A model generated the notes under the pieces. The model was not told the DNA's origin and made no database searches. It worked only from the letters and a program-made list of their open reading frames with translations. Below are positions 1 to 29,404 of a stretch of 29,404 nt of DNA, piece by piece. How positions within the stretch are numbered: position 1 is the first letter of the stretch; every line of letters starts with the position of its first letter. The position numbers were made by a program, and so were the translations under genes. The stretch comes from a virus (lineage: Duplodnaviria > Caudoviricetes), in IMG/VR virus record IMGVR_UViG_3300027206_000008, positions 1 to 29,404 of that record, one strand, 5' to 3'.

Positions 1-239
1 AGTTGATTAAAGACGGTTGGGTAGTAGTTTATAGAAACTACAATAGGACAACACAGAAATATAACATCTACAAAGTTTCATTAAAGTGTAAACAACTAAT
101 AGCAAGAATGTATCGTATTATGCTTGGCGATGAAGATATCCCAACTAGTACAAGAAATAATATAATGCTAGGTAAAACCTATACAGACAAAGTTTTAATA
201 ACAGCAATCAAAAACGTAAACAACGACAAAAATAGATAG
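1..239 (+). CDS. 5'-truncated hypothetical phage protein
   Basis: Frame is open from the window edge (the TTG at 3 is probably internal) to TAG 237-239, and the next ATG follows at 241. Confidence 0.7.
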   Translation, partial: LIKDGWVVVYRNYNRTTQKYNIYKVSLKCKQLIARMYRIMLGDEDIPTSTRNNIMLGKTYTDKVLITAIKNVNNDKNR

Positions 240-240
240 T

Positions 241-1287
241 ATGAAATCAAAATCTCCATTTCCAATGAAATCTCCACTACGCATACAAACTTATGGCGGA
301 GATACTTACGAAAGTCCTGACACGGTTATAACAAAAACTGTTGGGGAGCAAGTGGGTAAAGCAATAACTGGAATAGCTAAAGATGCTACTAAATATATGG
401 ATTTAAAAGGCAAATTAGCTAAAGATAAATCTGATCACGGTAAAGCTATGGAACTTGCAAATCTAAAATATGGCAAAAAAACAAATGGTGAAGCACGCTT
501 AGGTTTAACAACTCCTAGTAAAGTAGGTAGTAGTTTTGGCGAAGTTCCCGGAGTGCCAGATTTAGTTTCAAATTCACAAACATCTAGCACTATAAAAGGA
601 AAAACATTTCTAGATCAGAATGCATGGGATAGCAATAGAAACGATGTTCGAAACGATAAAAGATTTCAAGGTGAAGGTGGAAAAGATCGGTTTTTTATTG
701 CTGCACAAGATTATAGAGACAGAGAAGGAACAGGTATAAATACAACTTATGACAAAGGTAAAACAAGATTTGAAGACGGAAAAAGAATGTTAGCCATTAA
801 TATGAACGGTTCACCAAATAAACTAATAGGAGATACTATGGATCCATACGGACAAATAAACCCAGGACAACCTAGCGCTAGAGCTATTGATATGGCAGCT
901 ATTGGAAATCCTTATGCTACTCCAGGTGCTGATTTTGACCCTCAAAGTAAAATGAAAGCTGAATCTATATTCGGTTCAGCGGGACAACGTCAAGGCTTAA
1001 TGAATTTAGGTACGCCTTTACATACAAAAGGCCACGAAGGTGATTTCATAAAAGATCATAAGCATTCTACCGAAAGCAAAAATCCTGCAACACCTAAATA
1101 TATAAATGGTGATCCGTCTAAAACAGCTGACAAATTAATAAGTTCAACAGATGAACCAAGAAGACTAAAGAAAAATGAAATTGGACCTCCAACAGAAAGA
1201 GAACAAAGCGATAGAGATTATTTAGCTAAATTCGACATGGAATATAAAGCTAGTGGAGGAAATCTATACGTGCCTAAAAAAAGATAA
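241..1287 (+). CDS. Hypothetical 348-aa low-complexity protein with repeated SP-hydrophobic motifs (possible internal virion protein)
   Basis: Long, tightly packed ORF rich in G/K/D/P. Motifs KSPF, KSPL, GSPN, GTPL. Confidence 0.75.
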   Translation: MKSKSPFPMKSPLRIQTYGGDTYESPDTVITKTVGEQVGKAITGIAKDATKYMDLKGKLAKDKSDHGKAMELANLKYGKKTNGEARLGLTTPSKVGSSFGEVPGVPDLVSNSQTSSTIKGKTFLDQNAWDSNRNDVRNDKRFQGEGGKDRFFIAAQDYRDREGTGINTTYDKGKTRFEDGKRMLAINMNGSPNKLIGDTMDPYGQINPGQPSARAIDMAAIGNPYATPGADFDPQSKMKAESIFGSAGQRQGLMNLGTPLHTKGHEGDFIKDHKHSTESKNPATPKYINGDPSKTADKLISSTDEPRRLKKNEIGPPTEREQSDRDYLAKFDMEYKASGGNLYVPKKR

Positions 1288-1292
1288 AAATA

Positions 1293-1493
1293 ATGAAATC
1301 ACCATTCTACAAAAAAGGTTTTCCTGAAATAAAAGATAAAAACAAAGGCAAGTTTACTAAGTGGGCTAAAGCTAATGGATTTAAAGATGCTTGCAGTGCA
1401 GCTTCAGCTGTAATGAGTGCTGGTGAAGAAAAATACAGTCCAAGCGTTAGAAAAATGGCAAATTACGCAAACAACTTTGGTTGTAAAAAATAA
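1293..1493 (+). CDS. Small basic hypothetical protein (KNKGKFTKWAK...SPSVRKMANYANNF)
   Basis: 66-aa ORF with an A-rich leader. The motif resembles a recurring small basic phage domain (recognised from memory). Confidence 0.8.
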   Translation: MKSPFYKKGFPEIKDKNKGKFTKWAKANGFKDACSAASAVMSAGEEKYSPSVRKMANYANNFGCKK

Positions 1494-1512
1494 CAATATA
1501 AAACAATAAATT

Positions 1513-1734
1513 ATGCACAATGACAAAGCACATCAAAAAGCGACTAAAGGCTCTAGCGGAGTAGTAGGTGAATCGGCTATTTGGGATGGACCCTTAGATC
1601 AAACAGGACGCTTACACGGATCAGGATCAAGTTCTGGTATTACAGGTATGGAAGTTTTAAAAGCTCCTACAATGTATAAGGCTGGGCCTATAACTCAGCT
1701 AGCTAAAGGTAAGTCTGGATTAGGAATAAACTAA
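1513..1734 (+). CDS. Small Gly-rich hypothetical protein
   Basis: 73-aa ORF with an A-rich leader, tightly packed. Confidence 0.75.
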   Translation: MHNDKAHQKATKGSSGVVGESAIWDGPLDQTGRLHGSGSSSGITGMEVLKAPTMYKAGPITQLAKGKSGLGIN

Positions 1735-1736
1735 AA

Positions 1737-1889
1737 ATGGAACATTTGGATTTTAAAGTATTGGCAACTAACGCGATAGCACTAGCATTAAGCATGACGC
1801 ATATTGAAGTAGGCCTAAAGGTTATTTTATTACTTGTAAGTATCGGGTACACAATAACTAAATGGGTAAAACTTAAAGAAAAGAAGTAA
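1737..1889 (+). CDS. Small membrane protein, putative holin (50 aa; not in the ORF track)
   Basis: Hand translation: MEHLDFKVLATNAIALALSMTHIEVGLKVILLLVSIGYTITKWVKLKEKK. Two hydrophobic stretches and a basic tail. It fills the gap between the flanking genes. Confidence 0.75.
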   Translation: MEHLDFKVLATNAIALALSMTHIEVGLKVILLLVSIGYTITKWVKLKEKK

Positions 1890-1899
1890 TAATTATAAC

Positions 1900-2178
1900 A
1901 TGGGATATGCACAACCAGGATCACCTTTTTTAAAAGTACCAAAAACAACTAAAGGAAAAGGTAGAAACTTCAGAACAACAGAAGAAGGTGCTGGTATGAC
2001 TAGTGCTGGTGTTAATAAATATAAAAAAGAAAATCCAGGTAGTAAGTTAAAAACTGCTGTAACTGGAGATGTTAAACCAGGAAGCAAAGACGCTAAGCGT
2101 CGTAAATCTTTCTGTGCTAGATCAAAAGGCTGGACTGGCGAAAGAGGTAAAGCCGCTAGAAGAAGATGGAAATGCTAA
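1900..2178 (+). CDS. Small basic phage protein, DUF6321-like (RRKSFCAR...RRWKC)
   Basis: 92-aa ORF. The C-terminal motif KRRKSFCARSKGW...ARRRWKC is recalled as a widespread phage DUF family. Confidence 0.75.
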   Translation: MGYAQPGSPFLKVPKTTKGKGRNFRTTEEGAGMTSAGVNKYKKENPGSKLKTAVTGDVKPGSKDAKRRKSFCARSKGWTGERGKAARRRWKC

Positions 2179-2203
2179 ACAATTAAACATAAAAACTAAT
2201 ACA

Positions 2204-2452
2204 ATGGAAAAAGGACATTACGGTCAATACACCGGAAACGCAAGACACTCAAGAAAAGAAGACGAAAAGTATGATGCTAATAAAGCTTATGATAAAAACT
2301 TAAGCGCAAGTGCTCGTTTACATTATTTAGAAAATAATATAGCTGATCATAAATCACCAGCTTCAATGTTAGGAGACTTAGACAAAGATGGTAGTATGAG
2401 TGAATACGAAACAAAACGTCAAAACGCAATTAATAAAAACACTAAAAAATAA
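2204..2452 (+). CDS. Hypothetical 82-aa protein with an EF-hand-like loop
   Basis: Start reassigned to ATG 2204 (A-rich leader, no overlap). Contains DLDKDGSMSEYE. Confidence 0.75.
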   Translation: MEKGHYGQYTGNARHSRKEDEKYDANKAYDKNLSASARLHYLENNIADHKSPASMLGDLDKDGSMSEYETKRQNAINKNTKK

Positions 2453-2456
2453 AACT

Positions 2457-2642
2457 ATGTACAACAAACCTAAAGGAGCCGCGGCATTAAACTTAAACAA
2501 AGGTTATGGCAATGAGTCATCATCTCAAGAAAAAATAAACTTAATAAGTGATAATCCTATAGCTAAACACGCTAGCGGAGGTTCGTTTATGTCTAAACAT
2601 TCTCATTCATCTCCGTTAGGAATGTATAAGAAAGAAATGTAA
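2457..2642 (+). CDS. Small hypothetical protein (61 aa)
   Basis: Start reassigned to ATG 2457, just after the upstream stop. MYNKPKG...HSSPLGMYKKEM. Confidence 0.7.
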   Translation: MYNKPKGAAALNLNKGYGNESSSQEKINLISDNPIAKHASGGSFMSKHSHSSPLGMYKKEM

Positions 2643-2672
2643 TAAAACAGATTAGGACTGTATAAACCTAGC

Positions 2673-2714
2673 CAACAAACAACAAACAACAAACAACAAA
2701 CAACAAACAACAAA
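2673..2714 (+). repeat. Perfect tandem repeat (CAACAAA)x6
   Basis: Six exact 7-mer copies, ending 4 nt before ATG 2719. Confidence 0.97.
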
Positions 2715-2718
2715 CACA

Positions 2719-3117
2719 ATGGCAAAATTCATCAAATTTAACATTACGCTTACAGGCGCTGTTCAACCAGCTGCCCCGATCTCACCGATCTTGATAAACG
2801 TAGAAGACATCACAACAGTAACAGCGGCAGGAGCTGCAGGAGCTCAATCAAGTGTAATTATCGGTCTTACAGGCAGAAACACTATTGCAGGTTACACTAC
2901 ATTAACTCTTCAGCCTTCAACATCAGCTTCAGCTTTAGTTGCTCCAGCTTTTGTAGACGGACAAAGAAATCCTTTAGAAGACGCAGTACATTCAGCTATT
3001 ACAGCTAATCCAGGTGGAGTAGTTACAACTTGCTCTCTAGGTAATGACCAAGCAGCAGCTACAGTAGCACTTCCAAATGGAGCTCCAATGTTCTGGGGAA
3101 CAGCTACTTTTGCATAA
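2719..3117 (+). CDS. Hypothetical Ala/Thr/Gly-rich protein, likely structural
   Basis: 132-aa ORF with a composition resembling virion proteins. Confidence 0.8.
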   Translation: MAKFIKFNITLTGAVQPAAPISPILINVEDITTVTAAGAAGAQSSVIIGLTGRNTIAGYTTLTLQPSTSASALVAPAFVDGQRNPLEDAVHSAITANPGGVVTTCSLGNDQAAATVALPNGAPMFWGTATFA

Positions 3118-3118
3118 T

Positions 3119-3277
3119 ATGAGTAAATCACAAGGTTTCGGCGATAGCGTAGAGAAATTTACAGAAGCAACCGGGATCAAAACTTTCGTTGACAAAGTAT
3201 CACAGGGATTAAACATTCCCTGTGGCTGTCAACAAAGAAAAGAAACTTTAAATAAAGTTTTTCCTTACAAACAATAA
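3119..3277 (+). CDS. Small conserved phage protein with CGC motif (52 aa)
   Basis: Start reassigned to ATG 3119. The GFGDSVEKFTEATGIK...CGCQQRKETLNKVFPY pattern is recalled from Bacteroidota phages. Confidence 0.8.
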   Translation: MSKSQGFGDSVEKFTEATGIKTFVDKVSQGLNIPCGCQQRKETLNKVFPYKQ

Positions 3278-3280
3278 TTT

Positions 3281-3601
3281 ATGAGCTTTATAATGAAAGG
3301 TGCGCCTTATAGTACTGACAATACTCCTATTTATCACGTAGATATGGAAGATGGTGTATTAGGCAAGGCTAATAATAATGGTACTATAATTATTAATAAA
3401 GACGTTAAAGATCCTGAACAAGTAGATGACGTTATAGATCATGAGAAAATACATTTAGACCAAATGAAAAGAGGCGACTTGGCTTATGATGACAAAAATG
3501 TTTATTGGAAAGGTAAAAAATACTCAAGAGCTTCAATGGAAGAAGGTAATAAAAACCTTCCTTGGGAAAAAGAAGCATACGCTAAAACTCGAAAAGCATA
3601 A
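3281..3601 (+). CDS. Putative minimal zinc metallopeptidase (HExxH)
   Basis: VIDHEKIHLDQ (HExxH) preceded by beta-strand-like GTIIIN, with a downstream PWEKEAY that supplies a candidate third ligand Glu. Confidence 0.7.
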   Translation: MSFIMKGAPYSTDNTPIYHVDMEDGVLGKANNNGTIIINKDVKDPEQVDDVIDHEKIHLDQMKRGDLAYDDKNVYWKGKKYSRASMEEGNKNLPWEKEAYAKTRKA

Positions 3602-3981
3602 TGTGGAAAGTACTACTAGGTCTTTTAAAAGGAGGTGAAGGTAGAAAATCTGTTGCCGGTGGTTTGGCTTGGGAAATAAGAGAAGCGATTAAAGGCAAAG
3701 AACTTGACCCTGAAAAACTAATAGAACTACAAACTAAAATAAATTTAGCTGAAGCTTCACACAGAACTTTATTCGTTGCTGGTTGGAGACCATTTATAGG
3801 TTGGATATGCGGATTTGCATTAGCTTATAATTTTGTTATTAGAGATTTGTTTATATGGATAACTAAAACAACAGATGCACCACCACCATTACAAATGGAA
3901 CATTTAATGACCGTACTTCTAGGTATGCTAGGATTAGGAGGTCTTCGAACTTACGAAAAAATAAAAGACAAAGTAAAATAA
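3601..3981 (+). CDS. Holin, 3TM GTA-type (DUF3154-like)
   Basis: Signature FVAGWRPFIGWICG, C-terminal LLGMLGLGGLRTYEK, and hydrophobic helices. Confidence 0.85.
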   Translation: MWKVLLGLLKGGEGRKSVAGGLAWEIREAIKGKELDPEKLIELQTKINLAEASHRTLFVAGWRPFIGWICGFALAYNFVIRDLFIWITKTTDAPPPLQMEHLMTVLLGMLGLGGLRTYEKIKDKVK

Positions 3982-3987
3982 AAAATT

Positions 3988-4587
3988 ATGTATCAAAAAA
4001 ATCAGAGTGATTTCACTACAAGTGCTATTGATCTTCTTTTAGTTTCTACGCTAAAAGCTGAAACTATAGTATTAGCAAGCGCAGCTTTAGCTAGTACTGT
4101 AGCTAATCTACCCGCAAGCTCAACGGCTGTTGTTTATGCAGATGGTGGAACATTTACAGGTTCGGCAACTAAAACCGCACTAGGAACTACTGCAGGTGCT
4201 TTATACCAAGTAACTTCAGCTGCAGACGGAACAGTAGCTAGTATAACTGTAGTAACTAAAGGACCTAACTTTGCAGCAGGTAAAACTATTATATTTAGCG
4301 CAACAGCTTTAACACAAGCTTTTGGCGTTCAAGATCCAGCTATAACAGGAGTAATAACATATACTCCAGCAACTGCTAATTTAGAGTTACCAAGTACAAA
4401 CTTTACTCAACGTCCAGTAGCTTTATATGTTGGAGTTGGAGGTGATATAACTTTGACATTAGCAAGTGATTCAACTGAAATTAAATTTGTAGGTGTAGCA
4501 GCTGGAACCTTTTTAGACGTGCTATGCACTAGTGTTAACACTGGAGCAGCTGGAAGTCCAACATCAGGATTACTAGCCCTTAGATAA
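3988..4587 (+). CDS. Structural protein with a C-terminal head-spike-base-like (RcGTA Rcc01079-like) domain
   Basis: C-terminal ALYVGVGGDITL...FVGVAAGTFLDV...TG...LLAL pattern and a Thr/Ala-rich N-terminus. Confidence 0.6.
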   Translation: MYQKNQSDFTTSAIDLLLVSTLKAETIVLASAALASTVANLPASSTAVVYADGGTFTGSATKTALGTTAGALYQVTSAADGTVASITVVTKGPNFAAGKTIIFSATALTQAFGVQDPAITGVITYTPATANLELPSTNFTQRPVALYVGVGGDITLTLASDSTEIKFVGVAAGTFLDVLCTSVNTGAAGSPTSGLLALR

Positions 4588-4605
4588 AAATAATAACAAG
4601 TATCA

Positions 4606-4623
4606 ATTAAATTAAATCAAATG
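4606..4623 (+). promoter_or_regulatory. Repeated leader ATTAAATTAAATCAAATG (copy 1)
   Basis: Identical 18-mer at 22105-22122; both end in a start codon. Confidence 0.55.
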
Positions 4624-4878
4624 AAAAAAGTAGAAAGTAAAGAAGTAAGTAAAATTACAGACGAGCAATTAGAAGTAATTACAAAGCATCAAAAAGATTT
4701 AAACAAATCTTTAACTAACATTGGCTTTTTAGAAACTCAAAAGCATAGCTTATTACATGAGTATGCTGGAATTGTAGATGACATTGAAAAGTACAAAAAA
4801 GAATTAGAAGATGTTTACGGAGCTATCAATATAAATATTGAAGACGGAACATATACTGAAATTGTAAAAGAAGAATAG
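4621..4878 (+). CDS. Small coiled-coil hypothetical protein
   Basis: 85-aa helical, charged ORF ending YGAININIEDGTY. Confidence 0.85.
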   Translation: MKKVESKEVSKITDEQLEVITKHQKDLNKSLTNIGFLETQKHSLLHEYAGIVDDIEKYKKELEDVYGAININIEDGTYTEIVKEE

Positions 4879-5105
4879 TGGACCACATTATAAGAAAAAT
4901 CAGCATTGGTTCTGATTATAAAAATGATGCTATGCACTATGCGGTTGGTCAGTCTGTATATGGAGGACATACGATATCTCATATTCTTTTCGAAGAAGAA
5001 GAGCAATCTTATAATATACATATACAAAAAAGTGATGAGATTTTGCCTTGGAAGAAATTCAATAAAAACATGGCAGTATCAATTGAATACGATTTAGAAT
5101 ATTAA
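4878..5105 (+). CDS. Conserved hypothetical phage protein (IRKISIGSDYKNDAMHY)
   Basis: 75 aa. The GTG start overlaps the previous TAG and the stop overlaps the next ATG, indicating translational coupling. Confidence 0.85.
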   Translation: MDHIIRKISIGSDYKNDAMHYAVGQSVYGGHTISHILFEEEEQSYNIHIQKSDEILPWKKFNKNMAVSIEYDLEY

Positions 5106-5710
5106 TGAATAGTGTTCACCAGTTTATAGTAAAACCTATAGGTGAAAGATATAATAATGAAATAACTATTGGTGATAAAAAGCTAATAGTTAATTCTAGT
5201 ATCTCTGACCATAAGTTTGTAAATAGAGAAGCAGAAATAATAGCCACGCCATTAGCTTATAAAACTAAGTTAAAAAAAGGCGATAGAGTTATAGTTCATC
5301 ACAATCTATTTAGAAGATACTATGATTTAAAAGGTAAGTCAGTTAATAGCACAAAGTTTTTTAAAGATGATATGTGTTTTGCCTCTATAGATCAAGTGTA
5401 TATGAAAAAGAGTAATAACTCTTGGGAAACTCTAGACAACTACTGCTTTGTTAAGCCTGTGGTTAATAAGGATGATTCTAACTTAAGTAAGCTTAAAAAG
5501 TGCGTTGGTATAGTAAAATATAATAATAGCACCTTAGAAGCTCTTAAAATCAACAATGGAGATTTAGTCGGATTTAAAAAGAACAGAGAATTTGAGTTCT
5601 TAATTGACGGTGAGGTACTTTATTGTATGCAATCAAATGATATTTTAATTAAGTATGAAAATAAAGGAAACGAAACTGAATATAATCCAAGCTGGGCAAA
5701 TAGCAGTTGA
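5105..5710 (+). CDS. GroES/Cpn10-like co-chaperonin with two tandem domains
   Basis: Two Cpn10-like patterns: FIVKP...AEIIA...LKKGDRVIV and CFVKP...GIVKY...INNGDLVGF...IDGEVLYCMQSNDIL. Confidence 0.7.
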   Translation: MNSVHQFIVKPIGERYNNEITIGDKKLIVNSSISDHKFVNREAEIIATPLAYKTKLKKGDRVIVHHNLFRRYYDLKGKSVNSTKFFKDDMCFASIDQVYMKKSNNSWETLDNYCFVKPVVNKDDSNLSKLKKCVGIVKYNNSTLEALKINNGDLVGFKKNREFEFLIDGEVLYCMQSNDILIKYENKGNETEYNPSWANSS

Positions 5711-5927
5711 AGAACTTATAAAAGTAGCGAAAGAAAAGATTGTAGACTCAGAAGATGATATCTCGGCTGATAGACTTAAAAACGCTGCTGCTACTAAAAA
5801 ATTAGCAATATTTGATGCTTTTGAAATACTAGCTAGAATAGAAGCTGAAGAAAATATAATAAATGAAAAGCCAGTAAAAACTCAAGTTGAGTCTTTTAAG
5901 GGTTTTGCCGAAGGAAGATCTAAGTAA
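5655..5927 (+). CDS. Probable terminase small subunit
   Basis: 90-aa helical protein directly upstream of terL and coupled to it (TAATG). The function is inferred from position. Confidence 0.55.
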   Translation: MKIKETKLNIIQAGQIAVEELIKVAKEKIVDSEDDISADRLKNAAATKKLAIFDAFEILARIEAEENIINEKPVKTQVESFKGFAEGRSK

Positions 5928-8143
5928 TGTACGAACAAAGCTTATATCACGTGGTAGAAGACCACATAAAGCCTAAAGTTGTTAATAGACTTAATAGGCT
6001 TAAAAAATGGAAATACGGATACGATAAAGATCACGACGTTGTTGTGGTTAGCAAAACAGGGCAAATAGGTGAAATATATAGTATACAAAACCTATTGATA
6101 GCTCTGCCTTTAGCTGAAGACGTTTATAAGTGCTCTAAAAAAATAACAGAACAACGATGGAATGTTTTAGATTATCCAGCTGAATTAAAAAGAATTAATA
6201 CAGTATATGATTGGAATCAAAAACCTATAGCGTTTAAAGAAAAGCATTATGAATATATTAACAAAGAGTTCGTTAGGCGTGAAGAAGGTTATTGGTACTA
6301 TAACAAAGGTGTTCCTACTTATATTACTGGTTCTCACTACATGTACTTGCAGTGGACTAAAATTGATGTGGGGCACGCAGACTTTAGAGAATCAAACAGA
6401 TTATTTTATATATTCTGGGAGGCTTGCAAGGCAGATTCAAGATGCTACGGACTGTGCTACCTTAAGAATAGACGCTCAGGCTTCTCTTTCATGGCTTCAT
6501 CGGACACCGTTAACCAGGCAACAATATCAAGAGATGCAAGGTTTGGTATCCTTAGTAAATCAGGAGCTGATGCGAAAAAGATGTTTACCGATAAGGTGGT
6601 ACCCATCTCAATCAACTATCCTTTCTTTTTCAAACCAATACAGGACGGAATGGAACGTCCCAAAACGGAGCTATCGTATAAAGTCCCGTCGAAGAGACTC
6701 ACTCGTAACTCCATTAAGGAGACAACCGAGGATCTCCAGGCAGGTCTCGACACCACGATCGACTGGAAGAACACAGGGGACAACTCGTACGATGGAGAGA
6801 AACTCAAGCTCCTCGTCCACGATGAATCGGGTAAATGGGAAAGGCCGGATAACATCCTCAACAACTGGCGCGTCACGAAGACAACGTTAAGATTAGGTAG
6901 AAGAATCGTCGGTAAATGTATGATGGGTTCTACTTCAAACGCATTAGATAAAGGTGGAGAAAACTTTAAAAAGCTATACGAAGCTTCGGATGTCAACAAA
7001 AGAAACCGCAACGGTCAGACTAGCTCAGGACTATATAGTATGTTCGTACCTATGGAATGGAACTACGAAGGATACATTGATTCTTATGGACTACCTGTAT
7101 TCGACACTCCAAAAAAACCAATCAAAGGTGTTGATGGAGAAGACATCGACATCGGTGTAATATCGCATTGGGAAAACGAAGTTGATGGTTTAAAGGACGA
7201 TCAAGATGGTTTAAATGAATACTATCGTCAGTTTCCAAGAACAGAGAAACACGCTTTCAGAGATGAAGCTAAGGAATCTTTGTTTAATTTGACTAAAATA
7301 TACGAGCAAATAGACTATAATGAAGATCTTCGTAATACTAATGTAGTTACACAGGGTAATTTTCAATGGGAAGGTGGGATTAAAGATACTAGGGTAATGT
7401 TTGTACCTAATAAAAACGGCAGATTTCTAGTTAGTTGGGTTCCTCCAGTTGGACTACAGAATAGATACAATATAAAAAACAATATAAAATACCCTGGAAA
7501 TGAACACTGTGGAGCGTTTGGATGTGATAGTTATGATATATCTGGTACTGTTGACGGTAAAGGCTCTAAAGGATCTTTGCACGGATTAACTAAGTTTTCA
7601 ATGGAAGACGTACCGCCTAATTTGTTCTTTTTAGAATACATATCAAGACCACAGACTGCTGATATATTCTTTGAAGATGTTCTTATGGCTTTAATATTTT
7701 ATGGTATGCCTATATTGGCAGAGAATAACAAACCTAGACTCTTATATTACATGAAGAGAAGAGGTTACAGAGGTTATTCTATGAATAGACCTGACAAAGT
7801 TATGCATAAGTTATCAGTAACAGAAAGAGAAATAGGTGGAATACCTAATTCAAGTGAAGATATAAAGCAAGCTCACGCAGCTGCTATTGAAGATTATATA
7901 GAAAACCACGTTGGCCTTGGACAAGACGGATATGGAAATACATATTTTCAAAGAACATTAGAAGACTGGGCTAAGTTTAATATAAATAATAGAACAAAAC
8001 ACGATGCTTCTATTAGTTCGGGTTTAGCTATAATGGCATGTAATAAACATAGATATACACCTGTTGCAAAAAGAGTAATATCTCAAGTATCATTAGGTTT
8101 TAGAAAATATAACAATACAGGTGAAAATTCAAAAATAATATAA
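5927..8143 (+). CDS. terL: Terminase large subunit
   Basis: Walker A-like KNRRSGFS, Walker B LLVHDE, motif III GSTSN, RNase H-like nuclease FGCDSYD...HDASIS. Lies upstream of the portal. Confidence 0.93.
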   Translation: MYEQSLYHVVEDHIKPKVVNRLNRLKKWKYGYDKDHDVVVVSKTGQIGEIYSIQNLLIALPLAEDVYKCSKKITEQRWNVLDYPAELKRINTVYDWNQKPIAFKEKHYEYINKEFVRREEGYWYYNKGVPTYITGSHYMYLQWTKIDVGHADFRESNRLFYIFWEACKADSRCYGLCYLKNRRSGFSFMASSDTVNQATISRDARFGILSKSGADAKKMFTDKVVPISINYPFFFKPIQDGMERPKTELSYKVPSKRLTRNSIKETTEDLQAGLDTTIDWKNTGDNSYDGEKLKLLVHDESGKWERPDNILNNWRVTKTTLRLGRRIVGKCMMGSTSNALDKGGENFKKLYEASDVNKRNRNGQTSSGLYSMFVPMEWNYEGYIDSYGLPVFDTPKKPIKGVDGEDIDIGVISHWENEVDGLKDDQDGLNEYYRQFPRTEKHAFRDEAKESLFNLTKIYEQIDYNEDLRNTNVVTQGNFQWEGGIKDTRVMFVPNKNGRFLVSWVPPVGLQNRYNIKNNIKYPGNEHCGAFGCDSYDISGTVDGKGSKGSLHGLTKFSMEDVPPNLFFLEYISRPQTADIFFEDVLMALIFYGMPILAENNKPRLLYYMKRRGYRGYSMNRPDKVMHKLSVTEREIGGIPNSSEDIKQAHAAAIEDYIENHVGLGQDGYGNTYFQRTLEDWAKFNINNRTKHDASISSGLAIMACNKHRYTPVAKRVISQVSLGFRKYNNTGENSKII
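6249..6890 (+). CDS. Candidate overprinted lipoprotein nested in the +1 frame of terL (alternative start GTG 6279)
   Basis: 213 stop-free codons, signal-like KKVIGTITKVFLLILLVLTTC, Arg/Ser/Thr-rich tail, and a local GC rise. Confidence 0.55.
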   Translation: MNILTKSSLGVKKVIGTITKVFLLILLVLTTCTCSGLKLMWGTQTLENQTDYFIYSGRLARQIQDATDCATLRIDAQASLSWLHRTPLTRQQYQEMQGLVSLVNQELMRKRCLPIRWYPSQSTILSFSNQYRTEWNVPKRSYRIKSRRRDSLVTPLRRQPRISRQVSTPRSTGRTQGTTRTMERNSSSSSTMNRVNGKGRITSSTTGASRRQR

Positions 8144-8146
8144 TAA

Positions 8147-10558
8147 ATGGTTTATACTAATAATAACAGCATCTTTCCAGATCAGGTGGTACCTGAAGAA
8201 GAAAAGAAATCATTTGAATATGGTTTAGCTGTTGGAAACGCTATTGAACAAGAGTGGTTTAGAAACAACAGTGGACAGAATAGGTTTTCCTATAATTTCC
8301 AGAACTTTAATAGACTAAGATTATACGCTAGAGGCGAACAGCCTGTGCAAAAATATAAAGATGAATTATCAAACAACGGTGATTTGTCTTACTTAAATTT
8401 AGACTGGAAGCCAATTCCAGTTTTATCTAAATTTGTTGATATAGTAGTTAATGGTATGACAGAAAAAGGATATGAATTAAATTCATTTGCTTCTGATCCA
8501 TTTGCATTAAAACAACGTACCGACTTCGCTTCTAATGCTTTACGTGACATAAAAAACAAAGCAGCAATTGACCAATTGTCTCAAGCTACAGGTCAAAACT
8601 TTTATGCATCTACAGATCCAGATAATCTGCCAAGAGATCAAAACGAATTAGATTTATTCATGCAGCTTAATTATAAGCAAAGCATTGAAATAGCTGAAGA
8701 GGAAGTTATAAACAACGTTCTTGATTCTAACAAGTTTGACGAAACAAAGAAAAGACTTGCGTACGATTTAACTGTATTAGGCATATCAGCTGTAAAAACT
8801 AGTTTTAATCTATCTGAAGGAGTTACTATTGATTATGTAAATCCAGCTAATTTAGTTTATTCAGCTACTGACGATCCTAATTTTGAAGATATATATTATG
8901 TTGGTGAAATAAAAAGCATAACATTACCTGAAATTAAAAAGTTATTTCCAAATCTAACTGACGAGGAATTAGAAAGAATACAAAAATATCCAGGTCGCCA
9001 AAACTACGCTCAAAGCGACTGGCAAGTTAATAGCGATGTTAATCAACATCAAGTATTGTTTTTTGAATATAAGACGTATCAAGATCAAGTATTTAAGATA
9101 AAACAAACAGAGCAAGGATTAGAAAAGACTTTAGAAAAACAAGATACTTTTAATCCACCACCTAGTGATAACTTTGAAAGAGCTTCAAGATCTATAGAGG
9201 TTTTATATACAGGAGCAAAGATACTAGGCATGGGTGACAGTATACTTAAATGGGAACTGTCTGAAAACATGACAAGACCATACGGCGACGTTACAAAGGT
9301 TAACATGAATTATGTTATATCTGCACCTAGAATGTATCAAGGACGTATAGAGTCCATAGTTAGTAGAACAACAGGTTTTGCTGATATGATACAATTAACT
9401 CATTTAAAACTACAACAAGTTTTAGCTAGATTAGTTCCTGATGGAGTTTATGTAGATGTGGATGGTTTAGCGGAAGTTGATTTAGGTAATGGAACAAACT
9501 ATAATCCAGCAGAAGCATTAAACATGTATTTCCAGACTGGTACTATAGTTGGTAGATCACTCACTCAAGACGGTGAAATGAATCGAGGTAAAGTACCTAT
9601 TCAAGAATTGCAAAGTTCTTCAGGTATATCCAAGATACAAGCCATGATACAAACGTATCAATATTATCTTCAGATGATTCGTGATGTAACCGGATTAAAT
9701 GAAGCTAGAGATGGAAGTGCTCCTGATAAAAACGCATTAGTTGGTTTACAAAAATTAGCAGCAGCAAACTCTAACACAGCAACAAGACATATATTACAGT
9801 CTTTAATGTACTTAACGGTAAGAGCTTGTGAAAATGTAAGTCTTAGAGTTAGCGATATGTTACAATTCCCATTAACTAAAGCTTCATTGTTAAACAGCAT
9901 TAACGCTTTCAATGTAGCTACGCTGCAAGAAATAGATTCTTTATCAATACACGAGTTTGGCATATTCTTAGACTTAGAGCCAGACGAAGAAGATAAAGCT
10001 CAATTAGAAAAAAGTATACAAATCGCTTTACAGGCTGGAGGAATTAAGCTAGCAGACGCTATAGACATTAGAGAAATACAAAACATTAAGTTAGCTAATA
10101 CACTTCTTAAATTTAGACAGTCTGAAAACGAAGCTGCTGAAAGAGCTGCTCAAATGGAAAATATTCAAGCTCAAGCTCAAGCTAATAGTGAAGCTGCAGA
10201 AAAAGCAGCAGCAGCTGAAGTACAAAAACAACAAGCATTGGCTCAGACAACTGTTCAAATAGAGCAAGCTAAATCTCAGTTTGAAATACAACGTATGGAG
10301 CAAGAGGCTGAAATCAAAAGAGGTTTGATGGCTGAAGAGTTTTCGTATCAAATGAAACTAGCTGAAATGCAAGCTCAAGTAACTTCTCAAAAAGAAGCGC
10401 AAATAGAAGATAGAAAAGACAAACGATTACAAATGCAAGGCACTCAACAGAGTGAACTTATAGATCAAAGACAAAATGATCTACTGCCTAAAAACTTTGA
10501 ATCATCAGGTAACGATAACTTAGATGGCTTCGGTTTAGAGCAATTTACCCCAAGATAG
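8147..10558 (+). CDS. Portal protein
   Basis: 803 aa between terL and the scaffold/MCP. Contains the IRDVTGLNEARDG motif and a long Gln/Ala/Glu coiled-coil C-terminus typical of P22-like podovirus portals. Confidence 0.88.
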   Translation: MVYTNNNSIFPDQVVPEEEKKSFEYGLAVGNAIEQEWFRNNSGQNRFSYNFQNFNRLRLYARGEQPVQKYKDELSNNGDLSYLNLDWKPIPVLSKFVDIVVNGMTEKGYELNSFASDPFALKQRTDFASNALRDIKNKAAIDQLSQATGQNFYASTDPDNLPRDQNELDLFMQLNYKQSIEIAEEEVINNVLDSNKFDETKKRLAYDLTVLGISAVKTSFNLSEGVTIDYVNPANLVYSATDDPNFEDIYYVGEIKSITLPEIKKLFPNLTDEELERIQKYPGRQNYAQSDWQVNSDVNQHQVLFFEYKTYQDQVFKIKQTEQGLEKTLEKQDTFNPPPSDNFERASRSIEVLYTGAKILGMGDSILKWELSENMTRPYGDVTKVNMNYVISAPRMYQGRIESIVSRTTGFADMIQLTHLKLQQVLARLVPDGVYVDVDGLAEVDLGNGTNYNPAEALNMYFQTGTIVGRSLTQDGEMNRGKVPIQELQSSSGISKIQAMIQTYQYYLQMIRDVTGLNEARDGSAPDKNALVGLQKLAAANSNTATRHILQSLMYLTVRACENVSLRVSDMLQFPLTKASLLNSINAFNVATLQEIDSLSIHEFGIFLDLEPDEEDKAQLEKSIQIALQAGGIKLADAIDIREIQNIKLANTLLKFRQSENEAAERAAQMENIQAQAQANSEAAEKAAAAEVQKQQALAQTTVQIEQAKSQFEIQRMEQEAEIKRGLMAEEFSYQMKLAEMQAQVTSQKEAQIEDRKDKRLQMQGTQQSELIDQRQNDLLPKNFESSGNDNLDGFGLEQFTPR

Positions 10559-10573
10559 GGATTATTAATTTTT

Positions 10574-10589
10574 ATTATATTATATTATG
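10574..10589 (+). promoter_or_regulatory. Repeated leader ATTATATTATATTATG (copy 1)
   Basis: Identical 16-mer at 13334-13349; both end in a start codon. Confidence 0.55.
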
Positions 10590-11795
10590 TCAGAAGAAGT
10601 AAAAGAAGTAAAACAAGAAGGTGAATTTAAAGTAAAGCACACTATGCCTAAATACAAGGACATGGGAGCTATTCCAGAAATCACTAAAGTAGATTTAACT
10701 AAAAAACCAACAGAAGATGCCATTCAAATCGGAGAAACAGAAGCAGTGGTTGATGATAAACAAACCGGAGATATACCAAAAGTGGAAGAACAAGTACGGG
10801 AGTCCAGCGAGATTACTAAAGTTCAAATTAAAAGCGAAGAAGTAGAATCTCCATTAGAATTAATAGAAGATGAAAACGATAACGCTGAAGAGATCACAAT
10901 GGTTGGAGGCACTGAAAGTCCCAACACCTCACAGGAACAAAAAGAAGTATTACCGCAAACTGAAGCACAAAACGTACCAGAAAATTTAGAAAAATTAGTT
11001 TCTTTTATGGAAGAGACTGGTGGGACTATAGATGACTATGCTAGATTAAACGCAGACTATAGCAATGTGGATGGAGAAGCATTGTTAAAAGAATACTACA
11101 AACAAGCTAAACCACATTTAGATTCAGAAGAAATTCAATTTGTAATTGAAGACTCTTTTAATTATGATGAGGATTTAGACGAAGCAAGAGATATTCGAAA
11201 GAAAAAACTTGCATATAAAGAAGAGGTTGCAAAAGCTAAAAGCTATTTGGATTCACTTAAGGATAAATACTACGCAGAGATCAAGTTGAGACCTGGAGTT
11301 AATCCTGAGCAACAAAAAGCTACAGACTTTTTTAACCGATACAACGAGGAGCAGGCAGCTACCAAAGTTAACCAAGACAGATTCATTAGCCAAACAAACG
11401 AGCTTCTTAACAACGACTTCAAAGGTTTTGATTTTAAAGTTGGAGAGAAAAAGTTTAGATATGGCGTTAAAGATCCAGTTAAGGTTGCAGATAACCAAAA
11501 AGACATTTCTACATTCATTAAGACGTTCTTAAATGACAAAGGAGAAGTTGTTGATGCAAAAGGTTATCATAAGGCTTTGTACGCAGCGCGAAATGCCGAC
11601 ACTATAGCACAACACTTTTATGAGCAAGGTAAAACAGATGCGATTAAAAGTCAATTAGCTAAATCTAAAAACATAACTACAGAGCCTCGAGCTACGCAAG
11701 ATGGTAATGTGTTTGTTAATGGATTAAAAGTAAAAGCAATTAGCGGTCTTGATTCTTCAAAGCTTAAGATTAAAACAAGAAAATTTAACAATTAA
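10587..11795 (+). CDS. Probable capsid scaffolding protein
   Basis: 402 aa with an acidic, disordered N-terminus and a helical core. Lies between portal and MCP. Confidence 0.75.
   Translation: MSEEVKEVKQEGEFKVKHTMPKYKDMGAIPEITKVDLTKKPTEDAIQIGETEAVVDDKQTGDIPKVEEQVRESSEITKVQIKSEEVESPLELIEDENDNAEEITMVGGTESPNTSQEQKEVLPQTEAQNVPENLEKLVSFMEETGGTIDDYARLNADYSNVDGEALLKEYYKQAKPHLDSEEIQFVIEDSFNYDEDLDEARDIRKKKLAYKEEVAKAKSYLDSLKDKYYAEIKLRPGVNPEQQKATDFFNRYNEEQAATKVNQDRFISQTNELLNNDFKGFDFKVGEKKFRYGVKDPVKVADNQKDISTFIKTFLNDKGEVVDAKGYHKALYAARNADTIAQHFYEQGKTDAIKSQLAKSKNITTEPRATQDGNVFVNGLKVKAISGLDSSKLKIKTRKFNN
10717..10845 (+). CDS. Candidate nested 42-aa basic protein (MPFKS type), +1 frame of the scaffold gene
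   Basis: Hand translation: MPFKSEKQKQWLMINKPEIYQKWKNKYGSPARLLKFKLKAKK, ATG to TAG. Confidence 0.6.
   Translation: MPFKSEKQKQWLMINKPEIYQKWKNKYGSPARLLKFKLKAKK
10870..10989 (+). CDS. Candidate nested 39-aa basic protein with an ArfA-like tail, +1 frame of the scaffold gene
   Basis: Hand translation: MKTITLKRSQWLEALKVPTPHRNKKKYYRKLKHKTYQKI, ATG to TAG. Confidence 0.5.
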   Translation: MKTITLKRSQWLEALKVPTPHRNKKKYYRKLKHKTYQKI

Positions 11796-11807
11796 AATTA
11801 AACTATT

Positions 11808-13268
11808 ATGGCTTCATTAAGTCCACAATTTGGTTCGATAGTACCTTCGCAAGCACAACAATTGCTAGCAACAAACTATTTAGCGTTTAACACAGGCGCT
11901 GGTAATGATTTTGCACAACAGTATCTACCTGAAATCTACGAACAAGAAGTAGAGCGTTACGGAAACAGAACTCTTTCTGGATTCTTACGTATGGTTGGAG
12001 CTGAAATGCCAATGACATCAGATCAAGTTATTTGGTCAGAACAAAATAGATTACACATTGCATATGACAATTGTGCTAACGCAATTGCTGGTGGTGTATC
12101 AACTATTACTATTCCAGTAAGAGCTGCTGCCGCTGGTCTTCCTGCTATTACTAACGTAGTGTCTCCGGGGCAAACTATAGTTGCTTTGGACGGTGCTGGA
12201 AACGAACTTAAATGTATCGTAACTAGCAGCACAACAAACACTGGTGCTCTTATCGTTGCTCCTTATACTGCTCAGACTACAGCTGCTTTAGGTGCTGTTG
12301 TTAAGATATTTGTATATGGTTCTGAATTTAATAAAGGATCACAAACAAACAACTGGAATGGTGTAGCTGGAGCACAAGTTGGTACTACTAATATTAGTAT
12401 TGATCCTGCTTTTACTCAATTCTCTAACTCTCCTATCATTATTCGTAACACTTATACTATCAACGGTTCTGACATGGCTCAGATTGGTTGGGTAGAAGTT
12501 GCTACTGAAGACGGAACTTCTGGATACTTATGGTATTTAAAAGCTGAATCTGAAACTCGTTTACGTTTTGAAGACTATTTAGAGATGAGCGTTATTGAAG
12601 GCGAGCTTGCTAGTGCTGCTGGTGCTGGATCTGCTGCAAATGCAGGATTCAAAGGTACTGAAGGTATGTTTGCTGCTATACAGTCTAGAGGTAATGTTGA
12701 GGTTGGATTTAGCGGCGCAAGCGGTTTAGATGACTTTGATGAGATTTTAAAGAACTTAGATACTCAAGGAGCTATTGAAGAAAACATGCTATTTTTACAG
12801 CGTCAAACTTCACTAGAATTTGACAACATGCTAAGCGCTGTGTCTCAAGGATCTCAAGGAGGTACTGCTTATGGACTGTTTGAAAACTCTGAAGAAATGG
12901 CATTAAACCTAGGGTTTAGCGGTTTCCGTAGAGGATCTTATGATTTCTACAAAACTGATTGGAAATACTTAAACGATGCTTCAACTCGTGGTGCTCAAAC
13001 AGGACCATCTTCTATCGAAGGTGTACTAGTACCAGCTGGAACTTCTACAGTATACGATCAAATTTTAGGAACTAACATCCGCAGACCATTCTTACATGTA
13101 CGATACAGAGCTTCTCAAACAGAAGATCGTCGTATGAAGTCTTGGTTAACTGGATCAGCAGGTGGTGCTTTCACAAGTACTCTTGATGCGATGGAGGTTA
13201 ACTTCCTATCTGAAAGATGTTTAGTAGTACAAGCTGCTAATAACTTTGTACTCTTTAAAGGAGTGTAA
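11808..13268 (+). CDS. Major capsid protein
   Basis: 486 aa after the scaffold, with strongly biased codons and a following terminator. The N-terminal QQYLPEIYEQEVERYGNRT and C-terminal LSERCL patterns are recalled from Bacteroidota podovirus MCPs. Confidence 0.88.
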   Translation: MASLSPQFGSIVPSQAQQLLATNYLAFNTGAGNDFAQQYLPEIYEQEVERYGNRTLSGFLRMVGAEMPMTSDQVIWSEQNRLHIAYDNCANAIAGGVSTITIPVRAAAAGLPAITNVVSPGQTIVALDGAGNELKCIVTSSTTNTGALIVAPYTAQTTAALGAVVKIFVYGSEFNKGSQTNNWNGVAGAQVGTTNISIDPAFTQFSNSPIIIRNTYTINGSDMAQIGWVEVATEDGTSGYLWYLKAESETRLRFEDYLEMSVIEGELASAAGAGSAANAGFKGTEGMFAAIQSRGNVEVGFSGASGLDDFDEILKNLDTQGAIEENMLFLQRQTSLEFDNMLSAVSQGSQGGTAYGLFENSEEMALNLGFSGFRRGSYDFYKTDWKYLNDASTRGAQTGPSSIEGVLVPAGTSTVYDQILGTNIRRPFLHVRYRASQTEDRRMKSWLTGSAGGAFTSTLDAMEVNFLSERCLVVQAANNFVLFKGV

Positions 13269-13275
13269 TTACTAC

Positions 13276-13321
13276 AGTAAGATTTACCCTCGTTGAACTG
13301 ACGGGGGTAATACTTACTTTT
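13276..13321 (+). terminator. Rho-independent terminator after the MCP gene
   Basis: Stem TTACCCTCGTT/GACGGGGGTAA (two G-U pairs) with loop GAACT, outer stem AGTAAG/CTTACT, then a T run. Confidence 0.8.
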
Positions 13322-13333
13322 ATTAAATATTAA

Positions 13334-13349
13334 ATTATATTATATTATG
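13334..13349 (+). promoter_or_regulatory. Repeated leader ATTATATTATATTATG (copy 2)
   Basis: Identical to 10574-10589. Confidence 0.55.
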
Positions 13350-14111
13350 GCTAAAAAACAAGCAACTCAAGATACGTCTTGGGAAATTAAAGACAGAACG
13401 TATTTCCTAAAAGGACCTCACAATCCTTTAACATTAAAAATACCTTCAAAACATACAGCAAGGCATCCACTACTGTGGTATGACACTGAAAAAAATGAAC
13501 AAAGAGAAGTAAGATACGCTACTAATCAAAACTCTCCATTTAAAGATGAACAAGCTGGCGAAGCTACACTTGGCCATATTAGATTTAAAGAAGGAAGTTT
13601 ATTAGTTCAAAAGAAAGATCAAGCTCTTCAAAAAATATTATCTATATATCATCCTCTTTTAGGAGTTCTATACACTGAACAAGATATTATAGAGGAAGCT
13701 AAAGATGATTTGTTTGAATTAGAAATGGAATTAGAGGCTATGAACATTGCTAAAAACATTGATATTGATCAGTGTGAAGCTATACTACGCGTAGAATTAG
13801 GATCTAAAGTATCAGACATGAGTTCTAAGGAGCTTAAAAGAGATTTATTCTTATTTGCTAAGCATAATCCTAAGCTGTTCTTAGATCTTGCTAATGATGA
13901 CAATGTTCAACTTAGAAACTTTGCAATTAGAGCAACTGAAGCTAATATAATTAAATTAGCTGATGACCAAAGAACATTTACTTGGGCTTCTAATGGTAGA
14001 AAATTAATGACAGTACCTTTTGACGAAAATCCATACTCAGCTATGGCGTCTTTCTTCAAGACAGACGAAGGAATACAAGTATTCCAGTCTATAGAGAAAA
14101 AGTTCTCTTAA
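13347..14111 (+). CDS. Conserved hypothetical protein downstream of the MCP
   Basis: 254-aa ORF flanked by two terminators. Confidence 0.85.
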   Translation: MAKKQATQDTSWEIKDRTYFLKGPHNPLTLKIPSKHTARHPLLWYDTEKNEQREVRYATNQNSPFKDEQAGEATLGHIRFKEGSLLVQKKDQALQKILSIYHPLLGVLYTEQDIIEEAKDDLFELEMELEAMNIAKNIDIDQCEAILRVELGSKVSDMSSKELKRDLFLFAKHNPKLFLDLANDDNVQLRNFAIRATEANIIKLADDQRTFTWASNGRKLMTVPFDENPYSAMASFFKTDEGIQVFQSIEKKFS

Positions 14112-14122
14112 CATGTAATATT

Positions 14123-14151
14123 ATAAGGGAGGCGCAAGCCTCCTTTATTTT
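14123..14151 (+). terminator. Rho-independent terminator
   Basis: TAAGGGAGGC-GCAA-GCCTCCTTTA hairpin with a GNRA loop, followed by TTTT. Confidence 0.85.
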
Positions 14152-14165
14152 AATAATAATAACAA

Positions 14166-14924
14166 ATGGCTATAAACGTAAATACAGTATATCAAACTGT
14201 TTTAATGATACTGAATAAAGAGCAGCGTGGTTATATGACTCCGACTGAATTTAACACAGTAGCAACACAAGTACAGTTAGAAATATTTGAAAAATACTTC
14301 GATGATCTTAATCAGCAACTACGTGTACCTCAAGCAGATACAGATTATGCGGATAGACAAGAAAATATTGATGAAAAATTAGCTATTTTTAAAACATTTG
14401 GTAGTGCTGTTTACGATTCTACTACAGATCCTTTAACACCTTATTTTAGTTTACCTACTACAGATGGATACGGTAAAGAAGTTGTTTTTTATAGACTAGG
14501 TAACGTGCTTTATAATGACGAAACTGTAGTACAAAGACTAGACAGGCGTGAGTTTTATTATGCTAATCAGTCTAGACTTACTAAACCTAGCACTATAAAT
14601 CCAGCTTATCTTTATGAAAATGAAAAGTTATTTGTAAAACCTACAAGTATAACAAATAAAATAAAAGTTGATTATGTTAGAAAACCTAATAACATAATAT
14701 GGGGATTTGACATTGGAACATTAGGTCAGTATGTATGGAATGAGACTCCTTTCGATGCTAATAATCAGCAAACTGGTTCTGTAAATTTTGAACTACATCA
14801 TTCAGAACAAACGGAAATTATACTTAAAATATTACTATATTCTGGTATAATAATAAGAGATCCTCAAATAGTTCAAGCGGCTGCAGCGCAAGTTCAAGCT
14901 GATGAAGTAAATAAAAAAAGTTAA
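14166..14924 (+). CDS. Putative head-tail adaptor / tail ring protein
   Basis: 252 aa with a helical N-terminus (LNKEQRGY.TP.EFN), beta core (VDYVRKP) and helical C-terminus. Positional inference. Confidence 0.65.
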   Translation: MAINVNTVYQTVLMILNKEQRGYMTPTEFNTVATQVQLEIFEKYFDDLNQQLRVPQADTDYADRQENIDEKLAIFKTFGSAVYDSTTDPLTPYFSLPTTDGYGKEVVFYRLGNVLYNDETVVQRLDRREFYYANQSRLTKPSTINPAYLYENEKLFVKPTSITNKIKVDYVRKPNNIIWGFDIGTLGQYVWNETPFDANNQQTGSVNFELHHSEQTEIILKILLYSGIIIRDPQIVQAAAAQVQADEVNKKS

Positions 14925-14927
14925 CAA

Positions 14928-16163
14928 ATGGCTATACCTAACAATGGTTTAATAACCGAAACTAACGCTCAGTACTATGCTGGCTCTCAAACTTTTATAA
15001 CGGATGGCGCTAGCGGTTCTTTTACTGCTACTTTTGATACTGATTTAACGTTTGGTAGTTCAGATTCTACGGCAGCTGGTTATAATTTAAACAATTTTAG
15101 ATTATACGCTTCTCAAGGTGCTACAGCTGGTACTCCTGGAACTTTTACTGAATATACTGGAACGTTTACTGTTTCTAATAACGTTTTAACGTTAGGCGTT
15201 GTTCCGCCTGCCGATGATTGGTTTGTAATTCAATTGCTTACTCAATACGGAGGCGAATATGGCAATAGAGATGCTTTTGGTGATGTAGTTGAAGATAATT
15301 ATGGCGGTTATGCTTATACTTCGTTACAAGATGTTATAACTAATTTTATGGTTGGTTACGTCGGGGCAGGGAAATTAATACCAAGCGTAAAAACAACAGA
15401 CGTAATGTTCTTTGCTAAAAGAGGATTACAAGAGTTTAGCTATGATACTTTAAAAAGCATACGATCTCAAGAACTAAATATTCCGGTTAATCTTAGCATA
15501 CCTCTTCCTCAAGATTACGTTAACTACGTAAACGTATCCTGGATTGATGGTCAAGGAATAAAACATATAATATATCCTACAACTTTAACTACAAATCCCT
15601 ACGAGATACCAGCACAAGACGCTCAAGGTATTGCAATACAAGATAATATAGGTGAAAATATAGATACTACATCTATAACAGAAGATAGATGGGCTACTAA
15701 TAATTTAGAACAAATTAATGCTGCTCAAAGTAATTTAACTGGTATGCTTCTTTCAGATGGTTTGGGTTATGGTGGCATGTATGGAGATAATTACTTTGGT
15801 CAAAGATATGGTTTACAACCAGAAACAGCTCAAGTAAACGGATGGTTCACTATAAATGAAAGAAATGGTAAAATGTCTTTTTCTAGTGATCTTGCTGATA
15901 AACTTATAGTATTAGAATATATATCAGATGGCTTAGGCTATGACGCTGATATGAAAATACCTAAACTAGCTGAAGAGGCGCTATACGCTCACATTAGCCA
16001 TGCTATATTAGCAACTAGAATTAATCAGCCTGAATATGTTATACAAAGATTAAGACGTGAAAAAAGTGCTAAACTTAGAAACGCTAAGATTAGATTATCA
16101 AATATAAAATTAAATGAGTTTGTTCAGATTGCTCGAGGTAAATCTAAATGGATTAAATACTAA
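14928..16163 (+). CDS. Putative second adaptor/ring protein with an N-terminal beta-rich insertion
   Basis: 411 aa. LPQDYVNYV and LEYISDG...IPKLAEEALY patterns typical of adaptor folds. Confidence 0.6.
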   Translation: MAIPNNGLITETNAQYYAGSQTFITDGASGSFTATFDTDLTFGSSDSTAAGYNLNNFRLYASQGATAGTPGTFTEYTGTFTVSNNVLTLGVVPPADDWFVIQLLTQYGGEYGNRDAFGDVVEDNYGGYAYTSLQDVITNFMVGYVGAGKLIPSVKTTDVMFFAKRGLQEFSYDTLKSIRSQELNIPVNLSIPLPQDYVNYVNVSWIDGQGIKHIIYPTTLTTNPYEIPAQDAQGIAIQDNIGENIDTTSITEDRWATNNLEQINAAQSNLTGMLLSDGLGYGGMYGDNYFGQRYGLQPETAQVNGWFTINERNGKMSFSSDLADKLIVLEYISDGLGYDADMKIPKLAEEALYAHISHAILATRINQPEYVIQRLRREKSAKLRNAKIRLSNIKLNEFVQIARGKSKWIKY

Positions 16164-16168
16164 ATTGA

Positions 16169-19100
16169 ATGGCTGAAGTTAAAAATGCTTTTATAAAGTC
16201 TAAAATGAATAAAGATCTTGATAGTAGACTACTACCTTCAGGTGAATATCGTGATGGACAAAATATACAAGTTAGTAAATCAGAAGGCGAAGACGTAGGT
16301 GCTTTAGAAAACGCGGTAGGAAACTTACCAGCAACTACATCAACTGGAGCCAGTGTTGATTTTAGTGTTATTTCTGGTTTAAATTCAGGCACTTTAAAAT
16401 CTATAGGCATTTATACTGATACTAACACGTCTATAGTATATGTTTTTTTAACAGATTATACAGAACCTGAAACTGGAAATATTACATATAGTTCAACTGC
16501 TAATAATTATATCTACGCGTATCACGTCTTGACAAGTAATGTTTCTTTAGTTGCTAAAGGATCTTTTTTAAACTTTTCAAAGACAAACCCTATATACGGT
16601 ATTAATATTTTAGAAAACTTATTATTTTGGACAGATAACAGAAATCAGCCTAGAAAATTAAATGTTGTTTTAGCTACTAAAAATAATGGTTTATACTATT
16701 CTTCAGAAGATTTAATATCTGTAGCTAAATATAATCCCTACCAACCAATAGACTTGTATTATAATGGAGGTGCTGCTTTTTTTACTTCTATGCAAGACGT
16801 TACGTCTGAATTTCTTCCTGACGGATCAACTCTTAATCCTTTTTATAATAAACCTTTAGGAGTAACGCCTCCAGCTGGTGAAACTTGGCCAGGAGATCCT
16901 GATTATTTAGAAGATAAGTTTGTAACTTTTAGCTATAGATTTAAGTTTAATGATGGAGAGTATTCAATTATGGCTCCTTTTACTCAAGAAGCTTTTATAC
17001 CTAAACAAGACGGTTATTTTTTACAAGGAGATGAGGACGCGGCATATAGAAGTACTGTAGTTCGTTTTATGGAAAACAAAGTTAACAGTGTTGGACTATA
17101 TATTAAGTTGCCTTTTGCTGCAAATGATTTAAACTCTGCTTTAGATGTATCTGAAATAGATATTCTATACAAAGAGTCAGATTCTTTAGCTGTCAAAGTA
17201 TTGGATTCTGTTCCTTTTAATGTTTTTAGTTTAAACGCAGACGAAACATCAAACTCTACTAAAACATATCTATATGATTATCAGTCAAGAAAACCATACA
17301 AAACTCTTGCTGAATCTGAAATTATTAGAGTATATGACAAAGTACCTGTTAGGGCTTTTGGTCAAGAAGTTATAGGAAACAGAATAGTTTATAGTAATTT
17401 TCAAGACAAACACTCTCCTCCACCTTCTATAAATTATGATGTAGCAGTAACGCGTAAAAACCCCATAGATGAATCTAAAGGATTTACTAGTATTGTAGAG
17501 TATCCAGAACACACAGTTAAACAAAATAGAAATTATCAAGTTGGTTTTGTTCTTTCAGATAGGTATGGAAGACAATCAACCACAGTGTTATCTCCTGTAA
17601 ATTCAGTTACGCAAACTGTAGATGGAATAACTTATGGAGGTTCTACTTTTTTTCATCCATACACTAAAGATCCAGGTTTAGGAAATAATGCTGTAAATGA
17701 TTGGCCTGGTGATTCTTTAAAAGTTTTAATAAATACACCTGGTATAATTAATGAAACTCCTAGGCTTTTAGACGGTTGGCCTGGATTACACAATGGAGAT
17801 TCTAATAGCGCTGATTATAATCCATTAGGTTGGTATTCTTATAAAATTGTTGTAAAGCAGACAGAACAAGAATATTACAATGTTTATTTGCCTGGAATAC
17901 TTGATGGTTATCCTGACTTTACGGTAAGCGCTACGAACCCATCTGCACCTGATCCAGTAGATACAATAGCACATATAACTTTATTGGGTGACAATATAAA
18001 TAAAGTTCCTAGAAATTTAACAGAAGTAGGTCCTGAGCAAAAGCAGTATGGAAGTGAAGTTGAATTATACGGTAGAGTTACGCCTGAAAGAGCGGGTCCA
18101 CCTACTTTTACCGAACCTTATTATCCACAACAAAATTCGCAAACTGTCGTAACTATATCAGAGCAAGATAATTTATTTGCTGACGCTAATGCAGCTGCTC
18201 CTTATGCTACCGTGTATCAATCGGATTCTAATCCTTATATAGCTAGACTTTCTCAAGGCGATGTATCTTCCGCTGTAGGTTCAACTTTACCTAAACCAAT
18301 AGGATCATTACAAGTAAATAATCTATCTTCAGTATACGGTATATTTTTAGGCGTATTTGAAACAGCGCCAGTAGAGTCGTTGCTTGAAATTTTTTGGGAA
18401 ACATCAAGCACTGGTTTAATATCGGATTTAAACGCTATAGCTGGTGTAAATGACACTGTTAGTGGTTTTTCAAATTTTGTTTTTAACCAAACAGAAGCGA
18501 CTACAGACTACGCAACGGCAAGTGCATTTTCTCCTACAACAACTGTAAATCTTGTTGAGGTTCCTATAACCAATAGCACAGTTAGACTTTTAAATGTTAT
18601 TGATGGAACCGGTGTACCTAGAAAAAATATGTACACCAATAACCAAGGAGATCTTGAAAAAATACAAGTAGCTGGACAGCCAGACGCGTGGAAGATACCA
18701 GTTTTAGATCCTAGTTATTATAGTACTGTAGCGGGTGCAAATACTTTTACTTTTTCTTTTGAAGTAAGAGATGACGATGCAACTAACCCAAGATTTCAAA
18801 CAAAATCAGTCACAAATCTTAACTTAGGTAATAAGAGTCCAGAATTACTACCATTAAATAATCCTGGATCTACTCCTATATCAGTTCCATCTACTAGAAT
18901 AAGAGACAATAAAATAGCCACTTTTACAGGTCAAAATGGTTTTGCTGGATCAACAACATTTGGATCTACTGCTATAAATGAAGATTTAAGCTTTACAATA
19001 AAATCTGGAAGTCAATCACCTAGTTCACCTCCATTAGAATTAAATCCGGATACAGGAGAATTATTTGAAAAAAGTGGTCTTGCTTTTGGTGTGTATGTAT

Positions 19101-20626
19101 TTGATTTAATACTAACTGACTCAGGAGGCGCTTCTGATGCTCAAGAAACTAGTATTTCTGTTTTGTTTGGAGAAGAACCTATTAATAATAGTTTTGGAAA
19201 AAAAGAAAACATTGATTTAACAGGAGGATTAGAGTCTGTAGGAGTGTATTGGGCTGCAGCTACTAATTATAGCAATATGATTGGATCTACTCCATTGCCC
19301 GCTGGTATGGAAAATAATAATAATATATCTCAAGGACGATCAACATCTTTCACTACGCCTTTGTCTTTAGACGGCTTAAATGCTTCTATTACTCCAGGCG
19401 TGAGCTCATCAACTGGAACATCGGCTTTAAATTATTTTGATAATAATAGTAATTCATATACGTGGAGTGATTTTAACTATAGACCTGATGCTTTTGACTC
19501 TAATGCGGGGAGTTCAGGCAATTCATTAACAAAAGGAACAGCTTACATAAAAGTAGATTTTAGTTTTGAAATGCCTACTTTTGATGCTACTAATTCTGCT
19601 TATCCTTTATCTTACGGTCAAATAGGGGTAGTTAGAGCAGTTTATTTACAGTATAGAGCCAATGAGTCTTCTTCTTGGACTACGGCTAGAGACGTGGAAG
19701 GTCAATTAATTAAATTTGGATCAACACAACAAAACATTGGAGGTACTCCAAGTGGAGCAAATAAGCCTGGTTTAACTCAATTTTTAACTGAAGAACAATT
19801 AAACGCTTTGCCATCTACGTTTAGTGCCACTGGTATACTTAACGATAGCGCTAAAAGCGTTAAGAATATTACAGGATCAGCTATATCTGATACTGACATG
19901 ATGAGAGCAACCACAACATATCCAGCTGCCGCAAATCAAATACCAACTAAATCTACTGTTTCAAAAGTTTTTGTTTTTGGTAAAGACGAAAGCTACGGAG
20001 GTAATGATGCATTAGGAGAGTATAGACTTTTAATTAGATACCCACAAACAGATACTGATCAAAAAAACACAAATCCTAGTTACTCAAATCAATCTTTAGA
20101 TATAACTCCAATTGGAACTTCTGGATTAAACGGAACTACTGTTTTTGGCAATCAAGGAGCACTTTTTGTAGCAAATAATATAAAAATTAAATTATCTTTT
20201 GGTGATTTTTATTATAAAGGAAATGAAAGAGTTTTTGCGTATAGAGTTTCTAATAACGGAAAAACAAACGCTGGATATGCTAAAACACAAAAGCCAGACG
20301 CGATTGTTTACGCAAGAGAATGGGCTTTAAGATACGTTACTCAGTTTTACACCACAAGTGATTTAACAGTTAAATGGACACCTAACGTGGCTGATGGCTG
20401 GTATTCTTATCGAGCTAATGAATTAACAAATCCAGCGGTTCAAGATGGAACTGAAAACGCATCTATCAAGCAATGGATCTCTAATATTTCGCCACCTGAT
20501 GTAACGGTCGGAGATCTTAGTGGCGGTACGTCTTTAACGGCTGACAGGTTCTTTGTTGCTCAATTTGACGCAACAGGTAAAAAAATAATTGCAACAGCTG
20601 AACCGGCTACTGGTAATATAGTATAA
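16169..20626 (+). CDS. Large tail protein: muzzle/nozzle (stabilisation protein) N-terminal part plus variable beta/Ig-like domains
   Basis: 1485 aa. N-terminal MNKDLDSRLLPSGEYRDG and LLFWTDNRNQPRKLN beta-propeller-like motifs, then a Ser/Thr/Gly-rich C-terminal half. Confidence 0.7.
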   Translation: MAEVKNAFIKSKMNKDLDSRLLPSGEYRDGQNIQVSKSEGEDVGALENAVGNLPATTSTGASVDFSVISGLNSGTLKSIGIYTDTNTSIVYVFLTDYTEPETGNITYSSTANNYIYAYHVLTSNVSLVAKGSFLNFSKTNPIYGINILENLLFWTDNRNQPRKLNVVLATKNNGLYYSSEDLISVAKYNPYQPIDLYYNGGAAFFTSMQDVTSEFLPDGSTLNPFYNKPLGVTPPAGETWPGDPDYLEDKFVTFSYRFKFNDGEYSIMAPFTQEAFIPKQDGYFLQGDEDAAYRSTVVRFMENKVNSVGLYIKLPFAANDLNSALDVSEIDILYKESDSLAVKVLDSVPFNVFSLNADETSNSTKTYLYDYQSRKPYKTLAESEIIRVYDKVPVRAFGQEVIGNRIVYSNFQDKHSPPPSINYDVAVTRKNPIDESKGFTSIVEYPEHTVKQNRNYQVGFVLSDRYGRQSTTVLSPVNSVTQTVDGITYGGSTFFHPYTKDPGLGNNAVNDWPGDSLKVLINTPGIINETPRLLDGWPGLHNGDSNSADYNPLGWYSYKIVVKQTEQEYYNVYLPGILDGYPDFTVSATNPSAPDPVDTIAHITLLGDNINKVPRNLTEVGPEQKQYGSEVELYGRVTPERAGPPTFTEPYYPQQNSQTVVTISEQDNLFADANAAAPYATVYQSDSNPYIARLSQGDVSSAVGSTLPKPIGSLQVNNLSSVYGIFLGVFETAPVESLLEIFWETSSTGLISDLNAIAGVNDTVSGFSNFVFNQTEATTDYATASAFSPTTTVNLVEVPITNSTVRLLNVIDGTGVPRKNMYTNNQGDLEKIQVAGQPDAWKIPVLDPSYYSTVAGANTFTFSFEVRDDDATNPRFQTKSVTNLNLGNKSPELLPLNNPGSTPISVPSTRIRDNKIATFTGQNGFAGSTTFGSTAINEDLSFTIKSGSQSPSSPPLELNPDTGELFEKSGLAFGVYVFDLILTDSGGASDAQETSISVLFGEEPINNSFGKKENIDLTGGLESVGVYWAAATNYSNMIGSTPLPAGMENNNNISQGRSTSFTTPLSLDGLNASITPGVSSSTGTSALNYFDNNSNSYTWSDFNYRPDAFDSNAGSSGNSLTKGTAYIKVDFSFEMPTFDATNSAYPLSYGQIGVVRAVYLQYRANESSSWTTARDVEGQLIKFGSTQQNIGGTPSGANKPGLTQFLTEEQLNALPSTFSATGILNDSAKSVKNITGSAISDTDMMRATTTYPAAANQIPTKSTVSKVFVFGKDESYGGNDALGEYRLLIRYPQTDTDQKNTNPSYSNQSLDITPIGTSGLNGTTVFGNQGALFVANNIKIKLSFGDFYYKGNERVFAYRVSNNGKTNAGYAKTQKPDAIVYAREWALRYVTQFYTTSDLTVKWTPNVADGWYSYRANELTNPAVQDGTENASIKQWISNISPPDVTVGDLSGGTSLTADRFFVAQFDATGKKIIATAEPATGNIV

Positions 20627-20645
20627 CAACAAGTGATAATATAAT

Positions 20646-22109
20646 ATGGGCGTAATAGAAGTAAAATATTTTAACAGTTTTATACTGAGAAAAACTCTTA
20701 GCTCTGCAGACGTTCCTGTCTGGAATGGCTCCAGAGGAGATAATACGTGGCCTCAACTACCTTCACCTCCTTATGTTCCTAATGATAAGAATTGGGCTAT
20801 AGAAGAATCTAGAATTAGAGGTGGCTATAATAATACATCTGTAGAGTTTGGCGTTAAAGCTTATTTAGTTGAAGACAATCCTAATGCTTCTTTTAGAGTT
20901 AATTCTATGATATACTCTGGAATATTTAACTCTAGAACGGGTATTAATGATACTAATGTTTTTTCTATAGGAGAAGATATTACTAAAAGTGTAAATCCAG
21001 CTAATGGTTCTATACAAAGATTATATGCTGAAAATACAAATTTATTAATTTTTCAAGAAGCTAAAGTTAGTCAAGCTCTTATAGATAAAGATGCTATATA
21101 TTCTGCTGAAGGCGGTGGAACTGTTACCTCTTCTAATCTTGTTATTGGAGCTGTGCGACCTGTAGGTGGAGATTTTGGAATAAGTAGAAATCCTGAAAGT
21201 TTTGCAATATACGGCTTTAGAAAGTATTTTACAGATAAAGATCGGAATGCTGTTTTAAGGCTGTCTAAAGATGGTTTAACTGAAATATCTAATTATGGTA
21301 TGTTTGATTACTTTAGAGACAACCTAAGTTCTTTAGATGGTCCTAGAAGTGTAGATATAGGTAAAGCTGTTGGTGGTTGGGACATGCACTCTAAGCAATA
21401 TGTTTTGTCATTACAACCTTGGAATAATACATACTCTACATTATCTTTTGATGATAGTGTTAATGGATTTCCAAGTTTCTTTAGTTACAAACCAGATCAA
21501 GTTTTTAGTTTAAAAAGCAATTACTACAGTACTAAAGATGGTATTTTATACATACACTATGGTTCTGACGCAAAAAGAGCTAATTTTTACGGACAACAAT
21601 ACAAGTCTAATATAACTTTTATATTTAATCCTAAGGTTAGTATGTCAAAAGTTTTTAAAACCGTAAACTATGAAGGAGGCAACGGATGGCAAGTAGATAG
21701 TTTTAAATCAGATATAACAGGTACTCATAGCGTTGGAACTCCTGAAGTAATAGCTTTAGAAGATCAAATAATTATTGATAATTTAGCATTTACAGACGGA
21801 ACTCAAGATGTCACAGCACTCATATACAGTTATAATCAAGGTTCTTATGATAATTACGGCAATCAGTACCCAGCTCAATTGATTCCTCCATTAAATCATG
21901 CCGGATTTACTAGAAAAGAAAACAAATACATGACAAATCTTATTAATAATAGTCCTGCGGCTGCTGGTGAAATCTTATGGGGACCATCTATGACAGGTAT
22001 AAAAGGTTATTTTGCAACAGTTACCATGTCTACAGATACTGTAACTGATGTTGGTGGAATGAAAGAATTATTTGCGGTATCTTCACAATATGTGGAGTCA
22101 TCATATTAA
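20646..22109 (+). CDS. Tail muzzle/nozzle C-terminal-like beta-propeller protein
   Basis: 487 aa. GSIQRL...FQEAKV, FGISRNPESF, YFTD...VLRLSKDGLTEISNYGM motifs. Confidence 0.65.
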   Translation: MGVIEVKYFNSFILRKTLSSADVPVWNGSRGDNTWPQLPSPPYVPNDKNWAIEESRIRGGYNNTSVEFGVKAYLVEDNPNASFRVNSMIYSGIFNSRTGINDTNVFSIGEDITKSVNPANGSIQRLYAENTNLLIFQEAKVSQALIDKDAIYSAEGGGTVTSSNLVIGAVRPVGGDFGISRNPESFAIYGFRKYFTDKDRNAVLRLSKDGLTEISNYGMFDYFRDNLSSLDGPRSVDIGKAVGGWDMHSKQYVLSLQPWNNTYSTLSFDDSVNGFPSFFSYKPDQVFSLKSNYYSTKDGILYIHYGSDAKRANFYGQQYKSNITFIFNPKVSMSKVFKTVNYEGGNGWQVDSFKSDITGTHSVGTPEVIALEDQIIIDNLAFTDGTQDVTALIYSYNQGSYDNYGNQYPAQLIPPLNHAGFTRKENKYMTNLINNSPAAAGEILWGPSMTGIKGYFATVTMSTDTVTDVGGMKELFAVSSQYVESSY

Positions 22110-22122
22110 ATTAAATCAAATG
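22105..22122 (+). promoter_or_regulatory. Repeated leader ATTAAATTAAATCAAATG (copy 2)
   Basis: Identical to 4606-4623. Supports ATG 22120 as the true start. Confidence 0.55.
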
Positions 22123-22533
22123 GAATTAAAAATACGAAAACTAGAGGAGTCTGATTGGGACACTTTAGTTAGTCTTTGGAATATGTGGCCTGATTGGCAG
22201 CATCATCCCCCTAAAGCACTACTTCCTGAAAACGGAACAGGTGGACTTATAGTAGAAAAGAACAATGTAGCTATAATAGCTGGTTTTATTTACACTACTA
22301 ACTCTAAAATAGGGTGGATGGAGTGGTTAGTTTCTGATCCAAACTACAGAGAGAGTGATAGAAAAGAAGCTACTAAAATGTTAATATCTGGATTAGAGTA
22401 CGTAGCTAAAATAAGCGGTTGTGAGGCTGTTATAAGCATAGGTAGAAATGAAAGTTTAATGGAAATACACAAGAGTTTGGACTATACAATAGACGAAAAA
22501 CCTTCTTATGAAATTTCAAAAAAAATAGTATAA
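22120..22533 (+). CDS. GNAT-fold acetyltransferase-like protein (137 aa)
   Basis: LKIRKLEESDW start, GLIVE..IIAGFIY, and WLVSDPNYR motif-A-like segment. Sits between the tail and ejection genes, as in many podoviruses. Confidence 0.65.
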   Translation: MELKIRKLEESDWDTLVSLWNMWPDWQHHPPKALLPENGTGGLIVEKNNVAIIAGFIYTTNSKIGWMEWLVSDPNYRESDRKEATKMLISGLEYVAKISGCEAVISIGRNESLMEIHKSLDYTIDEKPSYEISKKIV

Positions 22534-22534
22534 A

Positions 22535-23269
22535 ATGGCATTAGTAACAGCAGCAATAATTGGAGGCGTAGCGGCAGTAGCAGGAAGCACTATAGGTGCT
22601 ATTTCAGCGGGAAAGTCAGAGCGACGAGCGCGTTCAAACAAAAATAGACTTACAGGCGAACTAGAAGAGTTAGAAAAAAACCGTCAAGATATTATAAATC
22701 CTTATGAAGGTGTAACAGATTTGTCTAGTATGGTGTCTGACTTAAGTAGTATAGCTTCAAATCCATTTTCTAATCTTGCTGTATCAACAGCCGCGGCTGA
22801 AATGCAAATAGAAGAAGCTGATATAGCCTTAGCTAATACACTAGACACTCTTAGAGCTACTGGCGCTAGTGCTGGTGGAGCTACTGCTTTAGCTAGAATG
22901 GCATTAGAAAGTAAAAAAGGAGTATCAGCTAGTATAGAACAACAAGAAGCCACTAATCAACAAATGAGAGCTCGTGGTGAAGAAAGCTTACAAAACATAC
23001 AGCTAAGCGAAGCTAAAAGAGTTCAAAATACTAAAATGCGGGGAGCAGAAAGACTTGAGGATAAAAAAGTATCAGGTCAAATCTACGAGTTTGAAACTAA
23101 AGAAAAAAGAGAAAAAGAGCAACTTAATAGAAAACAATCTCAAATAACAGGAGCAGCAATGCAAGAAGGAGCAGCTGTTGAAGCTAAAGGAGCTGCTATA
23201 GCTGGTGGAGTTTCAGCTGTTGGTAATATGGCTGGTGCATACTACGGTGCAAAAGCAAAGGGAGCATAA
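22535..23269 (+). CDS. Putative ejection/internal virion (pilot-like) protein
   Basis: 244 aa with Gly/Ala hydrophobic N- and C-termini and a central coiled coil. Confidence 0.65.
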   Translation: MALVTAAIIGGVAAVAGSTIGAISAGKSERRARSNKNRLTGELEELEKNRQDIINPYEGVTDLSSMVSDLSSIASNPFSNLAVSTAAAEMQIEEADIALANTLDTLRATGASAGGATALARMALESKKGVSASIEQQEATNQQMRARGEESLQNIQLSEAKRVQNTKMRGAERLEDKKVSGQIYEFETKEKREKEQLNRKQSQITGAAMQEGAAVEAKGAAIAGGVSAVGNMAGAYYGAKAKGA

Positions 23270-23273
23270 TAAT

Positions 23274-24437
23274 ATGGAAGCAAAACAAAACACTTTTACA
23301 TCTGTAAATAAAGAAGCTAATAGCATTTGGGCTAACGCTACTAAAAACTTAGGCGCTGATACTACTAAAGCTATAAAGCTAGAAGGCACTTCTATGTCTG
23401 CTTCTCAAAAAGAAGCGGCTACTGTACAAAGAAATGTATCTGCTAGGCTTTTTGATAACCAAGAAGAAGCTTTAAAAAATATTAAAAAAGGAGGTATAAG
23501 AAATCCTTCGTTATCTAAATTAGGTAATGATTTAATATGGGGCATATATTACGCTGATACCGCTGTAACTCAAGCAAAAACAAAGCAAGAGCGTAACGAA
23601 GCTAGTGTAGCTGCTAGTAAATTAAATACATCTCTAACTGAGCTTTATCAAATTATAGACACTGGAAAAGAAACAGATGGTATATTCATGAAAGAATATT
23701 TTGGTCTTGAAGGTTCTAAAAACCCTGGGCAACCAGGCGGTATGGCTTTAGTAGGTAGAGATACTCCTTTATGGTCAAAAACTATGGCTATACGAAATGG
23801 ACTAGCTGGAGATGATGCTAATGAAGAGTATTACGTAGGCGATGATGCTGAAATTAGATTAAAATATACCGGAGCTATATTAGAAGGAGAAGTAGTTGAT
23901 AAGCCAGCTATAACTTGGTTAGCTTATGATCCAGGTATTGTTCTTGATTTAAAAGGTGAAAATATAAAAATGCTTCAAACGCCTAGCTCTTTAGATGTTA
24001 ATGGAGAGCAAGTTTCTATTATAGACAACAGCTTACAATATAACGATGCTTACTTGTTGTTAGACCAAAAGTATATGGAAGTGTCTGAAGACGGTAAAAC
24101 TCAAACAGAGTTTATACCTGCTAACATGGCTAAAATAGTTAATGACACAAAGTCAAAGTCTATGGCTAGAGCCGGCGCACTACTTAATGATTATCAAGAA
24201 GCTAATAGAGTTTGGAGAAACAACTTTAATAAAGAAGAAGATCTTAAATTTGAAGTTGCTCCTAATGGTAAAAATGTAGACGCAGGACAACAAGCTGAAT
24301 TTCAAGAGCTTATGTTTAGCAGTTTAAAACCATTATTACCTACGGTAGCAGTTGGTGCAACTACAGAAGTAGTTAAAGAAGAAGTACAACCTGAGATGGT
24401 TGAAGAAGTAGAATTAACAGCAGATCAATTTAACTAG
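23274..24437 (+). CDS. Putative internal virion protein (387 aa)
   Basis: Start reassigned to ATG 23274, after the upstream stop. Lies between the pilot-like gene and the giant gene. Confidence 0.7.
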   Translation: MEAKQNTFTSVNKEANSIWANATKNLGADTTKAIKLEGTSMSASQKEAATVQRNVSARLFDNQEEALKNIKKGGIRNPSLSKLGNDLIWGIYYADTAVTQAKTKQERNEASVAASKLNTSLTELYQIIDTGKETDGIFMKEYFGLEGSKNPGQPGGMALVGRDTPLWSKTMAIRNGLAGDDANEEYYVGDDAEIRLKYTGAILEGEVVDKPAITWLAYDPGIVLDLKGENIKMLQTPSSLDVNGEQVSIIDNSLQYNDAYLLLDQKYMEVSEDGKTQTEFIPANMAKIVNDTKSKSMARAGALLNDYQEANRVWRNNFNKEEDLKFEVAPNGKNVDAGQQAEFQELMFSSLKPLLPTVAVGATTEVVKEEVQPEMVEEVELTADQFN

Positions 24438-24438
24438 T

Positions 24439-27400
24439 ATGTATACATATAAAGATAGAAAGTTAACTAAAGAGCAGGTAGATAAACTCGCTGCTGAAAA
24501 AGGTGTTGAAGTTGATGTTTTTTTAACTAACAACCCAGATATACAAATACAGGAGGCAGTAGTAGAAACTACTGAACCAGAGGGAAAGACACCAACCACA
24601 GAGACGGACACGACTGTGGATGTAACCGAAGTGTCCGATACGGAATTGCCATCGGCAGATGGTTCTTTGGAGCCAGCAAGGACTAGTGTTAGAAAAAAAA
24701 CTAGAAAGTCGGATATTGAAAAAAATATAAATAAAAAATTAGACGAATCCATTGAAGCTTTTGAAGAAAATTTAATTGATTTAAACTTAAGTAATATTTC
24801 TGAAAAAAACTTAATATCTATTCAGAATACAGCCGTAGATTATTTGGTTTCTACATCTGAAGATCCAAATAACTATAGTTATACTGAAGAAGATGTCAAT
24901 GCTGCGACAAAAAACATATTAGATAAAGCTTCTGATATAAGAAACAAAAAGCTACAGCTGAAAGAGCAAGTAATAAACACTACTGTTGCCGAAAGTTTAA
25001 GTAACGCTTGGGAAAATCTTAAATTAGATAAAAAACGAATAGGAGAGTTTTGGAGTGGAGATTCAGAAGCATTAGACATAGCTACTGCGGCTATTTATAA
25101 CGGTGTTTTTGGTCAAGAAGTTATTGACGAATTTGTAAACAAAAACAAAGACAAAGAGTGGCTAACAAAAGGTCTTGGTACTGAAGAGCTATTAGAAAGC
25201 ATACCTAAATTTGAAGAACAGCAAACTAGAAAACTACAGACTTTACCTATAATAGAAAGTTTTAGACAAGGAGAGATAATAAAAGGCGGTGCAGCTGTGT
25301 TAAGTGGAATTATAAGTGGAATTGGCTCTATAGGTTACGGTGCATTTACAGGTGGAGCTGGTTTTGCTATGGATTATATTGCTGAAAATTATATTGAATT
25401 TAACGAAGGACTTGCTGAAAGAAAAAATAAAAGTGTAGAACAATTAATATTAGATGGAGAAGATAACGTTAGGGTACCAGTCGGTATAGCCGCCGTACAG
25501 TCTTTAGCTGAGAATATTGGTATAGGTAGGATAACTAAAGCTACTAAAGGAATACCAAAAAAACCTATACCTACTAAATTCTTTGACTCGCCATATGCTA
25601 TAAAAACAGCTGACATTTTAGGCACTGGAACTACTGAATTTACTACTGAAATAATTCAAGGAAGTTTAGGTAAATATAACGAAGCGTTAGGACAGACAGG
25701 TGAAATTGATAAAGCTTTTGAAGCTTTTACAGATCATATGACTTCTCAACAAGGTCTTGAAGAAGGTATACAGGGTTTTGCTACTGGAGCTGGAATAAAA
25801 GGAGGATCTTACTCTTTAAAGGCTGTAAACAATCTTAGATCACCAGACGAAAGCGAAGCTATACAGGCTGATATAGTTGAATTAGGTGACTTAAACAAGC
25901 AAGCAGTAAAAACCAAAAGCAAAACAGTAAAAGAAGGCATAGAGGCTAAAATAAAAGAAGTAAAAAGTAGATTAGACTCTAGAATAACAAAAGGAAACGC
26001 TTTGTTTTCAAAATTAACTCCAACTGAAATAGATGAAGTTAATAACATGGGAGACTTAAGTAGTTTGCAAATTAAGAGAGTTAAAGACTTAAGTTTAGAA
26101 CTAGACGAAGGCAAGATAAGTAGAGAAGAGTATTTAGTGGCTTTAGAAGGCTTTAAAAGCACTTTTATTGATGCTAAAAATAGGATAAAAGGTATATCTG
26201 TTGAAGTTGAAAAAAGAGAACAAGTTTCTGAAACTAAACTAGCTGAAGACATTGACGTTGGAGTTTCTGCTGATAATCTATTAAAATCTTCAATAAACGA
26301 AGAAAACACAGCTATAGTTTTAGATCCCGAATCTACACCCGCTCAAATAGATAAAGCGAAAACAACTTTAGTTGAAAATAATCAAGGTATAATAAATAAT
26401 GTTATAAACAAAAGTTTTAAGCGGGGTCTTGACACTGATTTAACTAGAGAAGAATTTGCGGCTGATATAGGCTTAGAGGTTCAAAAACTAATAAACACGT
26501 ACGGCAAAAACAAAAAGACTGGTAAAACAGCTCCTTTTGGTATCTATTTGAGAGATAATTTGCCTTTGAGAGTTCCAGCTATATTTGATAAGCAGCTTCA
26601 AACAGTTGATGGAGATATAGTTGGAAAAGTAGACGTAAGTAAGGCTGATCAAGAAACTACTGAAGACGCTGAAATTGAAACAACTGAAACGGAATTAGCA
26701 CCAGAAAGAGTATTTTTAAGCGAAGAAGTGGTTCTTCCTGACAATGTAAATAGTGAGATCAATAAAGTAGTTACTGATTTATTTTCAAAAGGTAAAATAC
26801 CTGAAATAGGAACAAAAGAGTTTACTAAATACGTAGAAGGTACTTACAAAAACGAATTAAAACCTATAATGGCTAAATTTATAGGTAAAAATACTGATGC
26901 TTCTTTAGAAATATTTTTAAGAGAAAACTTTAAAGAAATTTATGCCGGTATACCTCAAAGTATTATAAATAAGAGATTTCCTGCATTTAAAGAAGCTGTT
27001 TTAGATAAAGAAGGTAAACAAGTTAGAGAAAAAACGGCTCAAGGTAATGCTGTTTTTAAAAAGAAAGACATAACTCCAGCCGAATTTATTAAAAACTTCT
27101 TAGGTAGAGACGTAGGTAAATCAACTCAAGGAACAAGAAAAGATGCTTTAGCCGAGACTATGGCTATTATATATGCGAACGAAGCTAGTTTAGGTATTTT
27201 AGAGAATCCAGAAGTGCAAAAAGCTTTTAAAGATATACAAACTTTAAAACCTAAAGATGCTATACAATCTATAGATAATTTAATTAAGTATGTAGATTCT
27301 AATTATGGCAGAAAATCTGGAAAACTTTTTGCTGGGCCATTAGGCGTTGCTGCTGATTTACTTATAACCGCTTTAAAAGCTATAAAAGCAGCTATTAAGG

Positions 27401-29404
27401 CAGGTAAAAGCGTTTTAAACGCTGTAAAAGAAGGTTTATTGCCTATTGAAGAGGTAATTTCTAAAGAAATAGGAGAAAAAGATACAGCTAAATTAATGCC
27501 TAATCTAGCAAAAAAACTAGAAACAGCCTTAAATGCTGGTGATGATGCTGATGTGTCTAAGGTTATAGATGACTTTATGTCTGAGTACTCTAAATATCTT
27601 CCAAAAGAAAAACAAGAAGCTTTAATTCAATTAAAAAAAGATCCAACAAGTAAAGAAGCTAAAGAAATAATTGAAAATGTAGACGAACAAACTGCATTAA
27701 GCGAAGGTGTTTCTATTGAAGAATTTAACAAAAGAAATTTTCAAGCAGCTACAAACTGGAAAGACGCGGTTGTACCTATAGCTAAAATGTTTGGTGTTGA
27801 TATAGATTATATAAAACCGTCTTCGTATCTTTCTACTGAAGCTAATGAGAAAAGAACTGTTGATTTCTTCAAAGAAGTTGTAGGGTTTTTTCCAGAAATA
27901 TCAAAACTTCCTAAATTTCTTTTAAAAGCTTTAAAACCAACAGTTGCTACTGGAAAAAGTTTAAAAAGAGCAGATGGTACAAGGTTAAATGTAGATTGGT
28001 TTAATAACGCTATGAGTGGCATTGGTAAAGGTAAGACACAAAGCTGGATGAAGCAAGTGTATCAGCCTACTATATGGGGATACGGAAAACCAACTAAAAA
28101 AAGTCCTAAAGGATCTGGTTTCAAAGGTGCTATGGAAAGCAAGTTAGATCAATTGACTGATAACGGTAAGAACAATTTAACTTTAAAGCAAGAAAAAGAG
28201 TTTGTTGAGTTTGTTAGAGATTTTTTAACTCACCCTGATTTATTAAATTCTGTAAACGAAAACGGATTTAAAAATGGATACGAATTAACCGTAGAGGCAA
28301 ATAGAAAAGCTATTGAGTTTCTGTATAGTAATCTTGGTGAATTATATTTTAAAGCTAAAGACAAAAAAACAGCGTTAGAAAATATAAACTCTTTTTTACA
28401 AATGCAAACTAACCATGCTGATGGTATAATAAAAGGTTTAGTGCCTGTTATAAGCGTAACAACAAAGCCAGAAGCAAATCCAGACTTTAAGGATGCTAAC
28501 GTGGAAACCCACAACGAGCATATGGTTGAACTTTTTAATGCTAACCAAAGATTTTTAAGTATACTTTCTGAAGGTAAAAATGGTTTTGAAAATAAAATAA
28601 CCAATATGGTTAAAAACCTTAATCAGTCTTTGATATCTAAAAAAGCTCAAGGTTTAAAAGACTCTTCAGAATCTGGAGGAGCATCAGGTCAGATGTCTGA
28701 AAATCAATTTTTAAATACTTTTTTAACAAAAGATTTTGCAGATAATCAATTGATGATAATTGGTGAACAAGGTGAAAGTGTTACTGATTATTTAATTAAA
28801 AATTACAGTGTTGGAGTTCTTAAAGATGTTCTAAATGGTATACCAAATAAAGATGCTTCTGTTGACGCTGTTGATTTAAGTCAAGCTATAAATTATATAG
28901 ATGAATTTAAAAAATTAAAAAAGGACAACAACAACATACTTCCCGTTGATGAAAAACTAGAAGGTTATTACACTAATGATCAAGTTTTAAACACAGCTTC
29001 AGATATAGATTCGAATAGCACTAGCGAAGAAATAAAATTTACTAAAGAACTAAGTCTTGATAAAGATTTTAATGACATTATAGAAAACAAAACCGGTATA
29101 GCATCAGATAAAACTTATGCTAGAGTTAAAGCTGAGGTCGCTGGAGCTAATAAAGGTAAATTTAATTTCTTTATTCCACCATCAGCTGAAGACTTCGTAG
29201 GTTTATTATACTCTACTTTAGGCAAAGGATCTACTGGTGACGCTCAAATGGCTTGGTATAAAGCTCATTTGCTAAATCCGTTTGCAAGAGCAATGGAAAA
29301 CTTAGCTAATGACAGAGCTAACATGATGCAAGACTTTAGAGGACTTAAAAAAGCTTTGAAGATTGTGCCTAAAAATCTACGCAAAAAAATAAAAGATAGT
29401 AACT
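24439..29404 (+). CDS. Giant putative internal virion/ejection protein, >1655 aa, 3'-truncated (absent from the ORF track because it has no stop)
   Basis: ATG 24439 follows the upstream TAG. The frame is open in every portion I translated, including the window end (MYTYKDRKLT...FFIPPSAEDFVGLLY...). A Gly/Ala hydrophobic segment lies near 25280-25380. Confidence 0.88.
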   Translation, partial: MYTYKDRKLTKEQVDKLAAEKGVEVDVFLTNNPDIQIQEAVVETTEPEGKTPTTETDTTVDVTEVSDTELPSADGSLEPARTSVRKKTRKSDIEKNINKKLDESIEAFEENLIDLNLSNISEKNLISIQNTAVDYLVSTSEDPNNYSYTEEDVNAATKNILDKASDIRNKKLQLKEQVINTTVAESLSNAWENLKLDKKRIGEFWSGDSEALDIATAAIYNGVFGQEVIDEFVNKNKDKEWLTKGLGTEELLESIPKFEEQQTRKLQTLPIIESFRQGEIIKGGAAVLSGIISGIGSIGYGAFTGGAGFAMDYIAENYIEFNEGLAERKNKSVEQLILDGEDNVRVPVGIAAVQSLAENIGIGRITKATKGIPKKPIPTKFFDSPYAIKTADILGTGTTEFTTEIIQGSLGKYNEALGQTGEIDKAFEAFTDHMTSQQGLEEGIQGFATGAGIKGGSYSLKAVNNLRSPDESEAIQADIVELGDLNKQAVKTKSKTVKEGIEAKIKEVKSRLDSRITKGNALFSKLTPTEIDEVNNMGDLSSLQIKRVKDLSLELDEGKISREEYLVALEGFKSTFIDAKNRIKGISVEVEKREQVSETKLAEDIDVGVSADNLLKSSINEENTAIVLDPESTPAQIDKAKTTLVENNQGIINNVINKSFKRGLDTDLTREEFAADIGLEVQKLINTYGKNKKTGKTAPFGIYLRDNLPLRVPAIFDKQLQTVDGDIVGKVDVSKADQETTEDAEIETTETELAPERVFLSEEVVLPDNVNSEINKVVTDLFSKGKIPEIGTKEFTKYVEGTYKNELKPIMAKFIGKNTDASLEIFLRENFKEIYAGIPQSIINKRFPAFKEAVLDKEGKQVREKTAQGNAVFKKKDITPAEFIKNFLGRDVGKSTQGTRKDALAETMAIIYANEASLGILENPEVQKAFKDIQTLKPKDAIQSIDNLIKYVDSNYGRKSGKLFAGPLGVAADLLITALKAIKAAIKAGKSVLNAVKEGLLPIEEVISKEIGEKDTAKLMPNLAKKLETALNAGDDADVSKVIDDFMSEYSKYLPKEKQEALIQLKKDPTSKEAKEIIENVDEQTALSEGVSIEEFNKRNFQAATNWKDAVVPIAKMFGVDIDYIKPSSYLSTEANEKRTVDFFKEVVGFFPEISKLPKFLLKALKPTVATGKSLKRADGTRLNVDWFNNAMSGIGKGKTQSWMKQVYQPTIWGYGKPTKKSPKGSGFKGAMESKLDQLTDNGKNNLTLKQEKEFVEFVRDFLTHPDLLNSVNENGFKNGYELTVEANRKAIEFLYSNLGELYFKAKDKKTALENINSFLQMQTNHADGIIKGLVPVISVTTKPEANPDFKDANVETHNEHMVELFNANQRFLSILSEGKNGFENKITNMVKNLNQSLISKKAQGLKDSSESGGASGQMSENQFLNTFLTKDFADNQLMIIGEQGESVTDYLIKNYSVGVLKDVLNGIPNKDASVDAVDLSQAINYIDEFKKLKKDNNNILPVDEKLEGYYTNDQVLNTASDIDSNSTSEEIKFTKELSLDKDFNDIIENKTGIASDKTYARVKAEVAGANKGKFNFFIPPSAEDFVGLLYSTLGKGSTGDAQMAWYKAHLLNPFARAMENLANDRANMMQDFRGLKKALKIVPKNLRKKIKDSN
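24582..24637 (+). promoter_or_regulatory. Putative programmed -1 ribosomal frameshift signal (slippery heptamer plus H-type pseudoknot)
   Basis: In-frame G GGA AAG at 24582-24588 and a 7-nt spacer. S1: CCACAG 24596-24601 / CTGTGG 24614-24619. S2: CGGACAC 24605-24611 / GTGTCCG 24631-24637. Confidence 0.75.

Follow-up and report, generated by a model that had tools for sequence, protein, structure and literature searches.

A predicted lipoprotein gene overprinted on the terminase gene of putative flavobacterial phages

The closest described counterparts of the gene reported here are lambda Rz1, nested in Rz, and T7 18.7, nested in 18.5, which are embedded o-spanins (PMC6139136). What they share with our locus is a lipoprotein gene in the +1 frame of a late gene, and an envelope role at lysis is likely to be common to all three. 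Here, however, the host gene encodes the packaging ATPase and not the i-spanin partner, the hidden product is 213 aa long as against 83 aa for T7 18.7, its mature sequence is unconserved, no partner is linked to it, and it has been lost many times. In position, the nearest precedent is provided by T7 genes 19.2 and 19.3, which the T7 record places within gene 19 (terL) in the +1 frame, and which one account describes as hypothetical genes with a potential lysis function (PMC8365609). Since these two are annotated there, nesting in terL is not unprecedented; the sequence-only reading of our locus had called it unusual, which is right insofar as such nesting is rare. The likeness is one of position, with no homology claimed: both cases are nested in terL, and two such ORFs may likewise be present in our phages, but 19.2 and 19.3 encode 85 and 57 aa, show by eye no signal peptide with a lipobox, and belong to an unrelated phage family. 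Among the titles and abstract openings listed for overlapping or overprinted genes in connection with terminases, spanins or lipoproteins, mostly from open-access literature, none describes a lipoprotein nested in terL.

Two further classes invite comparison. Unimolecular spanins of the T1 gp11 type resemble the hidden product in that it, too, would be a single lipoprotein that could work without a partner. De novo overprinted viral proteins, as characterized in a review concerned mainly with small eukaryotic viruses, have a restricted distribution, deviant codon usage, a disorder-promoting composition and accessory roles (PMC8227390), and the hidden gene has these traits as well. It differs from the reviewed overprints in spanning about 210 codons of a phage ATPase that hardly varies, in existing with two versions of an export signal, and in trading off with an ordinary gene.

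The window that we analysed is an entire 29.4-kb virus record (29,404 nucleotides) from a marine phage, with genes for a holin, a GroES-like protein, terminase, portal and virion proteins; all features below lie on the plus strand unless called antisense. The host gene of the overlap, terL (5927–8143), encodes a terminase large subunit of 738 aa (PHROG 6681, E 1.8e-163), which is 62% identical to that of an uncultured freshwater phage and 38–45% identical to those of elemoA, phi13:2, phi38:1 and other cultured phages of Flavobacterium and Cellulophaga. The terL gene, and with it the hidden ORF, is flanked by the portal gene and, directly 5', by a 90-aa gene (5655–5927) that is a probable small terminase subunit by position only, having no family match in Pfam or PHROG; this cluster is conserved in 37 of 45 records. 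A holin gene of the three-TM type (3601–3981; Pfam PF11351, E 5.7e-10; PHROG 3427 holin) belongs to the same gene run. The 29-kb window contains no endolysin gene, and its contig stops within a large virion gene, which in the closest relative (G001, TerL identity 93%, 77% complete) is followed by a holin-like gene and an endolysin gene. These features agree with 'group 2' of the putative Flavobacteriaceae phages, whose members carry GroEL (PMC5332604), and we infer a flavobacterial host; 34 of 67 TerL loci from GTDB bins are in bins named as Bacteroidota, counted from titles, co-binning being weak evidence. An estimated 14,000 stretches in IMG/VR carry TerL relatives, an estimate that covers TerL and not the hidden gene.

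Within terL, the +1 frame is open from an ATG at 6249 to position 6890, encoding 213 aa over TerL codons 108–321 of the ATPase domain, a span that crosses a Walker A-like motif (residue 180) and a Walker B-like motif (residue 296). If the TerL protein is held fixed and codons are used as in ten other window genes, this frame should contain 11.05 stops but contains none (P 1.95e-8), whereas the two flanks of terL are normal (10 stops against 11.1 expected, and 29 against 31.9). Synonymous reshuffling, repeated 3000 times, never gave a +1 run of 150 open codons (the longest had 147), and those ten genes have longest +1 runs of 20–80 codons, matching expectation. GC3 is 0.53 in the overlap as compared to 0.24 outside, and GC peaks at 0.52–0.54 over 6660–6839. 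The open frame of 213 codons was the central observation of the sequence-only reading and is borne out; its hand-counted GC values (35/60, 30/60 and 16/60) and its Cys codons at 6342 and 6348 proved exact. Two other candidates, an antisense ORF at 6616–7011 and the +2 frame of terL, are not open in relatives.

The hidden gene is missed by standard annotation, for which GC islands within terL offer a usable flag. Searches of Pfam, PHROG, NCBIfam and Atlas returned no named or structural homologue of its product, the one PDB match was at chance level (E 0.48), and in a profile search all of the 120 matches listed of 214 were unnamed. A promoter scan was likewise at chance level (13 against 14.9). 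Contigs from RNA libraries span the region and carry no strand, start or frame information.

We assembled TerL relatives from three IMG/VR scans, each of part of the collection and yielding the best 80 loci, together with five annotated records, for a total of 234 terL sequences, 218 of which cover the overlap region. Among close relatives (at least 67% identity, window included; n=136), 84 have kept the frame (45 as a long, 37 as a mid-length and 2 as a short ORF) and 52 have it broken; in the distant set (n=82) it is broken in every sequence, four annotated records among them. Codons 112–268 are open in 47 of the first 73 sequences against a summed expectation of 0.004, and in an independent set, the GTDB-bin loci, the frame is open in 31 of 38 close but 1 of 18 distant loci, with 11 of 67 lacking coverage. 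The avoidance of NTA codons before A or G that had been noticed in the window is complete across the long class: within the overlap, NTA stands before A or G at 0 of 250 positions and before C or T at 191 of 309, compared to 761 of 1228 before A or G outside the overlap and 85 of 191 in broken relatives. This recoding is confined to third positions, and GC1 and GC2 are unchanged. The ORF has the marks of a de novo overprinted gene, its frame being kept by stop-specific avoidance and its distribution narrower than that of its host gene.

An explanation that dispenses with a protein, by way of a GC-rich recombinant patch or a constraint at the DNA or RNA level, would account for the elevated GC3 of the region, but it does not predict avoidance that is specific to stops and to a single frame, with GC1 and GC2 left as they are, nor the compensating start codons described below. 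Lineages with (ORF+) and without (ORF−) the open frame are interleaved on a FastTree tree, with 13 changes, or 12–15 losses if the gene was gained once, and an AU test on 53 rows rejects the grouping of all ORF+ sequences into one clade in the overlap (p 0.015), so that import of a GC-rich segment is excluded; TerL likeness within the region is also equal in the two groups (ORF+ 0.839, ORF− 0.834). Structured RNA fails as a cause too, as folding z-scores in ORF+ sequences range from −0.84 to 0.37 and Rfam gives no match. The sequence-only reading had named scattered +1 stops in relatives and a recombinant GC patch as signs against a gene. Neither refutes it: the relatives free of stops are those that have kept the gene, and the region does not trace to a single recombinant clade. 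We consider an absence of any protein very improbable and the hidden ORF almost certainly a real gene, its product being predicted from sequence. The simplest reading of its scattered distribution would be one origin followed by repeated loss.

For start codons and signals we used 120 sequences dereplicated at 90% nucleotide identity, comprising 72 with a long or mid-length ORF (ORF+), 46 ORF− and two short forms that were excluded. All 72 ORF+ relatives possess a separate start codon for the ORF, ATG in 70 of them. Three database chimeras fuse TerL to the ORF, each with its frame switch at a different place; because the switch sites differ and all ORF+ relatives have a start of their own, these chimeras look like sequence errors, and a programmed frameshift joining TerL to the ORF is rejected. 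Where codon 111 is open, ATG is found at codon 108 (6249–6251 in the window) in 44 of 49 ORF+ relatives; where codon 111 is a stop, it is found there in 0 of 23, and a new ATG at codon 112 or 113 appears in 20 of the 23. The ATG at 6249 is thus most likely the start, and the start is under selection. This ATG has an A at −3 and an A-rich upstream sequence, and A at −3 is reported as a positive determinant in Flavobacterium (PMC6847099). The GTG at 6279 originally proposed as the start has G at −3 and occurs in a minority of relatives only, and gives way to ATG 6249.

The N-terminus of the predicted product bears a signal that is under selection. Following a long, basic n-region of about 20 aa, the hydrophobic core (VFLLILLVLTT, 6309–6341) has a mean hydropathy of 2.77 and 2.71 in long and mid-length ORF+ sequences, respectively, but 0.61 in ORF− sequences, and Leu occupies codon 134 in 71 of 72 ORF+ against 14 of 46 ORF− relatives. 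Read in the +1 frame, TerL codons 130–142 give a near-uniform L-L-x-L-L-V-L-x-T-C-T-C-S, ending in the predicted lipobox T-C-T-C-S (6339–6353). A Met of TerL dictates its first Cys, whereas the second (6348–6350), the predicted lipidated residue, is a synonymous choice made in 70 of 72 ORF+ but 15 of 46 ORF− sequences. The neighbouring positions follow the same pattern, with Thr or Ser at −1 in all 72 ORF+ as against 22 of 46 ORF−, and Ser at +2 in 65 of 72 as against 9 of 46; most of these residues are obtained through synonymous choice of TerL codons. Compared to the consensus [LVI][ASTVI][GAS]C, T-C-T-C departs at −3, −2 and −1; deviant lipoboxes do occur among the spanins covered in PMC6139136. 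At −1, TerL permits only Thr or Ile, and Thr is chosen.

This non-consensus Thr and the length of the n-region could instead indicate a signal anchor that stays uncleaved in the inner membrane, or a polypeptide released into the periplasm by SPI, with a part in setting the time of lysis or in tethering the packaging site and with the Cys incidental. Against an incidental Cys stand its synonymous choice in ORF+ relatives and the small residues fixed on either side. Proline speaks against SPI cleavage under the proline rule. In 40 of 72 ORF+ relatives a Pro at codon 144 follows the Gly, and Gln, which most Bacteroidetes SPI substrates expose according to the data summarized in PMC5837995, is missing downstream of the Cys motif; SPI cleavage is therefore disfavoured in the main clade.

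A sister clade, reached through the GTDB-bin loci (34 loci cover the region, 14 after dereplication), keeps the same +1 frame open, with 2 stops against 70.9 expected, but with another signal. Its hydrophobic core falls at codons 113–122 (hydropathy 2.11, as compared to −0.47 in the main clade), and its Cys at codon 125, 16 codons upstream of the main-clade Cys, at a position that is a stop in 66 of 79 distant relatives; start codons are less clear in this clade. The motif xGSC, a canonical lipobox end, is present in 11 of the 14 loci, and the remaining three have xGLC followed by an SPI-like AxA-QQ site. These three loci favour the signal-anchor or SPI alternative, and because of them a lipid anchor is not universal; however, the sister Cys was gained through a TerL amino-acid change and is preceded by Ser in 11 of 14. 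Export therefore seems to be the shared trait and lipidation the usual one, and the export signal may have moved or arisen twice. The signal-anchor or SPI alternative, with an incidental Cys, strikes us as improbable. With a basic n-region, a hydrophobic core and a near-invariant Cys flanked by small residues throughout ORF+ relatives, the hidden product is most likely a lipoprotein with a Sec/SPII signal. Of the earlier claim of a real hidden envelope lipoprotein, the gene and its type II signal have strong support from selection at synonymous sites in relatives, and a role in the lysis cassette has indirect support.

The predicted mature lipoprotein (6348–6887, 180 aa) contains 32 K+R against 10 D+E, 43 S+T and no second TMD. 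Its identity in the +1 frame, 0.45–0.46, does not exceed the background of 0.46, and AlphaFold2 on a 50-row alignment gives a mean pLDDT of 39 and a pTM of 0.11, so that the helical region first proposed is not supported as a stable fold. The two further Cys residues singled out at the same time are imposed by Met codons of TerL, and relatives with a broken frame retain them. What does shift is composition, towards S, T, R and P, most strongly in the tail that is specific to the long form (6744–6887), where the long class has an S+T content of 0.36 and a hydropathy of −1.01, compared to 0.14 and +0.34 in ORF− sequences; the GC peak arises because this S/T/R-rich tail is encoded there. The number of residues after the Cys varies from 117 to 187 across relatives. 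Selection on the mature part maintains only its hydrophilicity, its basic charge and its richness in S and T. The product is most readily understood as a basic and flexible chain on an anchor, in which composition outweighs sequence.

These properties bear on the suggestion that the product is spanin-like. The best 18-residue hydropathy after the Cys is 0.37 in the window and exceeds 1.6 in 0 of 72 ORF+ relatives; without a C-terminal TMD in any of the 72, and without a fold, the hidden protein does not have the architecture of a unimolecular spanin. Nor does it have the genomic setting of an o-spanin gene, being embedded in terL and not within, overlapping or beside an i-spanin gene. With an unconserved mature sequence in addition, 'spanin-like' holds only loosely. 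That no spanin is otherwise visible is true of the 29-kb fragment, which itself has no endolysin.

The product could still be the o-spanin of a two-component system whose partner is encoded far away, namely a type II membrane protein of 94 aa near the endolysin with an acidic coiled coil. This gene occurs in 54 of 80 records, often directly after a standalone lipoprotein gene, its acidic product is the charge complement of a basic lipoprotein, and lipoproteins without a linked i-spanin are known from 31 genomes in the material presented in PMC6139136. However, the gene was not found in the ORF+ relatives G001 (77% complete), G013 and G089 (82% and 89%), it persists in a clade with neither lipoprotein, and the hidden protein has no conserved segment for binding. 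We consider a distant partner of this kind an improbable explanation.

Many relatives with whole or near-whole records have, at or near the endolysin, a standalone lipoprotein of 120–150 aa with a lipoprotein signal, a short conserved core (VLAxTxxGDT; alignment A1) and a tail that is polar, of low complexity and basic-ended. Neither Pfam nor NCBIfam has a family for it, and its Atlas neighbours are all unnamed. The hidden gene follows the same general plan, with a lipoprotein signal and a polar low-complexity tail, and likewise lies in the late module; the standalone family differs in its conserved core, in the canonical Ser, Gly or Ala before its Cys, and in the Asn-richness of its tail. Among records picked by their endolysin, with one partial record left out, the standalone family is found in 0 of 16 with a long intact ORF, as opposed to 8 of 20 in which the ORF is broken or lacks the Cys (Fisher p 0.005). 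On a TerL tree of 60 records, a sample that mixes endolysin-picked and lipoprotein-picked records, most of them incomplete, nine independent pairs scored 7.1 in the concordant direction and 0 in the opposite one (p about 0.016); counting this one standalone family alone gave 6.7 against 0.5 (p about 0.03).

The exclusion is not strict. A standalone lipoprotein is also carried by 9 of 32 intact-ORF records, but by only 1 of 23 with the long form; most of these co-carriers have the short form, in which recoding is weaker (GC3 0.37, n=7, versus 0.47, n=18). Conversely, 11 of 28 records that have lost the ORF have no standalone lipoprotein, including a clade with near-complete genomes, in which a lipobox is found on an outer-membrane-protein-like gene in 4 of 6. 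In one ORF− relative (G005), a gene with u-spanin architecture follows the endolysin instead; among 50 other records this gene was found in 3, each of them distant, and it was found in none of 5 ORF− records without the standalone family. Two relatives (G059 and G130) combine an open frame that lacks the second Cys with a standalone gene, as decay intermediates would. In the sister clade, a search without a positive control found the standalone family in none of 14 records, mostly incomplete ones. We read the hidden gene and the lysis-cassette lipoprotein as probably partially redundant. The trade-off lends indirect support to a role in the lysis cassette, since the standalone lipoprotein would, by its position, act in lysis.

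The standalone gene is found not only beside the endolysin; often its cassette also encodes a predicted outer-membrane protein and an exported protein of thioredoxin-like type. This context would also suit a lipoprotein for superinfection exclusion or receptor masking, coating the surface or periplasm and blocking adsorption of other phages or progeny, as would a lipoprotein signal under selection and a gene that is dispensable and repeatedly lost, like accessory genes. Known superinfection-exclusion lipoproteins, such as T5 Llp and Cor, bind a specific receptor through a folded domain. The mature part of the hidden product, by contrast, has neither conservation above background nor a fold, and its gene sits in the late packaging module with no promoter signal above chance. 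Superinfection exclusion thus seems to us quite unlikely.

We favour a lysis-accessory envelope factor acting late in infection, with a probability of roughly 0.45. Ribosomes would start at ATG 6249 on the transcript of the late packaging genes, and the product would then take the established lipoprotein pathway of Sec export, Lgt/LspA processing and sorting to the outer membrane. Anchored by lipid at the Cys encoded at 6348, its unstructured, basic and flexible periplasmic chain may, after the action of holin and endolysin, help to destabilise the outer membrane or to bridge it, in place of the standalone lipoprotein that many relatives that lost the ORF keep beside their endolysin.

Further along terL, a second stretch of stop depletion, independent of the first, marks a candidate nested +1 ORF of 56 aa, or a DNA or RNA element, at 6990–7160. 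Codons 342–398 have 9 stops in the +1 frame against 147 expected in 118 close relatives, but 84 against 81 expected in 79 distant relatives, and identity at four-fold sites reaches 0.79 at codons 359–392.

Taken to its furthest extent, the proposal would be that in an abundant clade of marine flavobacterial phages a terminase-nested, partnerless, lipid-anchored cationic polymer breaks or loosens the outer membrane at lysis, that it has often displaced the ordinary lysis-cassette lipoprotein gene, that its signal arose or moved at least twice, and that a second small gene is nested behind it; this whole is tentative, and we think it rather unlikely to hold in every part. If true, 'spanin-less' Bacteroidota phages would have a new way to disrupt the outer membrane, and the replacement of an old gene by one that arose de novo could be traced. 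PMC6139136 states as an open question how Bacteroidota phages that lack recognisable spanins cope with the outer membrane, and the hidden gene is a concrete candidate for this step. In these phages, a highly conserved enzyme has been recoded over about 210 codons for a second gene, and its carriers, losers, truncated forms and sister clade make up a natural series for following the birth of an overprinted gene, the turnover of signal peptides, and gene replacement.

Within terL, the +1 frame contains a second candidate stretch beyond the hidden lipoprotein gene (window 6990-7160, terL codons 342-410, with its core at 7001-7102), marked by a depletion of stop codons in relatives: among 118 close relatives, 9 stops were seen vs 147 expected, and their near-absence extends to close relatives that have lost the lipoprotein gene. 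The same stretch in distant relatives held 84 stops, with 81 expected. Fixed synonymous codons recur here in 54-69 of the 72 sequences with an open lipoprotein frame and in 11-13 of 15 scattered sequences in which that frame is broken, and RNA folding of the stretch yielded no convincing fold. Because only about two stop-prone sites contribute to the depletion, and because the start position differs among relatives, the stretch could be either a second small nested gene or a nucleotide element. If a gene, it would be placed as in T7, where gene 19.3 comes after 19.2.

The frame of the hidden lipoprotein gene is also kept open in a sister clade (loci L615, L586, L646-L663 and L672-L685), whose signal peptide, unlike that of the main clade, ends in xGSC at terL codon 125; in three dereplicated loci, it appears to be of the SPI type, with QQ following the predicted cut.

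One relative with a broken lipoprotein frame (record G005) carries, at L247:2547-3694, a holin-like gene, an endolysin and a 161-aa u-spanin-like gene, the product of the last having an FTSC lipobox and a C-terminal TMD, with homologues in three distant records. Distant relatives, among them the cultured phages elemoA and phi38:1, encode in or near the lysis region a protein that is hydrophobically anchored at its N-terminus and resembles beta-strand at its C-terminus (L081:15491-16114, L082:10183-10728, L084:1280-1879), possibly a further outer-membrane lysis factor.

Near the endolysin, G002 (49861-51784) and 9-10 of 45 records have a cassette of three products. The largest is a 350-400-aa exported protein whose C-terminus appears to resemble an outer-membrane barrel (lipobox-bearing in several genomes with a broken frame); the others are a type II membrane protein of 94 aa, which contains an acidic coiled coil, and an exported thioredoxin-like protein (Pfam PF00085). 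Another envelope cassette (G089, G093 and G110; e.g., L404:302-658), comprising a 118-aa lipoprotein, a 76-91-aa membrane protein and a 238-aa exported protein, occurs in phages with open and broken frames alike.

In window 241-3601, a series of short genes with basic, low-complexity products (1293-1493 and 1900-2178 are examples) is characteristic of this phage group and differs from one relative to the next; a 106-aa HExxH protein is also encoded there (3281-3601). Outside the lysis region, three records have tiny lipoprotein-like ORFs of 39-49 aa (G107:56146-56265, G121:9413-9535, G105:12958-13107), which are possible exclusion factors.

Follow-up and report, generated by a model that had tools for sequence, protein, structure and literature searches.

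In the E. coli gene copA, an efficient early -1 frameshift yields a functional short product of 70 aa, compared with 834 aa for the full-length protein (excerpts of PMC5009743, PMC6771820 and PMC9548414). Truncation by recoding is also seen in dnaX, where the E. coli ribosome slips by -1, and where the polymerase of Thermus thermophilus slips on a run of nine bases (PMC5009743, in part). In dnaX, the shift lies two thirds into the gene, the stop follows one codon later, and no conserved trans-frame tail is made. Its stimulators are a stem-loop and an upstream Shine-Dalgarno (SD) sequence. In copA, the stimulator is a pseudoknot and the slippery site A AAA AAG, and CopA(Z) is essentially the released N-terminal domain.

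Phages also make two products with a common N-terminus by a -1 shift, as in gpG and gpGT of lambda. The slippery site of lambda itself is of the G GGA AAG type. According to the consulted sections of PMC5009743, G_GGA_AAG is highly shift-prone in E. coli, HCTV-5 shifts at a heptamer of this type, and runs of nine A or T induce polymerase slippage. The same sections describe frameshifts in virion genes, podoviruses included (T3/T7 gene 10 and the Ig-domain extensions of capsid and tail proteins), and in csoS2, where a -1 shift gives a short and a long protein (CsoS2A/B) inside an icosahedral shell. The T3/T7 gene 10 and Ig-domain cases add to the C-terminal end of a major structural protein. 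In csoS2, a gene of a cellular organelle, the shift occurs at about residue 570 of 869 and adds only three residues from the -1 frame. In crAss001, a cargo block of small, medium and giant genes (gp45, gp46 and gp47-50) follows the muzzle gene (PMC10172136, in part).

Here, we describe a cassette at the start of a giant gene in a 29.4-kb virus record, from an uncultured marine phage, that is about 46% complete; this whole stretch is called the window. The GGGAAAG heptamer and the predicted pseudoknot of the cassette probably constitute a programmed -1 frameshift signal, which would provide, beside the giant protein, an 82-residue protein with a predicted hairpin tail; this protein may serve as a small cargo partner. 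We consider it highly probable, from the sequence comparisons, that the shift itself takes place. Like copA, the cassette is an early truncating shift in a long gene. However, copA encodes a cellular copper pump, whereas about 30 selected residues would be added here from the -1 frame. The preliminary description compared the locus with dnaX; it does truncate in the same way, but copA/CopA(Z) appears to be the closer analogue in position. The differences from lambda are larger. Lambda gpG/gpGT belongs to long-tailed phages, and its shift extends a small gene at its end; the present one, in a podophage, truncates at the start of a giant gene (82 aa compared with more than 1655 aa), and there is no homology between the two. 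A lambda G/GT tail assembly chaperone frameshift, where a small chaperone gene lies between the major tail and tape measure genes, was rejected as an identity on the podophage gene order, the lack of family matches and the lack of an extension.

In the literature covered, which left subscription journals aside, no description of the giant-gene cassette was found, and the word "frameshift" is absent from the available parts of PMC10172136 and PMC5512222. The cassette would be programmed recoding of a known sort, and its use, to cut short a giant cargo gene early on and provide a selected new tail, was not found in print in that literature.

The cassette in the window and its genome context

The features discussed are listed below in the coordinates of the window.

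22072-22533: 153-aa gene, located after the muzzle-like gene and before the cargo block
22535-24437, plus strand: upstream genes of 244 aa and of about 388-410 aa, which take the small and medium cargo positions; listed as context
24439-29403, plus strand: giant gene, 0 frame, with ATG at 24439, incomplete at the window end (1655 aa)
24439-24588, plus strand: N-terminal part of 50 aa, common to both predicted products, without a family match
24582-24588, plus strand: slippery heptamer G GGA AAG, codons 49-50, in phase
24589-24595, plus strand: spacer ACACCAA, 7 nt
24596-24637, plus strand: predicted H-type pseudoknot, from knot score and covariation
24596-24601 with 24614-24619, plus strand: stem S1, 6 bp, Watson-Crick
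24605-24611 with 24631-24637, plus strand: stem S2, 7 bp, Watson-Crick
24588-24686, plus strand: -1 frame of 32 codons and TAG at 24684-24686, without its own start codon
24615-24623, plus strand: CxC of the -1 frame, overlapping the S1 3' strand and loop 3
24639-24671, plus strand: aromatic/Gly motif of 11 codons in the -1 frame, conserved by profile and codon analysis, a predicted beta-hairpin by model

The phased heptamer, the 7-nt spacer, the two interleaved stems, the loops (3, 2 and 11 nt) and the 32-codon -1 frame all lie at the positions first described. The predicted short product is 50 + 32 = 82 aa. The region 24582-24686 was noted as a GC-rich patch in an AT-rich genome, and its GC content is indeed 53%, compared with 34% across the window. 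In 1000 dinucleotide shuffles of the 70 nt 3' of the heptamer, none equalled the knot score of the window, a heuristic, simple home-made stacking score for H-type knots, and the proposed pseudoknot thus exceeds chance. Nested-only folding recovered S1 without significance (z -1.18), which is expected because the program cannot form pseudoknots. A search of Rfam with the cassette region gave nothing near the gathering score. The window carries an in-phase X XXY YYZ heptamer and, by prediction and covariation, a stimulatory structure 7 nt downstream, within the 5-9 nt of programmed -1 ribosomal frameshifts.

Pfam- and PHROG-type searches of the window recognise the terminase, portal, capsid and muzzle-like genes, the last through a match to Pfam crAss_MUZ_C. 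The giant gene is the third of a small, medium and giant block after the muzzle-like and 153-aa genes, the same position as the crAss001 cargo block. The portal matches 87 phage records, all below 60% identity (40-49% among the 60 matches listed), and nearly all come from podophages of flavobacteria (elemo, Cellulophaga, Panino). For the capsid protein, there are matches to Callevirus and Pachyviridae as well. The matched podophage genomes have the same gene order, which ends in small, medium and giant genes. On this sequence evidence, the phage is a podophage of flavobacteria and has Pachyviridae, Callevirus and Elemovirus as relatives. In a prophage and host search of GTDB, the 33 matches were phage-like contigs in MAGs or chance, and the isolate-genome matches examined were chance. 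The gene syntenic to the 153-aa gene is annotated as an acetyltransferase subunit in MW202828. In addition, an open frame of 213 codons with an ATG (6249-6890, plus strand) is nested in another frame of the terminase gene, over its GC-richer part, and has no family match.

The giant protein is 2259 aa long in a near-identical contig (L212). Neither Pfam, PHROG nor PDB gave a significant match to it by sequence, nor did PDB by fold, and family searches with the giants of relatives gave scattered matches only. Pfam recognised no named polyvalent domain in the giant proteins. However, a model of the C-terminal 799 aa of the L212 giant (mean pLDDT 65) matches 34 large viral proteins at E <=0.001, several of which are named polyvalent or MuF. 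These fold neighbours recall the large polyvalent phage proteins (PMC5512222, in part). In the syntenic phi18:3, the giant gp123 is annotated as structural by MS/MS. From gene position and modelled fold neighbours, it is a reasonable inference that the giant is likely a virion or injected cargo protein. The identity as an "ejection protein", the term used previously, is likewise inferred from these two lines. A BLAST search of the window giant against the giants of cultured phages gave no match, so the link to these phages rests on synteny and on portal and capsid homology. Identity as a virion RNA polymerase was considered and is unsupported; the giant has no sequence or fold match in PDB, and the DxDGD/DFDID motif of the crAss cargo block has no counterpart in the giants of six cultured relatives. 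In three relatives (L225, L248, L254), the C-terminal half of the giant carries a weak polynucleotide-kinase-like insert (phrog_415), which is in line with a polyvalent architecture.

Conservation of the signal and of the -1 frame

Relatives were collected in three ways. Set A was found by the upstream 244-aa gene, and 80 of 81 loci were kept, of which 62 cover the giant start, 10 lack the middle gene and 8 lack the start. Set B comprises 119 loci found by the motif pattern, from which one chance match (L104) was dropped. Set C was found by giant residues 1256-1655 and comprises 58 of 59 loci after one open-ended locus was dropped. Sets A and C were chosen without reference to the cassette, and the sets share some contigs. 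A motif profile was built from set B and applied with a cut-off above 15 bits. The window, the positives of set A and set B together give 136 distinct cassettes, of which, by a fixed rule, 93 have a heptamer, 38 an A-run and 5 neither.

Phased GGGAAAG is found at 27 of 9,888 codons of gene starts and at 0 of 160,126 in gene bodies, which confirms the proposed conservation of phase, and it encodes 27 of the 67 Gly-Lys pairs at starts and none of 1300 elsewhere. The 93 heptamers include 41 GGGAAAG, 15 AGTAAAG, 8 GGATTTT, 7 GGAAAAG and 6 GGGAAAT, among others. A strong knot lies 3' of 50 of the 93, whereas none follows any of the 217 control heptamers taken from other coding sequence or any of the 38 A-runs; the other 43 heptamer loci are below the strong-knot cut-off. 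The spacer is 6-7 nt in 39 of the 50 strong knots. A second phased GGGAAAG in the window (22609-22615, codons 26-27 of the 244-aa gene) meets a -1 stop after 12 codons, has no strong knot and recurs in 2 of 78 related loci. It is probably due to chance.

The stem sequences differ widely among the knots of relatives, whereas the pairing is kept. In a sequence-only alignment of 36 like-spaced cassettes, 69% of cells pair, compared with 25-41% when slid. In the 15 rows with the gap pattern of the window, the values are 93% and 29-42%. As had been anticipated for S1 and S2, both stems are conserved, and both-sided changes occur in 5 of 7 S2 pairs; S1 hardly covaries in this close group (1 of 6 pairs). 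The covariation score of the 15-row alignment was reached by 0 of 500 shuffles, a control that relatedness can inflate. An upstream SD-like stimulator, as in dnaX, was rejected, with SD-like sequences at 11 of 113 loci and 41 of 560 in the background.

The -1 frame is open for 29-50 codons in relatives and carries the motif YG-x-x-x-G-R/K-W/Y-F-F-G. Of the giant starts, 39 of 62 in set A and 33 of 58 in set C were positive for the profile when read in the -1 frame. In set A, the profile was positive at 0 of 62 starts in frame 0, at 1 of 62 in +1 (L057, frame misassigned) and in 0 of 300 downstream control windows; in set C, frames 0 and +1 gave none. Among 59 distinct motifs of sets A and C, the three Gly residues are invariant, and they are encoded by all four GGN codons, while frame 0 opposite the invariant Gly varies among E, V, D, A and G. 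Entropy is highest at the third positions of the -1 frame (1.16 vs 0.61 and 0.48). Where codons differ by a single base, the change is synonymous in the -1 frame in 63% of cases, compared with 18% in frame 0. The motifs were chosen by the profile, whose training set, the pattern-selected set B, has some contigs in common with the test sets, and this inflates the conservation of the -1 frame. Selection in frame 0 only finds a weaker trend, with GGT in 26 of 34 compared with a background of 57%. In terms of codon usage, these comparisons show that the -1 frame is under selection at the protein level, and the conservation expected of the -1 peptide (YGxxxGRWFFG) was thereby found. The locus thus combines a conserved signal with a selected -1 frame, as in programmed -1 ribosomal frameshifts, and the combination is absent from about 28 of 103 distinct giant starts.

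Could the conserved stems belong to an RNA or DNA element of different function, such as mRNA processing, pausing or attenuation, with the -1 peptide as a by-product? The covariation, the GC-rich island and an acidic, low-complexity 0 frame over it would agree with this. However, the heptamer is strictly phased and spaced 6-7 nt from the knot, variation gathers at the -1 third positions, no hairpin is conserved within the motif, and the motif persists at 38 loci that have no knot. We regard such a structure as very improbable. Chance or an assembly artefact is hardly credible, given that independent contigs carry the cassette, that it is spread over a tree of 58 cargo-1 proteins and that a 99%-identical contig (L001) has it too; the motif, knot and heptamer counts above already refute it. 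A frameshift signal remains our preferred reading of the conserved stems and heptamer.

Other candidates at the locus were rejected as well. Independent initiation of the -1 frame was rejected, since none of 115 relatives has an ATG upstream of the motif and only one has a start codon of any kind. For a hairpin within the motif, the outer pairs form in just 21-34 of the 59 motifs. An antisense ORF of 112 aa (24414-24752, minus strand) is a low-complexity mirror of frame 0, and it is not specific, because one antisense frame is open in 77 of 115 relatives and another in 76. A tblastn search of the -1 peptide against cultured phages gave a single chance match.

Relatives with an A-run

In 38 of the 136 cassettes, a run of A9-A10 replaces the heptamer and knot and is followed by the same tail. 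The run is A10 in 33 and A9 in 5 of these metagenomic loci. Such runs are rare elsewhere; in 1.72 Mb of related loci, there were one A10 run and 16 A9 runs. BLAST matches 23 of the 38 loci to giant genes of the sets or of GenBank, several of them knot-class genes, so one gene family uses both signals. A run of at least nine A or T that is rare elsewhere and conserved in place is what transcriptional slippage requires; this applies to the A-run relatives, and the run is absent from the window. The near-constant length in three phases suggests, on sequence grounds, polymerase slippage. Nevertheless, the phase of 28 of the 38 runs (xxA AAA AAA AAA) would let ribosomes slip too, and slippage in transcription rather than by the ribosome is only somewhat the better expectation. 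As in dnaX, ribosome and polymerase would then substitute for each other in a truncating recoding, which would be a second case of this kind.

All cultured relatives examined carry an A9-A10 run at the site. In eight GenBank segments, the cassette site is the sole sense-strand run of at least nine A, and a basic, aromatic peptide, more degenerate than that of the window, follows in a non-zero frame. The records of phi18:3, phi46:3, phi19:3, phi13:2 and Panino have A9, and here the N-terminal part and the giant lie in different frames. The corresponding features in GenBank segments are as follows.

L205:15310-15621, L207:16119-16427, L208:8056-8364 and L209:6119-6382: small gene that is the N-terminal part of the giant, out of frame at A9
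L204:18700-18900, minus strand: N-terminal part of an A9-run giant, same class

One extra A would join the small gene to the giant in these A9 records. This suggests that the split into a small and a giant gene in five GenBank records conceals one gene. All 38 metagenomic A-run cassettes are in frame with the giant, and an under-called homopolymer is therefore a live explanation, at least as likely as a true split, for the cultured Pachyviridae. A search of viral contigs for the A9 split returned four records only, with the lengths of the isolates themselves. In the Panino record, the N-terminal part of the giant is not annotated at all. The phages phi13:2 and phi18:3 have unrelated N-terminal parts and identical sequence after the run. 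A MAG contig (L287) carries A11 five nt before the motif, and its N-terminal part, giant and short tail lie in three different frames; the run length may also vary there at the DNA level, as in phase variation.

The cultured phi38:1, Calle_1, elemo and phi18:3 carry the A-run form, which makes testing possible now. Raw proteomics of phi38:1 infection and virions are public under PXD066074 (PMC13288928, in part).

The predicted short product, its possible roles and the probable losses of the cassette

Across 110 loci, the predicted short products are 58-135 aa long (median 80). The N-terminal part is very variable, with 25 BLAST clusters among 103 starts, and the best ESM Atlas score for the N-terminal 50 aa of the window was an uninformative 0.76. 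The short-peptide model is of poor overall quality, with a mean pLDDT of 60 (77 over residues 21-30), and ends in a predicted two-strand hairpin; a fold search with the short-product model gave no match. The 82-aa product was originally described as having a His/Cys-rich, aromatic C-terminus. The aromatic/Gly motif and CxC are conserved, but the His residues are not. CxC is found in the tail at 89 of 113 knot-class loci, compared with 31 expected by permutation, and at 0 of 38 A-run loci; it may be driven by the RNA, since it overlaps the stems. The tail, with its many Lys and Arg residues, has a median net charge of +5, which is partly what the -1 frame of Glu and Lys codons gives.

The proposed mechanism is as follows. 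The knot would make the ribosome pause while tRNA-Gly and tRNA-Lys occupy GGA AAG, and a fraction would re-pair on GGG AAA by a tandem -1 slip. The slipped ribosomes would read 32 codons and stop, leaving the 82-aa protein beside the giant. In relatives with A9-A11, RNA polymerase would slip and insert an additional A, which would lead to the same short product. Sharing the N-terminal loading module of the giant, the short form could be loaded alongside it at a set ratio, and during packaging or ejection, the basic, aromatic hairpin could grip a membrane or some other protein of the virion. This last part, a small cargo partner loaded with the giant whose hairpin holds a membrane or virion protein, is put forward tentatively, at somewhat below even expectation. 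The cargo-partner role is still favoured over a released chaperone or a pure throttle.

A shift that mainly throttles the giant, with the short product as a by-product or tagged for degradation or sequestration, seems unlikely. The position is truncating, the giant exceeds 2000 aa and capsid space limits its copies, and the cassette is lost in about a quarter of relatives. For crAss001, about six copies of each large cargo protein are estimated (PMC10172136, in part). However, a throttle needs just a nearby stop, as in dnaX, and here the -1 frame stays open for 29-50 codons. The three invariant Gly residues are also kept, with synonymous change, even under the other type of shift signal. The preliminary description allowed for either control of giant copy number or a small partner; the conserved tail argues against copy-number control as the sole purpose, and the partner is favoured.

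An assembly chaperone or adaptor that is not part of the virion, comparable to lambda gpG/gpGT, would link the giant to portal, capsid or other cargo and then be freed. It differs from the small cargo partner only in the final location of the product. The heptamer type is that of the tail-chaperone shifts (PMC5009743, in part), and a common N-terminus with a separate C-terminal binding element follows the G/GT logic. Nevertheless, there is no homology to tail chaperones and the 0-frame product is the giant, a likely structural protein and not a chaperone, and we judge this alternative improbable. Returning to the cargo partner, a wider reading would make it an unannotated small virion protein throughout the family, made only by recoding. 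Its aromatic beta-hairpin would anchor in or open the host envelope during ejection, lineages would have swapped knot and A-run, and some giants would need the slip to gain their N-terminus (A9 in phi18:3, phi13:2, phi19:3, phi46:3 and Panino, A11 in L287). This extrapolation from sequence is doubtful. If true, it would concern abundant marine and freshwater flavobacterial podophages.

The cassette points to a protein missed by gene callers in a widespread phage group. Moreover, few bacterial frameshift pseudoknots are known, and the cassettes would add dozens of natural ones that differ in their heptamers. Stand-alone candidates for the short product comprise four proteins and 30 cluster representatives (three in common) of 58-131 aa. 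Most are the N-terminal module fused in frame to the tail at heterogeneous junctions, and 13 of 14 looked up are single-member clusters. These in-frame fusions may be sequencing indels and carry no weight in the present reading.

The motif is missing from 40 of the 103 distinct giant starts, and 12 of these have, by eye, a heptamer with a variant tail. Variant -1 tails were seen at the giant starts of L012, L015, L016, L019, L033, L035, L037, L232, L255 and L263; after the heptamer and a Cys-rich stretch, they are rich in Trp, Phe and Ile around a turn of the W-G/K/N-W type. In a quick tree of 58 cargo-1 proteins, 38 rows have the motif, 8 a variant and 12 none. The cassette is found to either side of the tree midpoint, and the 12 rows that lack it are dispersed over the tree (8 changes). 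This distribution suggests that the cassette is probably old and repeatedly lost, and repeated loss means that it is not universally essential. In a close relative (L010, from position 6864 onward), the phased GGGAAAG is kept, the -1 stop comes after six codons and the motif is lost. It is sister to a full cassette on the cargo-1 tree and is a decayed cassette.
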